From the IMG/VR virus record IMGVR_UViG_3300049026_000006, positions 1 to 51,905 of that record: 51,905 nucleotides of DNA; one strand, written 5' to 3'. This DNA is from a virus (lineage: Duplodnaviria; Caudoviricetes). The position numbers were made by a program, and so were the translations under genes. A model generated the notes under the pieces. The model saw only the letters and a list, made by a program, of their open reading frames with translations, did not search any database and was not told the DNA's origin. How positions within the stretch are numbered: the first letter of the stretch is position 1; the number at the start of each line of letters is the position of its first letter. This document shows positions 1 through 51,905 of the stretch, one piece after another.

Positions 1-126
1 TGAGCGTCTTCTTGCCTTTGATGTCGGCGAGTTGCTGCTCCCACTTGATCAATGCCTGCGCCTGGGCGCCAACACGCTCAGTAGCGATGCCCTGAGCATT
101 GAGTGAGGCGTTCTGTTGGAGCAGCA
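1..126. repeat. Terminal direct repeat (circular assembly overlap), copy 1
   Basis: 1..126 is identical to 51779..51904 and lies inside the tape measure gene. Confidence 0.97.
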
Positions 127-1783
127 CGGCCTGGGTCTGGCGAGCGGCGTCCAAAGCCTTCATTCCGGCGTCTTCGGTATAGGCCTTTGGCTTTTCCTGG
201 CTTTTATCGAACTTGGCCTGGATGTCCGCGACTACCTTGTCGATTTCCGCCTGAGACCTGCCGGCCTCGACACCAAGCTCCCTGGCATCGGCGATGTCCT
301 TCGCCAGCTTGGCCTGATCAGATAGCTCCTTCTTGGCCAAGGCATTGAACTTGCTGGTGGCCTCAATGCGAGCCTGATCCTTGCGGCCTTCATCGCCGGC
401 CAGAGCTGCCCTGGATTGCTCCACGACAAGACCGGTCTTGAGTATGGTCAGCCGTCGTTCAAGCGCCTCATTGGAGTCGTCATTTTCTCCATCATCAAGG
501 CCAAGAGCACTGTTGAGTCCGCTAAGTCCATTGGACACGGCGCCAGCCAGTCCGCCTTCTTTGCGGGTCCTGAGAATTCGCTCAATGATCTCAATCTGCT
601 TCGCCGAGTCGGGGAACAGTTCGCCGCGAACCTTGCTGTAGGCATTGCTGATAGCCGTTCCAATATCGTTCCAGTCGCGTTCGATATCAGAAAGAGAATC
701 TCGGTATCGCTTGAATCTTGCCTGGGCGTTCTGGTTGAGGTTTTCACTCAGGACGTCAAGAGCCTCCTGTTTTTTGCCTTGGTCATCAAGGCCCTTGATC
801 ACTTCATATTGAGCGCTGGTCAGTAGCCCGTATTGAGCGCTGATCTTCTCGGCGGCTTTGGTTGCGTTATTCCCCATGTCGCCAAGGGACTTCGCAACGT
901 CACCCGCACTTTTCCCGGTGAACTCGCCAATTGCGGTTGCTGCTTCGGCCAGGTTGCGGAATTGGACCTGGCTGAGCCCCGAACTGGCTGCGAGAGCAAT
1001 AACAGCGTTTTTCGCTTCGCCCAGGCGACCAGTAATCTCGGATGCGTTCTTTGCGATCGCTGAGAGGGTTCCGGCAGTTTGCCCCGAGCTTGCGGAACCG
1101 GAAAACAATGCCTTGTTAAATGCGCTTGCTTCCTTTTCGGCATCGTAATAAACCGCCGCAAGGGTCCCAAGGCCCGCGGCAAGCACCGTGAACGGATTCA
1201 CCAGGCCAAGGATGTACCCGCCAAGGGCCTTCGCCGCCGGTCCGATGCCACCGAACATGTCCTTAAGCTGGCCGCCCTGCTGTAGGAACACAGTCAGCGG
1301 TGCCTGGCCGCCCTGGAGAGACGTGGCGATGTCCGTGAACTGAGCCGGAACCCCACGCAGTGCCGCCGCTGTTGCTTTGGCGGTCATGCCGGTCTTGTTC
1401 AGATCGGTATTGAATCGGCCGAGATCAGCGCGCGACGTGTTGATCTTTGCCTGGTAGTCGGAAAAGGTGTCCGCGTCGATCAGCCCGAGCTTGCGGTTCT
1501 TCGCCAGCTCTTTCTCTTGCCTGTCCAGCTCGCCGAGCTTGCGCGTAACCGGATCGATGCTGCCCAGAAGCTCTTCGAGCTCCTCCCGCTGGGTTTTGAC
1601 CTTCTTCCCGGCGGCCTGGGAGGAATCGCCGACCGCATCAATCCCTTTGGCGGCCTTGTCCATTGCTGGCTTGGTGCGGAGCCCGGCGCCCTCCAGGGCC
1701 TCAAGCGCCTTGCGCGTATCGGCCGCCTTTTGCTCGGCATCGCGGCTATCGATCTCAAGGACCAGGCGTGAAGTTTGAGCCAT
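1..1783 (-). CDS. Tail tape measure protein, N-terminal part (continues at 51778..50616; about 981 aa in total)
   Basis: ATG at 1783 (MAQTSRLVLEIDSRDAEQKA...). The frame is open to base 1 and in frame with the 50616 ORF across the junction (KKTL|TADQ). Contains the lambda-type TMP motif QFTDIATSLQGGQAPLTVFLQQGGQLKD. Missing from the ORF track because it runs off the edge. Confidence 0.93.
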   Translation of the reverse strand, partial: MAQTSRLVLEIDSRDAEQKAADTRKALEALEGAGLRTKPAMDKAAKGIDAVGDSSQAAGKKVKTQREELEELLGSIDPVTRKLGELDRQEKELAKNRKLGLIDADTFSDYQAKINTSRADLGRFNTDLNKTGMTAKATAAALRGVPAQFTDIATSLQGGQAPLTVFLQQGGQLKDMFGGIGPAAKALGGYILGLVNPFTVLAAGLGTLAAVYYDAEKEASAFNKALFSGSASSGQTAGTLSAIAKNASEITGRLGEAKNAVIALAASSGLSQVQFRNLAEAATAIGEFTGKSAGDVAKSLGDMGNNATKAAEKISAQYGLLTSAQYEVIKGLDDQGKKQEALDVLSENLNQNAQARFKRYRDSLSDIERDWNDIGTAISNAYSKVRGELFPDSAKQIEIIERILRTRKEGGLAGAVSNGLSGLNSALGLDDGENDDSNEALERRLTILKTGLVVEQSRAALAGDEGRKDQARIEATSKFNALAKKELSDQAKLAKDIADARELGVEAGRSQAEIDKVVADIQAKFDKSQEKPKAYTEDAGMKALDAARQTQAVLLQQNASLNAQGIATERVGAQAQALIKWEQQLADIKGKKTL

Positions 1784-1818
1784 GTTGCCTCCGGGCAAAA
1801 TTGCCGCAGGGCGGCGGA

Positions 1819-2142
1819 TCAGTCGTCGTTTTCACTCAGGCACATGGCATCGAGCACAAACATCACCTCGTCCACCTCTCGGCGGTCCAGCGGGGATGGA
1901 TGGGCATCAAGCCAATCTGAGATTTCTCGGGCGGACAGTGGGAGCGGGAACGCTCCAACCATGGTGGTGATGAACCGGCGGCCCCGGCAGACGCCGAAGA
2001 AGGTTTCAAGCAGGTGCTTGGTGATGGGGTCAGTCGGCGGCTCTTCGGGGATCGCCATGCGCAACCGCTCGTAGATGGCTCGGCGCTTATCGGCCTGGCC
2101 GCCCCACTCCCGCTCCCACTCGAACCGGGCTACTGCTTTTCC
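1819..2142 (-). CDS. Tail assembly chaperone C-terminal extension (gpT-like), reached by -1 frameshift
   Basis: The -1 frame is open from the slippery site (KAVARFEWEREWGGQADKRRAIYERLRMAIPEEPP...) to the stop at 1819; lies between the chaperone and TMP genes. Confidence 0.8.
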   Translation of the reverse strand, partial: GKAVARFEWEREWGGQADKRRAIYERLRMAIPEEPPTDPITKHLLETFFGVCRGRRFITTMVGAFPLPLSAREISDWLDAHPSPLDRREVDEVMFVLDAMCLSENDD

Positions 2143-2543
2143 ACGGTTTCAGCCAGTTCCTTGCTTGCTTCGACGGTGGACTTGCTGCCCTCCTTCAGGA
2201 CGAACAGGAAGAAGTCGATGTTGGACTCGAGCAGTTCAGTGCAGGCGCCCACGTCGAACTTGAGGGGGTTCCCCTGATCGTCCTGCACGCCGTCCCAATC
2301 TTTGACGACGAACTGAGCCAGCAGCGAGCAATGACTCTGGTGCTCGGTCTTCTCGCCAGGAACCACCCCAATTTCGCCCTCTTCGAACCTCGCGTCGTTG
2401 CGCTGAATGCGGCGACGAACACGCTCGAGGGCGATCAGGTATTCAGGGTTATCGATGCCGCCCAACTGAATCTTGGTGTCTTTGTCGAACTTGGCCCAGC
2501 GCAGGTCGCTGACTGGTGCCTTCTTGCTCAGTGTGAGAGCCAT
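2130..2543 (-). CDS. Tail assembly chaperone (gpG-like)
   Basis: 137 aa, between the tail tube and TMP genes; ends in a slippery site. Confidence 0.8.
   Translation of the reverse strand: MALTLSKKAPVSDLRWAKFDKDTKIQLGGIDNPEYLIALERVRRRIQRNDARFEEGEIGVVPGEKTEHQSHCSLLAQFVVKDWDGVQDDQGNPLKFDVGACTELLESNIDFFLFVLKEGSKSTVEASKELAETVEKQ
2136..2142 (-). other. Programmed -1 ribosomal frameshift slippery site G GAA AAG
   Basis: GTG GAA AAG CAG TAG at the end of the gpG-like gene; same position as the lambda G/GT frameshift. Confidence 0.8.
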
Positions 2544-2620
2544 GCTGAATCCTCAACGCCACGCCAATAAAAGGACCGCCCCGGCTGGCGTTCAAGCCGG
2601 AGCAGTCAAAGGGGTTCGTG

Positions 2621-3784
2621 TTACACGGTGACCGTGATCGTCGCGGTGTCGGTCTTGGTGCCGTCTGCCACGCTGGTGGCGGTGATGACCGCAGTACCGG
2701 CCGATACGCCTGTGACCAGGCCGGAGCTGTTCACGGTCGCCACGCTCGGGGTTGCGCTGGACCAGGTAACGGCCTGGCTCGCACCGATTGGCGCCACAAC
2801 GGCAGTCAGTTGCTCGGTCTCTGCAATCGCGATGGAGGCGGTGGCAGGCGTCACCGTCACGGAAGTTACGGCCGTTGGCGATACCAGGCGGGTGATGGTT
2901 GGGCTGATCTTGGCGACGGTGTAGTTCAGCGTCACCTCGATCAGGTCGCGCTTGCCGCCGCTCGGAAGCTCGCCATCCACCTCCACCGCGGGGAAGTTGA
3001 AGGTGTACTTGTTGCCCAGGGCGTCGGTGATTGGAAAAACAACCGAGATCGGCAAGCGAGTGAAGGTCTTCTTCCAGATCTCCCATGCGCGCTTCGACCA
3101 GGCCAGGGTGATGGTGCCGGTGATGGCCGCCTCGGTGGCGATCTGGGCGCCCGGGCCGAGCTTGGTGTTCCCGATGCAGCGCTGGGCCTGGAGGCTGTTG
3201 TCCAGATTGATGGTCATTGCCGATACGCAGGCCACGCCTTCCAGGCTTTCGCCATCAACCATCACCGTGCCGACATGGTTGTTCGACAGGAATGGCGTGG
3301 TGGTGGGCGCGTTCGGAGACACGACAATCGGGTCTTCACTGTCGGCGTAGTCCAGACAGGCCATGTTGAACGTGGTCGTCACCTTGCCGTCGGACGGGAT
3401 GTCCAGGGCGAAGGTCGACACGTGGGCGCCCTTGAACACGCTGTACACGCCGACGTCGTTGTAGCCCTTGGCGATGCTGTAGGTGCTGCGGATATCCCCC
3501 ACAGACAGCACGTCGCCGGTCCAGGCGCCATAGAAGGCAGCCTCCAGCAACTGATCGAACGACGCGAACGAGAACTCTGCCGTCAAGTCGCCGCCGATAT
3601 CGGTGCTGGTGGCGACAGAGCCCTGGCTGATACGCGAGTCGGTGATCTCATCACTGACTGCGACGTTTACGGTGGGGGTCAGCGCGTTGCCAGTTAGGCG
3701 CAGCGTGTCCCAGGTGCCTGCCGGGGTAACGCCTGGCGTCACCTCTTTGATGATGTGACTTACAACCTTGGCTCCGCTCGACAT
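2621..3784 (-). CDS. Major tail tube protein with C-terminal Ig-like (Big_2) domain
   Basis: MSSGAKV...EVTPGVTP N-terminus of siphoviral tube proteins; C-terminal VTWSSATPSVATVNSSGLVTGVSAGTAVITAT Ig-like motif. Confidence 0.88.
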   Translation of the reverse strand: MSSGAKVVSHIIKEVTPGVTPAGTWDTLRLTGNALTPTVNVAVSDEITDSRISQGSVATSTDIGGDLTAEFSFASFDQLLEAAFYGAWTGDVLSVGDIRSTYSIAKGYNDVGVYSVFKGAHVSTFALDIPSDGKVTTTFNMACLDYADSEDPIVVSPNAPTTTPFLSNNHVGTVMVDGESLEGVACVSAMTINLDNSLQAQRCIGNTKLGPGAQIATEAAITGTITLAWSKRAWEIWKKTFTRLPISVVFPITDALGNKYTFNFPAVEVDGELPSGGKRDLIEVTLNYTVAKISPTITRLVSPTAVTSVTVTPATASIAIAETEQLTAVVAPIGASQAVTWSSATPSVATVNSSGLVTGVSAGTAVITATSVADGTKTDTATITVTV

Positions 3785-3809
3785 ATTGGTGTCTCCTGAT
3801 TGCGGGCAT

Positions 3810-3831
3810 AAAAAAACCCGCTCAAGGCGGG
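3810..3831 (-). terminator. Rho-independent terminator upstream of the tail tube gene
   Basis: CCCGC-CTTGA-GCGGG hairpin followed by T7 on the minus strand. Confidence 0.65.
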
Positions 3832-3849
3832 CGGGCGGTGTTGCCTGGA

Positions 3850-4245
3850 TCAGCCGGCGCGGAACCGGATGTTCACGTTGATCTGGTAGAAGCCTTCAAA
3901 CTCGCCGGCAACCACTTGGCTGGCCTCCATGCTTTCAAAGTCACCGGACATCCAGTAGGCGAAGTGCGCTTCGAGCGCATCGGCCAGCTCGTTGATGGCC
4001 CTGGTCCCGGTGTGCACCCTGGCAAAGCACTGAGCGCTGATTTGCCCAGGCTTGCGGGTATATGGCTGGTCTGCCATGCCGGCCATGAAGGCCGTGCCGT
4101 ACTGGATATTCAGCCTGCACCAGAGTCCGGTCGCCGGCGGCGTGAACACTTCCGGCTGGTTCGGGTAATCGATCCGCGCCTGGTCAATGCCAGTGAAGGC
4201 CACCATGCGTCCGGTGATGAGCGCCCTGATTTGCTCGAAGGTCAT
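3850..4245 (-). CDS. Tail terminator/completion protein
   Basis: 131 aa immediately upstream of the tail tube gene; YPN..F.PP..GLWCRL and C-terminal YQINVNIRF patterns. Confidence 0.7.
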   Translation of the reverse strand: MTFEQIRALITGRMVAFTGIDQARIDYPNQPEVFTPPATGLWCRLNIQYGTAFMAGMADQPYTRKPGQISAQCFARVHTGTRAINELADALEAHFAYWMSGDFESMEASQVVAGEFEGFYQINVNIRFRAG

Positions 4246-4820
4246 GTTTTGTAGGCCTCGGATACGCTGATGAACGCTAGGTCATAGACCCCGTTGGGCG
4301 CTTGCTTGGAATGCCCAAGCTCGATCATTTCCCCGTAGGGGATGTTCGTTTGGATGTAGATGACGGGGAACTGGCCTGAAGCCCTGATTAGCATGCCGCC
4401 CTTGCTGATCGTTTCGCTGCCTGACGGGTCTATGTTTTCGGTTATGGACATGTCTGGCGCGCCGATAGAGACCGTATGGCTGCCACGGTATCTGCCGCCC
4501 ACATAGCCCTGCCCAGCTGCCTTGGCGTCGACAAAGAAGTTCTCTTTGCGCTCACGCTGAGTCAGCTTCTTGAATTTCTTGCGGCCAGTGTTGCTGGCGT
4601 TGCGTGCATCGACATTGGCGTCATAGGCATCGGCCAAAGCCACGTTCCTGCTTTTGAGTGCGATGTTCGCCTGCCAAAGGTCGGGGTTGCCGACAGGAGA
4701 GCGAGCCACAACCTCATTGAGCATCGCCAGTGCAATAGCACGAGCCATTTCCGTAACTTCCTCGCCAGCCTGATCTGCGAATTCCGTTAGGCTGTGACTC
4801 CAGCCGGCTTTAGCTGCCAT
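4242..4820 (-). CDS. Neck/tail morphogenesis protein (HK97 gp10-like)
   Basis: RSPVG...GRYRGSH...IYIQTNIPYGEMIELGHSKQAPNG motifs; synteny. Confidence 0.75.
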   Translation of the reverse strand: MAAKAGWSHSLTEFADQAGEEVTEMARAIALAMLNEVVARSPVGNPDLWQANIALKSRNVALADAYDANVDARNASNTGRKKFKKLTQRERKENFFVDAKAAGQGYVGGRYRGSHTVSIGAPDMSITENIDPSGSETISKGGMLIRASGQFPVIYIQTNIPYGEMIELGHSKQAPNGVYDLAFISVSEAYKT

Positions 4821-5179
4821 CAGACCTTCCTCAGCTGGATCTCGAAATGCGCGCCTGCTGGATCCTTTTTGACGTTGACCACGTCGAAATCGTTGATCTT
4901 GTGGCCGATGTCCGGAGTGCCACCAATCGTTTCGTTGGTCAGCGCGATCAGCAACTGGTCAGTGGCGCGAATGTTCACGCCGTCCACCTGATCCATCTTG
5001 AAGGCGTCGAAAGTTCCCCGCCCCGTGTAAGCAATCACCACAGGGGGCCCGGCCACCTCTGTGACCGGATCCCAGGTTCCTGGCAGTGTCACGCCGCCGC
5101 TGAATGGCTGCACAGCGTCCGCCAGGTCGGTATCGAAGGCCTCGGCGAGATCCTTCTGTATGTCGTCTCGCAGGCCCAT
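4820..5179 (-). CDS. Head closure / head-tail joining protein
   Basis: 119 aa with a WDPVT motif and C-terminal KDPAGAHFEIQLRK; synteny. Confidence 0.65.
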   Translation of the reverse strand: MGLRDDIQKDLAEAFDTDLADAVQPFSGGVTLPGTWDPVTEVAGPPVVIAYTGRGTFDAFKMDQVDGVNIRATDQLLIALTNETIGGTPDIGHKINDFDVVNVKKDPAGAHFEIQLRKV

Positions 5180-5180
5180 A

Positions 5181-5549
5181 TCAGCACCTCACGACTTTGA
5201 CCTGGCCTGAGCCGAGGTAATGAGCCAGCAGAGCCAAGGCGAAGGACTCGCCAGCGCTGATGGTGCTGGACGACTCAGAGAACGACTTGCTGCTAGAAAC
5301 ACTGCCAGCACTGACAGACTTGGCCGTTACGCCGGTTTCCTTGGCTCCGTAGATGTTGCCGGCGGCTGCCTCCCTGGCAATCTCGGCGCCGGCCTGGATC
5401 ACATCATCCGGGATCGGGTCGAACTCTGGCAGACCGAGATTGGTAAGCCAGGTGTTCGCCATCAGCACCGCGCGCGGCTTCTTGTCTTCGGTGGTCCATG
5501 TCGGCCCAAGCAGGGCGTCCACGTCCGCCACGGTGATGTAGGTAGTCAT
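5181..5549 (-). CDS. Head-tail adaptor/connector
   Basis: MTTYITVADVDA start typical of adaptors; synteny after the capsid gene. Confidence 0.65.
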   Translation of the reverse strand: MTTYITVADVDALLGPTWTTEDKKPRAVLMANTWLTNLGLPEFDPIPDDVIQAGAEIAREAAAGNIYGAKETGVTAKSVSAGSVSSSKSFSESSSTISAGESFALALLAHYLGSGQVKVVRC

Positions 5550-5586
5550 CTGGACTCCGTTTCAATGATCGGCCGTAGGCCTGGTG

Positions 5587-6111
5587 TTACGCCTTATCTA
5601 GTTCGTCGACCTGCTTTTGCAGCGACTCTTTCGAGGCGTTGGAGCGGTAGGTGACTTTCGCGGCATCCAGCTTGGCTTTGAGCTCGGCGACCTCATTGGC
5701 CTCGGCGCCATCCTGGCGGGCTTTCTCTGCCTGCTGGAGGAGATTGTCGACCTGCAATTGCAAGGTCTTGGCTCTTTCAGCTTCGCCATCACGCTCGCGG
5801 ATCAGGCTTTCAGTGCCAGCGTTCACGGCCTCGAACATCAGGAACAGGCGTTCCGCTACAGGGCCAAGCTCACCGTCCGGTGGCGCCAACTCTTGGGCGG
5901 CGAACGAATCAACGATCAGGCCGACAGCTTCGAGCTCGGCGAGGAAGGCATCGATATCGACCCCCGAACTGCCCGCGCCAACAACCAGCACACGCGCCGG
6001 AGCAACTTCACCCTCAATCAGCGTGTGGAATTCTGGATTGAACTCGGACTCATCGATCAGGACATGATCGCCCTGCCCTTCGCCCCACGGTTTTACTTTG
6101 AGCTGTTTCAT
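5587..6111 (-). CDS. Capsid-associated protein with C-terminal HeH/LEM-like motif
   Basis: Follows the capsid gene; C-terminal VAELKAKLDAAKVTYRSNASKESL. Confidence 0.55.
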   Translation of the reverse strand: MKQLKVKPWGEGQGDHVLIDESEFNPEFHTLIEGEVAPARVLVVGAGSSGVDIDAFLAELEAVGLIVDSFAAQELAPPDGELGPVAERLFLMFEAVNAGTESLIRERDGEAERAKTLQLQVDNLLQQAEKARQDGAEANEVAELKAKLDAAKVTYRSNASKESLQKQVDELDKA

Positions 6112-6131
6112 GCGGATCTCCAGTCAATGCC

Positions 6132-6149
6132 CCGGGCCCGAAGGCCCGG
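6132..6149 (-). other. Stable cUUCGg hairpin after the capsid gene (mRNA 3' stabiliser or weak terminator)
   Basis: CCGGGCC-TTCG-GGCCCGG with no U tract. Confidence 0.5.
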
Positions 6150-6159
6150 CGCCGGTTGA

Positions 6160-7323
6160 TTAACCCAGCAGAATACCGATGTGCTCGGATTTGACCGCAG
6201 CGCAGCCCCAGGCCATCGCGATCTCGTACTGCATCTGACGGTACTGGGCGTACATCGAGATCTCGAAGCTCAGGCCGGTCAAAGGATCGGTGATGATCAT
6301 GCGATCCACCGCGGAGTCGCCCTGCTCCGGCAGTGCCGGGGCGCGGGTAGCCAGTGCGATGGCCGAGCGAGCGAAGAACATGTTCCGCGCGCTGGTCGCC
6401 GACAAGGTGATGGCGGTTGCAGCGGCAGGGATGGCCTTCATCAGGCCAGGCGCTGCCAGGGTGATGGTGCCGCCACCAGAAACGTCGGCATCACCAGCGA
6501 TCACCACGTACTTGTTGGGGTCGCCGGCGAAGCTGACCACATCACCAGCCAGGATGGTGCCGGTACCGGCCGAGGCCAGGGTGATGGTGGTGGCGCCGAC
6601 AGCGTAACCGGTGGTGTTGGTGGTGGAAGCGGCACCGGTGCCAGCAATCACGGTCTTGACCTGGGCCGACTGGCGCAGGGCCAGGTTTTGCAGGCGGTCG
6701 GTGATGCCGTTGCGCAGCATGTCCTCACGGCCCGACTCGTTGACCTTGAACAGCACGGACTGCTTGCCACGCAGGTTCGCCATGGCGCCGGTACCGAGCA
6801 CCATCTGGAAGTCCAGGCCCTGGGCGCCGTTCTCTTCCAGGATGCGCAGGGCGCCGGCGGAGTCGCTCAGGTCAGCCGCGGTGCCGAACGGTGCGGTGCC
6901 GGCGGTGCCGTAGGCGCGAGACGCTTTGACGTGCAGGGCGGCCAGGTCGGACTCGATCTCGTTGACCAGAGTGCGCATGCCTTGCTGAATCTGGTTCGAC
7001 AGGATGGTGTTGTAGCTGGCGCCGTTGTTGTCCAGGCCGCGCTTCTCTTCACCGTTCCAGCGGATCGGCACACGCCGAGCCTTGGTGATGGTCATCGCGA
7101 CGTTGCCGATGTTCTGGTCGCCATCGTCAGGCGGGGTCACCGCCGGGGTGATGTCGGACGCAGTGGCCGCCGGAGCAACCGGAGACATGACAGTCTGGCC
7201 GACAGCAGCGCGGTCGTAGGTCATGTCGGTGGTGACAGCAGGGATGAAGCCGACCAGTTCGCGGGACACGACGTCCAGCGCGTTGTACAGGGTCGGGATC
7301 AAGCCGGTGAGGGTGTTAGCCAT
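6160..7323 (-). CDS. Major capsid protein (P22 coat-like, HK97 fold)
   Basis: 387 aa, MANTLTGLIPTLYNALDVVSRELVGFIP; strong RBS (TAGGAG); follows the scaffold gene. Confidence 0.88.
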   Translation of the reverse strand: MANTLTGLIPTLYNALDVVSRELVGFIPAVTTDMTYDRAAVGQTVMSPVAPAATASDITPAVTPPDDGDQNIGNVAMTITKARRVPIRWNGEEKRGLDNNGASYNTILSNQIQQGMRTLVNEIESDLAALHVKASRAYGTAGTAPFGTAADLSDSAGALRILEENGAQGLDFQMVLGTGAMANLRGKQSVLFKVNESGREDMLRNGITDRLQNLALRQSAQVKTVIAGTGAASTTNTTGYAVGATTITLASAGTGTILAGDVVSFAGDPNKYVVIAGDADVSGGGTITLAAPGLMKAIPAAATAITLSATSARNMFFARSAIALATRAPALPEQGDSAVDRMIITDPLTGLSFEISMYAQYRQMQYEIAMAWGCAAVKSEHIGILLG

Positions 7324-7366
7324 GGTGAAACTCCTAAGGGATCGATGTTTGAGTGTTCAGACTTGC

Positions 7367-7407
7367 GGGCCATCCGACCCAAGCACCGATCCCCATCCGA
7401 GGACCGG
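7367..7407 (-). promoter_or_regulatory. Two C-GGAU-G stem-loops in the capsid leader
   Basis: GGGTC-GGAT-GGCCC and CCGGTCCTC-GGAT-GGGGATCGG on the mRNA strand. Confidence 0.55.
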
Positions 7408-7421
7408 CATACTGTTTGGTG

Positions 7422-8186
7422 TCATTCAGTGACGACACCACCTTCGCGCGCGAACGAGGCCTGATCAGCCGGAGCCATGGAGTCCCAGTTCGTGCGCGAA
7501 ATGGATTTCTTGCCACCAGGGTTCTGCCCCTGGTGCGCACCGCCGCCATTGGCGCCGGAGCTTTTAAGGATGTGTGCCTTGTGCGGGTAGGAATCCACCA
7601 GAAGCTCGATGGCTTCGTCGGCGGACGCGAGCTCGCCAGGGCGGACGCGGGAGAACAACTTGTTGCCGGTCGGGTCGTAACCAACGACTTTGCCGTCTTC
7701 GACCTTCAGGCTGCTGCCGAACAAGGCGCGGGCGATCTCGACGCCGGCCGGGCCTTCCGCTGCGAACTTCTCGGCGATGAACTTGGACGAGGCGAAGGCG
7801 CCACCGATCAGGTGGTTATTGAGCTGGCCTTTCAGCGTCTCGTTTTCCTTGACGACCGGGGAGTACTTCTCCTCGAACGCCTTGATCGCCTCGTTCTTGA
7901 CTCGCTCGACTTCGCCGGCGTCGACCAGCTTCTTGTCGTCCAGGTTCTTGACGGTGTTCAGAGCTTTCAACGCTGCGGCAGGGTCGGCGATGCCTTCGAA
8001 GCCCTTCAAAGCCGTTTCAGCGGTCTCTGCCCGCTCACGGTGGGACTTGGCCTCGCCATTCAGGCGGGAGATCGTGGCGACCGTACCAGGTGCATCGAAT
8101 GGCACTTCCTTGCCGTCGTCATGGACATAAACCGGCTTGCCGTCTTGAAGTACCGCGTGGCCTTGATCGTCGAGCTTGAGTTTCAT
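7422..8186 (-). CDS. Capsid scaffolding protein (DUF6651-like)
   Basis: Start MKLKLDDQG with GGAG RBS; coiled coil; Gly-rich tail ending GGVVTE; directly upstream of the capsid gene. Confidence 0.8.
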   Translation of the reverse strand: MKLKLDDQGHAVLQDGKPVYVHDDGKEVPFDAPGTVATISRLNGEAKSHRERAETAETALKGFEGIADPAAALKALNTVKNLDDKKLVDAGEVERVKNEAIKAFEEKYSPVVKENETLKGQLNNHLIGGAFASSKFIAEKFAAEGPAGVEIARALFGSSLKVEDGKVVGYDPTGNKLFSRVRPGELASADEAIELLVDSYPHKAHILKSSGANGGGAHQGQNPGGKKSISRTNWDSMAPADQASFAREGGVVTE

Positions 8187-8196
8187 GTGGTTCTCC

Positions 8197-8250
8197 GGGC
8201 ATCCGCCCATCTGTGCGACATCCGCCGCTGTTCGCCCTATCCCATCCGGG
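8197..8250 (-). promoter_or_regulatory. Three C-GGAU-G stem-loops in the scaffold leader
   Basis: CCC-GGAT-GGG, GCGGC-GGAT-GTCGC and GGGC-GGAT-GCCC; the last abuts the SD. Confidence 0.6.
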
Positions 8251-8261
8251 TTTCAGGCACG

Positions 8262-8323
8262 AAAAAGCCCCGGCGAGTGCCAGGGCTAGAATTTGGGGCA
8301 ATAAAAAACCCGCTCTCAGCGGG
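8262..8323 (-). terminator. Two tandem Rho-independent terminators
   Basis: Hairpin plus T tract at 8303..8323 and at 8262..8287 on the minus strand. Confidence 0.6.
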
Positions 8324-8339
8324 CTTCAGCGATTCGGTA

Positions 8340-8594
8340 TTACCTGCTTAGGACAATCCTCTCGCCTCTCATGAAGCAGAGCGCACACAAGAACTGTCTT
8401 GTCCCGCCAGTGGCCTTTCCGTTCTTGTGCACCATGCCGATCTTTGTCTGAATGACCTCAGCACCACCACAGCGGTGACAGCAGATCATCTCGGCAGGCC
8501 TGGGCATTTCACGCACGCGCTTCATCGCTCGCTCTTTCGGAGTATCCGGAGCGGGCGATCCTTCGATCACATGGAATTTTGGCTTGTCGGTCAT
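8340..8594 (-). CDS. Small zinc-ribbon protein
   Basis: MTDKPKFHVIEG...CHRCGG...CALC; inserted between the minor head and scaffold genes. Confidence 0.6.
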   Translation of the reverse strand: MTDKPKFHVIEGSPAPDTPKERAMKRVREMPRPAEMICCHRCGGAEVIQTKIGMVHKNGKATGGTRQFLCALCFMRGERIVLSR

Positions 8595-8601
8595 CCGGCC
8601 A

Positions 8602-9717
8602 TCATACCCCTGCCCTGGCGAAAGAAGCAGCGTCACGCTCTCGCAGCTGATCAAGCGTAAGAAATATGCCCTTGTCGTTGTAGAAGTCGTCGAGATCCAG
8701 CCCGCCGTCTCTCAGCAGCTTGCCTCGCACTGGGCCTAACACCTGATCCTGCCGGCCCTCGCTCTGCGACTTGATCCACTCGCCATAGTTAGTGGACTGA
8801 GGGACCTGGCCGTCCATGCTTGCTCTGGTTCCTTCAGATAGGCCCTTCGAAAGGCGTAGCGCCTCGTAACTGGCGATTATTGGGGTAGAGGTGGAGCGGC
8901 AGTTGAAGTGCAGCTTGCCAGGCCCGCTCAGCCAGGGGACCTTATGCCCGACCGGAGCGTGCCTGGTGTCATTGGTGTAGACGAGACGGTCACGCAGCCT
9001 GCACGGCGCCGAAGTCTTGTTGTCCAGCGTGCTCAGCCAGCGAACCTCGGCAACGATGTCGTCGTTCGCCTTGTAGTAAGACTCTCGAACGCCTTGCGCC
9101 GTGTGGCTGATCGCCGTCCGCACCATCGTTTCAACGTCACGACGGCTTCGCTCGATGATCCCGTCCGCATAGGCCTGGGCCCGAGTGCCCATGATGCCGC
9201 GCACTATCTCGTCTGTCGTCCGCCCCTCGACCATCCCGATTCGAATGGCATCGCGGATCCTTGCTGCTCGGCTCTCCTCCAAGTCACCCATCCACTCCTT
9301 GAGCAATCGCCCCTGGAATGGTCGGGACAGCGCGATTTCTCGCACCTGCTCCGGGTTGACCGTATTCAGCTGGACCTGCACCAGGACTTGGCCAGGGATG
9401 ACCCGGGTGAAAAGCGCTCCCTGATACTCGACCTCATACCGGCCGATATCCACAACCGACTCCGCCATAACGTCGCCAATCGAGGCATAAACCGAACTGT
9501 TCAGCTCGTACACGGACGCGAGCACGGTGTTTAGCCGCCTGGCCGTGTACGAGTCAGGCCCAAGGCGATCAATTGCCTCCAGCAGCTTGGTGCGCAGCTC
9601 GGCGTCCACTGCATTGAGCAAGCGGATGATCTTGCGAACCTCGGCATTGCTCAGGTGCTGCAGGTCGACCGCGTGACCGATTGAAGCCGACTGCATTTGC
9701 TCGTTTACGGTGACCAT
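8602..9717 (-). CDS. Minor head protein (Mu gpF / SPP1 gp7 family)
   Basis: VRTAISH, WLSTLDNKTSAPCRLRD and PGKLHFNCRS motifs; follows the portal gene. Confidence 0.88.
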   Translation of the reverse strand: MVTVNEQMQSASIGHAVDLQHLSNAEVRKIIRLLNAVDAELRTKLLEAIDRLGPDSYTARRLNTVLASVYELNSSVYASIGDVMAESVVDIGRYEVEYQGALFTRVIPGQVLVQVQLNTVNPEQVREIALSRPFQGRLLKEWMGDLEESRAARIRDAIRIGMVEGRTTDEIVRGIMGTRAQAYADGIIERSRRDVETMVRTAISHTAQGVRESYYKANDDIVAEVRWLSTLDNKTSAPCRLRDRLVYTNDTRHAPVGHKVPWLSGPGKLHFNCRSTSTPIIASYEALRLSKGLSEGTRASMDGQVPQSTNYGEWIKSQSEGRQDQVLGPVRGKLLRDGGLDLDDFYNDKGIFLTLDQLRERDAASFARAGV

Positions 9718-11097
9718 TTACAGCCCCCCGAGCGCCGGCCCTTGCGATTCGATTTTCCCCAGCTCCTGGGTCCAGTCGTATTCATCACTGATCACGCCGC
9801 GGCGCTGCATTTCGGCGAACAGCGTTTCCTTGGAGAGCATCCCGGCATTCGCCATCGCGACGAGCGTCGGCAGCGACACTTCGGGCATGTAGTCGACGTC
9901 GAAGTTGCCGCGCATCTCGACCGTGCCGCCATCACCCAGACCACGATAATCGGCCATGAACTGGAGAAGCTGGGCCAGGCAGTCGGCAAAGTGATTCGCC
10001 ATCCGTGCCAGCGGCGACAGCTCCTGCGCCGCCTCCTCGTCCGCCTGGGTGGCGGTCTTGGTGGCGCTCTTCTCTGGTGTGAGCAGCTTGGCACCGGCCA
10101 TGCGCATCTCGTCGAGCAAGTCTTGCAGCGCTTCCCTGCCCGCCTTTACCGCCGCCCCGGTGTGCTCGACATACTTGAGATCGCCATCCTTGGGCAGGTC
10201 GGTCAGCGCCCCGGTCCCCACCTTGAATTCAGGCGGAACGACCTTGCCCTGGTTGTCGAACATGGCCTGCACGCCGATGCGCACCAGGATAGGCACGCGT
10301 ATGACGTGAAGGATGTTGTCCTGGTCGCTCTGGCTCTGCCAGTGCTTGACGTTGAGGTGGGCCAGCTCCAGCAGCGGCGGCTTGGCCGTCATGAAACCTG
10401 TGCGGCCCGTGTAGAACGTTACCAGGGAGATTTTCTTGAGGCTGTTGGTGCCCTCTTCATGCAGCGCCCAGGCCCCGCCGTCGGCACCCTTGCGGTAGGT
10501 GCGCCAGGCGCCCGGCTCCAGGACTCGGATCTGCTCGATGCACTTGGCACCAAACTCGCCGTCCTCCTCCTCGACAGACTCGATGTAGCGAAACATCGTG
10601 AGCTGGCCGCCCTTCGACCGCCAGCCCAGCACTTGCTCAGGCTTCACCATCACGGCGTACGGGCGAACCCCTGCCGCGACTTCATCGGCCTGGGTCCGCA
10701 CACCATCCACCGTAGGGTGGTCGATGAACGCATGGCACAGGCCGTGGCTCAGGCCCTCACGGAAGAACTCGACAGCCCAGGAGTTCAGGTCATTGCCAGC
10801 ATGATCGATGTCCTTGGTCATTTCCTTGAGCTGCTCGGGAGCGTCGTCGCCGACCTGCAACGGCTCAGCGAACACCCGCGAAGTCATGTTGCCGACCGTC
10901 TCGGAGTAGGCAGGCAGCAGCGTGGAGAGGCGCAGGCGCTCCTTGTACGAATCGTCAGCCTCGGCTGGATACTGGGGCAGAAGGCTCTTGGCCGCCGCCC
11001 GCATCGCCATCGTTCCACCCATGAGCGGAGTGATCACGTCCCAGTACTTGCGCATGGCGTCAACGGCCGGGAGCGTGTCGCTTGGGTTATTGCTCAT
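9718..11097 (-). CDS. Portal protein (DUF4055-like)
   Basis: About 459 aa after terL; LMGGTMAMR...YKERL, PPLLELAHLNVKHWQSQSD and KTATQA motifs. Confidence 0.88.
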   Translation of the reverse strand: MSNNPSDTLPAVDAMRKYWDVITPLMGGTMAMRAAAKSLLPQYPAEADDSYKERLRLSTLLPAYSETVGNMTSRVFAEPLQVGDDAPEQLKEMTKDIDHAGNDLNSWAVEFFREGLSHGLCHAFIDHPTVDGVRTQADEVAAGVRPYAVMVKPEQVLGWRSKGGQLTMFRYIESVEEEDGEFGAKCIEQIRVLEPGAWRTYRKGADGGAWALHEEGTNSLKKISLVTFYTGRTGFMTAKPPLLELAHLNVKHWQSQSDQDNILHVIRVPILVRIGVQAMFDNQGKVVPPEFKVGTGALTDLPKDGDLKYVEHTGAAVKAGREALQDLLDEMRMAGAKLLTPEKSATKTATQADEEAAQELSPLARMANHFADCLAQLLQFMADYRGLGDGGTVEMRGNFDVDYMPEVSLPTLVAMANAGMLSKETLFAEMQRRGVISDEYDWTQELGKIESQGPALGGL

Positions 11098-11099
11098 GG

Positions 11100-12398
11100 T
11101 TACATTCTCAAGGGCTGGGTCATCGTGAATGGTCTGATGATCGGGTAGTCGTAGTGGATGAAGTAACCGCCGGCGTCGTTCGCGTGGTCGTTGCCTGACT
11201 TCTTGTCCGGCTCCCCATTGGGTGACCACACCTGCTGCTCCAGGCCATCGGCATACGTCGGGCAGGTGAACGGGTTCACCAGGTAGCGCCGCTCGCCCTG
11301 CGCGTTGCAGAACATCGCGTTCATGGCGTTGATCCGGTCCTTCACTGGCGGGTTTGCATCAGGCGCGATCACCGAGAAACCGGCCTGGCTGAGGATCGCG
11401 ATGTCGGTCTCGCTCGCGTTGACCGATTTCCTCGATCCGCCCGAGGCATCCGGGTAAATCCGAATCTCGCACGTCTTCTCGAAAGTGTTGCCGTTGTGGC
11501 GCCAGTACCGCTCTTTGATGCGACGGATCATGTCGGGCGTGTCGTAGCCGTCGATCAGCTCATCGACCGCCCTGGGCATGCCGTGCTCGCGCTTGACGTG
11601 CGTGATCGCTGCCATCTTGCCGACGTTGAAGTCCATCCCGATAAACAGGGGCTCACCGGTCTGCACGGTATCGAAGCACTGGTTTAGCTTTCGGTCATAG
11701 GCCGTGTAGATGGTGCCGGACGTCAGGTTGACGAACTGGCCCTTCAGGTACGCCAGGATCAACTGAGGCGGATACGACTCCATCAGCGATTCGATGTAGT
11801 CGTCCGGCAGGTTCAGCTCGTTGTCGAACGTGCTCGCCTGGACCAGGCCATACATCTCTTTGAGTGACGGCTTGTCGCGCAACTGCTTCACGAACTGCTG
11901 GAAGACGAACTTGAAGCCTTCCGGCGTGGTGGTGACATCCACCCCGTTCTTCAGCCCGGGCAGGTTGTAGCGCATCCGGGCGATGATCTTGCGCCAGGCT
12001 TGCTGCGCCTTGATGGCGGTCAGCACGTCCAGCTCATCCACCAGGGCGTGGCCGATCTTGAAGCCGACGATGGTTTGCGGCTTTTCCATCGACCGGCAGA
12101 TCACAGTGCCGCGGTACTGCCGGCCACTGTAGATGTGAACCTCATGGTTCGCCTGGTTGATCTTGGTCTTCAGCCCCCAGTCATAGGCCACCTCATCCAT
12201 GGTTGGATAGAAGATGTCCCGAATCTGCGGGTAAGTCGGTGCGAAGTATCCGGCGTTGACGCCAGGCCACTCCATGAAGTGCTTGCTCAGCGCCGAGCAG
12301 CCCACCCAGGTCTTTCCTGATCCGAACCCAGCTACGAACGCGCGAAACTTGTGGGGCAGCGTGAGGAACTGAGCCTGGGGAACGTTAAGGCTCGGCAT
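11100..12398 (-). CDS. terL: Terminase large subunit
   Basis: Walker A GFGSGKT, Walker B ALVDE, TTTPEG, nuclease GMDFN and DHANDA motifs. Confidence 0.95.
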   Translation of the reverse strand: MPSLNVPQAQFLTLPHKFRAFVAGFGSGKTWVGCSALSKHFMEWPGVNAGYFAPTYPQIRDIFYPTMDEVAYDWGLKTKINQANHEVHIYSGRQYRGTVICRSMEKPQTIVGFKIGHALVDELDVLTAIKAQQAWRKIIARMRYNLPGLKNGVDVTTTPEGFKFVFQQFVKQLRDKPSLKEMYGLVQASTFDNELNLPDDYIESLMESYPPQLILAYLKGQFVNLTSGTIYTAYDRKLNQCFDTVQTGEPLFIGMDFNVGKMAAITHVKREHGMPRAVDELIDGYDTPDMIRRIKERYWRHNGNTFEKTCEIRIYPDASGGSRKSVNASETDIAILSQAGFSVIAPDANPPVKDRINAMNAMFCNAQGERRYLVNPFTCPTYADGLEQQVWSPNGEPDKKSGNDHANDAGGYFIHYDYPIIRPFTMTQPLRM

Positions 12399-12846
12399 TC
12401 GGCTTCCTCGCATCCACTACATCGACCTGGATGCGGGTCGGGATCACCGGTTCATCGCCAACTTCTTCCTTCCGGTGCCGGTTGACGTAGATATCGCCAC
12501 ACTCTTTTGCCGCCTGCTCCAACAGTTGGGCAGTTAGCGCAATGTTCCTCATGCTTTCGGCTTTCTCAGCCATCCGCCCGAGGGTGCGAAGTCGATGGGC
12601 TCGGTTGGCGATTGGTATCTCCGCTGTCTCCTCCCTGAAGCGCTTCCGGGTGTCGTGAAATAGGGTCACCCACTTAGCCGCGAGAGTCTTGCTTGCCCGC
12701 TTGGTCGCATCATGCGATTCGCAAAGCTGACGGGATATCTCAATGCCGAATTCTTGTTTGACGGCTTCCACCACCTGCGAGGGTGTGTCAAAGCACGCCA
12801 AGGCCTGAACGATGAAGCCTTTCACCTCATTACTCAGGGTTGCCAT
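12385..12846 (-). CDS. terS: Terminase small subunit (DUF2280-like)
   Basis: MATLSNEVKGFIVQALACFDTPSQV; overlaps the terL start. Confidence 0.85.
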   Translation of the reverse strand: MATLSNEVKGFIVQALACFDTPSQVVEAVKQEFGIEISRQLCESHDATKRASKTLAAKWVTLFHDTRKRFREETAEIPIANRAHRLRTLGRMAEKAESMRNIALTAQLLEQAAKECGDIYVNRHRKEEVGDEPVIPTRIQVDVVDARKPNAEP

Positions 12847-12877
12847 AAATTGGATTCCGTCTAGTGCCTGTCAAATT

Positions 12878-13501
12878 TCAGGCCAACTTGAGCAGACAGG
12901 TTCCGCAGGCCCTCGCAATGTTCAATTTCCCCACCTCAGCAGGATTGTTTGCAGCATCCACCAGCACCTGGACGTCAAGGCTCGCACCGTAGCGGCGGAC
13001 CACGCCGACGAACTCCTCTACATCGTGTGAGCGCATCTCAAGCTTGGGTGCGCCATCCTTGGTGAAGGCTGGCTGACCGTACTTATCCATGGCGTGAGCA
13101 ATGTGGTAGCACTCGTGCTCGAGGAGCGCGCAGAAGTCGAGGTCGCTGCACTGGGCGCAGTAGTCGGCAGCCAGGGTGATGATGAAGCTCGGCACATCGC
13201 CGAACCAATCACGCATCTGTTGCTCCATCCGGGCCTTCTGCCAGCCACCAGCACGGAACGTCACCTGTTCGGCCTGGCCCAGGACTGTGCGGCCCTGCTT
13301 GTTGAAGCTCGACGACGCCCACATGACTCGGATGTCTGCATCCAGTAGGTGGGCATGGTCTTCGTTGTGAATGCTGCCGGTGTCGGCAAGGATCTCGGCC
13401 TGGAGCCATTCCCACACTTCGGGTGCTGGGGTCAGGCGGATACCGAAGTCGGAGAGCTCAGACAGTTCGAGCAGTGACCCGGGCGGCATCGGCCTGTCCA
13501 T
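12878..13501 (-). CDS. Phage putative metallopeptidase
   Basis: ALLEHECYH (HExxH) and HDVEEF motifs. Confidence 0.8.
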   Translation of the reverse strand: MDRPMPPGSLLELSELSDFGIRLTPAPEVWEWLQAEILADTGSIHNEDHAHLLDADIRVMWASSSFNKQGRTVLGQAEQVTFRAGGWQKARMEQQMRDWFGDVPSFIITLAADYCAQCSDLDFCALLEHECYHIAHAMDKYGQPAFTKDGAPKLEMRSHDVEEFVGVVRRYGASLDVQVLVDAANNPAEVGKLNIARACGTCLLKLA

Positions 13502-13510
13502 GCGCAATCC

Positions 13511-13762
13511 TCAATCTTCGATGTCGAGCAGCACATCAATCAGCTTTTGCTCACCCAGGCGCATTGCTCCCAGGCATTGCAGGTCGTCGCACTTGGGCCC
13601 GAGCCCGAATACAGTCACCTGGCCTTTCGGGCCAATGATGGTCAGCGCGCCTACGGTGCACTCCGGATGAACGCCAGCATCAAGGTCATCGGCGATCTTG
13701 CGTAGAGTCTTGGCGGCGTCGCGCCATCCCTCACGCTTGAAGTCAATCAGCTTGGCGGTCAT
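13511..13762 (-). CDS. Hypothetical phage protein
   Basis: 83 aa, translationally coupled (ATGA overlap). Confidence 0.6.
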   Translation of the reverse strand: MTAKLIDFKREGWRDAAKTLRKIADDLDAGVHPECTVGALTIIGPKGQVTVFGLGPKCDDLQCLGAMRLGEQKLIDVLLDIED

Positions 13763-13950
13763 ACCTTCACCATGATGTGCGTCTGTGCATGAGCGTGCCC
13801 GTGGAGCTCAGCAACGATCAGGCCCTGGGGAAGGCCGGCGGCCCGGGCAGCGTCCACCGCCTTGGCAATGGCGCTATCCAGATCGGTCAGGGCCTTGTTG
13901 ATGTCCTGGCTCATAGGGAGAGCGTGGCGAAGGCGGGTTACGTTGGTCAT
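13759..13950 (-). CDS. Hypothetical phage protein
   Basis: 63 aa, ATGA overlaps, GGAG RBS. Confidence 0.6.
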   Translation of the reverse strand: MTNVTRLRHALPMSQDINKALTDLDSAIAKAVDAARAAGLPQGLIVAELHGHAHAQTHIMVKV

Positions 13951-14168
13951 ACGCGCTCCAGGGAAATCACGGTGATCTCACCCCATACAGGGTGGAAGTC
14001 GACATGCTCGCCATCGGTAGACTTGAGCGGAAGGTCGCGAACAACAGCTACGCCTGCCTTTGTGTCGCAATAAACGACACCAGTTGCCGGCACGCCGTCG
14101 ATGAATACTTCCCTGCGCCCACGGTAGTCGTCAGCCCAATGGACGTGCTCGCCTGATCGGTCAGACAT
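13947..14168 (-). CDS. Hypothetical phage protein
   Basis: 73 aa, GGAG RBS. Confidence 0.6.
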   Translation of the reverse strand: MSDRSGEHVHWADDYRGRREVFIDGVPATGVVYCDTKAGVAVVRDLPLKSTDGEHVDFHPVWGEITVISLERV

Positions 14169-14183
14169 GATGCTCTCCAGTGT

Positions 14184-14219
14184 CGCGACACAATTTGCTT
14201 ATGCGCGAAACGTGTCGCG
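14184..14219. repeat. 36-bp spaced palindrome, copy A
   Basis: CGCGACAC-AATTTGCTTATGCGCGAAAC-GTGTCGCG, intergenic. Confidence 0.8.
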
Positions 14220-14221
14220 CT

Positions 14222-14446
14222 TTACTCGGGCTGTTCCGGCTGATCAGCGAGCTTGGGCTGCTTGACCACTCTAGACACCGCAACCGCGATGCCGAGCACC
14301 ATGTTCACGACGGCGTAGACCACGGGGTCCACATGCCCTTGGAACGATGACCACCCCGTCGCGGCGGCGTTGAGCACCACACCGACAATCGCCAGTTGCA
14401 CACTGGTCATGCGCCAGGCCTTCCGCCATTCAGGGATCAATTTCAT
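14222..14446 (-). CDS. Holin-like two-TM membrane protein
   Basis: MKLIPEWRKAWRMTSVQL; two hydrophobic segments; C-terminal SRVVKQP. Confidence 0.6.
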   Translation of the reverse strand: MKLIPEWRKAWRMTSVQLAIVGVVLNAAATGWSSFQGHVDPVVYAVVNMVLGIAVAVSRVVKQPKLADQPEQPE

Positions 14447-14666
14447 GGGTTGTCTTCGCTGCTGGCAGTTTTTCCAGGCTTTCGGCATAGCGCTTCCACT
14501 CTCGGGCACTTTTCAGGGCCTCGCGTAGGCGCTCTTCTTGGCCTGGCTGGCATTGTTCGCTGACATATCGGTAAACGGTTGTGCGTTGAACCTTCGGCGG
14601 CTCCTGGATCGCTTCCTTGTGCACACAGCCCGTGAGCAGAATGAGGACGATCAGCAGGCGATTCAC
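14430..14666 (-). CDS. Small lipoprotein (lysis-region, o-spanin-like?)
   Basis: Signal peptide with lipobox LLTG-C. Confidence 0.55.
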   Translation of the reverse strand: MNRLLIVLILLTGCVHKEAIQEPPKVQRTTVYRYVSEQCQPGQEERLREALKSAREWKRYAESLEKLPAAKTTHEIDP

Positions 14667-14980
14667 TTGGGCCTACCTGTCTGGACGAGGGCCTTCAGGC
14701 TCTCCCCTACCTGGTCGATCTTGAACTCCTGGCGCTGGGTGTTCACTCGAAGGGAATCGACCAACTTGTCCGTCGACTCCCTGGACCGCTCCAAAGAATC
14801 CACCCTTTGCCCGATTAGGGCCTGGTTGGTCTGGTAGGCGGCGAGCTGCATCTGGAGCGATCCGAGCGAACCGACCACGTAGACGAAGGCACCAATGGCA
14901 CCGGCTGACAGGATCGTTTGCAGGACCGGGACGACGACCTTGAACGTCGTACTGTCTGCAATGCGCGATACTTCAGTCAT
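14663..14980 (-). CDS. Membrane protein, TM plus coiled coil (holin/antiholin or i-spanin-like)
   Basis: N-terminal hydrophobic helix followed by a heptad-rich region; first lysis-region gene downstream of PR'. Confidence 0.55.
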   Translation of the reverse strand: MTEVSRIADSTTFKVVVPVLQTILSAGAIGAFVYVVGSLGSLQMQLAAYQTNQALIGQRVDSLERSRESTDKLVDSLRVNTQRQEFKIDQVGESLKALVQTGRPK

Positions 14981-15037
14981 GGGCGGTACCGTGGGATAAA
15001 AAGGCCTACGACGGCCCGGGCAATGCCCAAAAATAAA

Positions 15038-15078
15038 TAACACATAAGTGTTGTATTAACACATAAGTGTTGTAGAAT
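15038..15078 (+). promoter_or_regulatory. hicAB promoter with tandem palindromic operators
   Basis: 18-bp direct repeat TAACACATAAGTGTTGTA at 15038 and 15057, each containing AACAC-N4-GTGTT; overlaps TTGTAT-N16-TAGAAT. Confidence 0.75.
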
Positions 15079-15106
15079 GGACTCATCCAAACAACGAGGC
15101 GAGGTG

Positions 15107-15286
15107 ATGAAGTTCAGCGAGTTCAGACGATGGTTGAAGGCCCAAGGGGTGACCTTCGAAGCAGGCAAAGGAAGCCACTTCAAAGTCACCGCCCCAAACG
15201 GCAACAAGACAACCTTCGCGGACCACGGATCCAAGGAAATGCCGGAACCGACCCGCAAGGCGATCATTAAACAACTGGGGCTCTGA
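15107..15286 (+). CDS. hicA: HicA family mRNA interferase toxin
   Basis: 59 aa, MKFSEFRRWLKAQG...GKGSHFK...HGSKEM...IIKQLGL. Confidence 0.92.
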   Translation: MKFSEFRRWLKAQGVTFEAGKGSHFKVTAPNGNKTTFADHGSKEMPEPTRKAIIKQLGL

Positions 15287-15337
15287 GAGCCCCTTCACCA
15301 CATCTGAATGCTGAGCGATCACCTCCAAGGAGTGACC

Positions 15338-15766
15338 ATGTACGACTATGCAATCCGCTTCGAACAGGACGGTAGCGCCCCTGGCGTTGCCGTGTTCTGC
15401 CGTGACCTGCCAGAGCTCAACAGCTTTGGGGATGACCAGGAGCACGCTATCCGTGAGGCCCTGGACGGGATCGAAAGCGCCCTCTCCATCTACGTGGACG
15501 AGCGCCGAGCAATTCCGCCAGCATCCGCCCCTCAGGAAGGCGAGCACGTCGTTCATCTTCCCGCGGTGACCGTGGCGAAGATCGCGCTGTGGAACGCCAT
15601 GATGGAGCGAGGTATGCGCAAGGCTGACCTTTGCCGGCTGTTGGATGTTCGCCAGGCCCAGGGCGACCGCCTTGTCGACTTCCTGCACACATCCAAAATG
15701 GATCAGTTGGAAAGCGCCTTGGCGGCTCTCGGCAAACGACTTTCGCTATCGGTTGAAGCGGCGTAG
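15338..15766 (+). CDS. hicB: HicB family antitoxin with C-terminal HTH
   Basis: VFCRDLPELNSFGDDQEHAIREA...IPPAS motif; HTH in the C-terminal half; AAGGAG RBS. Confidence 0.92.
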   Translation: MYDYAIRFEQDGSAPGVAVFCRDLPELNSFGDDQEHAIREALDGIESALSIYVDERRAIPPASAPQEGEHVVHLPAVTVAKIALWNAMMERGMRKADLCRLLDVRQAQGDRLVDFLHTSKMDQLESALAALGKRLSLSVEAA

Positions 15767-15794
15767 CCAGAAACAGCTCCTGCAAGTGCAGAGG

Positions 15795-16000
15795 CCCTGA
15801 ATAGGTGCGCAGTCTTTCCCGCTGTCTGCCGAAGGCCTTCGCAACGTCGACGCCCCACTGCATCGATCTCGCCGCTCAAGTCTCGCGCCGCCCTGGAAGT
15901 CGGGTGTGAACAGGGTGCGCGGGCTGCCGGTGTTCTTTCGTGACGCGTGACTTCCGGCTATACCGCGTCCAGGCCTTCCCGAGGGCTGCCCTGGCTACAG
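15795..16000 (-). ncRNA. Putative structured RNA in the late leader
   Basis: No credible ORF; nested stems CCAGG/CCTGG, CGCGG/CCGCG, GCCGG/CCGGC, CCCTG/CAGGG, TCGATGC/GCGTCGA; ends in GACAGCGGGAAAGACTGCGCAC. Confidence 0.45.
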
Positions 16001-16005
16001 GTGAA

Positions 16006-16245
16006 TCAGAAAGCGGGCGAGATGTCGAAGTAGTAGTCCTTCCCTTCTTCGAAGTGCTCGGCGTGGTCAGCAGCCACGTTCACGATGTATTCGCCGTACG
16101 GGGTGTACTTGCCATAGATCGCGTCCTCTTCCGCCGGGTTGGCCGACCACACGGCACCGAAGTGCAGGCGCGTCAGTGATTCCGTCGAGCCCTGAACAGG
16201 CCCTTTGGAGCGGAGAGTCATTTTGCAGCGGGTGATTTTGGTCAT
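16006..16245 (-). CDS. Hypothetical protein, first gene of the late operon
   Basis: 79 aa with GAGG RBS; YGKYTPYG...YYFDISPAF. Confidence 0.7.
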   Translation of the reverse strand: MTKITRCKMTLRSKGPVQGSTESLTRLHFGAVWSANPAEEDAIYGKYTPYGEYIVNVAADHAEHFEEGKDYYFDISPAF

Positions 16246-16311
16246 CGGCAGATCCTCGAACGTCGATTGGGCAGGAGGGTCTTTCCGGTCTTTCGCCTGC
16301 ATTTGGGAAAT

Positions 16312-16336
16312 AAAAAACCCGGCGCTTGGCCGGGTT
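16312..16336 (-). terminator. tR'-like terminator
   Basis: AACCCGGC/GCCGGGTT stem plus T tract, about 60 nt downstream of the PR' start. Confidence 0.8.
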
Positions 16337-16378
16337 CAGGGTTTCGTGTGCGTTTCGCGTTACTTGTGCACTATGGGA

Positions 16379-16407
16379 AAAGTACCTTCAAAACCCCACC
16401 ATGTCAA
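16379..16407 (-). promoter_or_regulatory. Late promoter PR'-like (sigma70)
   Basis: TTGACA-N17-TACTTT immediately after the Q-like gene. Confidence 0.8.
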
Positions 16408-16412
16408 TATCA

Positions 16413-17090
16413 TTATGCCGCTTCCTGCTCTTTTTCCGCGTGAATCACCTGCCAGATTGGCTGTTGAGCCTGAATATCCACTTCCTTGATCACTTCTTTC
16501 AGGGATTCCCACAAGGTCTGCCAGTCGCGATTCCAGTGCTTCGGCTCTATGGATACGCCGAAAAAGGTATCCATCTCGGCCGCCACCCGGGCCGGCCCCC
16601 ACTCAGCCGCACCGTGGACTTCCCCCTTGTACGATTGCAGCGCCATGGTGACCAGATACTGGGCCTTCACCCGTTTGGCGGATGTCAGGTCAGGCAGTGC
16701 GGCCTTGGCGGTGATCAACAGCACCGCATTCATGACGTGCCGCATGTTCATCGCCGGGTGGTACAGGTAGTGGCCGAACTGCTGCACCTGAAATGGCAGC
16801 GTGTCGATTGCCCGAAGCACCTTCCCAATGGTCGCCAGATGCGCGGCACGGGCAGTGGACCGGCCAACCGGAGTACGGCGAGTCTCGCTGATGCTGATCT
16901 TCTGGCGAACTACCTGGATGCGTTCCTCCTTGTCCTCGCCCAAGGCCGCGAACACGGCCTCATGGCGCCGCATGCGGGTGCCCTTCTTCACTGGTGCGGA
17001 TGCCGCCTTGTCGATTGCTGCAGCGCTGATCGACGCGTTCGATTCGTGCTGAGCCTCGGTCCATACTTGCCTTGCGTTGATCAGCTTCAT
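16413..17090 (-). CDS. Late antiterminator (Q-like)
   Basis: 225 aa after ninG and directly before PR'/tR'; call rests mainly on synteny. Confidence 0.65.
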   Translation of the reverse strand: MKLINARQVWTEAQHESNASISAAAIDKAASAPVKKGTRMRRHEAVFAALGEDKEERIQVVRQKISISETRRTPVGRSTARAAHLATIGKVLRAIDTLPFQVQQFGHYLYHPAMNMRHVMNAVLLITAKAALPDLTSAKRVKAQYLVTMALQSYKGEVHGAAEWGPARVAAEMDTFFGVSIEPKHWNRDWQTLWESLKEVIKEVDIQAQQPIWQVIHAEKEQEAA

Positions 17091-17704
17091 GCAGCTTCCC
17101 CTTTTTTCAGTTCGCGGGTCTTGGCCCGGTATTCGGCGGTCATCGCCTTCAGTTGTTCGACGGTGTACTTCTTGGCCTCATGAGGGCCTTCGATCCAAGC
17201 CAGCTTCTCGGCGCCGATCTTTTCCAGCAGGCGCGGGCGGTAGCCGAGAATGTTTCCGGACTTCGATAAGTTGCAGTTCTTGTTGCACTGGAGGTGCACA
17301 TTCAATGGCTCAAAGCGGAGTTCTGGACACGCAGCAGTCGTTCTGTAGTGGCCGGCGCAGTACTGAACGTCCGCGGTGGTGCCGCATGAAATGCATGGCT
17401 GACCAGCATCACGCGCCCGTATCCAGGCGTTGAATGCGTGCTGAGTATCCTTGAGGTGATCCGCCCTGCTCTTCAGCTTCTCCTTGCGTACCTTGATCTC
17501 CCGGCGCTCGACCTGGGCCAGGGACTTGCGGGCGGCTTCTTGGCCTTTCTCCGACTGAGCGTGAGCAATGGCGCAGGCGATTTCCCCACACACGGCTTGC
17601 GATTCTCGGGCTGGCGCGTACATCACGCGGCATTCCGGGCAACGCTTGCGGCGTGGGCTGGCGGACTTGAGCGGGGTCTTTCGCAGCAGTGGGGTGCGTT
17701 TCAT
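17087..17704 (-). CDS. ninG: NinG/Rap recombination endonuclease
   Basis: AFNAWIRARDAGQPCISCG...AGHYRT...LRFEPLNVHLQCNKNCN. Confidence 0.92.
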   Translation of the reverse strand: MKRTPLLRKTPLKSASPRRKRCPECRVMYAPARESQAVCGEIACAIAHAQSEKGQEAARKSLAQVERREIKVRKEKLKSRADHLKDTQHAFNAWIRARDAGQPCISCGTTADVQYCAGHYRTTAACPELRFEPLNVHLQCNKNCNLSKSGNILGYRPRLLEKIGAEKLAWIEGPHEAKKYTVEQLKAMTAEYRAKTRELKKGEAA

Positions 17705-18009
17705 GCCAACACCTCCCGCGACTTCTGCTGCTCTGGTGCGTACTCGGCGCGCAGGGGCATGAGATGAGCAGGATCAACCAGAGACCAGCCGTATTGCTCA
17801 CACCACGACAAAAGGCCTTCGCCCACAACCACCCAGGCCGGTCCTACATCACCGTTCTTAATGCGCATTCCATCCTCAGGAGCTCTCCAGTTGCTGACTT
17901 GCTCAGGAATCAAAAACTCAATAAGTTCGCAAACCTTTCCAATGTTATCTGCCGTTGTGTGTGCGCCCACAATCAACGCCAAGTCACCCGGCTTGAAGTT
18001 GTGGCTCAT
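17701..18009 (-). CDS. Hypothetical nin-region protein
   Basis: MSHNFKPGDLALIV...HLMPLR; ATGA coupling. Confidence 0.65.
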   Translation of the reverse strand: MSHNFKPGDLALIVGAHTTADNIGKVCELIEFLIPEQVSNWRAPEDGMRIKNGDVGPAWVVVGEGLLSWCEQYGWSLVDPAHLMPLRAEYAPEQQKSREVLA

Positions 18010-18521
18010 GCCGCCTCCTTGAATGCTTCGAACTCAGCCATTTCGGTCAGGCGCTCCTCGGTGAGGGTCGGCCAGTCATGCAGCACTAGGTAAGCGCAGC
18101 ACTGGCGCCAGAAGTCTTGGAAGACCTCCTCGCCCATCGAGTCGTAGGAGAGGCTTTGGGGCGTCTTGCGGGTGAGCTGGCCCAGGCCCGGGATGTCGAA
18201 CAGTTCCTCGTCGCAGTAAACGCCAGACTCCAGTTGCAGGGCCTTGATGGCGTCGTGGGACTGCTTGCCGGAGAATCGGTCAATGTTCTGGCTCAGTACC
18301 CGGCCAAGGCCGTGGACCAAGCCATTGAACCGTGGGTTGCGCGGCTGCTTGAGGTCGGCGCGGATCTTGGTGTTGATCTTGAAGTCACGCTCACGGAGGA
18401 TCGACCGGTCGGCGTCGGAGGACGGCACGAACGCGGCCACCTCCTTGCCGGTTGCCGGATCTACCAGGCGGCGCAGGATCAGATACACGGGCATTGGGCG
18501 GGGCTTGGATGGCTTAGTCAT
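18006..18521 (-). CDS. DUF1367-like nin-region protein
   Basis: QPRNPRF...PQSLSYDSMGEEVF pattern. Confidence 0.6.
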   Translation of the reverse strand: MTKPSKPRPMPVYLILRRLVDPATGKEVAAFVPSSDADRSILRERDFKINTKIRADLKQPRNPRFNGLVHGLGRVLSQNIDRFSGKQSHDAIKALQLESGVYCDEELFDIPGLGQLTRKTPQSLSYDSMGEEVFQDFWRQCCAYLVLHDWPTLTEERLTEMAEFEAFKEAA

Positions 18522-18696
18522 GGCGAGCCCTCCCCTTAGCTAAGAAGTCTCGAAGCTCGATGTCGTTAGCCCAGTCATCGGTCCAAGCCGCAAGCAGGGT
18601 CACCGGAATGGCGAGCAGAATGATTTCATCCTTGAAAAAGCAGGCGATGATCAGCACCAGTCCGGCGATAGTGAAAATCCAGGAAATCGCCCTCAT
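18514..18696 (-). CDS. Small membrane protein
   Basis: MRAISWIFTIAGLVLIIACFF; two hydrophobic stretches; ATGA overlap. Confidence 0.55.
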   Translation of the reverse strand: MRAISWIFTIAGLVLIIACFFKDEIILLAIPVTLLAAWTDDWANDIELRDFLAKGRARHD

Positions 18697-19136
18697 GACT
18701 GCTCTCCCTTGCCCATGGCGGCGTCGGCCAGAGCGTCGGCAGCCTTCTCGCACACATGCCAGTCATCCGAGGTGTCGCGGATGTAGGTCAGCGCTGTGCG
18801 CAGTTTCTCCACCTCAGCCTTCAGCTCAGCATTCACCTGCTCGTAGGCTTGGTAGCCGGTCTTTAGGCCGGCGATTTCGGCCTTGAGCTGCTTTATCTGA
18901 TCTGTCAGCGATTCCCCGGCGAGCAGGAGTAATTCCTTCTCTGCCTTGATCTGGTCGTGCTCGGCGATCAGGGCTCGTACTTGTCCCGGGTCGCACGCGG
19001 CAATGAACTCGGCATCTGGCAAGCTGAAGTGCGGCTGCTTGAAGCACTCAGCGGTGTACCACTGATCCTTTCCAACTTCGCCGCCCCAGTTTTTCGCGGC
19101 GTCAGCCAGCCGCTTCAGTTCGTCGTGCTGGCTCAT
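18693..19136 (-). CDS. Ead/Ea22-like protein
   Basis: DELKRLADAA...DAEFIAACDPGQVRALI followed by a coiled coil. Confidence 0.65.
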   Translation of the reverse strand: MSQHDELKRLADAAKNWGGEVGKDQWYTAECFKQPHFSLPDAEFIAACDPGQVRALIAEHDQIKAEKELLLLAGESLTDQIKQLKAEIAGLKTGYQAYEQVNAELKAEVEKLRTALTYIRDTSDDWHVCEKAADALADAAMGKGEQS

Positions 19137-19486
19137 GACTTCACCTTCACGCCTGCTGCTTCGATGGCTTTGGCGCAGGCTTCACGCATGCGAGCCGCCG
19201 AGTGGTAGGCGTCCATGTAGCTGTCGTCGATGGCTTCCTCGGGCTCTTCTGGGATCTCCGGAATAGGAGGAAGCTCGACCACCGGGGAGGATCTGGAAGC
19301 CTGCCAGGACATCCATCCGCGCCCCGTTTCGTGACAGGCGTAAGGCTGGTCAACGTCATCAGTGAGCGGAAAAGAGCACCGATGAAGGTCCATCGTTTCC
19401 GTGTTCATGGTTTCGGACCACCAGGCCTCGAACTCTTCGCGCGATTTGATGGCTTGGCGTAGCTGTACTGGGGATGCTCGTTTCAT
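19133..19486 (-). CDS. Hypothetical protein
   Basis: SREEFEAWW...WQASR...VELP...AIEAAGVKV pattern common in phage nin regions. Confidence 0.65.
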   Translation of the reverse strand: MKRASPVQLRQAIKSREEFEAWWSETMNTETMDLHRCSFPLTDDVDQPYACHETGRGWMSWQASRSSPVVELPPIPEIPEEPEEAIDDSYMDAYHSAARMREACAKAIEAAGVKVKS

Positions 19487-20259
19487 GTCCGTTGCTCCAA
19501 TTCCTGGGCCTGCTTGATCAGCAGCGCGCGGCGATCCGCCAGTTCGTTGGCAGCCTCAATCCGCATTTCGTCTTTTTTTTCAGCGCTGGCGGCGCGCATT
19601 TCCAGCATCGAGGACTTCACCAGATGCAGTTTTTCGCGCAGGGCCGGGGCTGGCCGGGTGACGGCGCCAGTGAGCAATCCCGCGACGGCGCGCCCGTCTT
19701 CGGTGATAGGCACGATACTCAGGTCGGCCAGGTACTTCTGGGCGCGCTCCTGGGGGATTCGCTTCAGCTCCATGGCCTTGGTTACGGCCTGGTTACGGCG
19801 ATTGGCGTCAAAGCCCACAGAGACGTGCCAGTTGACCGGCCTTGCGTCATCCCTTGCCTGACCCACGAAACGCTCGTACGCGCTGATGAAGGCCATCCGT
19901 GCGCCGATTTTGTCGCCAGCGTCGAGCACAGGCTTGGCAGCGGCCAGGGCCAACTGGATTTCATCGGTCAGCACCACGGTTTCGAACTCGTCGTTCGTGG
20001 TCATGGCGATGGCCCATGCCTCATCCTTGCCCGGGCGACCATCGGCCGCCTGGACGCGTTGCAGGATGGCGGCCAGGGTCAGCTTGCCAGTGACTTCACG
20101 GCGGCAGGCCCACAGTGCGTTGGCGATCACATCCATCGGGTGCTCAGCCAGATCCTCGGCCATCAGCTTGGCGGCTGGAGCGCTCAGGGTTTGCCCAAGG
20201 GTTTCAGCAGTGGCGCAGATCGCCATGCTCAGCTCAGCGGTTTCGGCGAAGGAAAGCAT
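19483..20259 (-). CDS. Replication protein P-like (helicase loader)
   Basis: Starts at MLSFAETAELS with GGAGG RBS; directly downstream of the initiator; DGRPGKDEAWA motif. Confidence 0.65.
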   Translation of the reverse strand: MLSFAETAELSMAICATAETLGQTLSAPAAKLMAEDLAEHPMDVIANALWACRREVTGKLTLAAILQRVQAADGRPGKDEAWAIAMTTNDEFETVVLTDEIQLALAAAKPVLDAGDKIGARMAFISAYERFVGQARDDARPVNWHVSVGFDANRRNQAVTKAMELKRIPQERAQKYLADLSIVPITEDGRAVAGLLTGAVTRPAPALREKLHLVKSSMLEMRAASAEKKDEMRIEAANELADRRALLIKQAQELEQRT

Positions 20260-21175
20260 TGGCCTGACCTCCTTCGAGAATGCTGCGACTGGCCTCCTGA
20301 GCGGCGCTGATGTTCGCCTGGGTGTTCTCCATCTGGCGGGCGGTGACGGCGTTGACCTGGCGGCCGGTGAGCCACTGGGTGCGGATGCCCTCGGCGCGGG
20401 CGACCAGTAGGCCAAGTTCGTGAGAGCTGCGGATGAAGAACGAGTCGTTGATGGTCACGTAGAACATCGCGACCTGCGGCGCCTCCTCTGCCCCAAGGCG
20501 CTGCACAAGCTGGGCGACCTGGGCGTTCACCTTCGCGTTGCGCACAGGTTCGACGCCATAGCGCTCAAGGTAAGCAATCGTGTAGGCGTCCCAGGTGTTG
20601 GTGTTGGCGATCTGGGCTTCAGTCTTCTGCCGTGGCGCCTTTGGCTTCAGCACCTGAATGTTCGTCGGCGCGGCCGGAGCTTCAGCGACTGGCAAGTGTT
20701 TTTGATCTTCGATCGGCAGATCAAGAGAGAGGGAATCAGGAATCAGGAATCCGGAATCAAGAGAGAGGGAATCAGCCGGGAAAGAACTGTTCTTGTCTGG
20801 TGCTTGCATGGTGCTAGCACCAGTCTTTACCGGGCAAGGCTCTACTGCGGGCTTTTCCGGGATAGTGCTCTTGGCTTCCTTGAGGTGTGGATTCTGGTGC
20901 TTGGCCCAGTTCACCACCTGGATGTAGTTGCGACCATCAACGCTGTATCGGTCGATGAACTCCAACTCATGGAGGATATAGAGCATGGCATCGATATCAA
21001 CATTGTCGGCCGGGAACAGCGCCATTTTCAGACGGCGTGGGCGATCTTCCAGGCGCCCTTCCCGATCAGCCTCGGTCCACATGCCAATGAAGAGTAAGCG
21101 GGTGGCAAAATCCACCTCGGCCAGGTGTTCGTTCGAGAAGAACCCCGGCTTGATGTTTCTGGATCTGGCCATCAT
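20234..21175 (-). CDS. Replication initiator (O-like)
   Basis: MARSRNIKPGFF...RLLFIGMWTEADREGR...NWAKHQ N-terminal domain; internal iterons. Confidence 0.85.
   Translation of the reverse strand: MMARSRNIKPGFFSNEHLAEVDFATRLLFIGMWTEADREGRLEDRPRRLKMALFPADNVDIDAMLYILHELEFIDRYSVDGRNYIQVVNWAKHQNPHLKEAKSTIPEKPAVEPCPVKTGASTMQAPDKNSSFPADSLSLDSGFLIPDSLSLDLPIEDQKHLPVAEAPAAPTNIQVLKPKAPRQKTEAQIANTNTWDAYTIAYLERYGVEPVRNAKVNAQVAQLVQRLGAEEAPQVAMFYVTINDSFFIRSSHELGLLVARAEGIRTQWLTGRQVNAVTARQMENTQANISAAQEASRSILEGGQANAFLRRNR
20720..20775. repeat. Replication origin iterons inside the initiator gene
   Basis: 20-bp direct repeat ATCAAGAGAGAGGGAATCAG (20720 and 20756) and five GGAATC(A/C) heptamers. Confidence 0.75.
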
Positions 21176-21531
21176 TGGGCCTCCGGTGTGTTCTTGGCAG
21201 CGTCGTAACGCTCGGCCATGCCAAGCAGATGGCGCAGTGAGCGAGGGTCCTTGAAGCGTGATTCGCTTGCATGCTCAGCGAGTTCAGAGCGCAGCGCGCC
21301 GAACTCAATACCTTCTTCGGGAGATATGCCGTAAGGGCCTACACGCAGCGTCAGATCAAGCCAATTGAAGGCGAGGTGGCATTCATAGCAGCGCTTATGG
21401 CTGTAGCCCTGACCGTCCTGGGCTCCAGAAAGAAGCATGTAGCGGGTGCCAGGAAGGATGAGCCCATGGCACTCTCCACAGGTGTGCTTCTTGCGTGCGC
21501 AGACGCCTTTTTGAGTGAAGAAGTCGCTCAT
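21172..21531 (-). CDS. Zinc-binding hypothetical protein
   Basis: ARKKHTCGEC...IPGTRY-like segment...RCYEC. Confidence 0.65.
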   Translation of the reverse strand: MSDFFTQKGVCARKKHTCGECHGLILPGTRYMLLSGAQDGQGYSHKRCYECHLAFNWLDLTLRVGPYGISPEEGIEFGALRSELAEHASESRFKDPRSLRHLLGMAERYDAAKNTPEAQ

Positions 21532-22325
21532 GCCGCACCCCGCAACGCTTTGTCATGGGTGAACAGGCCGTCCCAGGTCTTCTTCATTGGCAGCTCGCCG
21601 GCCAGGTACAGGTCGTACAGCCGGGCAGCGCCCTTCTTCAGCAGAACGGGCGTGTAGGAGATGAAAGGGTCTTTGCCGTGAGGAGTGACTTCGTGCTGGT
21701 GCTCGGTCATGTACTTGTCACGGGCATAGGACGCCACGCGCAGGCGCAGACCGGTCTTGCTCTCGTTGTAGAGCCAGTTCCGGGTCTCCAGGTACTTGCC
21801 GACCTGCATGACGTTGACCCCATTCAGGCCCTTGCAGAACTGGGTGTGGGTCATGCCTTCCTTGAACAGGTTTTCCAGGGAATGGATCTTGGTGGCCTGT
21901 TGTTCGACCTGGGCGGTCAGCAGCAAGCGGGCCTTTTCAGACTCCATGGCGATCTGCAGGATTTCGATGGTGGAAAGTTGCTGAGGCGGTGACAGGCTAT
22001 TGAGCTTCGCGACCACAGAGCGGCGGACGGCTTTCGACTCGCGCATTGAAACAAGCAGGCACTGGTCCTTCGTCAGCATCAGCCCTTCCGAGGCCGGGCC
22101 ACGCTGATTCTTTACTACGAAAGTTTCGTAGTATTCCCCTTCCAGCTCATCCCGGCACCGGGCAGTAAAGTCTGCTCGGCGGACCTCGCCTTCCCCAAGC
22201 TCTGCTCGGGCAGCGTTCACCAGGTCGAGCAGATCGAAGCTGCTCATTTTGTGCGACACGTTTTCAGATCCGGCGAAACGTGTCGCGACATTGGCCGGGG
22301 GCTTGATGTTTGTGGTGGTTTGCAT
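21528..22325 (-). CDS. Phage antirepressor-like protein (Rha-like N-terminus, KilAC-like C-terminus)
   Basis: MSSFDLLDLVN..R...MRESKAVRRSV and C-terminal FCKGLNGVN...TPVLLKKG..LY motifs. Confidence 0.75.
   Translation of the reverse strand: MQTTTNIKPPANVATRFAGSENVSHKMSSFDLLDLVNAARAELGEGEVRRADFTARCRDELEGEYYETFVVKNQRGPASEGLMLTKDQCLLVSMRESKAVRRSVVAKLNSLSPPQQLSTIEILQIAMESEKARLLLTAQVEQQATKIHSLENLFKEGMTHTQFCKGLNGVNVMQVGKYLETRNWLYNESKTGLRLRVASYARDKYMTEHQHEVTPHGKDPFISYTPVLLKKGAARLYDLYLAGELPMKKTWDGLFTHDKALRGAA
22252..22287. repeat. 36-bp spaced palindrome, copy B
   Basis: TGCGACAC-GTTTTCAGATCCGGCGAAAC-GTGTCGCG, inside the 5' end of the antirepressor gene. Confidence 0.8.
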
Positions 22326-22381
22326 ATAATTCGTCCCACACAGATGTTTAAGAGAGCCGGGTCACTACCCCGGCTTTTTTT
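22303..22381 (+). ncRNA. Putative short antisense RNA unit (oop/sar-like)
   Basis: TTGATG-N16-TATAAT (22303..22330), then AGCCGGG-N7-CCCGGCT plus T tract ending near 22381; antisense to the antirepressor leader. Confidence 0.55.
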
Positions 22382-22410
22382 CGTCTCGGATTTGGCAGAG
22401 GCCCTCTGGA

Positions 22411-22623
22411 TTACCCCGAAGAGTCCCTGCCTGAGGCCCTCATTGGGGGCACCAGCTGAAGGACCTGGGCCTTCTTCCTTCCAACTTCTGAAAGTGCGCC
22501 ACTGGCAATGGCGGTTTCCGTCATTTCGTTGATCGCACGACTGAAGCTCCAGCCGTTCGCGCGCATCAATTCCTCCACCCTCTGTCGAGTCCGCGGAGGC
22601 AGCCTTTCAAGCTCTACGGTCAT
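22411..22623 (-). CDS. Small DNA-binding-like protein
   Basis: 70 aa with GGAGG RBS, in the cII position. Confidence 0.6.
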   Translation of the reverse strand: MTVELERLPPRTRQRVEELMRANGWSFSRAINEMTETAIASGALSEVGRKKAQVLQLVPPMRASGRDSSG

Positions 22624-22642
22624 TTGGCCCTCCAAAGGGGCT

Positions 22643-22843
22643 TCAGCCCGCGATATCTTCTTGTTTATCCTGCATCAGTTCCTCGATCACGCCGTTGGCT
22701 ACGGCCCACTCGATGATTTCGTACAGGTAGGTCGCGTGCTGCATGCGGGTCTTGGTTGCGGCTTTACGCAGAATCCGATCAAGCACTGGTTCGAATCGAA
22801 CCTTCACCGGGATGGCGCGCTTTTGATTGGGGTCCATGTACAT
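22643..22843 (-). CDS. Ribbon-helix-helix-like regulator (cII position)
   Basis: MYMDPNQKRAIPVKVRF...; AGGAG RBS; directly after cro. Confidence 0.65.
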   Translation of the reverse strand: MYMDPNQKRAIPVKVRFEPVLDRILRKAATKTRMQHATYLYEIIEWAVANGVIEELMQDKQEDIAG

Positions 22844-22872
22844 GCTTCGATGCTCCTGGCTATTGAGGTGGG

Positions 22873-23082
22873 TTAAGCGGCAGATTTCTTGGTCGAGCTG
22901 GCAGGGTCATCCAGGCGGCTCGCGGTGAGCTTCCCGGCGGATTCCTTTTCCAACACGCATTGCATTGGGTAGGAGAAGCCGCCGGCGGATCGGCACTGCG
23001 AGACGCGGCTCCGGGTGACGCTTAATGCATCACCGATGGCGCCGGGCGTACCGAAGAATTGCAGGGCTTGGTCATAGGTCAT
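22873..23082 (-). CDS. cro: Cro repressor
   Basis: 69-aa HTH, MTYDQALQFFGTPGAIGDALSVTRSRVSQ; divergent from cI. Confidence 0.85.
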   Translation of the reverse strand: MTYDQALQFFGTPGAIGDALSVTRSRVSQCRSAGGFSYPMQCVLEKESAGKLTASRLDDPASSTKKSAA

Positions 23083-23110
23083 TTAAGGTTTCTCCACTTC
23101 ACTGCATCGG

Positions 23111-23175
23111 AGTTTAGAAATATTAACAAGAAAAGGCAAGTTATCTAAACTGCTCAATGTTTAGAATCCTTAACC
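23111..23175. promoter_or_regulatory. OR operators (three 18-bp sites) with PR and PRM
   Basis: AGTTTAG-AAAT-ATTAACA (23111), AGGCAAG-TTAT-CTAAACT (23134), TGTTTAG-AATC-CTTAACC (23158). PR on the minus strand is TTGCCT-N17-TAAACT; PRM -10 TAGAAT at 23162. Confidence 0.8.
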
Positions 23176-23889
23176 ATGAATTTCAGCGAACGAGTTAAAG
23201 AGCGCATGGCGGCCTTGGGGCTACGTGCGACCGATATAAGCGAACGGACAGGCGTCTCTCGGACGACCGTCTCCTTTTGGCTGTCTGGAACGAACGGGGC
23301 GAAGGGGAAGAACCTTTTGTCCCTGGCTAAGGCCCTGGACTGCTCGCCGGAGTGGCTATCGAGTGGAGCGGAGCCGGTGCAGCCCGGGAGGCAAGTCAAC
23401 CTGTCCTCTATTGATGCGTGGGATGACGAAACTCCGCTCGATGACGACGAGGTCTACGTACCATTTCTTGAGGAGGTCGAACTGGCTGCAGGTTCTGGCC
23501 GCTTCGCGATTGAGGAAAGCGACAGCGCCAGGCTGCGGTTCTATAAGAAGGACTTGCGCAACAACAATGTGCAGTTCAGCAACGCCAAGTGCGTCATGGT
23601 CAGCGGCAACAGCATGGTCCCCGTCCTGCGCGACGGTGCCACCGTAGGTATCAACGTCGGCAAGAACTCTTTGCGCGACGTGGTGGACGGCGAGATGTAC
23701 GCGATCAACCATAACGGCCAGCTTCGCGTGAAGCAGCTATACCGGCTTCCAACGGGGATTCGCCTGCGTAGCTTCAACCGCGATGAGCATCCCGATGAGG
23801 ACTACACCTTCCAGGATATCCAGGATCAGCAGATCGTGATCCTCGGCCATGTCTTCTGGTGGGCGATGTATTCCCGCAGCCCTTCGTAA
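23176..23889 (+). CDS. cI: CI repressor (HTH plus S24 autopeptidase)
   Basis: N-terminal HTH, AG cleavage site (LAAGSG), catalytic GNSM and RVK. Confidence 0.95.
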   Translation: MNFSERVKERMAALGLRATDISERTGVSRTTVSFWLSGTNGAKGKNLLSLAKALDCSPEWLSSGAEPVQPGRQVNLSSIDAWDDETPLDDDEVYVPFLEEVELAAGSGRFAIEESDSARLRFYKKDLRNNNVQFSNAKCVMVSGNSMVPVLRDGATVGINVGKNSLRDVVDGEMYAINHNGQLRVKQLYRLPTGIRLRSFNRDEHPDEDYTFQDIQDQQIVILGHVFWWAMYSRSPS

Positions 23890-23906
23890 CCTCCCCTCAC
23901 CGAATT

Positions 23907-23931
23907 AGCCCGCCGCCGAGCGGGCTTTTTT
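23907..23931 (+). terminator. cI terminator
   Basis: AGCCCGC-N6-GCGGGCT plus T tract. Confidence 0.8.
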
Positions 23932-23939
23932 GTGCCTGG

Positions 23940-24013
23940 AATTCAGGCTTCTAAACTTTTTGTTAAGTTTTCTAAAAATAAGGCTTGACCAATCTTGTTA
24001 AGTTTTCTAAATT
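23940..24013 (+). promoter_or_regulatory. OL operators (three sites) and PL promoter
   Basis: AATTCAG-GCTT-CTAAACT (23940) and TGTTAAG-TTTT-CTAAA (23961, 23996); PL is TTGACC-N17-TAAATT (23985..24013). Confidence 0.85.
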
Positions 24014-24060
24014 CACCTCAACGCCAACGCAAGAAGGCGCCAGGGCCTCAACAGTCCCGC

Positions 24061-24069
24061 CGCTCTTTA
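24061..24069 (+). promoter_or_regulatory. boxA antitermination element
   Basis: CGCTCTTTA about 40 nt after the PL start, followed by the hairpin GCCGG-ATTACCA-CCGGC. Confidence 0.7.
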
Positions 24070-24381
24070 GCTCCACCCCTTGCCGGATTACCACCGGCCC
24101 AGATTCAAAGGCAGCGATGAACCGGCCTAAACGGTTCAGAGGGTTGGCAACTGACCCGGGCGTGCAGCGTAAAGCGCCAAGAACAGTTATCCAGCGGGAG
24201 AACAAGCCGAAAGGCCCGCGGCTGGAGGAACAACTTGATTGAGCCCGTACCGCGCCAGTAGCGCCGAAGGGACACGTCAAACACAGATGGCCCCCTGCTG
24301 TTTCAGGTCGGCCATCTGGCTTTACAAATGCCTCTCACACCCCGGGAGGTATTTGAAAGCCAAACAACGGAGCATGACGAA

Positions 24382-24561
24382 ATGGCCTTTAAGTCATTCA
24401 CTAAAGAAATCGCTGTCGAGCAGGCCCGCTACTTCAGCCATGCGGCAGTGTTTGCAGCAAAGCTCGGCAGTCTCCCGGCCACTATCGAAATGTGCCGCAA
24501 GCGCCGCGATGAATGGATGCGTGTTGCTCGCGGCGAGATTCGTCACCCCTTCTTCGCATAG
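24382..24561 (+). CDS. Small basic protein, first PL gene
   Basis: 59 aa with GGAG RBS; MAFKSFTKE...CRKRRDEWMRVAR. Confidence 0.55.
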   Translation: MAFKSFTKEIAVEQARYFSHAAVFAAKLGSLPATIEMCRKRRDEWMRVARGEIRHPFFA

Positions 24562-24624
24562 ACAACCAGCGCCACGACAGCCTGTCGTTAACTGCCCGAG
24601 CACCTGGTACTCCCCAGCACCAGG

Positions 24625-24752
24625 CCGCATCGGAGTGTGATCTGCCTGCACCTAAAAACATATGCCTCTCTTGGGGAGGCGGGTGATCTAGCAGGTTTCG
24701 ACCGGTAATCCGGACAGGCTACCCCGGACTGGCAGATCACACCCCGATGCGG
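24625..24752 (+). repeat. 22-bp inverted repeat enclosing an 84-nt structured loop
   Basis: CCGCATCGGAGTGTGATCTGCC / GGCAGATCACACCCCGATGCGG, 21 of 22 pairs. Confidence 0.85.
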
Positions 24753-24795
24753 ACGAAACTGCGGCCTATAACCGCCCACCTGCATCACCGCAACA

Positions 24796-24993
24796 CGCAG
24801 ATGAATGCCCGGGCTGACGGGCAAGTGTAAGACCTGAGGGATCGCGGGAATCGTGGCCGGTAGAGTGAGTAAGCGCCCAGATGGCCACGGCGAGTCCAAG
24901 AATAAGCGGCTGAAACCTTCGCCCCGGTGAAACTCCGGTGTCACTAAGGCCGCTAATAGTCATGCCGGGATCAGCTCCGGCCATCTGCGCCCA
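24796..24993 (+). ncRNA. tRNA-shaped ncRNA with large internal insert
   Basis: 8-bp acceptor CGCAGATG/CATCTGCG plus CCCA; 6-bp D-like stem (loop GGCTGA); 5-bp T-like stem (loop GATCAGCT); no anticodon arm. Confidence 0.6.
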
Positions 24994-24994
24994 T

Positions 24995-25097
24995 CGGCGA
25001 ATAGCTCAACCCGCATTGCGCAGGGTCAGCGCCAACCTGGTATTGGCGAGCTACCTTGATCTGGCACAAGCGCCGTGACAGCCGGGAAAGACCGCAC
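24995..25097 (+). ncRNA. Multi-stem RNA module ending in a GACAGCCGGGAAAGACCGCAC motif
   Basis: Nested stems CGGCG/CGCCG, TAGCTC/GAGCTA, ACCC/GGGT, CGCCAA/TTGGCG, CTTG/CAAG. Confidence 0.45.
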
Positions 25098-25118
25098 ACA
25101 CCCCAACCGGAGATCACC

Positions 25119-25289
25119 ATGCTCCTACTGATCCTGATCGGCGCAGCGCTCAGCCATGCGCGGCCAGAACCGCCACCTGATGACGGCCTGCCAACCGGTC
25201 CATTGCGCTTACACCGTGAGCGCTGGCGATGTACCGAGGGTCAGCGTTCGTTCTGGTGCGCGCTGCCCCGATCCAAATCCTCAAGCTGA
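25119..25289 (+). CDS. Small hypothetical protein with hydrophobic N-terminus
   Basis: GGAG RBS; MLLLILIGAALSH. Confidence 0.55.
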   Translation: MLLLILIGAALSHARPEPPPDDGLPTGPLRLHRERWRCTEGQRSFWCALPRSKSSS

Positions 25290-25439
25290 CGCTGCATCAT
25301 TCGAAAAGGCCTTTCTGTCCAGTTGGGCCTTTTCACTTCCCGACCAATCCCGCATGCACATGACACCGCGCCCAACGGCAACCAGCGGAAGGATCGTGTG
25401 CAGCCGGGATTTGTTGGATCAACCACAGAGGTATTTGCA

Positions 25440-25709
25440 ATGCGACCAGTTATGACGATGGCCCCGGTCTGGGAGGCAAACAAGAAAGTCGGCTTCAGCG
25501 ACCTGCGTGAAGCCCGTTTCCACCAGTGGGCCAATGAGTATGAAGAGTTCGAATCCGGCCCAGGCAACTACACCGTTGCGCTGGTTGAGTATGCGGATGG
25601 CTCCATCGGCACGGTGATGCCTGATTGCATCCGCTTCCTTGATGGTGAGGAAGCCACCGCCGCCAGGATGGATGAAGCAATCGCGAGCATGTCCAGCCTC
25701 GTCCTGTAA
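25440..25709 (+). CDS. Hypothetical phage protein
   Basis: GAGG RBS; FHQWANEYEEFESGPGNYTVALVE...IRFLD pattern. Confidence 0.7.
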   Translation: MRPVMTMAPVWEANKKVGFSDLREARFHQWANEYEEFESGPGNYTVALVEYADGSIGTVMPDCIRFLDGEEATAARMDEAIASMSSLVL

Positions 25710-25730
25710 CCCAACCAGATGGAGAGAGTC

Positions 25731-25943
25731 ATGAGCAGAGACGACGGCGGCCCAGCTTTCCCAGGCACCGCAGAGAATTACAAGTACGAAGGCTGCGCAG
25801 GCATGTCCATTCGCGACTACTTCGCGGCCAAGGCGATGCAGGGATGGACATCGAACCCGCTGCCTAATGAATCGTCGATTCAAGAAGTTGCTGAATGGGC
25901 ATATCGCCAGGCCGACGCCATGCTCGCCGCCCGCTCCGCCTAA
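25731..25943 (+). CDS. Hypothetical phage protein
   Basis: GGPAFP...GMSIRDYFAAKAMQG...AYRQADAMLAAR, a widespread phage family. Confidence 0.8.
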   Translation: MSRDDGGPAFPGTAENYKYEGCAGMSIRDYFAAKAMQGWTSNPLPNESSIQEVAEWAYRQADAMLAARSA

Positions 25944-25964
25944 CCCCAAACACTGGAGGTCGCC

Positions 25965-26258
25965 ATGAGCGATTGGATCAAGTGCAGCGACAGGTTGCCA
26001 AGCCAGCTTTCAGGTACAGCCAATGAATACATTGTCTGCGCCGTCGCAGAGGGGAAGCAATACGTTTTCTCGGCGCAATGGCTGGAAGGCTACGCCCTTT
26101 ACAACCCTGATGACGACAGCAGCGAAGAAGATGGAATGACCGAGGGTCATGGCTGGTACGACGTGAAAGAGAACGCGGACTACGACGGCTGGTACTACCC
26201 GATCAAGGATCGCGAAGTCACGCACTGGCAGCCGCTCCCTGCCCCGCCAACCGAGTAA
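25965..26258 (+). CDS. DUF551-family protein
   Basis: WIKCSDRLP...VTHWQPLPAPP. Confidence 0.85.
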   Translation: MSDWIKCSDRLPSQLSGTANEYIVCAVAEGKQYVFSAQWLEGYALYNPDDDSSEEDGMTEGHGWYDVKENADYDGWYYPIKDREVTHWQPLPAPPTE

Positions 26259-26264
26259 GCCGAC

Positions 26265-26486
26265 ATGAGCAACTGGATCAAGTGCAGCGACAGGCTGCCC
26301 GATCTGCCGAAGGGTGGCGGCAAGCACCACGTCATCGCCTACACACCCGCCAGGGCAGCACAGCGGTTCGCCAATGGTTCGTGCTTCCTCTACTGGAACG
26401 GCATCGACTGGCGCTACGCGGACGGCTCTCGTTTCGAGCATCGCGTCACGCATTGGCAGCCCTTCATCACCGCGCCCACCGACTGA
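26265..26486 (+). CDS. DUF551-family protein (tandem paralog)
   Basis: WIKCSDRLP...VTHWQPF. Confidence 0.8.
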   Translation: MSNWIKCSDRLPDLPKGGGKHHVIAYTPARAAQRFANGSCFLYWNGIDWRYADGSRFEHRVTHWQPFITAPTD

Positions 26487-26507
26487 ACCGCCACCCTGGA
26501 GGCAACA

Positions 26508-26930
26508 ATGAACGCAGCACTGAAGATTTGTCAGGCCATGCACGACGCGCAGTTGCCTCCGATGGTGAGCGAGAGCCCTCGGGAGGTTGCTCGGGCTGAG
26601 TGGCTGTACAACGCGGTTGAAAGCCTGCTGCGGGGCGTGGACGTTAAGGTCCAGTGCCGCTGGAATCAAGCCAGGGTCGTCACGGTGGCAGACCTGGCCC
26701 TGGCCGTGGATGAGCACGTGAACAACCGGCTGGCGGACTGCAAGGTCCACACCCCGGCGCTGGGCTGGCTGCTGCTGGCGGCGGATGGTCGGGCCGACAA
26801 GAACGCCGTCGCCGAACTCCTCGGCCCCAGCGACCACTCCTTCGGCAAGCTCGGCGAAATCGCACAGGCCCTACTTGAGCCCTTGGCAGATGACGCGCTG
26901 ATCGCTCAGGCAGAGGACGACGAATTATGA
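26508..26930 (+). CDS. Hypothetical phage protein
   Basis: 140 aa with GGAGG RBS. Confidence 0.7.
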   Translation: MNAALKICQAMHDAQLPPMVSESPREVARAEWLYNAVESLLRGVDVKVQCRWNQARVVTVADLALAVDEHVNNRLADCKVHTPALGWLLLAADGRADKNAVAELLGPSDHSFGKLGEIAQALLEPLADDALIAQAEDDEL

Positions 26931-27142
26931 GCGCCGATAAAGCCAAGGCTGCCATCGACCTGGAGATTGCCAAGGTCGCCCGCTCCCACTGCCCTGGGCC
27001 CGACCGGACCTTCGTCATGGGCATGATCGAGCTGGCCGAGTTCATCGACCTGCTCAACCGCCACGAGGCCAACGCCTACCGCGACAAGCTGGACTTGAAG
27101 TTCTGCGAGCGCAACGACTACCTCAAGAGGGCTTCGGCATGA
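26927..27142 (+). CDS. Hypothetical phage protein
   Basis: ATGA coupling. Confidence 0.65.
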   Translation: MSADKAKAAIDLEIAKVARSHCPGPDRTFVMGMIELAEFIDLLNRHEANAYRDKLDLKFCERNDYLKRASA

Positions 27143-27333
27143 CCACCCCAATCGTGAAATCCCTGATCGACGAACAGATGGACGACATCGAGCGCCGCAT
27201 CGCCATCCTCGGCTTCGGCCTGCCGTTCAATGAGGTGATTGGCCGCAAGCGCGAGGATCTGGTGAAGGATCTTCCGCAGCGCCTGGCGGTGACTATGAAG
27301 GGCGGCAGGATTGCGGCGAGGGTTCGGCCATGA
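27139..27333 (+). CDS. Hypothetical phage protein
   Basis: ATGA coupling; MTTPIVKSLIDEQ. Confidence 0.65.
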   Translation: MTTPIVKSLIDEQMDDIERRIAILGFGLPFNEVIGRKREDLVKDLPQRLAVTMKGGRIAARVRP

Positions 27334-27905
27334 ATATCGATTGGAGCAAGGCGCCTGAAGGTGCAACGCACTGGGATACCGGACTTCATGGTCGCACGCC
27401 AGGATGGATGCGGCTGGACGGAACCACATGGCACTGGTGGCCCGTCGATGGCGCTAAATGTGAGCGAAAATGGTTTGTTTGCTGCGAGACTTACCCGTCA
27501 GAGACAAAAGAGTTCGTTGCGCGCCCTCCTGCATGGACCGGCGAAGGCCTGCCGCCTGTTGGGACGATATGCGAGCGTCGAACCATGCTGGGTGGCGATG
27601 GTCGCTATGAGCAAGTAATCATTATCGCTCATACCAGCAAAGGATTTCCGGTATGGGAAAGCACGGATGCGATGTTTGCCGGTATCTCAAAGGAAGCTAT
27701 GTTCAGCAATGGGATTCCATCCTTCAGGCCCATCCGCACGCCCGAGCAGATCGCGGCGGATGAGCGCCTGCATGAAATTCGAAATGCGCTCTCAGTCATA
27801 AACTCCAAAGTGCATTTCCCGAATGACCTGGTGCGCGGAAACATTCTCGCCGCCGCTGTCGAGGCAATGATCGACGCCGGCTACCGCAAGCCGGTGACGC
27901 CATGA
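27330..27905 (+). CDS. Hypothetical phage protein
   Basis: IDWSKAPEGATHW...WTGEGLPPVG...FRPIRTPEQIAA...DAGYRK modules. Confidence 0.75.
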   Translation: MNIDWSKAPEGATHWDTGLHGRTPGWMRLDGTTWHWWPVDGAKCERKWFVCCETYPSETKEFVARPPAWTGEGLPPVGTICERRTMLGGDGRYEQVIIIAHTSKGFPVWESTDAMFAGISKEAMFSNGIPSFRPIRTPEQIAADERLHEIRNALSVINSKVHFPNDLVRGNILAAAVEAMIDAGYRKPVTP

Positions 27906-28021
27906 AAGCCTTAGCCTGGATCCTCGCCGCCGCCATACTCTCTTCCCTACTCGCCTACACCGTAGTGAAGGAAAGGCATCCGACCTGCAGCGTTCCTCAG
28001 CTTTCGCAGGTGCTGCGGTGA
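27902..28021 (+). CDS. 39-aa membrane peptide (below ORF-track cutoff)
   Basis: MKALAWILAAAILSSLLAYTVVKERH...; ATGA overlap with the upstream gene. Confidence 0.55.
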   Translation: MKALAWILAAAILSSLLAYTVVKERHPTCSVPQLSQVLR

Positions 28022-28137
28022 CCGGCCGGCAGCAGCAACGACGCCGCCTGATCTGGCGCGGAGCCACCCAAGCCCTGCTCGGCTGGTCCGGCTGGCTGTT
28101 CCTCATTGCCCTGGCCGATCTGATCGCGCCGAGATAA
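28018..28137 (+). CDS. 39-aa membrane peptide (below ORF-track cutoff)
   Basis: GTGA overlap; MTGRQQQRRRLIWRG...WLFLIALADLIAPR. Confidence 0.55.
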   Translation: MTGRQQQRRRLIWRGATQALLGWSGWLFLIALADLIAPR

Positions 28138-28181
28138 CCCTACACCTTCAAGCGCTGCGCACGTCGCGGCTGGGATTCGCC

Positions 28182-28505
28182 ATGACCGAACAGAAGCACA
28201 CGCCTGGCCCGTGGATTGTTACCACTGATCTGCGGCAGGACGACGAAATTGTATGCGACATGCTGAATGAGCAAGGGTATGTCGCAATTGCCAAGGGTCA
28301 GCAACTGGGCCACTGGCGCGACGATGCCAAGCTGATCGCTACTGCGCCGGACCTTCTCGCTGACTTGATCGTAGCCGCCGGCACACTGCGCCATTACGAA
28401 GCGCTGCACCGGGCCAAGGGAACCGCCGAGAGCCTGGAGAAGGCCGAGGTCAATGCAGGACTTGCCTCCCGCTTCGAGCAGACCATCGCGAAAGCCACCC
28501 AATAA
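28182..28505 (+). CDS. Hypothetical phage protein
   Basis: KHTPGPW...DAKLIATAPDLL...IAKAT pattern. Confidence 0.75.
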   Translation: MTEQKHTPGPWIVTTDLRQDDEIVCDMLNEQGYVAIAKGQQLGHWRDDAKLIATAPDLLADLIVAAGTLRHYEALHRAKGTAESLEKAEVNAGLASRFEQTIAKATQ

Positions 28506-28546
28506 CCCTTCCACAGCGCCCCTCTCCGGTGGCGCGGAGAACAATC

Positions 28547-29068
28547 GTGTCCAACGAATCGAAAACCCACTTCAAGAAGGCTTTCAACAGCCCGTACTTG
28601 AGCAGTGCCGACATCGTCGGTCACATGACCTTCACCGTGGCCCGCGTAACGCTGGAGGTGGACAAGACGAAGAAAACCAAGGACCTGTTCAACACGGCCT
28701 ACTTCGTCGAGCGCGAGATCCGCCCGGGCGAAAAGCTGAAGCCGATGATCCTTAACGTGACCAACAGCAAAACCATGAAGGCGCTGACCAATTCGCCATT
28801 CATTGAGGACTGGCAGGGCATAAAGATCACCGTCTACGTCGATTCCAATGTGAAATTCGGCCGCGAGGTGATGGAGGGCCTGCGCATCAGCCCCAAGGCG
28901 CCGACAGTGGCATGGCTGACACCAGACAATCAAAGGCCGTGGGCCAACGCCCAGGCAGCTTACAAGCGCGACGGCAACCTCGACGCGGTCCTTGCCCGGT
29001 ACTCCATGACCGATGAGCACCAACAGCAGCTGATCAAGGAGTGCACCGATGATTCGGCAGTGGCATGA
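28547..29068 (+). CDS. Putative ssDNA-binding/annealing partner of the exonuclease
   Basis: GTG start with GGAG RBS; KPMILNVTN...IEDWQG motif; overlaps the exonuclease gene. Confidence 0.55.
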   Translation: MSNESKTHFKKAFNSPYLSSADIVGHMTFTVARVTLEVDKTKKTKDLFNTAYFVEREIRPGEKLKPMILNVTNSKTMKALTNSPFIEDWQGIKITVYVDSNVKFGREVMEGLRISPKAPTVAWLTPDNQRPWANAQAAYKRDGNLDAVLARYSMTDEHQQQLIKECTDDSAVA

Positions 29069-29672
29069 CGTCGAGCAGAACACCGAAGTCTGGAATCAGC
29101 TGCGCATCGGCAAGGCCACCGCATCGAATGCCGGCTGCTTCATGGCGAATGGCGAGGGAGCGTTCGGCGACCCGGCCAAGAAGTACGCCCTCCAGATCGC
29201 CCTGGAGATCGCCACTGGTAGGAAGGCCGAGTTCAGCTTCTCGAATGACCATACCGAGCGCGGGCATGAACAGGAGCCTGTCGCTCGGATGTTTTACGAG
29301 GATGCCGAGTTTGTGGATGTCACCAATGGCGGCTTCTTCGATTGTGGCGACCACGGCGACTCGCCGGACGGCTTGATCGGCGCTGACGGCGTGCTTGAGA
29401 TCAAGTGCGTCACCGCTGCCGTTCACTACGCCACGCTGAAGAGGGGCTCATTCGACCCGGCCTATCGCTGGCAGTTGGTCAGCCATCTGGACTGCACAGG
29501 GCGGGACTGGGTCGACTTCGTAAGCTTCTGTTCCGAGTTCCCCGAGGCGAGCCAGCTCATTGTGTACCGATCAACCCGTGACGACTTCAAGGTCGAGCTG
29601 GAGCGGCTGGCCGAGCGGCGCGCCAAGTTTCTTGAGCTTGTCCAGTCAACGCTGGCAAGCATTCCGAGGTAG
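29049..29672 (+). CDS. YqaJ / lambda exonuclease family recombination nuclease
   Basis: EQNTEVWNQLRIGKATAS, RGHEQEPVAR, SPDGL, LEIKC and YRWQ motifs. Confidence 0.92.
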   Translation: MIRQWHDVEQNTEVWNQLRIGKATASNAGCFMANGEGAFGDPAKKYALQIALEIATGRKAEFSFSNDHTERGHEQEPVARMFYEDAEFVDVTNGGFFDCGDHGDSPDGLIGADGVLEIKCVTAAVHYATLKRGSFDPAYRWQLVSHLDCTGRDWVDFVSFCSEFPEASQLIVYRSTRDDFKVELERLAERRAKFLELVQSTLASIPR

Positions 29673-29677
29673 ACACC

Positions 29678-29920
29678 ATGATCAGCAACAACCTAAGCCT
29701 GGTCGAGCATCATCGGCCACAGGCTGACGCCATATCCGAGCAGATCGCCCAGTTCCTGGCGGCCGGCGGCCAGATCGACGAACTGCAAAGCCCGCCACGC
29801 AATCCCATCCCGCCGCCCCGCTCGACCCGGATAGACCCTGAAACGGTCCTCAAGCGCAAACCCCGGCCTCTGTCCCTGGCCGAGCGCCGCGCCCTACGCA
29901 AGATGGCGGATTCGCTATGA
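29678..29920 (+). CDS. Hypothetical phage protein
   Basis: GAGG RBS; IAQFLAAGGQI motif. Confidence 0.7.
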   Translation: MISNNLSLVEHHRPQADAISEQIAQFLAAGGQIDELQSPPRNPIPPPRSTRIDPETVLKRKPRPLSLAERRALRKMADSL

Positions 29921-30381
29921 AGTCGAAACGCAAACCCAATAACGGCTTTGCCAGGGCCGAGCGCAGTTGCCGGGCGCTGCTGCGCACCAACCACGTAGCG
30001 GTGGTGAACATCGACCCGAGCGGCAGCCAGGTCATGGTGAACTGGAAGAATTGCCGCCAGATCCGAAGCGTGGCGGTTGCCAACGCCATCTTCGACTTCT
30101 CCTACCACTGGACGATCTACATCGCCGCCATGTGTCGAGACGAACGCGGTGCCGAGTACATCAAGTCGGTCGAGATCTCGCCGGAGGGAATCTACAAAGT
30201 TGAGCGCCTGACCGATGCCATCGAGCATTACTACCTGGAGCTGCGGAACAGCGCGAACCCAAACCACCTGGTGGCGTCAGGCTGGATCGCCATCCCGGAC
30301 GAGGTTTCGATGGAAGAAGCCCAGGCCGCGAAGCTGTTCTACGCCGCCGGCGCCTGGCACCAGGTGAAGGTAGCAGCGTGA
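29917..30381 (+). CDS. Hypothetical phage protein
   Basis: 154 aa, ATGA coupling. Confidence 0.7.
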   Translation: MKSKRKPNNGFARAERSCRALLRTNHVAVVNIDPSGSQVMVNWKNCRQIRSVAVANAIFDFSYHWTIYIAAMCRDERGAEYIKSVEISPEGIYKVERLTDAIEHYYLELRNSANPNHLVASGWIAIPDEVSMEEAQAAKLFYAAGAWHQVKVAA

Positions 30382-30456
30382 GACGTTTTCGCACCCAACA
30401 ACGCAAACGACAGACCTGGCTGGCACTGCCGGCCAGTGGAATCGAAGGAGCAGGCC

Positions 30457-30819
30457 ATGGCCGAAACACAGCAGCCGACGGCGGAAGCGCTAAAGCAGCG
30501 CCGAAAGCGCGAGAAGGCAGCAGAGACGGTTGCAAAGCTGGGCATCGAGAAGTTCACGGTTGAGGTTGCCGGCATTTTCAAGAAGGACCTTCAGCAGGTC
30601 ATGAAGGCCCACGGCATCAACAACCAGCAGGACGTTCACCAGCGGCTGCTGATGAACCTGATCGCCGCCGACTTTGAGGCCCAGGCCAAGATGCTGAAAA
30701 TAAAAACGACACCTTTCGTTGTTACTGAAAAGGTGTCGCGACTTATCCAAGATGCCGGACGGAAGTCGCTCGCCGACGATCCGCCCGAGCCTGACGACGA
30801 AATCGAAACTCCGAAATAA
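30457..30819 (+). CDS. Hypothetical protein (basic N-terminus, possible DNA binding)
   Basis: AAGGAG RBS; ALKQRRKREK. Confidence 0.7.
   Translation: MAETQQPTAEALKQRRKREKAAETVAKLGIEKFTVEVAGIFKKDLQQVMKAHGINNQQDVHQRLLMNLIAADFEAQAKMLKIKTTPFVVTEKVSRLIQDAGRKSLADDPPEPDDEIETPK
30705..30740. repeat. 36-bp spaced palindrome, copy C
   Basis: AACGACAC-CTTTCGTTGTTACTGAAAAG-GTGTCGCG, inside the 30457 gene. Confidence 0.75.
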
Positions 30820-30877
30820 CCCCTACCCCACGCTGCGCATCCGATTACGGAGGCGAGCGCCTGACTGGAGATAATCC

Positions 30878-31510
30878 ATGGACGATCAGTTCTACCTTCA
30901 AGACAGTCGCAGTCATGCCTACGTCGGCGATGGCCTTTCGTTCTGGGGATTCGGCGGTTCCGGGTACGTCACTGACCTGGATAAGGCTCAAGTCTTCACC
31001 AGGGACGGCGCTTGCGATCACCGCGACACCGATATCCCATGGCCGAAGGCTTATGTCGATGCCCGGGCGCGCGTTGGTGTCGACTGCCAGTATGTGACGT
31101 TGAGCGAAGCGCTAGACCAGCATCCTGACGCAGCCGAGTTCTACATCCAGAAGCCGCAGTGCTGGAACGGCAACAACCTGATTTGGCTTTGTGAGGACGG
31201 CGTTTTCACAAGCGACCTATCGAAAGTTTTCGCAGTGCCAAGAGCCCACACCGTCACATGGATCGGAAAGCTCGGCCAATCTGGCGCCGTCGTTTGGCCC
31301 AAACCCTACATTGACAAGTTCACCCGCCGCCTGGTTGAGCGCGACGACGTTGACATCAAGGAGGCCTTGCGCGGCACCGGCATAAAGCTGGTAAAGCCCA
31401 AGCCGCCACGCATGATGATGTTCAACTGCGAGGGTTGTGGCCGATTCATCAGTGACGCGCAACGCTACCGGGAAGACTGCCGCAACTGCGGAACAAGCAA
31501 CACGCCTTGA
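30878..31510 (+). CDS. Hypothetical protein with internal duplication and C-terminal zinc ribbon
   Basis: Two FY.Q...W...T.DL.K...WPK.Y.D units; CEGC...CRNCG. Confidence 0.75.
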   Translation: MDDQFYLQDSRSHAYVGDGLSFWGFGGSGYVTDLDKAQVFTRDGACDHRDTDIPWPKAYVDARARVGVDCQYVTLSEALDQHPDAAEFYIQKPQCWNGNNLIWLCEDGVFTSDLSKVFAVPRAHTVTWIGKLGQSGAVVWPKPYIDKFTRRLVERDDVDIKEALRGTGIKLVKPKPPRMMMFNCEGCGRFISDAQRYREDCRNCGTSNTP

Positions 31511-31580
31511 TCCGGCCTCATGCCGGGCCATCAACCAATAGCCCACAAACTCGAATCACGCCAACCGGCGAGGATCCCGC

Positions 31581-33167
31581 ATGGAAATTACCTACGGCTC
31601 GGTCTGCTCGGGCATCGAGGCGGCAACGCTTGCATGGAAGCCGCTCGGCATGCAGGCCGCCTGGTTCGCAGAGATCGAAGCTTTCCCGTCGGCAGTCCTG
31701 GCCCACCACTACCCCAACACGCCGAACCTTGGCGACATGACAAAGCTCGGGGCCCTGGTGCTGGCCGGCAAGATTCCGGCACCCGACGTGCTGGTTGGCG
31801 GCACTCCTTGCCAGGCCTTCAGCGTGGCCGGGATGCGCGAAGGCCTCACCGACCCCCGCGGCGCCCTCACCATCAAATACGTGGAGCTTGCAGATGCAGT
31901 TGACTATGTTCGCGCCGGCCAGCGAAAGCCCGCCAGCGTCATCGTCTGGGAGAACGTCCCCGGCGTCCTCAGTGACAAAGGCAACGCCTTCGGATGCTTT
32001 CTTGGCGCGCTTGCTGGGGAAGACTGCGAATTGCAGCCTTCAGGGAAGAAATGGCCGAACGCTGGTTGTGTGTATGGACCCAAAAGAACAATCGCGTGGC
32101 GGGTCCTGGACGCCCAATATTTCGGACTGGCCCAACGACGCCGTCGTGTGTTCGTTGTCGCAAGTGCTCGAGACGGATTCGATCCCACCGAGGTACTTTT
32201 TGAGCGAGAAGGCGTGCGCCGGGATACTGCGCCGGTCCGAGGCCAGGGGCAAGACGTTACCGGAACAGCTCCTTTCGGCCCTTCGCTCCAGTGCGGATGT
32301 GGCTACGTCTTCCCTGAATCCCTAGGCCAATACGGCTGCCCGAACTGCGAGGGCGACGAAGGGCCGGCGGTGAGTATGTTCGGCGGGATACCGGCGTTCG
32401 GCGGCCACAGCCTGTATGGGTCGATCGAGCGGGCCGCCACGCTAACCGCGAAGGACAGCCGGCTGGATGTCGAAAGCGAGACGTTCTTTGTCGCGCCAAC
32501 TCTCGCCGGCGGCGCGCGCAAGTCCGGCGGCTACAGCTACGACGATGTGCCAGTTGTTGCCGCAACCCTGGATGCAAGCTTCGGACGCCTCCAAGGCTGC
32601 TCTGGCCAGGACGCCAACCATGGACACAGCCACCTGGTGGTGCATGGCACGCAAGACCCGTGCGTGCTGGCGGACCAAGCCCATGCCCTCGGGCGGAATA
32701 GTGGCCAGGAGAACGCCGTCTTCGCTATCCAGGCTGGTGCGACCCGAGCCAACCCACTCAGTGGGCCTGACGGGGTTGGCGTCCAAGAGGGCTTGGCCTA
32801 CACAATCGAAGCGCGGTCGGAGGTGCAGATGATCGCGGCGTTCGCTGAAAACTCGCGGGCTGAGGTTCGCTATGAAAATGGTGACGGTTCAATCGCCGGA
32901 TCTTTGAGCGGCGGCGGCGGAAAGGCAGGACAAGGAATGCCGACAGCCGTAATCGGGTCGGGTGTCCGCCGACTAACGCCGCGCGAATGCGAACGACTCC
33001 AGGGCATGCCCGATGACTACACGCTGATCCCGTGGCGCGGCAAGCCCGCCGAGGACTGCCCGGACGGACCGCGCTACAAGGCCATCGGAAACAGCAAGGC
33101 GGTCCCCGTCGTTCGCTGGATCGGGCAGAGCATCCTCAAACAGATCACACCCAGCCCGTACGGATGA
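31581..33167 (+). CDS. DNA cytosine-C5 methyltransferase
   Basis: Motif I SVCSGIEA, IV GGTPCQAFS, VI WENVPG, VIII QRRRRVF, IX RRLTPRECERLQG, X YKAIGNS. Confidence 0.95.
   Translation: MEITYGSVCSGIEAATLAWKPLGMQAAWFAEIEAFPSAVLAHHYPNTPNLGDMTKLGALVLAGKIPAPDVLVGGTPCQAFSVAGMREGLTDPRGALTIKYVELADAVDYVRAGQRKPASVIVWENVPGVLSDKGNAFGCFLGALAGEDCELQPSGKKWPNAGCVYGPKRTIAWRVLDAQYFGLAQRRRRVFVVASARDGFDPTEVLFEREGVRRDTAPVRGQGQDVTGTAPFGPSLQCGCGYVFPESLGQYGCPNCEGDEGPAVSMFGGIPAFGGHSLYGSIERAATLTAKDSRLDVESETFFVAPTLAGGARKSGGYSYDDVPVVAATLDASFGRLQGCSGQDANHGHSHLVVHGTQDPCVLADQAHALGRNSGQENAVFAIQAGATRANPLSGPDGVGVQEGLAYTIEARSEVQMIAAFAENSRAEVRYENGDGSIAGSLSGGGGKAGQGMPTAVIGSGVRRLTPRECERLQGMPDDYTLIPWRGKPAEDCPDGPRYKAIGNSKAVPVVRWIGQSILKQITPSPYG
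31894..32325 (+). CDS. Nested out-of-frame ORF, candidate beta subunit of the C5 methyltransferase
   Basis: +1 frame; GGAG 7 nt before the ATG; C-terminal CSLSQVLETDSIPPRYFLSEKACAGILRR. Confidence 0.6.
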   Translation: MQLTMFAPASESPPASSSGRTSPASSVTKATPSDAFLARLLGKTANCSLQGRNGRTLVVCMDPKEQSRGGSWTPNISDWPNDAVVCSLSQVLETDSIPPRYFLSEKACAGILRRSEARGKTLPEQLLSALRSSADVATSSLNP

Positions 33168-33228
33168 TCGCATCGATCAGTCGAACAACGGCGGCGATCA
33201 GTTTTACCCATGCAGTGAGACGTTTCAT
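33145..33228 (-). CDS. 27-aa amphipathic cationic peptide, antisense to the PL operon
   Basis: MKRLTAWVKLIAAVVRLIDAIIRTGWV; AAGGG upstream; occupies an otherwise unexplained gap. Confidence 0.5.
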   Translation of the reverse strand: MKRLTAWVKLIAAVVRLIDAIIRTGWV

Positions 33229-33356
33229 TGTTTGAGCCCTTTGGCGTTATCGAAGCCAACGAACTCAACGATGAATCGGAAGATGTCGTAGAACAGCGCG
33301 ATTTTTCGTAACCCCCACTCCACCGCCCGGGCATGCCCCGGCAAAGGACGCCAATC

Positions 33357-33944
33357 GTGATCAACCTCTTCTGGCGAATCATCGCCAAGGTACTCGCGCG
33401 CCAAGCCATCTCCGACTGGCTCATCACCCGCGCCAAGCTCACCCCGTACCAGCACATCATGTCCGCCGACGGCCAGGAGATGTACATGGGTCGCTGGTGG
33501 CTGTTCAACCCGTACAGCCGGAAGACGCATAAGCCCTCGCTGTGGTGGTGTCCCTGGTCTTTCCGCATCCACCACATCATGCGCCCGGACGCTGACCGGG
33601 ATCTGCACGACCATCCTTGGAACGCCAGAACCATCATCCTGCGCGGTTGGTACAACGAGCAGCGGCCCGCCAGTGACAAATGGAAGAAGGCGGTCATATC
33701 GGGAATGGTCGCAGATCCCGACCCCTGGGTCGTCGACTGGGTAATGAAGGACGCTTGCGAATGGATCAGGCGTGACTCCGGAGACACCGCTCAGCTACGG
33801 CACGGCGAATACCACCGCATCGATCGGGTATCCCCCGGCGGGGTCATCACCCTCTTCATCACCAGCAAGTGGCGCGGTGACTGGGGATTCCTCGTAAACG
33901 GCGTGAAGGTGCCATGGCGCACCTACACCAACACCGACAACTGA
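33357..33944 (+). CDS. Cupin-like phage protein
   Basis: IHHIMRPDADRDLHDHPW...EYHRI...WGF metal-binding His pattern. Confidence 0.7.
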   Translation: MINLFWRIIAKVLARQAISDWLITRAKLTPYQHIMSADGQEMYMGRWWLFNPYSRKTHKPSLWWCPWSFRIHHIMRPDADRDLHDHPWNARTIILRGWYNEQRPASDKWKKAVISGMVADPDPWVVDWVMKDACEWIRRDSGDTAQLRHGEYHRIDRVSPGGVITLFITSKWRGDWGFLVNGVKVPWRTYTNTDN

Positions 33945-33956
33945 TTGGAGGTGCTC

Positions 33957-34082
33957 ATGATCCGCCAATACCGATTCAGCGAGCTCATGGCCCGCCTGAC
34001 CAGCGAGCAGTGGACGGTCATCCAGGATGATCGAGGCAATTTCCTGTTTATGCATTCAGCCTACAAAAGCCGGAGGTTGTGA
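33957..34082 (+). CDS. 41-aa hypothetical protein
   Basis: GGAGGT RBS; MIRQYRFSELMARL. Confidence 0.55.
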   Translation: MIRQYRFSELMARLTSEQWTVIQDDRGNFLFMHSAYKSRRL

Positions 34083-34183
34083 TGGAGTGGGTTCTCGCTG
34101 GCTGGATCCTCATAAATATCTTGGTAGCCGCTGCGCTGCCTGTTATCAGCGTTAAGCCCCAGGAGGGTGTATGGAAAGCGTGA
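34082..34183 (+). CDS. 33-aa membrane peptide
   Basis: GGAGG RBS; TGATG coupling; MEWVLAGWILINILVAAALPVI. Confidence 0.45.
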   Translation: MEWVLAGWILINILVAAALPVISVKPQEGVWKA

Positions 34184-34548
34184 AGCGTTATTGGAGTAGC
34201 GAAGTATTTGGTCTAGGCATTACGCAGGATAAATGGATCCGCGCTGCCGACTTCGACCGCGTGTCCGCCGAGCGTGACGCCCTGCAGCTGCTGCTGAACG
34301 AGCGCGACGAACAGAACCACAGCCTGGAGCAGCGGCGCAAGACAGAACAGCAGGCGGGCATGGCGGCAGAGCGACGGGTTGAGGAGTTGGGTGCGCGCAT
34401 TTCCGAGACCTCCGCAAAGCTTGAGCTTGCCGCAAGCATGATGGACGACGATGTGCGCGGCAATCGATTTGCCGAGGTGTGCCGTCTCGCCATTTCCGCC
34501 CTCAAACCAACCGCCGAGGCTGAAAGCCATGTGGACTGCGGTTCGTGA
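34171..34548 (+). CDS. Coiled-coil hypothetical protein
   Basis: AGGAGG RBS; AADFDRVSAERDALQ. Confidence 0.7.
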   Translation: MESVKRYWSSEVFGLGITQDKWIRAADFDRVSAERDALQLLLNERDEQNHSLEQRRKTEQQAGMAAERRVEELGARISETSAKLELAASMMDDDVRGNRFAEVCRLAISALKPTAEAESHVDCGS

Positions 34549-34607
34549 CGAAATATTACCGACGGCTGCAAAGGCAAATGCCAGCGATCCGAAGAATGGA
34601 GCAAGCC

Positions 34608-34784
34608 GTGAAGATAAATATAAACGGTAACCACATCGTTGCGGCTGTCATCGCCCTTCTTGTATGGGTTTTCTTGCTACCGGCGTGGCCTTCCCTATTT
34701 GTTTTCATACTTGGTCAATGCGCCGCGACTTACCTCACAAGTTTCCTGGAAGAATTAAACGAGGCTGAAAGCCATGACCAATAA
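34608..34784 (+). CDS. Small membrane protein (AT-richer insert)
   Basis: GTG start after GGAG; two hydrophobic stretches. Confidence 0.5.
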   Translation: MKININGNHIVAAVIALLVWVFLLPAWPSLFVFILGQCAATYLTSFLEELNEAESHDQ

Positions 34785-35931
34785 AATCGATAAATTCGAC
34801 GGCAACCACGGCGGCCCACGCTGCGCCGATCCTGGCTGCTGGAATGATGAGCCTGTGCCGCCTGCTGGCTATGCACCATGCTCTCCCGAACTGCTGCAAT
34901 CCGGCGTCGATTGCGCAACCGCGCCGCGCTGGTCGAGCCATAAATGGGACGGCCATTCGCATTGGCATCCTGTGCCGCCTGCTGGCGGGGATGTGGAAGA
35001 GTTAGCGCCCGATGCTGCCAAGGCAATGCAAGCCGCGCACAATAGCTGCCCATTGCAGTTGTCGGGTATGGATCGCATGGCCTGGATAGCTGATCATTTT
35101 CAGCGCTGGTATGTGTGCAGCACAAAGCCGAGCATTACCGACGCGTTGCAGAAACGTATCAAGGAGTTGGTTGACATACACGGCAGTCTGCGTTCCGTAT
35201 CCCGTCACACCGGTATCGATGTTGGGTACTTGTCCCGTTTGGACAGCGGCGAACGGGACAACCCGAGCGTTGAGGTTCTTTCTATGCTTGGCGTGGCCGT
35301 ACTGGATAATGGCGCTCACGTCACCCGGCTACAGGCTGAGGTGGAACGGTTGAACGGCGTGCATTCAGAAGCTGGCCGTTTGTACCTTGAGTTGGCAGCC
35401 AAACGCGACGCCCTGCAATCCGAACTGACCAAGGCGCGGGAGTTGGTTGTGGAAGGGCTCAAGCACATTGGCTACCTGTCGAATACAGTTTTACAGTGCA
35501 GCCAAGGCGACGGGCTTGCAGCAGCGAACGAACGATGCGCCTTGGCTTATGCGGCCCTCAGCTTCAATCAACGGGCTCAAATCCTTCTCTCCAACCAATC
35601 CGCGCCAGCCGACAAGGGGCAGGGCGAACCGGTGGCGTGGATGTACAAGGAATACGTGTGGGCAACTGGCCTTGGTGGCTACGTTTGGCGCGACAAGATC
35701 GAGCGCGAAGCCCCTGACCTAGCCGCGTCGAGCATCAAGGATTTGACTGCGCTCTACGCCGCCCCGCCAGCGCCGGTAGCGGTGCCTCGCCTAGAAATGG
35801 CGAACGTCGTCAGGTCGCACATGGAAATTGCAGGATGCCCAGTGCTGACTAGTAATCAATGCCATGCGCTGGCCATGAAGCTGAACGCCTGCCTCGACGA
35901 AGCCGCCCGCCTCAACCCAATCAAGCAGTAA
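34774..35931 (+). CDS. Mosaic hypothetical protein with internal HTH and coiled coil
   Basis: GSLRSVSRHTGIDVGYLSRLDSGERDNPS HTH; PVPPAG duplication; QGEPVAW module. Confidence 0.7.
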   Translation: MTNKIDKFDGNHGGPRCADPGCWNDEPVPPAGYAPCSPELLQSGVDCATAPRWSSHKWDGHSHWHPVPPAGGDVEELAPDAAKAMQAAHNSCPLQLSGMDRMAWIADHFQRWYVCSTKPSITDALQKRIKELVDIHGSLRSVSRHTGIDVGYLSRLDSGERDNPSVEVLSMLGVAVLDNGAHVTRLQAEVERLNGVHSEAGRLYLELAAKRDALQSELTKARELVVEGLKHIGYLSNTVLQCSQGDGLAAANERCALAYAALSFNQRAQILLSNQSAPADKGQGEPVAWMYKEYVWATGLGGYVWRDKIEREAPDLAASSIKDLTALYAAPPAPVAVPRLEMANVVRSHMEIAGCPVLTSNQCHALAMKLNACLDEAARLNPIKQ

Positions 35932-35981
35932 CCCCTCCCCCTTCAAAGTCAGCCGCTATAGCGGCAAGGACGAGCTCGACC

Positions 35982-36416
35982 ATGGAAAAGAACAAACTCG
36001 GTCCGGACCATTACCGCTATGTCGACGAAATGGACCCACAAGGTTTGGAAGTCATCTGCAAAAAATACGTGGTTATCGGTGAAACCGATCAGTGCTGGTA
36101 CATCGTGGAGGAATTCCACAACAGCCTCTTCGGCGGCCCGCATCGTGAGTCGATGCTGAAGCAGTACCGCAAGCGCGTGCTGAAAGATGGCGGCGAGCAC
36201 GGCCGGCGATTCGCCTACACCGATAAGGCCTTGGCGCTGCGCTCGTACAAACACCGCAAGTCCTGGCAGATGCGCCATGCCCAGCTTTCGCTTGAGCGCG
36301 CCCAGGCCGCCATTGCGTACTTCGGCGACGCCAAAACTGAAAGCGCCGTGCCAGCAAACCGCTTGGTGATTCCTTGCGAATACATTCAATCCATGAACTG
36401 GAGCGAATGCTGGTGA
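35982..36416 (+). CDS. Hypothetical phage protein
   Basis: AAGGA RBS; RRFAYTDKALALRSY. Confidence 0.7.
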   Translation: MEKNKLGPDHYRYVDEMDPQGLEVICKKYVVIGETDQCWYIVEEFHNSLFGGPHRESMLKQYRKRVLKDGGEHGRRFAYTDKALALRSYKHRKSWQMRHAQLSLERAQAAIAYFGDAKTESAVPANRLVIPCEYIQSMNWSECW

Positions 36417-36781
36417 CCGACCACACCGAACTGAAGCGGCTAGCCATGGCTGCGCCAGCCGGGCCCTGGTATCAGCATGGCGGAATCAAGCAGGTCGTCG
36501 ACCGTGACTGTGAGGCTGTCTGCGAAACCTTCGAGGAGGACGGCGACTGCGCTGTCGCTCGCTTCATTGCCGCCGCCAACCCAGCCGCCGTCCGAGCCTT
36601 GATCGACGAGAACGAAGCACTGATCCAGGCGCTCCAAGCCATCACCGCCCAGGTCGACGGCAACATTCGCCCCACCGTCCGTGACTGCGTAAACGGGCAG
36701 AACAACGTCCAGGACATCTATGGCTACTGCGATCAGATCGAATCGATTGCAGCGGCAGCGATGAAGGAGCCACAGCCATGA
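36413..36781 (+). CDS. Ead/Ea22-like protein
   Basis: TELKRLAMAAPAGPW...ARFIAAANPAAVRALIDE. Confidence 0.75.
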   Translation: MTDHTELKRLAMAAPAGPWYQHGGIKQVVDRDCEAVCETFEEDGDCAVARFIAAANPAAVRALIDENEALIQALQAITAQVDGNIRPTVRDCVNGQNNVQDIYGYCDQIESIAAAAMKEPQP

Positions 36782-37023
36782 ATCACCGACTAAAAGCTGC
36801 ATGGGTCGCCGCCCGCACATCCGCCAAGCGCGAAGCAGGTCTCTTCATCGCAATGATGATCTTTGCGCTTGTCGTCGCGCTGGTCGCCGCTCCGATAGTC
36901 CTGCTGTTCCAATTCCTACCCGGCTGGGCATGGCTGGTGCTGTTTGGAATCGGCGTTATCTGGATGATCTTCGGCGAGACGATTACAGCCGCCATCAATG
37001 CCTATCGAGGAGAACAGCCATGA
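36778..37023 (+). CDS. Two-TM membrane protein
   Basis: ATGA coupling; two long hydrophobic segments. Confidence 0.65.
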   Translation: MNHRLKAAWVAARTSAKREAGLFIAMMIFALVVALVAAPIVLLFQFLPGWAWLVLFGIGVIWMIFGETITAAINAYRGEQP

Positions 37024-37072
37024 TCCTCCCCCCGCTCTACATGGCCTGGCTCATCTACAGGGGGCCGAGGCC

Positions 37073-37579
37073 ATGAGTGGAATGATTGGCGCCCGAGAGA
37101 CTCAGCCGAAGCACAAGAGCGTCGAGTGGTACACGCCCGCCTGGATATTCGAACGGCTCGGCCTGCAGTTCGACCTCGACCCATCCAGCCCGCACGACTA
37201 TGTGACGGCGGTACCGGCAAAGACGAAGTACACGATCTTCGATGACGGCCTATCGAAGGAATGGTCGGGCCGGGTTTGGATGAACCCACCCTACGGACCG
37301 GACACAGGTTTCTGGATGCGGCGCCTGGTCGATCACGGTGACGGAATTGCGTTGGTGTTCAGTCGTACCGATGCCGAGTGGTTCCAGGAAGCAATGGCCT
37401 GCGCCTCGGCGACCCTGCTGATAAAGGGCCGCATCGCCTTTGTGCCTGGACATGAGAACAGTCACAAGAAGGGCCGCTCGGGAGCCGGTAGTGCGATGTT
37501 TGCTTTCGGCGATGAATGCGCGATCGCGCTGCAAGGCTTGGCAGATCTCGGTGTTCTGGTACCGCGAATCACTGCTTGA
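37073..37579 (+). CDS. Phage DNA N6-adenine methyltransferase (Dam-like, phage type)
   Basis: EWYTP, FDLDP, DDGL...W.GRVWMNPPY, RTDAEWF and GRIAF motifs. Confidence 0.9.
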   Translation: MSGMIGARETQPKHKSVEWYTPAWIFERLGLQFDLDPSSPHDYVTAVPAKTKYTIFDDGLSKEWSGRVWMNPPYGPDTGFWMRRLVDHGDGIALVFSRTDAEWFQEAMACASATLLIKGRIAFVPGHENSHKKGRSGAGSAMFAFGDECAIALQGLADLGVLVPRITA

Positions 37580-37636
37580 CCTCCTAACCCCAATCCACCT
37601 ACAGCCTGCCGGTGAACGGCGGGCGAGGAATTCTGC

Positions 37637-37960
37637 ATGCCAAAAGTAATGCAATCGGTCGCAGACCCGGGCGCGGAACACGGCTTCCGAGTAGAGCCTG
37701 CAACATATGAGCAGGCCGAAGCGGTAGCAGGGTTCAGGCTTGATCGGCGCCGCAAGTACTGGATAACCGAGGAAGGCGAAGTCGAGGAGCAAGGCGTCGT
37801 GACCCTGTCCTGTAGCGGGTGCAGTTGCGGATGTGAGGGTGGATGCAGTTGCGGCCCATCGTCCGGATGCAGCGAGTGCGGCTACACGGGCAAACGGCGC
37901 TTTCACTTCGGGTACCCCGCTCAATCCCCCGAGCAGCGAAAAGAACTTCGGAACCTTTAA
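37637..37960 (+). CDS. Cys-rich zinc-binding protein
   Basis: CSGCSCGCEGGCSCGPSSGCSECGYTG; GAGGA RBS. Confidence 0.65.
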   Translation: MPKVMQSVADPGAEHGFRVEPATYEQAEAVAGFRLDRRRKYWITEEGEVEEQGVVTLSCSGCSCGCEGGCSCGPSSGCSECGYTGKRRFHFGYPAQSPEQRKELRNL

Positions 37961-37995
37961 CCACCTTCTGCCGCTGCGCGGCATGGAGCACACAC

Positions 37996-38181
37996 ATGGC
38001 AACTGCAGAACTGCACGGCCAGAAGATCAACCCGTTCGAGCAGGGGTACGCGGCCTTCCTCAAGGGCGTGAGCATCAAGCAGAACCCGTTCGAAACGGAA
38101 AACGACACGTTGCCGGCCTCCAAGCGGAGGTGGGTGGATGGGTGGAATAAGGCGCAACGTGAAACTGGGAGAAGGGCATGA
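37996..38181 (+). CDS. Rmf/CrpP-fold-like small protein
   Basis: FEQGYAAF..G...NPF...WVDGW pattern; GGAG RBS. Confidence 0.55.
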   Translation: MATAELHGQKINPFEQGYAAFLKGVSIKQNPFETENDTLPASKRRWVDGWNKAQRETGRRA

Positions 38182-38567
38182 ATGCAGAGATCGCGCTACT
38201 CCCGCGCTTCATCCGGGCGAAGCAGGCGCCGGCCTATCTCGGCATGTGCCGGGCGGTGTTCGACGCCGAGGTTCGCCCTCACGTCCACGAATTTCCCATC
38301 GGGGAGCGTGGCGTTGGGTTTGATCGGCAGGAGCTGGACGACTGGGCCTCGGCCTATGTTGAGGCAAAGTCCATTGATAAAAAGCGCGCCCCGGAGCAAC
38401 AATCGCCCCGCAGCGAGCGCCAGCAAGGAGATAAACCATGGCGCGAAAATCGATCACAGGCCTCTCCCAAAGGAAAGGTATCTGGCATATCGACAAGAAG
38501 ATCAACGGCGAAAGACTTTACGAATCTACTGGCACAACTGACCGACAGGAAGCAGAGCGGTACCTGA
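38178..38567 (+). CDS. xis: Excisionase / AlpA-like recombination directionality factor
   Basis: PRFIRAKQAPAYLGMCRAVFD...FDRQELDDW winged-helix pattern; upstream of and overlapping int. Confidence 0.7.
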   Translation: MNAEIALLPRFIRAKQAPAYLGMCRAVFDAEVRPHVHEFPIGERGVGFDRQELDDWASAYVEAKSIDKKRAPEQQSPRSERQQGDKPWRENRSQASPKGKVSGISTRRSTAKDFTNLLAQLTDRKQSGT

Positions 38568-39616
38568 TCTTCAGGCTGGAGCAGATCCGGCAACAGAAGG
38601 TTTACGGCGTCCGAGAGGTGCGAACGTGGCGGGATGCCGCGATGCGATTCCTTGTAGAAATCAAGGATCAACCCTCGTTCAAGCTTTCCGCGCATCACAT
38701 CGCCCAGCTGGACCCGTTCATCGGCGACATGCCGCTGACCCACATTGATGACCAGGCCCTGGCGCCTTTCATCAAGGACAGGCTGGCGACAAAGAAGCTG
38801 GAGAGCGGGAAGGTAAAGAAGGGAGTCAGCAACAGAACGGTGAATATCTCGATCGAGCGTGTGGTTCGGGTTTTATCGTTGTGTGCCAGGAAGTGGCGAG
38901 ACGATGAGCGCAGGCCGTGGCTGGACAGCGTGCCGATGCTCACGAAGCTGGAGGAGAAGAAATCGAGCAGGAAGCCCTACCCGATGTCCTGGGCAGAGCA
39001 ATCGATTCTCTTTGCGGAATTGCCGGCTCACCTGCAAACGATGGCGCTGTTCAAGGTGAACACCGGCACCAGGGAGCAGGAGGTCTGCAAGCTGAGGTGG
39101 GATTGGGAAATTTCGGTACCTGAGCTGGGCACCAGTGTGTTTCTGATCCCCGCCGACTTCGGCGGACGCCATGCACGATCCGGCGTGAAGAACGGCGACG
39201 AGCGACTGGTTGTGCTCAACAACGTGGCGAAGTCGATCATCGAGCAGCAGCGGGGCCTGAGCAAGGAATGGGTTTTTCCTTACAACGGCACCGCAATGCA
39301 CCGGATGAACGATTCGGCATGGAAGAAGGCGCGGGTGAGAGCGGCGAAACTCTGGCAGGAGGAAAACCTTCGCCCCGCTCACCCTGGGTATGCATCCATC
39401 AGGATCCATGACCTCAAACACACGTTTGGCCGTCGGCTCCGCGCAGCAGGCGTCACCGAGGAAGATCGTAAAGCTCTTTTGGGCCACAAGAACGGCAGCA
39501 TCACCAGTCACTACTCGGGCGCCGAGCTCGGGCATTTGATTGAAGCTGCGAACATGGTATCAGCAACCGATTCGCGTGGACCGGTGCTGACAATCTTGAA
39601 GAGGAAACAGGCGTGA
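38438..39616 (+). CDS. int: Tyrosine integrase
   Basis: NTGTREQE (R), HDLKHTFG, LLGH, SHYS (Y); adjacent to attP. Confidence 0.95.
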   Translation: MARKSITGLSQRKGIWHIDKKINGERLYESTGTTDRQEAERYLIFRLEQIRQQKVYGVREVRTWRDAAMRFLVEIKDQPSFKLSAHHIAQLDPFIGDMPLTHIDDQALAPFIKDRLATKKLESGKVKKGVSNRTVNISIERVVRVLSLCARKWRDDERRPWLDSVPMLTKLEEKKSSRKPYPMSWAEQSILFAELPAHLQTMALFKVNTGTREQEVCKLRWDWEISVPELGTSVFLIPADFGGRHARSGVKNGDERLVVLNNVAKSIIEQQRGLSKEWVFPYNGTAMHRMNDSAWKKARVRAAKLWQEENLRPAHPGYASIRIHDLKHTFGRRLRAAGVTEEDRKALLGHKNGSITSHYSGAELGHLIEAANMVSATDSRGPVLTILKRKQA

Positions 39617-39627
39617 AAAATCGAGGA

Positions 39628-39853
39628 GTCACGCAAAAGTCACGCGCATGAAAAAGGCCAATGCTTTGAACACTGGCCTAAGTCATTGAAAAATATGGTC
39701 GGGACGGAGTGATTCGAACACTCGACCCCTAGCACCCCATGCACGCAGTAACTTAGCAAGACATTGTAAATAGGCCGTTTTTACTGGCGCTCGCTGCAAC
39801 CGAATGCCCACCAGTGCTTATAGATGCGTGAGAAAGTCACGCAAATGTCACGC
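39628..39853. other. attP with arm-type sites and an IHF-like site
   Basis: GTCACGC-AAA(A/T)-GTCACGC tandem pairs at 39628..39645 and 39836..39853 flank the core; IHF-like TTTCAATGACTTA on the minus strand at 39680..39692. Confidence 0.8.
39696..39742 (-). other. attP core: 3' half of tRNA-Pro(GGG), not a complete tRNA
   Basis: GCATGGGGTGCTAGGGGTCGAGTGTTCGAATCACTCCGTCCCGACCA: anticodon loop, T arm and CCA present; 5' half absent. Confidence 0.9.
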
Positions 39854-39940
39854 TACCCTCCTCCGGCGTCCTGCCGACCGAACACAATCCAAATCCTACA
39901 GCTCGTCGCTTCACCCTCGCCCAGGCAACCTCGCCTCGAT

Positions 39941-39960
39941 TACTGTACATCCAAACAGTA
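39941..39960 (+). promoter_or_regulatory. LexA (SOS) box
   Basis: TACTGTACATCCAAACAGTA matches TACTG-N10-CAGTA. Confidence 0.85.
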
Positions 39961-39981
39961 TCCAGCAAGCGATCCCCCATC

Positions 39982-40722
39982 ATGAACTTTGAACAAGCCA
40001 AAGCGCTTCGGCTTCAGCTATGGCAAAAAAACCTCGACGACCACGATTTTCGAATGCGGAACCCGGAAGCGCATCGCTCAAGCCTTCTTGAATCCTCCGC
40101 CAAGCTCGCCGAGGAAAAGCTGATTGATCGAATGGAACAGTTCGCCATGGATGAAATGGCGAATGCCGCGTACTGGCACGCCGTGGAGGAACTACAATCG
40201 AACCCGACAATTTTCCGGCCCTCATATGGTTATGACGTCTTCCCCCGGGACGGCGGGCCAAGGATCGGGACGATTTTCCATTCTGTTCTACGCCTGGATG
40301 CAAGCAGCGCCGATTCACTCCGCCCCTATGACGGGAAGGTTTACCGGGACGAGACTGGGCTGGTGCTGAAATACAGTTACTCGACGGAAACCGGGAGCAT
40401 CGAGGGGCTGGTCCTGACGATGGCAGACGGAAGGCAGTTCGACCTGATCGAGGCCAGGCGGATGGTGCAGGGAAAGGTGTACACAGCTATTGAGGATCCA
40501 GACGTGTATCGCTGGATGGTCGATGTCGTCCAGGTCGCTACTGAAACCCGGGACGTCGACATCGTGGAGAGAATCAGGCCCTTTCTGGAACTGGCGAGAT
40601 TCCGTCAGTGCTCGACGTGCCTAGACCGTTTTGGCAAACGAGAGGATTGCACTGCATGCAACGGCCAGGGTTTCGTCCCCAAGCTCTTGAGCCGTAGCTA
40701 TCTTCATAATTCAGAGGGCTGA
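39982..40722 (+). CDS. SOS-regulated hypothetical protein with C-terminal DnaJ-type zinc finger
   Basis: CSTC...CTACNGQG; directly downstream of the LexA box. Confidence 0.75.
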   Translation: MNFEQAKALRLQLWQKNLDDHDFRMRNPEAHRSSLLESSAKLAEEKLIDRMEQFAMDEMANAAYWHAVEELQSNPTIFRPSYGYDVFPRDGGPRIGTIFHSVLRLDASSADSLRPYDGKVYRDETGLVLKYSYSTETGSIEGLVLTMADGRQFDLIEARRMVQGKVYTAIEDPDVYRWMVDVVQVATETRDVDIVERIRPFLELARFRQCSTCLDRFGKREDCTACNGQGFVPKLLSRSYLHNSEG

Positions 40723-40724
40723 AT

Positions 40725-41417
40725 ATGTGTGGACGACTCTCGCAGTACTCCGGCATCCACGACTTCGTGGCGGCCCTGAGCATGCCCAACGCTTTGGTCA
40801 ATTCCGCCGGCGACCAGCCGCTGGAGAAGTACAACGGCGCCCCGTCGCAGCAGCTCGCGCTCTTCCACTTGGAGGATGATGTCCTACACGCCGATCTGGT
40901 GCGCTGGGGCTGGCGACCGCACTGGGCCAAGGACCGCGCAGCACCTATCAACGCCCGGGTGGAGAAAGTCGCCCACGGACCGTTCTACCGGTCGATCTGG
41001 CCGAACCGCGCCATCACACCGATCAATAACTGGTTTGAATGGGTCGACGAGGGTGGACCGAAGAAGCAGCCCTACCTGATCCGCCGGCGGGACCAGGCTC
41101 CTGTCCTGTGCGCGTCCATCGGCCAGTTCCCCACCGGTGGCCGGGAGTCTGGCGAACATGATGGCTTCGTCATCATCACCGCCGACAGCGCGGGCGGCAT
41201 GGTCGACATCCACGACCGCCGACCGGTGGTGCTGGGCGCGGACCTGGCCCGGGAATGGCTGGACCCGGCCACACCCAAGGAGCGAGCCGAGCATATAGTC
41301 CTGCATCAGGGCGAGCCGGCCGAGGCCTTCGAGTGGTTCAAGGTGGACCGCGCCGTCGGCAATGTGCGCAACCAAGGCCCCGAACTGATCAGGCCTATCG
41401 CCGACCCACTTCTTTAG
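40725..41417 (+). CDS. SOS response-associated peptidase (SRAP / YedK / HMCES family)
   Basis: N-terminal MCGR; INARVE, WFEW, IHDRRP and VGNVRN motifs. Confidence 0.95.
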   Translation: MCGRLSQYSGIHDFVAALSMPNALVNSAGDQPLEKYNGAPSQQLALFHLEDDVLHADLVRWGWRPHWAKDRAAPINARVEKVAHGPFYRSIWPNRAITPINNWFEWVDEGGPKKQPYLIRRRDQAPVLCASIGQFPTGGRESGEHDGFVIITADSAGGMVDIHDRRPVVLGADLAREWLDPATPKERAEHIVLHQGEPAEAFEWFKVDRAVGNVRNQGPELIRPIADPLL

Positions 41418-41910
41418 CGTAGGCCTGGCACGCCTGCAGCGCGATCAACCCCCGGTCGCCGGCATCGGTGATGGCGATAATTCTTTGAGCATGCGCTGGG
41501 TCAAGTTGGGCTCGACGGGCTCCATGAACCACGCCGACGGTGCCGGGGGTGGCAGGCACTCCGTTGCAACTGGCAGGGTCCTCGGCGAGGAGGACTGACA
41601 GCCGAACATCAGCAGTAGCGAGGCGATCGCGCAGGCGATCTTGATTACGTTGGGCATCGGTGAGTGCTCGGTGGTGGGTTTGGTCATCTGCGGCGAGCTG
41701 CTGCTCCAGGGCCAGACGCTTGCCCTGCTCTGCCTGAACCTGGTCCGCGGCCGCGCTGCCGATCTTGGCAAGGTCGGATAGGTGCGCATTGGTCTGATCG
41801 GCGAGCTGACCGCTATACCGCCAGTCCTGCACCTTCCACGTAGCGCTCATGGCCAGGATCAACGCCACGGCCATGCCGGCGATCAGCAGCTTCAGGCTGG
41901 CGGGGCTCAT
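41395..41910 (-). CDS. Rz: i-spanin (Rz)
   Basis: N-terminal TM, WKVQDWRY, coiled coil, LRDRLATADVRLSV, LQACQAY; ATGA-coupled to the endolysin. Confidence 0.85.
   Translation of the reverse strand: MSPASLKLLIAGMAVALILAMSATWKVQDWRYSGQLADQTNAHLSDLAKIGSAAADQVQAEQGKRLALEQQLAADDQTHHRALTDAQRNQDRLRDRLATADVRLSVLLAEDPASCNGVPATPGTVGVVHGARRAQLDPAHAQRIIAITDAGDRGLIALQACQAYAKEVGRR
41445..41657 (-). CDS. Rz1: o-spanin lipoprotein (Rz1), nested in Rz
   Basis: Lipobox LMFG-C; Pro-rich CLPPPAPSAWFM. Confidence 0.8.
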   Translation of the reverse strand: MPNVIKIACAIASLLLMFGCQSSSPRTLPVATECLPPPAPSAWFMEPVEPNLTQRMLKELSPSPMPATGG

Positions 41911-42332
41911 GGCACGTCCTTGAAGAAGATGTGGTTGCCCAGGCGGAAGGTCTGGGTTGCGTCCTTGGCCCAGGCTGGCGGCTTCGGCATCGTGGTCGCG
42001 TAGTAATGGGTCGCGCCATTGGTGATGTCGGGCTCCTGGCCGGAGATCACCAGATCGGCCGCACGCTGCGCCTGGGCGAACTGCTTCGGCGGGATCGGCT
42101 TGGCGCCGCTCAGGTAGGGATAGTTCGGATCGTTCTTGTTCCAGCAGCTGAACTGCCAGGGCTTGAGGCACACGCCGGCATAGCCCTCGCCCCACCAGGA
42201 CTTATCCTTTCCATCGTTCACGCGGTTGCGGATCACGCAGGCCACGGCCACCTGGCCGGCGAGACCTTCGCCGCGGGCCTCTCCGTAGAGCGTGCGCGCG
42301 AGGATATCGCGGTCCTTTTCGGTTGCGGTCAT
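41907..42332 (-). CDS. Endolysin, SleB/Hydrolase_2 cell wall hydrolase
   Basis: LARTLYGEARGE...VIRNRV...WQFSCWN...GATHYYA...GNHIFF. Confidence 0.92.
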   Translation of the reverse strand: MTATEKDRDILARTLYGEARGEGLAGQVAVACVIRNRVNDGKDKSWWGEGYAGVCLKPWQFSCWNKNDPNYPYLSGAKPIPPKQFAQAQRAADLVISGQEPDITNGATHYYATTMPKPPAWAKDATQTFRLGNHIFFKDVP

Positions 42333-42348
42333 AGCTTTTCTCCAGACG

Positions 42349-42374
42349 AAAAAAAGCCCCGACTGGCGGGGCTT
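42349..42374 (-). terminator. Rho-independent terminator after the lipoprotein gene
   Basis: AAGCCCCG-CCAGT-CGGGGCTT plus T tract. Confidence 0.75.
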
Positions 42375-42390
42375 CGTGTATTTGTAACGC

Positions 42391-42966
42391 TTAGCTTGCG
42401 CAAGCATCTATGTTGTCAGCGACCGCCCTAAGGGATTCAGCAACCTCTTCGGACCCTCCGCCCATCATCGTGTGAACACTGAAGTATCCAGTGTTAGCTG
42501 CGGAGCCTGTACTTAATTGCGCCTGCTGGATTTCAGAAAACTTGTACTCCACCCCTCCAGACGAGGCTGGCTGTATGCTCAGCGTGTACCTAACGGACCG
42601 ATCAACCATTGCGCTTGTGTATCCAGTCGCGCCTTTTGCAACGAGCTTTGTCTGATCCGGCGAAATGTACTGAATAACACTGCCACCGCCGACATGGGAG
42701 GTGGACCCTGCGCGGTAATAGGCGCCGGTGTATGCACCAGTAAAGCTCCCCGAAGAATCGCCAAGCGTAACACCGTCGTTTTTAACACTGCTCGCTACGC
42801 ACATTGGCAGCTTGTCACTTGACGGCTTTCCAGGCTTGGTGATGCTTAGAGATCTGATGTAGTTTCCATCCAGATCAACGTCTCCATAGCGCGACAAGTC
42901 CTTCGGCGCCATCGAGCATCCGGATACGGAAAACAATACCAGCAATGCAATTGCGTGCCTAATCAT
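42391..42966 (-). CDS. Lipoprotein moron (possible superinfection exclusion)
   Basis: Lipobox VSG-C; GGAGG RBS; own extended -10 TGGTAGATT at 42992..43000; own terminator. Confidence 0.7.
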   Translation of the reverse strand: MIRHAIALLVLFSVSGCSMAPKDLSRYGDVDLDGNYIRSLSITKPGKPSSDKLPMCVASSVKNDGVTLGDSSGSFTGAYTGAYYRAGSTSHVGGGSVIQYISPDQTKLVAKGATGYTSAMVDRSVRYTLSIQPASSGGVEYKFSEIQQAQLSTGSAANTGYFSVHTMMGGGSEEVAESLRAVADNIDACAS

Positions 42967-43093
42967 GCAAACCTCCCTATTAAATGAGGGCAATCTACCA
43001 CCATGCACGGGCAGCGTGAGCAATACCCTTTAGGATTTCCTTGCGCGCCAGAACATGCTTATTGACTGGCGGAGCTTCGATATTGTTGCTTAG

Positions 43094-44230
43094 CTACATT
43101 GGGGCGGGGGCCGCCTTGGCTGGCACCGGTCTTTTGCCTGATCCAAGCAATCGGCTCAGCAGCGTTCGACCAGGCCCCTCAACCAAATGGAATGTCAAAG
43201 CAGATGCGGCGATGGACAAGCACACCACGACTATGAACATGGGGATCCCAGCAAGGCCGGCCCAGATTTCCGAACCCGCCGCCTGCTCGGAAACGATATA
43301 CCGCATGATCACCTGATGGCTCAGGTAGAGGCTGAAGCTGATTTCTCCAAGATAGACCAAGGGCCTGAAGCTAAGCGCTTTCGACAGCGCCCCGCCGCCT
43401 GACGACAGCGTCACCAGCAGAGCGACGAGAGAGAGATAGGCGATCACCTTGGCGACGACGCTCATACTCTCGGCTAGAAGTTCAGACGCCGCAATGCCGG
43501 CGACAAACAGGAAGCCTCCCGCCAGCTCTATCAGGGTTCGATAGGCAAAGCCGCTTTTAATCCGATCACGGACGCGATCCCACGCGACCCACGCAGTCAT
43601 GCCAAGGCAGAACTCGAACGCCCTGGCGAGCGGAAACGTGTAGGTGAACGACGTGCTATGCAGTTCTTGGGCACCAGCGCGCAGAGGAAGAAGGCTGCCG
43701 ACCCAGGTCATCAGGATCAGGAGCCCGAGCGTCACAGAGAGCTTCCAAGGCCAGTTCCTCCGGATGCCAGGGAACAGCAGCGGGAAGAAGCAATACAGCA
43801 TCATTTCCGTGGATATGCTCCAGGACAAGCCATTGAACGAGAACGAGTGAGCCCGGAACGGTGACCATGCATGCAGCATCGACAGGTTCAAGCCAAGAGT
43901 CGGCCACCAGCCGAACATGCCCTCACCTACTCGAATGCCTACGCCGTTGCCGACCGGTATCAACCAGATGACCGCCAGGGTCCAAAACAGATGGGCAGGC
44001 CAAAGCCGGCTGAAACGAGCCTTCATAAAGGGGCCGAACGAAAACCCGTCCTTCGATCCATACCGATGCATCAAAATGAAACCGGACAGGATGAAAAAGA
44101 ACGAGACAGCGAAACTGAAAATGTATTGGTGGTCGATAAAGTCAAACTGGAATATCGATCGAGCATGCATCAGCAGGACCATGCCTGCGGCAAAGAAACG
44201 CAGGCTGGTCAAGGGTGTTAGGTAAATCAT
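43094..44230 (-). CDS. Acyltransferase-3 (OafA/Oac-like) membrane O-acyltransferase
   Basis: LTSLRFFAA..V..H, AVSFFFILSGF, RFSRLWP, WSISTE, LGEISFSLYLSH and LVEGP motifs; multiple TM segments. Confidence 0.92.
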   Translation of the reverse strand: MIYLTPLTSLRFFAAGMVLLMHARSIFQFDFIDHQYIFSFAVSFFFILSGFILMHRYGSKDGFSFGPFMKARFSRLWPAHLFWTLAVIWLIPVGNGVGIRVGEGMFGWWPTLGLNLSMLHAWSPFRAHSFSFNGLSWSISTEMMLYCFFPLLFPGIRRNWPWKLSVTLGLLILMTWVGSLLPLRAGAQELHSTSFTYTFPLARAFEFCLGMTAWVAWDRVRDRIKSGFAYRTLIELAGGFLFVAGIAASELLAESMSVVAKVIAYLSLVALLVTLSSGGGALSKALSFRPLVYLGEISFSLYLSHQVIMRYIVSEQAAGSEIWAGLAGIPMFIVVVCLSIAASALTFHLVEGPGRTLLSRLLGSGKRPVPAKAAPAPM

Positions 44231-44314
44231 CGGGGCTCTCCGTGCGAGCACGAATTGTACCGATGATCACTACAAATGACATCTGTTGCGCCGTTTTACT
44301 GCGTGCCGCAGGCG

Positions 44315-46225
44315 CTAGAATGCAATTGCGCTCGATGTACCATCAACAGATATCCTGTCACGGCCAGACCACAGATCCCGGTAAATGATTATCGAGCTGT
44401 TTTGAGCGACAATGTCCTCGGTTGCATTTCCGTCAAACACGCATCCATCAAGGTACATGCGCACCCCAACGCCCGTCATAGCTTCCGAACTGGCGGTAAC
44501 TCCGGTAGTTCCGTTAGCTCTGCTGGTGCACCCGGCATTGTAGGACTGAGCATCGTTTGCGTCCGCAATCCCTGGTCCCGAATTGCCGTGATAGTGACAA
44601 CCTATGCGCAACCCTCGTACCGCTTCATGAGACGTTGAGCCATTGCCGGTTATGACACCACGGTTTTCCGTGCCGATACAGTCAACTTCGATGTAGTGTG
44701 GATCGAGCGTGCCTACTCCATCAGGTCCGTGGTAGTTAAATCCATCGTTTCCGTTTCGTGACGCGCGACACCTCACGGCAATCGAGAGGCCCATATTTTT
44801 CATTTGCCAACCGTCGCCCGTGAGCTGCCCACAGCAACCGATATTTTCTCCAAAAACGATGGTGTTACCGTTGCCGCCGCGAACAGAAAACGCGCCAGCA
44901 TTGCCGCCTATATAATTGATATTGGCGTGATGAAACTTTTTGTCTATGCCAGTTACCCGCATAGGAGCTGTCTGGTAATAAAATACAGAGGCCCCATTGG
45001 GCGCAGCTAGATCCGGCATAGAAATAAATAGTTCCGTCGCACTACGGAACCACGATCCCGGAACCGAACCGACACCCGCAACATCTGGCGCAGGAAGTAG
45101 CGTGAGAGGGTTGCCAGAACTATCTTGGTAATCCAGGGCCACCACGCCCGTTAATGCTGAGTCGGTGTTTCCCTGTTTATAAACCCCCGGCGTACCTGTT
45201 GCGCTCCATGTTGGGGAGGTATTAGCCACCGGGCCCGATATAAAGTTAACTTGACCGCCAACGCCTTGGATAGAAATACTTCGAGTTCCGACATACGTGC
45301 CTATGTGCTGAGCAGCGAAGTAATTCCCAGTCGATACGAAAATCACATCTACATCGGTTTTCTGGGACGCTACCGCAACGGTAGCCAGGGCGGTGGCCCA
45401 GGAGGTGCCCGCCGCTGCATCACTGCCGCCACGAGCCGCCGGCTTAACGAAATAGGCCTTAAGGTTCATCGCGGCGTAGTTATCAGGCGTAGCAAAAGCG
45501 CCGGGCGGCTTGTATTTATCCAGACTACTGATCAGCACAGCGTTGCCAGACCCGTCTTTTCTAAACCAGATAGTGCCGAAGCGAGTGTTGAAATCAGAAG
45601 GCGTGGAATAGATGCCTGACCTGCCTACAGAGCCAAGGTTCTTTGTGGCCAGTTTCAGGGTTGTGCCCAGGTTTCCGCCGCGGGTTCCTTCTGCAAAGTT
45701 CTGCGAATCTGCGATCGCAGTGGTAAGTGTCGAAATTGCGTCAAGTATGGCCTGGTTCAGCCGCTTCAGTTCAAAACCAACGGTGGCTGCCGCGTAGGCG
45801 TTATCGGAATCGAACCCGATCATCCCTGATCCAGTCGACAAGGCCAGCGCCTGTCTTACTGCGGCATCCCCGATAGCCTGAAGCTTCGGCGCATCCGTCG
45901 CCCAGGTGCCAGTGAGCGTCAGCGGAATGTCCGCCGCATTCATGACCCGGTAGAGCTCGCCGTCGCGCTGGATGGCCTGGGTCTGCCGTTGAACGACCAC
46001 GCCAGCGCCATAGACCAGATAGACCGATTCATACCCCTGGGCAATCAGGTAGTCGGTTACCTGCTGCATAAGCCCAGCCCAGGTCTTAAGCACTTTCCCG
46101 AGGCGGCCCGGCCACGTCAGATCCGAACTGTTTACGAGCTTATCCGCAATCTGGGCGTTATCGATAAGGTCGCGCGGATCATCAGAGCCAAAGGGCTCTA
46201 CTGGATTACCGGTATTGTTAGCCAT
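44315..46225 (-). CDS. Tailspike / receptor-binding protein with beta-helix (pectin-lyase-like) C-terminus
   Basis: NTGNPV...DPRDL.DNA anchor N-terminus; C-terminal NGNDGFNYH, NSGPGI and FDGNA repeats. Confidence 0.8.
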   Translation of the reverse strand: MANNTGNPVEPFGSDDPRDLIDNAQIADKLVNSSDLTWPGRLGKVLKTWAGLMQQVTDYLIAQGYESVYLVYGAGVVVQRQTQAIQRDGELYRVMNAADIPLTLTGTWATDAPKLQAIGDAAVRQALALSTGSGMIGFDSDNAYAAATVGFELKRLNQAILDAISTLTTAIADSQNFAEGTRGGNLGTTLKLATKNLGSVGRSGIYSTPSDFNTRFGTIWFRKDGSGNAVLISSLDKYKPPGAFATPDNYAAMNLKAYFVKPAARGGSDAAAGTSWATALATVAVASQKTDVDVIFVSTGNYFAAQHIGTYVGTRSISIQGVGGQVNFISGPVANTSPTWSATGTPGVYKQGNTDSALTGVVALDYQDSSGNPLTLLPAPDVAGVGSVPGSWFRSATELFISMPDLAAPNGASVFYYQTAPMRVTGIDKKFHHANINYIGGNAGAFSVRGGNGNTIVFGENIGCCGQLTGDGWQMKNMGLSIAVRCRASRNGNDGFNYHGPDGVGTLDPHYIEVDCIGTENRGVITGNGSTSHEAVRGLRIGCHYHGNSGPGIADANDAQSYNAGCTSRANGTTGVTASSEAMTGVGVRMYLDGCVFDGNATEDIVAQNSSIIIYRDLWSGRDRISVDGTSSAIAF

Positions 46226-46241
46226 GGCTTTCCCTTAGGCG

Positions 46242-46266
46242 AAAAAAAGCCCGCTCAGTGGCGGGC
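46242..46266 (-). terminator. Terminator upstream of the tailspike gene
   Basis: GCCCGC-N6-GCGGGC plus T7. Confidence 0.7.
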
Positions 46267-46283
46267 CTTGGAAGGTTTTATTT

Positions 46284-49200
46284 CTATGCCGTGATGGGCG
46301 GTTGGTTGTCGTCGTCTGCGTAGAACACAGGTGAGTATTCGGTGGCGGTTACCGCACAGGATCCATCTTGATTCGGCGTAATTTCCGTGAGCATGGCGGA
46401 GTAACCGACCTGCTCGCTCGGACCGAACAAGAAGCGCGCCGGCTCGATGCTGAGGTCCGTGACAATGTCGAAATCAATGGCCGTTGTCGGAACCAGCACC
46501 TGGTGGAAGCCAGCGTCCTCCGGCGTGAACAGGCTGGTTACCGTGCCATCGTGGCGCCTGATCACGGCTCGCGGTTCTGTAACGGACCAGTCCATTTGCT
46601 CACTGAGGGTGAGCAGGTATTTCCCGGATACTGACTGCACCTCCATGATCAACGCGCTGGTGGTGGTGTTTGGAATGTCATCAGCCAGGATGATGTGGTC
46701 GATATCATCAAACACCAGAGCATCCATCTCGGTATCCACCGTGTAGCCCCAGCGCGAGTATTGGTACTTGCGCAACTGACGCATCCCAATGCGCCAGGCC
46801 CGGGTCCTGTCGGTAACCCCGTCGAGCTGGATTTTCTCGACCTTCAGCTCCAGGCTACCGGGCAGCCGGCACGGAACCGTCTCCTTGCGGCGCGTGAATT
46901 GATCGATGTACTGGACGTCAACACCGTCAAAATCATCAGGGCTTGGAGCCGTGAAGCTTGCGGTGAGATCGCTCGTCATCTCATGAGGAGTTATGACCCC
47001 GCGAGGAGGCTGGATTCCTTCACGCTTAACGCTGAGAAGACCATTCCCGCTCGACAGATGCGACATGCCGGCTGCAAATATCCCTTGAAGCACTTCGCGC
47101 AGCGGTATGGCTTTTTCATGTGCCATATCGTAGAGCTCGCCGCGCGGCGTCCAATAGTCCTGGTCAACAGAATCAATGGCGTCCATGTCCAGCAGGGATT
47201 CGTCAATCCCAAAGCCCTGGCAAACATGCATGGTCGCCCCCTTGATAGAGCGCATGGGCGCGCTATCGTATATCCGTGTCGGGACGCAGCTGATCTGTCT
47301 TTCAGACTGAGCGCTAAGACGATCACCGCCACGAATTTCCATGGTCATGGTGGTGAGGCCTTCATATACAGGGACGTCGCCAAGCCTGGTTCTAAGGCCG
47401 AACCACTGGATTGCGTCCCTCCAGGTTCCGCCAGCAACAGGCTGGGTTCTGCGCATTTGGAACTCAGGACGCAGCGGGTAGGGAAATGCGACGTTGTGGG
47501 TGAAGCCGATCTGGTCAGGGGTGGCTTCCACGTAGGTGTTGGTTATTGTTGTCCAATCCCCCCCTAGCGCAGCGTCCCTCCAGCGAACCTCTATCGATTT
47601 TTTGGCATATTTTATGTTGCCTTTTTTGCTGTAGTGGCAAAGCCCCTGACTGAAGAAAACATCATATTCGGCTTCCGTGGCCAGTTCGTTTTCAGGACAG
47701 CCCATGAACGATCCAATCCAGTTCCCTGCCCCGCCACTTCCTGTGAGGGAGAAGTCGAGCAGAGTCCTGGCTGTGAATCCGCCCCACCCCGCATCAACTG
47801 CGCCCGCGTCGGTGAGCCGCTGAACCGTTGCGGTCAGACCGCTGATGGAGATCAGGTTGTAACGAAACCCGCGGTAACCGATCGCCAAGCGTTGTTGGCC
47901 TGGATCAAGCCCGGTGAACGGCGAGCCACCCTCGAAATTGAGGGTGATGTATGCAGCCTGTTCAGCGGTTCCTCCGCTCGATGCGGTCCCGACAATGTAT
48001 GTCGGGGCCACGCCAAAAATCGGCACAGGGGCGCTGGTTTGCGAGATCGTCCCGCCCTTGTATGGGCTGGATGGCTCAATCAGTCGGATGCGCCCTGAGT
48101 TGTCCTGCGCCACCAGGCCGCTGCCCGAAAGCTGCCCGGTGATAACGGACACCAGGCCACTCATGTTGACGTAGTCTGCGTTGAGCGAAACTGTTTTGGT
48201 AACTCCCTGGAAGGTAACGGACCACACCACGGCGCTCGATGTGAAGTTGTAGGTTGATGGCGATGCGCTCGCCGTCACCGAGGACGGCCCACCACCTACG
48301 CCTGGAATTGGCGCCACGTAAGGCGAATAGCTCGCGATAATCAGGTCGAGATCGGTGTCACTGCTGAGAGAGACCTTCATGCCTACAAAGGGCTGGAGAT
48401 CCGCCAGCGCACCAGCGATACGGCTGTACCCGCCGGACGAGGAAACGGTGTAGGTGTCTGGCGTTACCAGCGTTAGTGCGGTACCGGCAACCCAGTGCTC
48501 TGGGAATTGCGGAGAACTGCCAAGCAGCGACACGGTGGCGCCGTTTACCAGCATCGAGTCCGCCAACGCCGCGGAATCGCTTGGCGCCGTACTGGCAAGG
48601 TCAAGGCCGGCGGTCCCGGCATTGGTACCGCCCACCGAAGGCACGGGATACCAATTCTCTGATCTTGCATCGGCGGCGAGCGATGCCCCCGGTTCATATA
48701 CCGCATAACTGATGTCTGATCCGAACGCCGCAAAAGGCGTGTCCCCGACCTTGAAGCTGCTGGGCGGAATAGAATGTGACCCCCTTCCAATGCCCATGCA
48801 CATCGTTGTGACCATGGTTCGCTTGTTCACAAACCGGGAAATTGGATGGGTCAGAAGGTCGGGATAGACCTTGGCCTCACCCAGGATCTCGCGGATCGGC
48901 GAGTTGAGTTTTGCCCGGTTGCCTGTAGCCGTGGCTGTATCAAGGTCGTCTCCCTGTTGCTGGCTGCCAGCTTTCCCGGCCTTGGGCATGGTCAGTACAA
49001 TGATGACCGAGATAACGGCGAGAGCCACTGCCGCCCATGCGGCATAAGCCGCGGCGGTACCGGCAACACCTGCTACAGGGAATATTTGCACCAGGTCATC
49101 GGGCCCGACTACAGCACTTTCCCACTGATTCACCGGCACGGTAACGCCATTGATCTCTATGCAGATAATGTGATCTGCACTGATATCAAAACCCTTGACG

Positions 49201-49310
49201 TTTCTCCTGAGCCAGCCCGCCATGGTTGTTGGCTCTGCAACTTCGTGGATTTCAAGCGGAATGCTTTCCCCTTCTTTCACGCCAAGCCTGGATGGATATA
49301 TCTCAATCAC
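46284..49310 (-). CDS. Tail tip / host specificity (J-like, with N-terminal ubiquitin-like) protein
   Basis: 1008 aa; NRAKLNSPIREILG..KVYPD and DDFDGVDVQYID motifs; follows the NlpC/P60 gene. Confidence 0.8.
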   Translation of the reverse strand: MIEIYPSRLGVKEGESIPLEIHEVAEPTTMAGWLRRNVKGFDISADHIICIEINGVTVPVNQWESAVVGPDDLVQIFPVAGVAGTAAAYAAWAAVALAVISVIIVLTMPKAGKAGSQQQGDDLDTATATGNRAKLNSPIREILGEAKVYPDLLTHPISRFVNKRTMVTTMCMGIGRGSHSIPPSSFKVGDTPFAAFGSDISYAVYEPGASLAADARSENWYPVPSVGGTNAGTAGLDLASTAPSDSAALADSMLVNGATVSLLGSSPQFPEHWVAGTALTLVTPDTYTVSSSGGYSRIAGALADLQPFVGMKVSLSSDTDLDLIIASYSPYVAPIPGVGGGPSSVTASASPSTYNFTSSAVVWSVTFQGVTKTVSLNADYVNMSGLVSVITGQLSGSGLVAQDNSGRIRLIEPSSPYKGGTISQTSAPVPIFGVAPTYIVGTASSGGTAEQAAYITLNFEGGSPFTGLDPGQQRLAIGYRGFRYNLISISGLTATVQRLTDAGAVDAGWGGFTARTLLDFSLTGSGGAGNWIGSFMGCPENELATEAEYDVFFSQGLCHYSKKGNIKYAKKSIEVRWRDAALGGDWTTITNTYVEATPDQIGFTHNVAFPYPLRPEFQMRRTQPVAGGTWRDAIQWFGLRTRLGDVPVYEGLTTMTMEIRGGDRLSAQSERQISCVPTRIYDSAPMRSIKGATMHVCQGFGIDESLLDMDAIDSVDQDYWTPRGELYDMAHEKAIPLREVLQGIFAAGMSHLSSGNGLLSVKREGIQPPRGVITPHEMTSDLTASFTAPSPDDFDGVDVQYIDQFTRRKETVPCRLPGSLELKVEKIQLDGVTDRTRAWRIGMRQLRKYQYSRWGYTVDTEMDALVFDDIDHIILADDIPNTTTSALIMEVQSVSGKYLLTLSEQMDWSVTEPRAVIRRHDGTVTSLFTPEDAGFHQVLVPTTAIDFDIVTDLSIEPARFLFGPSEQVGYSAMLTEITPNQDGSCAVTATEYSPVFYADDDNQPPITA

Positions 49311-49687
49311 TTGTAGTACTCCACTCGCACGAAGCGGCGCTTTAGCCTGTGAAGGGGTAGGCAGATGACTTTCTGCTTGATTGTGATTTCCATCGCTTCG
49401 AGGGATCCTTCGCAGCGAACGACCACGCCGACGTGGCGCATCTCGCTACCCTGATACATGGCAATCAAGGCACCCTCCTCAGGCTCGCAGGGGGTGAGTG
49501 TCGGAAACCACTTCCCGGCCACCTCGACCATTGAACCGTCACCCGACCTGATGTCAGGCCAATCTGGCCAGTCAGGCAGCCCCAACTCACGACGGACCTC
49601 CAGCACCAGCCCGTAGCAGTCAACAAGCGGCCACACTCTCCCGCCCTCCAGGTACCGACCCGCAAGGTATTTTTCGTGATCGATCAT
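49307..49687 (-). CDS. Tail-associated NlpC/P60 protein (gpK-like)
   Basis: Y.EGGR...DCYGLV...HVGV. Confidence 0.85.
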   Translation of the reverse strand: MIDHEKYLAGRYLEGGRVWPLVDCYGLVLEVRRELGLPDWPDWPDIRSGDGSMVEVAGKWFPTLTPCEPEEGALIAMYQGSEMRHVGVVVRCEGSLEAMEITIKQKVICLPLHRLKRRFVRVEYYK

Positions 49688-50170
49688 TTATTGGTACCGC
49701 ATGCCCGGGGCGAAATCGCCGGTATAGTTGTGGCGAAGCCAGAGGGTTTCGAGGAGGTTGAAGTACCCGGCCACGATCTGGGCTTCGGTTGCGGTAACGG
49801 ATCCGTTTTTGACCTTGAAGCGAAGGATCTTCGACGGGTAGGAAAGGTCGGTGCTGATGTACTCCCTGTACACCAGGTTGATCTGTCGACCATCCTTGAG
49901 AGCCGCCCGCAGAAAACCGGAAACGCTCCCGTCGATGTTGCACAGCGCAAACTTCAAGTCTTGCTTTCCGTCGCTCCCCCTCTTTGGCAAGGCCATCGAG
50001 ATGCCGCACGCAATAAACGTTGCCAGCCCACCAGTTTCCAGGCCTACCTCGATATCCTCGAAGCCATTGGTAAGGAAGTGATGGGCAACGCCATCGGTGA
50101 TTTCCAGCGTTCCGTGCAGGATCTCGGGACCGCTGCTGGAGTAGAGGCGATTCAATACGGCGCTGGTCAT
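49688..50170 (-). CDS. Minor tail protein (DUF1833 / gpL-like)
   Basis: LNRLYSS...ALP...LKFALCNIDG...YREY...FAPG.RY. Confidence 0.8.
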   Translation of the reverse strand: MTSAVLNRLYSSSGPEILHGTLEITDGVAHHFLTNGFEDIEVGLETGGLATFIACGISMALPKRGSDGKQDLKFALCNIDGSVSGFLRAALKDGRQINLVYREYISTDLSYPSKILRFKVKNGSVTATEAQIVAGYFNLLETLWLRHNYTGDFAPGMRYQ

Positions 50171-50619
50171 TGAGGCCACTCCTTATTGATCGCCAGATCC
50201 AGCAAGTTCATGTGAAGGATGTATTGCGGGGCGTAGATGGCCCAGCCTCCTGTCAAGATCGGGCGCTCCCAGAGCTGCAGGGTTGCGCTGACCGTCCAGT
50301 GATCAACACCGAACAGCTCCGGGCCGTCGTACATGTCGAGAAAGTGGGCCTTGTAGGGCATCAGCCCCTGAGGCGTGCGAAGCTCGCACTCAAACCACTG
50401 GGAGCCCGAAATCAGCACTTCCTCAAACCATGCTTCGAAGTACTGGGCCTGAATGCTGGTGAGGCTCCAGGTAACTTTTGCATTAGTTGGGACCGATGCG
50501 TAATTTCGCCGGAATCGCGTCCGGCCCGTGCGCATGGCTGTCGCCTTCATCGGGCTGACTGGGTTGAACCCATACCCATCCCGCAGCGGATACGGGAGCT
50601 CCTTTGGGTATTGGATCAT
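50167..50619 (-). CDS. Distal tail (gpM-like) protein
   Basis: YPKELPYPLRDGY...TGRTRFRR...FEAWF; directly after the TMP gene. Confidence 0.75.
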   Translation of the reverse strand: MIQYPKELPYPLRDGYGFNPVSPMKATAMRTGRTRFRRNYASVPTNAKVTWSLTSIQAQYFEAWFEEVLISGSQWFECELRTPQGLMPYKAHFLDMYDGPELFGVDHWTVSATLQLWERPILTGGWAIYAPQYILHMNLLDLAINKEWPQ

Positions 50620-51905
50620 CGCGCAGCCCTTCCCATGCCCAGCATCTGTTGAATTGCCTTGGCTTCTTTGCCGTTTTCTCGGATGTTCGAGACGAAGTAG
50701 TCAGTGATCCACTTCCCATCGACCTGGCTTGACTGGCTTTGCCCGGCCCGGCTCGCGTCTTCGATCACGTTCACCACCGGGGCGGGCCCGGTCATCTGGC
50801 GCGCCACAGCGTCTGGCCCGGTGCCTTTGGCTCCGGCACGGATTGGCGATACATTCCCCTTGCGCAGCGCCTCAACGGCAGCAACACCGCCGTAATCGCG
50901 AATGTTCTTTTGGCTCCAGACGATTTCGCCCTTGTGCGCAGGACCGGCGTATTCGTGCACGCCGCCTGGGCCGGTGTAGCCACCGTCCGAAAAACCAATT
51001 CCTGCGATGTTCGCCACGTTTGCAGCGGTAGCGACACCAACAGCAGCAGCCGCGGCGAAGTTAAACGGAGGCGGGAACGCGGCCAGCGCCTTCTGCACGG
51101 CCAGATAGCCGTCCATAGTGGCCTGGACGATTGCCGCCGCCTTGCCGATCGCGGCGAGCTTCTTGTTCCCGGACTGGCTGAGGCTGGCCATGTTGCCGAA
51201 GAAGTCCGAGGCGCCAACCAGCAATGCCTGGTTCTTGGCTTCTTCAATCTTCTGGCGGTTCAGGGTGGCCTGCTGATCGATGTTCGCCACGCGCGCGGCG
51301 TAGGTCTCTTCGCTGATTGCCTTCAGGTCCAGGTAGGCCGCCTGGCGCTCCAGCTCAGTGGCACGCCACTTTTCAAGCTTCTCAGCGGCAGCATCGAGGC
51401 GGTCAATCTCGCTCCCAGCACCGCCCACGGAAGCGTCCAGGCCTGGTGCGGCCGGAGCCTGGGTGACGCCCTCGATCGTTCCTGGTTTCTGAGCGGCGTT
51501 CAGATTGATGTCGCGGATCTTGATCAGCGTTTCCAGGCGCTTGGCCGCCTCGACATTCCCCTGGCGCTCGTACTCGGCCAACTGAGCCGCATCATCCAGG
51601 GATGACTTCAGGCTGTTGGCTTCGCGGAGTTGCCCGGTCAGCGTCAGCAGCTGCACCTGGTCCTTCTGTGCCTGCTGAATGCCCTTGCTGATCTCCGCTT
51701 CGCGCTCGAGTGCTACGTTTTTCTTGAGCTGGGCGGTGATCAGGTCCTGGCTGGCCAGCAGGGACTTCTGGTCGGCGGTGAGCGTCTTCTTGCCTTTGAT
51801 GTCGGCGAGTTGCTGCTCCCACTTGATCAATGCCTGCGCCTGGGCGCCAACACGCTCAGTAGCGATGCCCTGAGCATTGAGTGAGGCGTTCTGTTGGAGC
51901 AGCAA
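50616..51905 (-). CDS. Tail tape measure protein, C-terminal part
   Basis: In frame with 1..1783 across the circular junction; GFSDGGYTGPGG...HKGE C-terminal TMP motif. Confidence 0.92.
   Translation of the reverse strand: MLLQQNASLNAQGIATERVGAQAQALIKWEQQLADIKGKKTLTADQKSLLASQDLITAQLKKNVALEREAEISKGIQQAQKDQVQLLTLTGQLREANSLKSSLDDAAQLAEYERQGNVEAAKRLETLIKIRDINLNAAQKPGTIEGVTQAPAAPGLDASVGGAGSEIDRLDAAAEKLEKWRATELERQAAYLDLKAISEETYAARVANIDQQATLNRQKIEEAKNQALLVGASDFFGNMASLSQSGNKKLAAIGKAAAIVQATMDGYLAVQKALAAFPPPFNFAAAAAVGVATAANVANIAGIGFSDGGYTGPGGVHEYAGPAHKGEIVWSQKNIRDYGGVAAVEALRKGNVSPIRAGAKGTGPDAVARQMTGPAPVVNVIEDASRAGQSQSSQVDGKWITDYFVSNIRENGKEAKAIQQMLGMGRAAR
51779..51904. repeat. Terminal direct repeat (circular assembly overlap), copy 2
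   Basis: Identical to 1..126; the final base 51905 (A) differs from position 127 (C). Confidence 0.97.

What the first reader, a model, noticed from the sequence alone, without database searches (positions are those of the whole stretch)
24014..25118. 1.1-kb PL leader built as an array of structured RNA modules, with no recognisable N gene
Seen: after boxA there are more than 15 hairpins, for example TGAACCG/CGGTTCA, TCCAGC/GCTGGA, CAGATGGCC/GGCCATCTG and CAAATGCCTC/GAGGTATTTG. The region also holds a 22-bp-stem module, a tRNA-shaped module and a multi-branch module, with only one credible 59-aa ORF. This is the first RNA made on induction or infection. Known: HK022 uses put RNA instead of N, and the lambda N leader is processed by RNase III. 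Inference: a polycistronic early ncRNA cassette, processed into several small RNAs (antitermination, anti-defence decoys or host regulators). This is the best candidate in the window for an undescribed system.
Basis: partly seen in the sequence, partly recalled or inferred. Interest (0 to 1): 0.8.

Follow-up and report, generated by a model that had tools for sequence, protein, structure and literature searches.

The report
Modular structured RNAs in phage leader
The first kilobase transcribed from this Pseudomonas phage's repressor-controlled leftward promoter is mostly non-coding and is built from several widely conserved, independently exchangeable folded-RNA modules that match no RNA database family and whose functions are still untested.

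Summary
Window 24014-25118 lies downstream of a cI repressor gene, a terminator and an operator-flanked promoter (PL). It contains one orphan 59-aa ORF. The rest is made of conserved RNA modules.

- **Region A (24110-24270):** a pseudoknotted leader placed after boxA. It has 27 pairs, 99.7% of cells are paired, and 13 pairs show compensatory changes across 116 sequences.
- **E1 (24562-24786):** an invariant 5' scaffold followed by an 18-20-bp stem. The outer part of the stem and the enclosed cargo are hypervariable but still pair (85% against 57% in shuffles). 195 copies gave 93 cargo clusters.
- **E2 (24796-24989):** a tRNA-shaped module with two complementary loops.
- **Block D:** 100 nt identical in three other contigs.

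Each of A and E1 occurs in at least 120 viral contigs. E1 also occurs in at least 120 genome sites, mostly Pseudomonas. No Rfam family or tRNA match was found, and no paper was found in six searches.

The Arg-rich 41-aa "N-like" ORF is not conserved. Processing into small RNAs, antitermination and decoy roles remain inference. Hairpin counts alone are close to chance, so the case rests on covariation.

This scan had already met region A on other DNA (e1-5871536), and first readers had noted the other modules.

The parts
23960..24013 (+). PL/OL: promoter TTGACC-17-TAAATT (23985-24013) with two copies of a 17-bp operator (23960-23976 and 23995-24011)
   Evidence: Promoter scan. The operator pattern gives 4 matches in the window against 0.02 expected; the other two lie in the cro-cI gap. 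cI 23176-23889 and cro 22876-23082 are confirmed by Pfam and PHROG.
24061..24098 (+). boxA-like CGCTCTTTAG (24061-24070) and a 5-bp hairpin with a 7-nt loop (24082-24098)
   Evidence: Among 132 distinct region-A loci, boxA lies within 100 nt upstream in 98 and the GCCGG hairpin in 67; at least one of the two is present in 127.
24110..24270 (+). Region A, a pseudoknotted leader RNA. H1 24118-38, H2 24141-57, H3 24159-78, pseudoknot 24149-53 with 24184-88, H4 24190-24226, CAGUA-loop hairpin 24252-64
   Evidence: At least 120 viral contigs hold the pattern. Alignment A3 has 116 distinct sequences: 27 pairs, 99.7% of cells paired, 13 pairs with changes on both sides against 5.2 +/- 1.4 in shuffles (0/500), and 19-44% paired when the partners are slid. 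Many G.U pairs on the + strand.
24284..24361 (+). Two strong adjacent hairpins ahead of the 59-aa ORF
   Evidence: MFE -44.4 kcal/mol against -22.0 +/- 3.2 in shuffles, z = -7.1, 0 of 200 shuffles as low. Only 2 of the 128 loci held share it, so there is no covariation test.
24382..24561 (+). 59-aa ORF with GGAG 8 nt upstream; an orphan, variable gene slot
   Evidence: No Pfam or PHROG family. No tblastn match in 360 loci. Its stop codon abuts E1, as an upstream frame does in 96 of 119 E1 loci.
24562..24786 (+). E1. 5' scaffold 24562-74, P1 24575-87, joiner 24588-99, P2 24603-24, long stem P3 24627-46 / 24731-50 enclosing an 84-nt cargo, tail 24751-59, P4 24761-75, CCACCUGCAUC 24776-86
   Evidence: Pattern found in at least 120 viral contigs and at least 120 genome sites. 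P3 positions 9-18 are paired in 85.1% of cells across 171 distinct arm pairs, against 57.1% (maximum 59.9%) with shuffled partners and 29-43% when slid. The variable pair of P1 is complementary in 235 of 248 sites. z = -4.4.
24796..24989 (+). E2, a tRNA-shaped 'kissing-loop' module: closing stem 24796-803 / 24982-89, AAU, hairpin with GGCUGA loop 24807-22, 141-nt insert, hairpin with GAUCAGCU loop 24964-81
   Evidence: 38 distinct candidates in 360 loci. 34 have a closing stem with at least 7 of 8 pairs; with the 3' arm shifted the maximum is 6 of 8. Stems covary (GCGCA/GCCCG/GCCCA; GCCGG/CCCGG/TCCGG). Inserts are 35-155 nt.
24994..25094 (+). Block D, a 100-nt conserved non-coding block that folds as a multi-branch structure
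   Evidence: 100% identical over 100-101 nt in L051, L009 and L001 (Medea1). No variation, so no covariation test. z = +0.4. A metatranscriptome contig covers 24849-25090 with 0 differences.
25119..25289 (+). 56-aa ORF with a hydrophobic N-terminus; the first conserved protein gene after the array
   Evidence: 15 tblastn matches in 360 loci; the 12 rows read were 57-83% identical. GGAG 7 nt upstream.

Best explanation
The 1.1 kb between PL and the first conserved early gene is a mosaic of independent, evolutionarily mobile, structured RNA elements. They are carried on the + strand early-left transcript, with one variable small ORF between them.

Shown:
- The region has no conserved coding capacity apart from that ORF slot.
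- Region A, E1 and E2 each belong to a widespread Pseudomonas phage/prophage RNA family whose helices are kept by compensatory changes.
- In E1 an invariant scaffold and a 7-bp stem base carry a hypervariable but always paired stem extension of about 11 bp and a freely exchanged cargo.

Inferred:
1. Region A, sitting directly behind the promoter and boxA, makes RNA polymerase resistant to termination or gates a terminator. This would explain how a long untranslated RNA escapes Rho and how tailocin and early operons are read through without an N protein.
2. The 18-20-bp stems of E1 and E2 act as processing stalks. They would be cut by a double-strand RNase such as RNase III, as in rRNA operons and T7 early RNA. 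Cutting would separate the upstream mRNA from the downstream mRNA and release the enclosed cargo as a small stable RNA.
3. The released cargos act in trans on an unknown, fast-evolving target.

My odds: real + strand structured RNAs about 0.9; region A controls elongation or termination about 0.55; stems are processing sites about 0.4; cargos have a trans function about 0.3. The single confidence figure given (0.6) is for the statement as a whole, weighted towards the shown part.
For: Location:
- cI, terminator and an operator-flanked promoter lie upstream.
- A cI-like gene lies upstream on the same strand in 131 of 248 E1 loci.
- An upstream open frame ends 10-27 nt before P1 in 96 of 119 loci.

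Region A:
- 99.7% of cells paired; 13 of 27 pairs have double changes, 0/500 shuffles reach this; the pseudoknot has 3 of 5 covarying pairs.
- G.U pairs on the + strand: for example 61 G.U against 54 G-C at one pair.
- The frame opened by its ATG is 4-9 codons long in 39 of 132 loci.
- boxA lies upstream in 98 of 132.
- A terminator-like hairpin plus U-run ends at +158 to +304 in 64 of 128 loci, against 31 of 331 controls.

E1:
- 85.1% paired against 57.1% in shuffles; 83 distinct upper arms.
- G.U 58 against A.C 22.
- 93 cargo clusters in 195 copies. The commonest arm encloses 33 cargo clusters. The window's cargo recurs in L054 with a different upstream gene, P2 and tail.

E2: 34 of 38 candidates close with at least 7 of 8 pairs.

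No N-like protein. No Rfam family.
Against: - There are no RNA-level data. The only RNA-library hit is one 242-nt metatranscriptome contig (24849-25090) whose ends match no module boundary.
- Folding energy is not exceptional for region A (z -0.9), E2 (-1.7) or block D (+0.4).
- Simple hairpin counts are near chance.
- P3 carries a recurrent A.C mismatch (40 of 171), and 22 A.C-type pairs remain, so a DNA-level or minus-strand role is not excluded.
- The window itself has no terminator-like site between 24014 and 25440 for region A to act on.
- Region A occurs once in the window, not after PR as well.
- A and E1 are not linked.
- No protein partner is shared by more than 79 of 248 loci, apart from cI.
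- Only 16 of 191 cargos carry a T-loop-like motif and 9 are of the kissing-loop type.
Confidence: 0.6

Rival explanations
1. Cis-only elements. E1, E2 and the hairpins would be intercistronic mRNA processing, stability or insulation elements, like the RNase III sites of T7 early RNA or lambda sib. The cargo inside the stems would be tolerated filler with no function of its own.
For: E1 starts at the stop codon of an upstream ORF in 96 of 119 loci. In some loci the next gene's ribosome-binding site follows about 20 nt after the stem. Cargo is extremely diverse: 166 of 191 cargos fit neither recognisable class. No shared protein partner was found.
Against: Cargos contain their own covarying sub-helices and recurring designs: the kissing-loop type, T-arm-like ends, and 34 modules with closing stems. 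Identical cargos are kept intact while their flanks change, which suggests selection on the cargo itself. The 5' scaffold carries long invariant unpaired stretches, which a simple RNase III site does not need.
Confidence: 0.3
2. Trans-acting small RNAs in an arms race. The stems would release tRNA-mimicking or other decoy RNAs that titrate a host defence or RNA-processing factor, or that mediate exclusion between phages. Cargo diversity would then reflect diversifying selection.
For: There are 93 cargo clusters in 195 copies and 83 upper-arm variants, with free reassortment. Topology is tRNA-like: closing stem, AAU, a D-like hairpin and a T-like hairpin with complementary loops. 16 of 191 cargos have T-loop-like motifs. 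The elements sit in the first transcript made on induction.
Against: No expression or processing data exist. ARAGORN finds 1 hit in 248 sense-strand E1 segments, and Rfam finds no tRNA. No defence link was tested. GGA motifs are not enriched: 18 against 18.2 +/- 3.2.
Confidence: 0.2
3. Region A is a sensing attenuator (riboswitch-like or factor-responsive) that controls an adjacent terminator, rather than a processive put-like antiterminator.
For: It is a conserved pseudoknotted leader with invariant loops, followed at a nearly fixed distance (ends cluster at +186-195 and +223-231) by a terminator-like hairpin in 64 of 128 loci, against 31 of 331 controls.
Against: Half of the family, including this window, has no such terminator. 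boxA accompanies region A in 98 of 132 loci, which points to Nus-factor elongation control. No competing antiterminator helix was identified.
Confidence: 0.25
4. DNA-level elements. The inverted repeats would be recombination or cassette-exchange sites, or remnants of miniature mobile elements, that mark mosaic boundaries. They would not be functional RNAs.
For: Module boundaries coincide with mosaic joints. The 7-bp invariant inverted repeat flanks variable DNA. The A.C mismatch recurs.
Against: G.U outnumbers A.C 58 to 22 in P3, and G.U pairs are pervasive in region A. That asymmetry is expected for + strand RNA and not for duplex DNA. The same arms enclose 33 different cargo clusters, so arms and interior do not move as one element. 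Orientation relative to the operon is constant.
Confidence: 0.07
5. The region is protein-coding after all: an Arg-rich 41-aa N-like peptide (24117-24242) and other micro-ORFs.
For: The 41-aa frame starts MNRPKRFRG, which resembles an arginine-rich motif, and PseuP_224 annotates a 41-aa CDS at the same place.
Against: The frame is 4-9 codons long in 39 of 132 relatives and otherwise runs from 18 to 338 codons. Its first codons form helix H1, which changes by compensatory pairs. No Pfam or PHROG match.
Confidence: 0.03

Closest known systems
HK022 putL/putR antiterminator RNAs (features recalled, not fetched)
   Same: A cis RNA directly downstream of an early promoter in a lambdoid phage that has no N protein. 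It is proposed to make RNA polymerase termination-resistant.
   Different: Region A is about 150 nt with four or five helices and a pseudoknot, not two stem-loops of about 70 nt. It is usually preceded by boxA. It is present once in the window (PL only). Half of its relatives have a terminator at a fixed distance. Its function is untested.
Lambda nutL / N leader with its RNase III site (recalled)
   Same: The order is promoter, boxA, hairpin, then a long structured leader. boxA is at 24061-70 and a hairpin follows at 24082-98.
   Different: There is no N gene. The hairpin loop is 7 nt, unlike boxB. The leader is five times longer and made of exchangeable modules.
rRNA operon leader and processing stalks; T7 early RNase III sites (recalled)
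   Same: boxA stands at the start of a long untranslated structured transcript. Duplexes of about 20 bp, formed by flanking sequences, enclose a structured RNA or separate cistrons.
   Different: The enclosed RNAs are 47-411 nt, hypervariable and of unknown function. The invariant 5' scaffold (P1, P2 and the joiners) has no counterpart. Cleavage has not been shown.
tRNA-like RNAs: phage tRNA clusters and bacterial Y RNA-like YrlA (recalled)
   Same: E2 and some E1 cargos have a closing stem, a D-like and a T-like hairpin whose loops can pair, and a T arm that abuts the 3' strand.
   Different: There is no anticodon arm and no cloverleaf detectable by ARAGORN or Rfam. The long stem takes the acceptor position, not the anticodon position as in YrlA. 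No Ro60 link was examined.
Proteo-phage-1 RNA (Rfam RF03044)
   Same: It is the only Rfam family found in this window (15922-16000, minus strand, 72.9 bits). It shows that phage leader RNAs of this kind have been catalogued by comparative genomics.
   Different: It is a different locus (next to a Q-like gene), a different strand and a different structure. None of the modules studied here matches it or any other family.

Membership tests
HK022-type put RNA | Lies just downstream of an early promoter on the transcribed strand | tested here: met
   Region A starts 97 nt after the -10 hexamer. Promoter and operator-like sequences precede it in the relatives listed.
HK022-type put RNA | Copies behind both early promoters (PL and PR) | tested here: not met
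   The region-A pattern gives a single match in the 51.9-kb window, with up to 3 mismatches allowed.
HK022-type put RNA | Two-stem-loop fold of about 70 nt, acting on RNA polymerase without protein factors | not testable with these tools
   No put model or sequence was at hand. By recall the fold differs: region A has a pseudoknot plus four helices. Activity needs in vitro transcription.
Lambda N / nut antitermination | boxA followed by a boxB hairpin | tested here: inconclusive
   boxA is present. A 5-bp hairpin with a 7-nt loop follows and recurs in 67 of 132 relatives, but the loop is unlike the recalled 5-nt GNRA-like boxB loop.
Lambda N / nut antitermination | An arginine-rich N protein encoded downstream of nutL | tested here: not met
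   The 41-aa Arg-rich frame is not conserved. No N-like PHROG or Pfam hit in the six ORFs scanned or in ten further PL ORFs.
RNase III processing stalk | A near-perfect RNA duplex of about two helical turns formed by sequences flanking the released RNA | tested here: met
   In the window P3 pairs at 19 of 20 positions. Across the family, pairing is high through position 18 and drops at positions 19-20.
RNase III processing stalk | Staggered cleavage by RNase III in vivo or in vitro | not testable with these tools
   Needs end mapping in wild type against an rnc mutant. The one read-laying run returned contigs only.
tRNA / tmRNA / known tRNA-like families | Cloverleaf or family covariance model detected | tested here: not met
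   ARAGORN finds 0 genes in the window. Rfam has no hit in 22500-26500 at E up to 10, nor above the gathering score in the whole window except RF03044 elsewhere. ARAGORN gives 1 hit in 248 E1 segments.
Riboswitch / attenuator | Conserved structured leader followed by an intrinsic terminator that it can gate | tested here: inconclusive
   A terminator-like site follows region A in 64 of 128 relatives, against 31 of 331 controls. None lies in the window between 24014 and 25440. No ligand or alternative helix was identified.
Any Rfam 15 family | Match to a curated covariance model | tested here: not met
   window; ten related loci, 65.7 kb. There were only sub-threshold chance hits to Trp_leader and similar models, at terminators.

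The most novel reading that the evidence does not exclude
E1 and E2 are a cassette system for RNA. A fixed scaffold and processing stalk in the first phage transcript would present and release interchangeable small structured RNAs, some of them tRNA mimics. Phages would swap these by recombination at the invariant 7-bp stem base. Each cargo would neutralise or exploit a different host or rival-phage factor. That would make it an RNA counterpart of protein anti-defence gene hotspots.
Probability: 0.25. Interest if true: 0.9.

Novelty: new variant of a known kind. Interest (0 to 1): 0.75.

Why it matters
If these modules are what they appear to be, Pseudomonas temperate phages and tailocin clusters carry at least three abundant, uncatalogued structured-RNA families in their earliest transcripts.

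Region A could explain how these elements read through terminators without an N or PrtN-type protein. That makes a long-standing gap in Pseudomonas phage and tailocin regulation directly testable with reporter fusions.

E1/E2 show an architecture I have not seen described for RNA: an invariant scaffold and stem base that carry a hypervariable stem and freely exchanged cargo. This is the pattern expected of a locus under diversifying selection, so it is a concrete candidate for RNA-based counter-defence or exclusion between phages.

Cultured carriers exist (Medea1, PseuP_224, MD8, phiPSA1), so ordinary experiments can settle the question.

Tried and rejected
**Folding energy and hairpin counts**
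- Sliding 150-nt z-scores are unremarkable except at 24275-24424 (-6.1) and 24575-24724 (-2.8).
- Module-wise z-scores do not support region A or block D.
- Hairpin counts are near chance.

**Known families**
- Rfam gave nothing relevant.
- ARAGORN found 0 genes in the window.
- A 'tRNA-Met' in Medea1 and a 'tRNA-???' inside the L112 stem were not supported. Rfam did not confirm the first, and the single-strand ARAGORN rerun did not find the second.

**Protein readings**
- The 41-aa N-like ORF is rejected.
- The 59-aa ORF has no relatives in 360 loci and no Pfam or PHROG family. The large protein databases were not searched for it.

**Other ideas tested**
- Rsm/CsrA sponge: GGA motifs are not enriched, 18 against 18.2 +/- 3.2.
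- Shared protein partner: none beyond cI.
- Miniature transposon with terminal repeats: rejected, because one arm type encloses 33 cargo clusters.

**Ideas weighed from recall only**
- Integron attC-like site: I saw no recalled R-box-like core. Not formally tested.
- CRISPR-repeat mimic: short resemblances to recalled Pseudomonas repeat ends fall inside helix H1, which covaries, and they lack the partner hairpin. Not formally tested.

**Alignment**
- The MAFFT alignment of 46 E1 copies (A4) scattered the hypervariable 3' arms and included a few false anchors. I did not use it for pair counts and used anchored, ungapped counts in scripts instead.
- In one search the P1 tally used a wrong offset and is void. 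One search gives the correct one.
- In one search the ORF-end tally used a wrong offset. One search replaces it.

**RNA evidence**
- Runs X16-X18 are labelled RNA but gave genome-like contigs of up to 62-64 kb, so they say nothing about expression.
- Parts of the stretch without cover are not used as evidence.

**Literature**
- Six searches were seen as listings and abstract starts only.
- PMC12066065 was read by term search only. It mentions a 516-bp prtR1-hol intergenic region and no RNA element.
- Supplements were not opened.
- Nothing describing these elements was found. Subscription journals are not covered.
Full report
**Setting.** The window is a lambdoid Pseudomonas (pro)phage held as a virus record.
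- An S24/HTH repressor gene (23176-23889, +) faces a Cro-like gene (22876-23082, -).
- The repressor gene ends in an intrinsic terminator (23907-23926).
- It is followed by a TTGACC-17-TAAATT promoter (23985-24013).
- A 17-bp sequence occurs twice at this promoter and twice, with 2-3 mismatches, in the cro-cI gap: 4 matches against 0.02 expected. The promoter is therefore the repressor-controlled leftward promoter, PL.
- On the PR side PHROG finds Ant, an O-like initiator, NinB, NinG and a weak Q-like protein.
- On the PL side it finds small proteins of unknown function and a RecE-like exonuclease. Nothing resembles N.

**The observation.** So are boxA (24061-70), the long stem (19 of 20 positions pair, with one A.C), a tRNA-shaped module and a multi-branch block.
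- The ORF list shows one ORF preceded by a Shine-Dalgarno sequence: 59 aa, 24382-24561.
- The array is bounded by a 56-aa ORF at 25119 that has 15 relatives among 360 related loci.
- Simple measures are weak. Perfect hairpins are only slightly more frequent than in shuffles or in other tiles of the window.
- MFE z-scores are strong only for 24284-24362 (-7.1), E1 (-4.4) and its stem (-3.8). Region A (-0.9), E2 (-1.7) and block D (+0.4) are unremarkable.
- No Rfam family matches and ARAGORN finds no tRNA.

**Mosaic conservation.** BLAST against phage records shows that sharply bounded blocks recur in unannotated gaps of other Pseudomonas phages, always downstream of their repressor gene.

**Region A (24110-24270).**
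- 116 distinct copies align cleanly (A3).
- RNAalifold predicts four helices.
- With a pseudoknot that I added (24149-53 with 24184-88), 27 pairs are 99.7% paired. 13 pairs show changes on both sides, against 5.2 +/- 1.4 in shuffles (0/500). Sliding the partners gives 19-44% pairing.
- The four free positions on each side of H1 were not fixed by the search pattern, and they covary.
- G.U pairs are frequent on the + strand, so the RNA is read in the direction of PL.
- The ATG inside H1 opens a frame of 4-9 codons in 39 of 132 distinct relatives, and of 18-338 codons in the rest. The Arg-rich 41-aa 'N-like' ORF is therefore not a gene.
- boxA lies within 100 nt upstream in 98 of 132 relatives.
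- Region A also sits downstream of prtR in a P. fluorescens tailocin cluster.
- In 64 of 128 relatives a terminator-like hairpin with a U-run ends at a nearly fixed distance behind it, against 31 of 331 control segments. The window has none.
- An earlier follow-up in this scan (e1-5871536) reached the same reading on another genome. My counts reproduce its 'pseudoknotted, put-like' description independently.

**E1 (24562-24786): family and scaffold.**
- The element begins at the stop codon of the 59-aa ORF.
- Its 5' part is nearly invariant across the family: an unpaired stretch, hairpin P1 (CG-N-CAGCCUG-N'-CG), an AACUGCCCGA joiner, and a variable hairpin P2.
- The pattern hits at least 120 viral contigs and at least 120 sites in representative genomes. 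64 of the 80 listed titles are Pseudomonas.
- The free pair of P1 is complementary in 235 of 248 sites.
- 89 of 94 distinct P2 segments fold with at least 4 pairs.

**E1: the long stem and its cargo.**
- The long stem P3 has an invariant 7-bp base (GCAUCGG/CCGAUGC).
- The next ten positions differ wildly between copies: 83 distinct arms among 171 arm pairs. They still pair in 85.1% of cells. With partners shuffled the figure is 57.1% (maximum 59.9%), and with partners slid it is 29-43%.
- Pairing drops after about position 18.
- G.U outnumbers A.C 58 to 22. An A.C mismatch recurs at position 8 in 40 of 171.
- The enclosed cargo spans 47-411 nt and falls into 93 clusters among 195 copies.
- The commonest arm encloses 33 cargo clusters. 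Cargo clusters sit with many different upstream genes and tails.
- The window's cargo recurs only in L054, where the upstream gene, P2 and tail all differ.
- 16 of 191 cargos end in a T-loop-like motif, 9 are of the kissing-loop type, and 166 are neither.

**E1: context.**
- An upstream open frame of at least 45 codons ends 10-27 nt before P1 in 96 of 119 loci.
- A cI-like gene lies upstream on the same strand in 131 of 248 loci. No other protein family is present in more than 79 of 248.
- Region A and E1 are independent. 17 loci hold both, always with A first, 467-1874 nt upstream. 77 loci hold A only and 66 hold E1 only.

**E2 (24796-24989) and block D.**
- E2 has an 8-bp closing stem, AAU, a 5-bp hairpin with a GGCUGA loop, a 141-nt insert, and a 5-bp hairpin with a GAUCAGCU loop that abuts the 3' strand. 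The two loops can pair over 5-6 bases.
- Among 360 loci there are 38 distinct candidates. 34 close with at least 7 of 8 pairs; with a shifted partner the maximum is 6. Hairpin and closing stems covary, and inserts are 35-155 nt.
- In other phages this module is the cargo of E1. In the window it follows E1 in tandem.
- Block D (24994-25094) is 100% identical over 100-101 nt in three other contigs, so it offers no covariation test.
- A rhizosphere metatranscriptome contig matches 24849-25090 without a difference. This is only a weak hint of RNA abundance, because contig ends need not be RNA ends.

**Mechanism.**
- Shown: three or more families of + strand RNA structures embedded in the early-left transcript, which reassort as modules.
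- Inferred for region A: it controls elongation or termination. It may be processive and put-like, helped by boxA and the Nus factors. Alternatively it may be an attenuator where a terminator follows.
- Inferred for the stems: their constant length of about 18-20 bp, and their position between cistrons, fit double-strand RNase processing stalks of the kind found in rRNA operons and T7 early RNA (recalled).
- Inferred for the cargo: its diversity, together with conserved internal helices, suggests that released RNAs have their own fast-evolving targets.
- None of these steps has been tested.
- Rivals: cis-only processing elements, a sensing attenuator, DNA-level recombination sites, and micro-ORFs. 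Each is weighed in its own section of this report.

**Comparison and novelty.** The closest known systems are HK022 put, the lambda nutL/N leader, rRNA leaders and processing stalks, and tRNA-like RNAs such as YrlA.
- Membership fails or cannot be tested for each of them.
- No Rfam model matches.
- Six literature searches found no description.
- I file the finding as a new variant of known kinds: phage leader and antitermination RNAs, and processing stalks.
- A bolder reading, an RNA cassette system, is not excluded.

Noticed in passing
window 15922-16000 (-): Proteo-phage-1 RNA (Rfam RF03044, 72.9 bits; gathering score 42). It is the only Rfam family in the window. It lies just downstream of the weak Q-like gene 16416-17090, so it may be the late-operon leader.
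   Followed up: no
window 25340-25440 (+): A further conserved non-coding block between the hairpin after the 56-aa ORF and the next gene. It recurs in 47 of 360 loci (42 distinct copies). RNAalifold predicts a hairpin AUGCACUC/GAGUGCAU enclosing CCGC..GCGG; the window's arms differ from this consensus. The RNA array therefore seems to continue beyond the finding's end.
   Followed up: partly
window 25119-25289 (+) and 25303-25334: A 56-aa protein with a hydrophobic N-terminus, with 15 tblastn matches in related loci. It is followed by a 9-bp hairpin whose 3' arm ends in UUUUC, a possible weak terminator that the consensus scan missed because of its 13-nt loop.
   Followed up: partly
window 24664-24680 (-): A terminator-like hairpin plus U-run on the minus strand inside the E1 cargo. 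The number of such sites in the region (4) matches the chance expectation (3.5), so it is probably fortuitous.
   Followed up: no
L001 (Medea1) 4219-4296: ARAGORN calls a tRNA-Met about 250 nt downstream of Medea1's copy of block D, inside the same gene-poor leader. Rfam's search of that locus did not report a tRNA at E up to 1, so it may be another tRNA-like module rather than a true tRNA.
   Followed up: partly
L127 (DVM-2008) about 1906-2054, and about half of the region-A loci: Region A also heads tailocin clusters downstream of prtR. In 64 of 128 relatives it is followed at a nearly fixed distance by an AGCCYGG-loop-CCGGGCU-UUUU terminator-like hairpin.
   Followed up: yes
runs X16-X18 laid on window 23900-25400: Three runs labelled RNA-Seq yielded near-identical sets of contigs up to 62-64 kb long at even depth. 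They also gave short high-depth contigs at the conserved module cores. This looks like a genome carrying several related prophages rather than like a transcriptome.
   Followed up: no
L005 (MD8) 208-1069: In phage MD8 a HigB/HigA-like toxin-antitoxin pair and an Ig-domain gene lie between cI and the gene that precedes E1. This shows how much cargo the slot between the repressor gene and E1 can hold.
   Followed up: no

What the first reader, a model, noticed from the sequence alone, without database searches (positions are those of the whole stretch)
24796..24993. CCA-ended tRNA-shaped RNA with kissing D/T loops and a 140-nt insert replacing the anticodon arm
Seen: an 8-bp acceptor-like stem (CGCAGATG/CATCTGCG) followed by C-CCA; an AA linker; a 6-bp D-like stem TGCCCG/CGGGCA with loop GGCTGA; and a 5-bp T-like stem GCCGG/CCGGC stacked directly on the acceptor, with loop GATCAGCT. 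The loops are complementary (GCTGA/TCAGC, extendable by a G-U pair), which would lock the elbow by base pairing. Between the arms lie 140 nt with their own stems (CGTGGCC/GGCCACG, AGCGGC/GCCGCT). Known: 8/5 acceptor-T geometry with a 6-bp D stem is typical of bacterial tRNA-Sec, and tmRNA, YrlA and P1 c4 RNA use tRNA-like scaffolds. This element lacks the TTCGA T-loop and the G3-U70 pair, so it is not a tRNA or tmRNA. Inference: a tRNA-mimic scaffold, probably matured by RNase P, presenting a cargo domain; possible roles are a decoy for anticodon nucleases or other defence RNases, or an antisense regulator.
Basis: partly seen in the sequence, partly recalled or inferred. Interest (0 to 1): 0.85.

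Follow-up and report, generated by a model that had tools for sequence, protein, structure and literature searches.

The report
Phage tRNA-shaped RNA with swappable insert
This is one copy of a widespread phage RNA family that matched no Rfam model: it folds like a tRNA whose elbow is closed by two pairing loops and whose anticodon arm is replaced by many different inserts, which suggests a natural scaffold for making stable small RNAs.

Summary
A covariance model built from 77 homologues scores the window copy at 54.4 bits (E 1e-11). It hits 46 of 151 Pseudomonas species genomes and 17 of 151 genomes of the enterobacterial family sampled. The D-like and T-like stems covary. Loop-loop pairing is kept with different letters in three lineages: GUCGA/UCGAC, UAGUC/GACUA and ACUGA/UCAGU. 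It is weakened in two subfamilies. The insert falls into at least 51 classes of about 32-170 nt. The window's class is itself conserved and covarying. No Rfam 15 family and no tRNA or tmRNA call fits. Copies lie in early-left leaders, between nutL and N in enterobacterial lambdoid phages such as Sf6, and inside tRNA gene clusters (D3, IME11). An 8-bp stem followed by CCA is not a family feature. Best reading (0.45): a tRNA-mimic chassis cut out by tRNA-processing enzymes that displays exchangeable cargo. Processing and function are not shown. First readers of this scan noted the same shape on other DNA.

The parts
24796..24803 (+). P1 5' strand (acceptor-like terminal stem, 8 bp in this copy)
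   Evidence: Sequence. P1 covaries across the family (GCAGATG, TTGGATG, TGTGGTG, TGCGATG, AGAGATG, GATCTG and others).
24804..24805 (+). AA linker between P1 and the D-like hairpin
   Evidence: It is AA in all 77 rows of A2, but the scan patterns fixed it there. Among model hits it is mostly AA, with rare CA or AC.
24806..24823 (+). P2, the D-like hairpin: 6-bp stem with loop GGCUGA (24812-24817)
   Evidence: Three inner stem pairs show changes on both sides. The loop is GGCTGA in 128 of 133 copies when left free in the scan.
24824..24963 (+). 140-nt insert (cargo domain) with its own conserved helices: 24839-24845/24890-24897, 24852-24858/24883-24889, 24905-24911/24948-24954, and an inner hairpin around 24920-24940
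   Evidence: RNAalifold on 29 copies of this insert class: 14 of 40 predicted pairs keep pairing through changes on both sides, including pairs inside the insert. Across the family there are at least 51 unrelated insert classes.
24964..24981 (+). P4, the T-like hairpin: 5-bp stem GCCGG/CCGGC with loop GAUCAGCU (24969-24976), flush with the P1 3' strand
   Evidence: Three of its pairs show changes on both sides. Further stem variants appear.
24982..24989 (+). P1 3' strand
24990..24993 (+). C-CCA tail, present here but not conserved as CCA across the family (tails are C-rich)
24625..24752 (+). Upstream 'module B': a 22-bp-armed hairpin whose arms match the long P1 of the first tandem copy in other prophages. 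Its interior lacks both hairpins.
   Evidence: (I1), compared with L236, L235, L231, L225 and L227.
24561..24600 (+). Conserved leader segment ('module A') shared with many Pseudomonas phages
23176..23889 (+). CI-like repressor gene. It fixes the element in the early-left (+) transcription unit.
   Evidence: PHROG 4, E 4e-52. The Cro-like gene 22873-23082 (-) matches PHROG 409.

Best explanation
The element is one member of a large phage-borne family of structured RNAs read from the + strand. A terminal stem (P1, at least 7 bp) closes a four-way junction. A 2-nt linker leads to a 6-bp hairpin with loop GGCUGA. A 5-bp hairpin with loop (A)GAUCAGC(A) stacks directly on P1. The two loops base-pair with each other over 5 bp and so close a tRNA-like elbow. 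Where a tRNA has its anticodon and variable arms, the family carries an exchangeable insert. Most likely mechanism (inferred, not shown): the element is transcribed inside long phage transcripts, namely early-left leaders, late leaders and tRNA operons. The 12-13-bp acceptor/T-like stack with its elbow is recognised like a pre-tRNA. RNase P cuts at the 5' side, and downstream cleavage or exonucleases trim the 3' side. This would both punctuate the transcript (for example separating nutL RNA from N mRNA) and release a stable small RNA that displays the cargo domain. What the cargo does is unknown. In the window's class it is a conserved, covarying 140-nt domain shared by Pseudomonas and enterobacterial phages.
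For: The family is real. R1 was built from 77 sequences. It gives one match in the window at E 1.1e-11, matches in 46 of 151 Pseudomonas genomes and matches in 17 of 151 genomes of the enterobacterial family sampled. On A2, 98.6% of cells pair, 10 of 22 pairs change on both sides, and 0 of 500 shuffles reach this; slid controls pair at 24-42%. Loop-loop pairing: 108 of 142 distinct copies have at least 5 contiguous complementary loop bases. Compensated variants are GGUCGA/AGAUCGACA in vB_Pae_CF23a, CUAGUCA/AGCUAGACUA in Sf6 and GACUGA/AUCAGU in L171. tRNA-like connectors (a 2-nt linker, a 5-bp P4, no nucleotide between P4 and P1) hold throughout. The element sits among tRNA genes on the same strand in D3, between tRNA-Met and tRNA-Gly, and in IME11, in a 2-kb tRNA gap. 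In L117 a tRNA-Asn starts 13 nt downstream. Overall 12 of 197 elements lie within 1 kb of a tRNA, against 2.2% of locus bases. N-CC directly after the maximal P1 is the commonest tail register: 52 of 61 enterobacterial-type and 34 of 76 Pseudomonas-type contexts. The + strand is favoured by 17 G-U against 7 A-C cells. The cargo is structured. The same interior, about 95% identical, occurs with a fully compensated different P1 in unrelated phages. Contigs from four RNA libraries cover the element, but contigs cannot show transcription or RNA ends.
Against: No RNA ends are known. The RNA-library contigs run across the 5' boundary and may derive from DNA. No promoter-like or terminator-like site flanks the element, so a discrete RNA requires processing that has not been shown. 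P1 is often much longer than an acceptor stem: about 14-16 bp with a bulged A in the nutL-N leaders and 17 bp in first tandem copies. That would leave no free 3' tail before trimming. Both loops are nearly invariant in sequence while the stems vary freely, which suggests a constraint beyond mutual pairing. Two subfamilies weaken the kiss: GACUGA/AGACCAGCA has 3 contiguous complementary loop bases (12 distinct copies; 12 of the 38 model hits), and GGCUGA/GUACGCA has 2 (4 copies). The Rfam tRNA model gives no signal at E<=10. The fold z-score of the window copy is -1.46.
Confidence: 0.45

Rival explanations
1. It is a cis-acting leader structure. The closed domain sits between nutL and the ribosome-binding site of the first early gene and controls that gene's expression. 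It could bring nutL and the RBS together, act as an RNase III or RNase E processing site, or act as a 5' stabiliser. This would be the functional counterpart of the RNase III-sensitive stem in the lambda N leader (recalled, not read here). The interior would then be free to vary.
For: In enterobacterial lambdoid prophages the element ends 26-32 nt before ORFs with N-type arginine-rich N termini, including a lambda-N-like sequence, and nutL boxA/boxB lie about 18 nt upstream. Lambda holds a different sequence of similar length at the same place, and no R1 match scored better than E 2.3 in the lambda locus. The outer P1 is long.
Against: The same element occurs inside tRNA clusters of D3 and of the virulent N4-like phage IME11, and in other contexts (Tyrion, Bas77) with no N gene next to it. 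The strongly conserved kissing-loop scaffold and the covarying cargo are more than a spacer needs.
Confidence: 0.2
2. It is an antisense or immunity-type regulator like P1 c4 or P4 CI RNA. The scaffold is processed, and the variable insert base-pairs with phage or host transcripts, giving each class its own specificity.
For: The design, a conserved scaffold with a hypervariable insert in at least 51 classes, resembles specificity swapping. The element lies in the immunity and early region.
Against: No Rfam C4 match. In the window the longest complement of the insert to + strand transcripts is 11 nt. The 14-nt same-sense repeat at 39364 lies in a + strand ORF, and 6 of 100 shuffles reach 14 nt. 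Host targets were not tested.
Confidence: 0.08
3. It is a processive antitermination RNA, like put, that acts on RNA polymerase in cis.
For: It sits at the head of long operons (early-left leader; upstream of the lysis genes in D3). An earlier first-reader note on this window saw no recognisable N gene (e1-6299801, unchecked).
Against: The put RNA is about 70 nt with two stem-loops in a V shape and no closing stem (passages of PMC9378689). Enterobacterial carriers already have nutL and N. Usually there is one copy per phage. A hypervariable insert is unexpected for an RNA that contacts polymerase.
Confidence: 0.07
4. The complementary loops act between molecules, not within one. ROOL and GOLLD assemblies are a second comparison, known to me only from the abstract listed.
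For: Each molecule carries both partners of a 5-bp kiss. Tandem copies exist (L068, L124, L231, L235). The family occurs in phages and near tRNA genes.
Against: The stem lengths of P2 (6 bp, 5 in Sf6) and P4 (5 bp) are fixed and the junction is tRNA-like, which fits an intramolecular elbow. There are no data on oligomers.
Confidence: 0.05
5. It is a DNA-level element: a miniature inverted-repeat transposable element or a recombination cassette, with no RNA function.
For: Short inverted termini, no coding capacity, near-identical copies in unrelated phages, and exchange boundaries inside P1.
Against: The termini vary in sequence but stay complementary, whereas a transposase site would keep its sequence. 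Internal stems and loops covary with G-U tolerated. There are only 1-2 copies per genome, always in transcribed non-coding slots and co-oriented with neighbouring genes.
Confidence: 0.05

Closest known systems
Phage T4 stable RNAs rnaC and rnaD (species 1 and 2), encoded in the T4 tRNA cluster
   Same: Small stable phage RNAs of unknown function that sit among tRNA genes. T4 rnaC has an acceptor-like end pairing, a T arm and a large internal insertion.
   Different: T4 rnaC carries a canonical T arm (GGUUCGAAUCC). The present family has GAUCAGC and a Watson-Crick loop-loop kiss. R1 finds nothing in the T4 cluster locus (L217). That RNase P processes the T4 RNAs is recalled, not tested here.
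P1/P7 c4 and P4 CI antisense RNAs (Rfam C4 family)
   Same: Phage regulatory RNAs cut out of longer immunity-region transcripts, with an acceptor-like stem. Their processing by RNase P is recalled.
   Different: No Rfam match. In c4 the loops pair with mRNA targets; here the loops pair with each other, and no target was found in the window.
Bacterial Y-RNA-like YrlA and other tRNA mimics (tmRNA tRNA-like domain, MALAT1 mascRNA)
   Same: A tRNA-like module attached to another functional domain. In mascRNA the tRNA-like fold serves as an RNase P processing signal within a long transcript (recalled).
   Different: Those mimics keep canonical T and D loop sequences. In YrlA the 5'/3' ends form the protein-binding stem rather than the acceptor (recalled; only the abstract of PMC4201824 was seen, in the listing). 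No Rfam hit here.
Lambda N-leader between nutL and the N start
   Same: Same genomic slot in lambdoid phages.
   Different: The lambda sequence is unrelated, and no R1 match scored better than E 2.3 in the lambda locus with filters off. Its RNase III role is recalled, not read here.
HK022 put RNA
   Same: A structured RNA at the start of the early-left transcript of a lambdoid phage.
   Different: It has two stem-loops, about 70 nt, a V shape, no closing helix, no loop-loop pairing and no insert (passages of PMC9378689).
Synthetic 'tRNA scaffold' for recombinant RNA expression
   Same: Cargo RNA replaces the anticodon arm of a tRNA chassis so that the cell processes and stabilises it (recalled).
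   Different: That scaffold is an engineered real tRNA. This is a natural non-tRNA mimic.

Membership tests
tRNA | Recognised as a cloverleaf tRNA by tRNA detectors | tested here: not met
   ARAGORN found 0 genes in the window. The Rfam tRNA model gave no match at E<=10 in 24300-25400.
tRNA | Anticodon arm and canonical T loop (T-psi-C-R-A) and D loop | tested here: not met
   A 140-nt insert stands in place of the anticodon arm. The loops are GGCUGA and GAUCAGCU.
tRNA | Acceptor stem stacked on a 5-bp T stem with no linker, and a 2-nt acceptor-D linker | tested here: met
   8 bp plus 5 bp, AA linker, 0 nt between P4 and P1. The same connectors hold across the family.
tmRNA | tRNA-Ala-like domain with a G3-U70 pair, plus a tag reading frame | tested here: not met
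   ARAGORN found no tmRNA. The third P1 pair is C-G. No Rfam match.
C4 / CI antisense RNA (Rfam) | Match to the covariance model, and loops complementary to nearby target sites | tested here: not met
   No match. No complementarity in the window beyond chance.
HK022 put RNA | Two adjacent stem-loops of about 70 nt without a closing helix | tested here: not met
   The architecture differs: a closing P1, a four-way junction and an insert. Compared against the description in PMC9378689.
Kissing-loop cloverleaf family defined here (model R1) | P1, 2-nt linker, 6-bp hairpin with loop GRCUGA, variable insert, 5-bp hairpin with a loop containing UCAGC flush with P1, and the two loops complementary | tested here: met
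   54.4 bits, E 1.1e-11. All features were read.
RNase P substrate | Cleavage by RNase P at the 5' end of P1 | not testable with these tools
   Only indirect evidence: tRNA-like stack, C-rich 3' tail and co-location with tRNA genes.

The most novel reading that the evidence does not exclude
Phages carry a natural 'tRNA-scaffold display system'. In this reading a universal chassis, not derived from a tRNA, mimics the tRNA acceptor/T stack and elbow through a Watson-Crick loop-loop kiss. That hijacks the host tRNA maturation machinery to excise and stabilise any of dozens of swappable RNA cargo domains. The cargos would act as RNA effectors (host take-over, counter-defence decoys or regulators) made from the very first transcript without translation. 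Cassettes would be exchanged between unrelated temperate and virulent phages by recombination in the conserved arms.
Probability: 0.25. Interest if true: 0.9.

Novelty: new variant of a known kind. Interest (0 to 1): 0.78.

Why it matters
If this holds, it adds a common structured RNA family to phage biology. The family was found in about a third of the Pseudomonas species genomes sampled and in classical coliphage and Shigella phage leaders such as Sf6. It matched no Rfam 15 family, and six literature searches turned up no description. It would be a natural precedent for the engineered tRNA scaffold. It offers a defined kissing-loop elbow for structural study. It also provides a catalogue of at least 51 cargo RNA domains whose functions, possibly including anti-defence roles, become directly testable in tractable phages (Sf6, mEp043, mEp213, D3). 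Finally, it revises the picture of the nutL-N leader in lambdoid phages.

Tried and rejected
Known families. Rfam at gathering threshold on the window gave only Proteo-phage-1 at 15922-16000. Rfam at E<=10 on 24300-25400 gave only a chance mir-26 match. Rfam on 5 and then 20 homologous loci gave tRNAs, Proteo-phage-1 and int-alpA, but nothing over the element or its cargos.

Thermodynamics. The fold z-score is -1.46, so stability alone is not informative. The D3 copy does not fold to the scaffold as its MFE structure (z +1.43).

Classical phages. R1 found no match at E<=0.1 with default filters in phi80, P22, HK97 or 933W. In the lambda locus no match scored better than E 2.3. Divergent variants could have been missed: the Sf6 copy scored only 20.1 bits with filters off.

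Antisense targets. Nothing beyond chance was found in the window.

Public reads. Four RNA-library runs were laid on the region. All are contigs. They cover the element but give no ends, no strand and no proof of transcription. Parts without cover, and the small word shares, are not used as evidence.

E. coli genomes. BLAST finds the 5' arm in 70 of 5426 complete genomes, none of them annotated. BLAST sensitivity for so short a motif is low.

Literature. Six searches found no description. Passages of PMC9378689 and of preprint 10.64898/2026.05.13.724894 were read; the preprint on Pas sRNAs is unrelated. Supplements are closed and were not seen; lists of candidate RNA motifs in supplements of motif-discovery papers could hold this family.

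Method notes. A first loop-extraction script based on MFE sub-folds was too noisy and was replaced. P1 pairing in A2 is 100% by construction, because I selected copies with a perfect 7-nt complement. P1 covariation should therefore be judged from the model hits.

Full report
WHAT IS IN THE WINDOW. The window is a phage record whose noncoding stretch matches only Pseudomonas phages by name (20 of 21 records). A CI-like repressor gene lies at 23176-23889 on the + strand (PHROG 4, E 4e-52). A Cro-like gene at 22873-23082 and an Ant-like gene lie on the - strand. The element is 0.9 kb downstream of cI on the same strand, inside a 760-nt stretch (24562-25322) that has no credible gene. The only promoter-like site nearby is at 23985-24013, and no terminator-like site flanks the element. 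ARAGORN calls no tRNA or tmRNA in the window. Rfam 15 gives no match at gathering threshold or at E<=10. The MFE fold reproduces the proposed scaffold but is not significantly stable (z -1.46), so the case rests on comparative evidence.

A LARGE FAMILY. About half of the genome contigs were chance hits in unrelated phyla. In about 125 loci a T-like hairpin and the exact complement of the 5' terminal strand follow within 90-420 nt. I aligned 77 distinct copies (A2) and built covariance model R1. R1 finds exactly one copy in the window (24789-24996, 54.4 bits, E 1.1e-11). It matches 46 of 151 Pseudomonas species genomes and 17 of 151 genomes of the family of an Erwinia genome; one of these genomes holds 7 copies. 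BLAST and R1 also place the element in unrelated named phages: the N4-like Gamaleyavirus IME11, Bas77-80, HC6, Klebsiella BUCT610, Enterobacter phage Tyrion, P. aeruginosa vB_Pae_CF23a, phage D3, a Stx2c-converting phage, and, in a divergent form, Shigella phage Sf6.

STRUCTURE AND COVARIATION. On A2 with the named structure, 98.6% of cells pair. Ten of 22 pairs change on both sides, no shuffle out of 500 reaches this, and slid controls pair at 24-42%. P1 pairing in A2 is by construction, because I selected perfect complements. P2's four inner pairs and P4 were not constrained in that way. The model hits, which were not selected this way, show many P1 versions that all stay complementary: GCAGATG, TTGGATG, TGTGGTG, GATCTG, TAGGTG, GCAGACG, GGAGTG and others. 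They also show many P2 and P4 stem versions. G-U cells outnumber A-C cells 17 to 7. The element is co-oriented with the neighbouring N genes and tRNAs. The + strand is therefore the functional RNA strand.

THE KISSING LOOPS. When the D loop was left free in a scan, it was GGCTGA in 128 of 133 copies. Among 142 distinct aligned copies, 108 have at least 5 contiguous complementary loop bases, 11 have 4, 17 have 3 and 6 have fewer. Within the model-retrieved sets alone the figure is 43 of 67. Three lineages keep the pairing with other letters. vB_Pae_CF23a has GGUCGA with AGAUCGACA, in which two pairs are swapped. Sf6 has CUAGUCA with AGCUAGACUA, giving UAGUC/GACUA. L171 has GACUGA with AUCAGU. 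G-U intermediates also occur. Against the claim, a Pseudomonas subfamily with GACUGA/AGACCAGCA has only 3 contiguous complementary loop bases (12 distinct copies; 12 of the 38 model hits). A small class has T loop GUACGCA. Single copies have lost one arm (L239, L272). The pairing is therefore well supported but not absolute. The near-invariance of both loop sequences hints at an additional constraint, such as a partner that reads the kissing helix.

WHAT IS NOT A FAMILY FEATURE. P1 without bulges is 7 bp in 46, 8 bp in 22 and 9 bp or more in 69 of 137 distinct contexts. In enterobacterial leaders it extends to about 14-16 bp across a bulged A. In first tandem copies it is 17 bp. NCCA directly follows a 7-bp P1 in 13 of 137 contexts. 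It follows the maximal P1 in 52 of 137, mostly in one lineage where those letters also pair in the extended stem. Tails are C-rich, and N-CC is the commonest register. The '8/5 tRNA-Sec geometry' and the 'CCA end' describe this copy, not the family.

THE INSERT. The 128 unique elements fall into at least 51 unrelated insert classes, with total element lengths of 85-227 nt (one class is 419 nt). The MFE fold recovers the scaffold in nearly all of them. The window's class is not filler. In 29 copies from Pseudomonas-type and enterobacterial-type elements, 14 of 40 consensus pairs keep pairing through double changes, including pairs in two insert helices. Long single-stranded stretches are invariant. 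Near-identical interiors (about 95%) occur with fully compensated, different P1 stems in a temperate-phage contig and in IME11. Sf6 and L195 share the outer P1 and flanks but differ in everything from the inner 8 bp inwards. The exchangeable unit is therefore the inner P1 plus the interior.

GENOMIC SETTINGS. (i) Pseudomonas early-left leaders, as in the window, sometimes in tandem (L068, L124, L231, L235). (ii) In enterobacterial lambdoid prophages the element lies about 18 nt after nutL boxB and 26-32 nt before ORFs with N-type arginine-rich N termini, one of which I recognise from memory as lambda-N-like; no family search was run on these ORFs. Lambda itself has an unrelated sequence there. 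(iii) tRNA clusters: D3 between tRNA-Met and tRNA-Gly, upstream of the holin gene; IME11 in a 2-kb gap that holds tRNAs; L009 among four tRNAs; L117 with a tRNA-Asn 13 nt downstream. Overall 12 of 197 elements have a tRNA within 1 kb, against 2.2% of locus bases, and 11 of the 12 are on the same strand. Medea1 has a tRNA-Met, and no element, in the homologous gap. (iv) In L221 and L176 a Proteo-phage-1 RNA lies about 60 nt upstream.

INTERPRETATION. Shown: a conserved, covarying four-way-junction RNA with tRNA-like connectors, a loop-loop kiss and an exchangeable, sometimes structured, insert. It occurs in transcribed non-coding slots and next to tRNA genes. Inferred: recognition and excision by the tRNA maturation machinery, giving a stable RNA that displays the cargo and, as a by-product, cuts the leader. 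The main rival is a purely cis-acting leader role. That fits the nutL-N slot but not the tRNA-cluster copies or the conserved cargo. Antisense, antitermination, multimerisation and DNA-element readings are less likely, for the reasons given under rival explanations. The family is not a tRNA, tmRNA, C4 RNA, YrlA or put RNA by the tests that could be run here. The nearest analogues are the unexplained T4 stable RNAs in the T4 tRNA cluster and, in design, the engineered tRNA scaffold.

PRIOR NOTES AND LITERATURE. First-stage readers of this scan had flagged the same shape on other genomes, and the leader array on this window. These are unchecked notes. I confirmed the shared scaffold and the tandem copies independently. 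Six literature searches found no description. Supplementary files could not be read.

Noticed in passing
window 24625-24752: A hairpin with 22-nt arms (95% complementary). Its arm sequence matches the 17-bp P1 of the first tandem copy of the family in other Pseudomonas prophages (L236, L235, L231, L225, L227). Its interior here has neither the GGCUGA nor the GAUCAGC hairpin, so it may be a decayed copy or a different chassis in the same outer stem.
   Followed up: partly
window 24561-24600: A leader segment conserved in 21 phage records, 20 of them Pseudomonas phages (phiPSA1, MD8, phi1, phi2, Medea1 and others). It holds a small hairpin followed by GTTAAC. It may be a nut- or boxA-like signal. 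No test was run.
   Followed up: partly
window 24994-25289: The region after the element is conserved with phage Medea1. It ends in a small ORF (25119-25289, 56 aa, hydrophobic N terminus, GGAG before the ATG). Relatives of this ORF follow elements with different inserts in at least eight other loci. It has no PHROG match.
   Followed up: partly
window 15922-16000 (-); L221 1363-1443; L176 1855-1931: A Proteo-phage-1 RNA (Rfam RF03044, 72.9 bits) lies elsewhere in the window. In two other loci the same motif sits about 60 nt upstream of the element, so the two RNAs sometimes share an 'RNA island'. Their folds look unrelated.
   Followed up: partly
L001 (Medea1) 3584-3661: The homologous non-coding gap of phage Medea1 holds a tRNA-Met gene and no element. 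tRNA genes and this element therefore appear interchangeable occupants of the slot.
   Followed up: partly
L162 / L013 / L041 / L220 (186-nt insert class): One insert class contains a canonical tRNA T-arm sequence (GGGTTCGAATCCC) embedded in the cargo, as if part of a real tRNA had been captured.
   Followed up: no
G275 (enterobacterial-family genome): A single genome carries seven copies of the element at dispersed chromosomal positions, presumably in several prophages.
   Followed up: no
window 39364-39377: A 14-nt same-sense repeat of the most conserved cargo segment (AAACCTTCGCCCCG) lies inside a + strand ORF (38438-39616). Shuffles reach this length in 6 of 100 trials, so it is probably chance.
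   Followed up: yes
L214 (Bas77) 2085-2705; L257 (D3) 2176-2490: Annotated 'hypothetical protein' genes (Bas77_0056 and Bas77_0057 on the opposite strand; D3 orf86) overlap the element and may be mis-annotations of an RNA locus.
   Followed up: no
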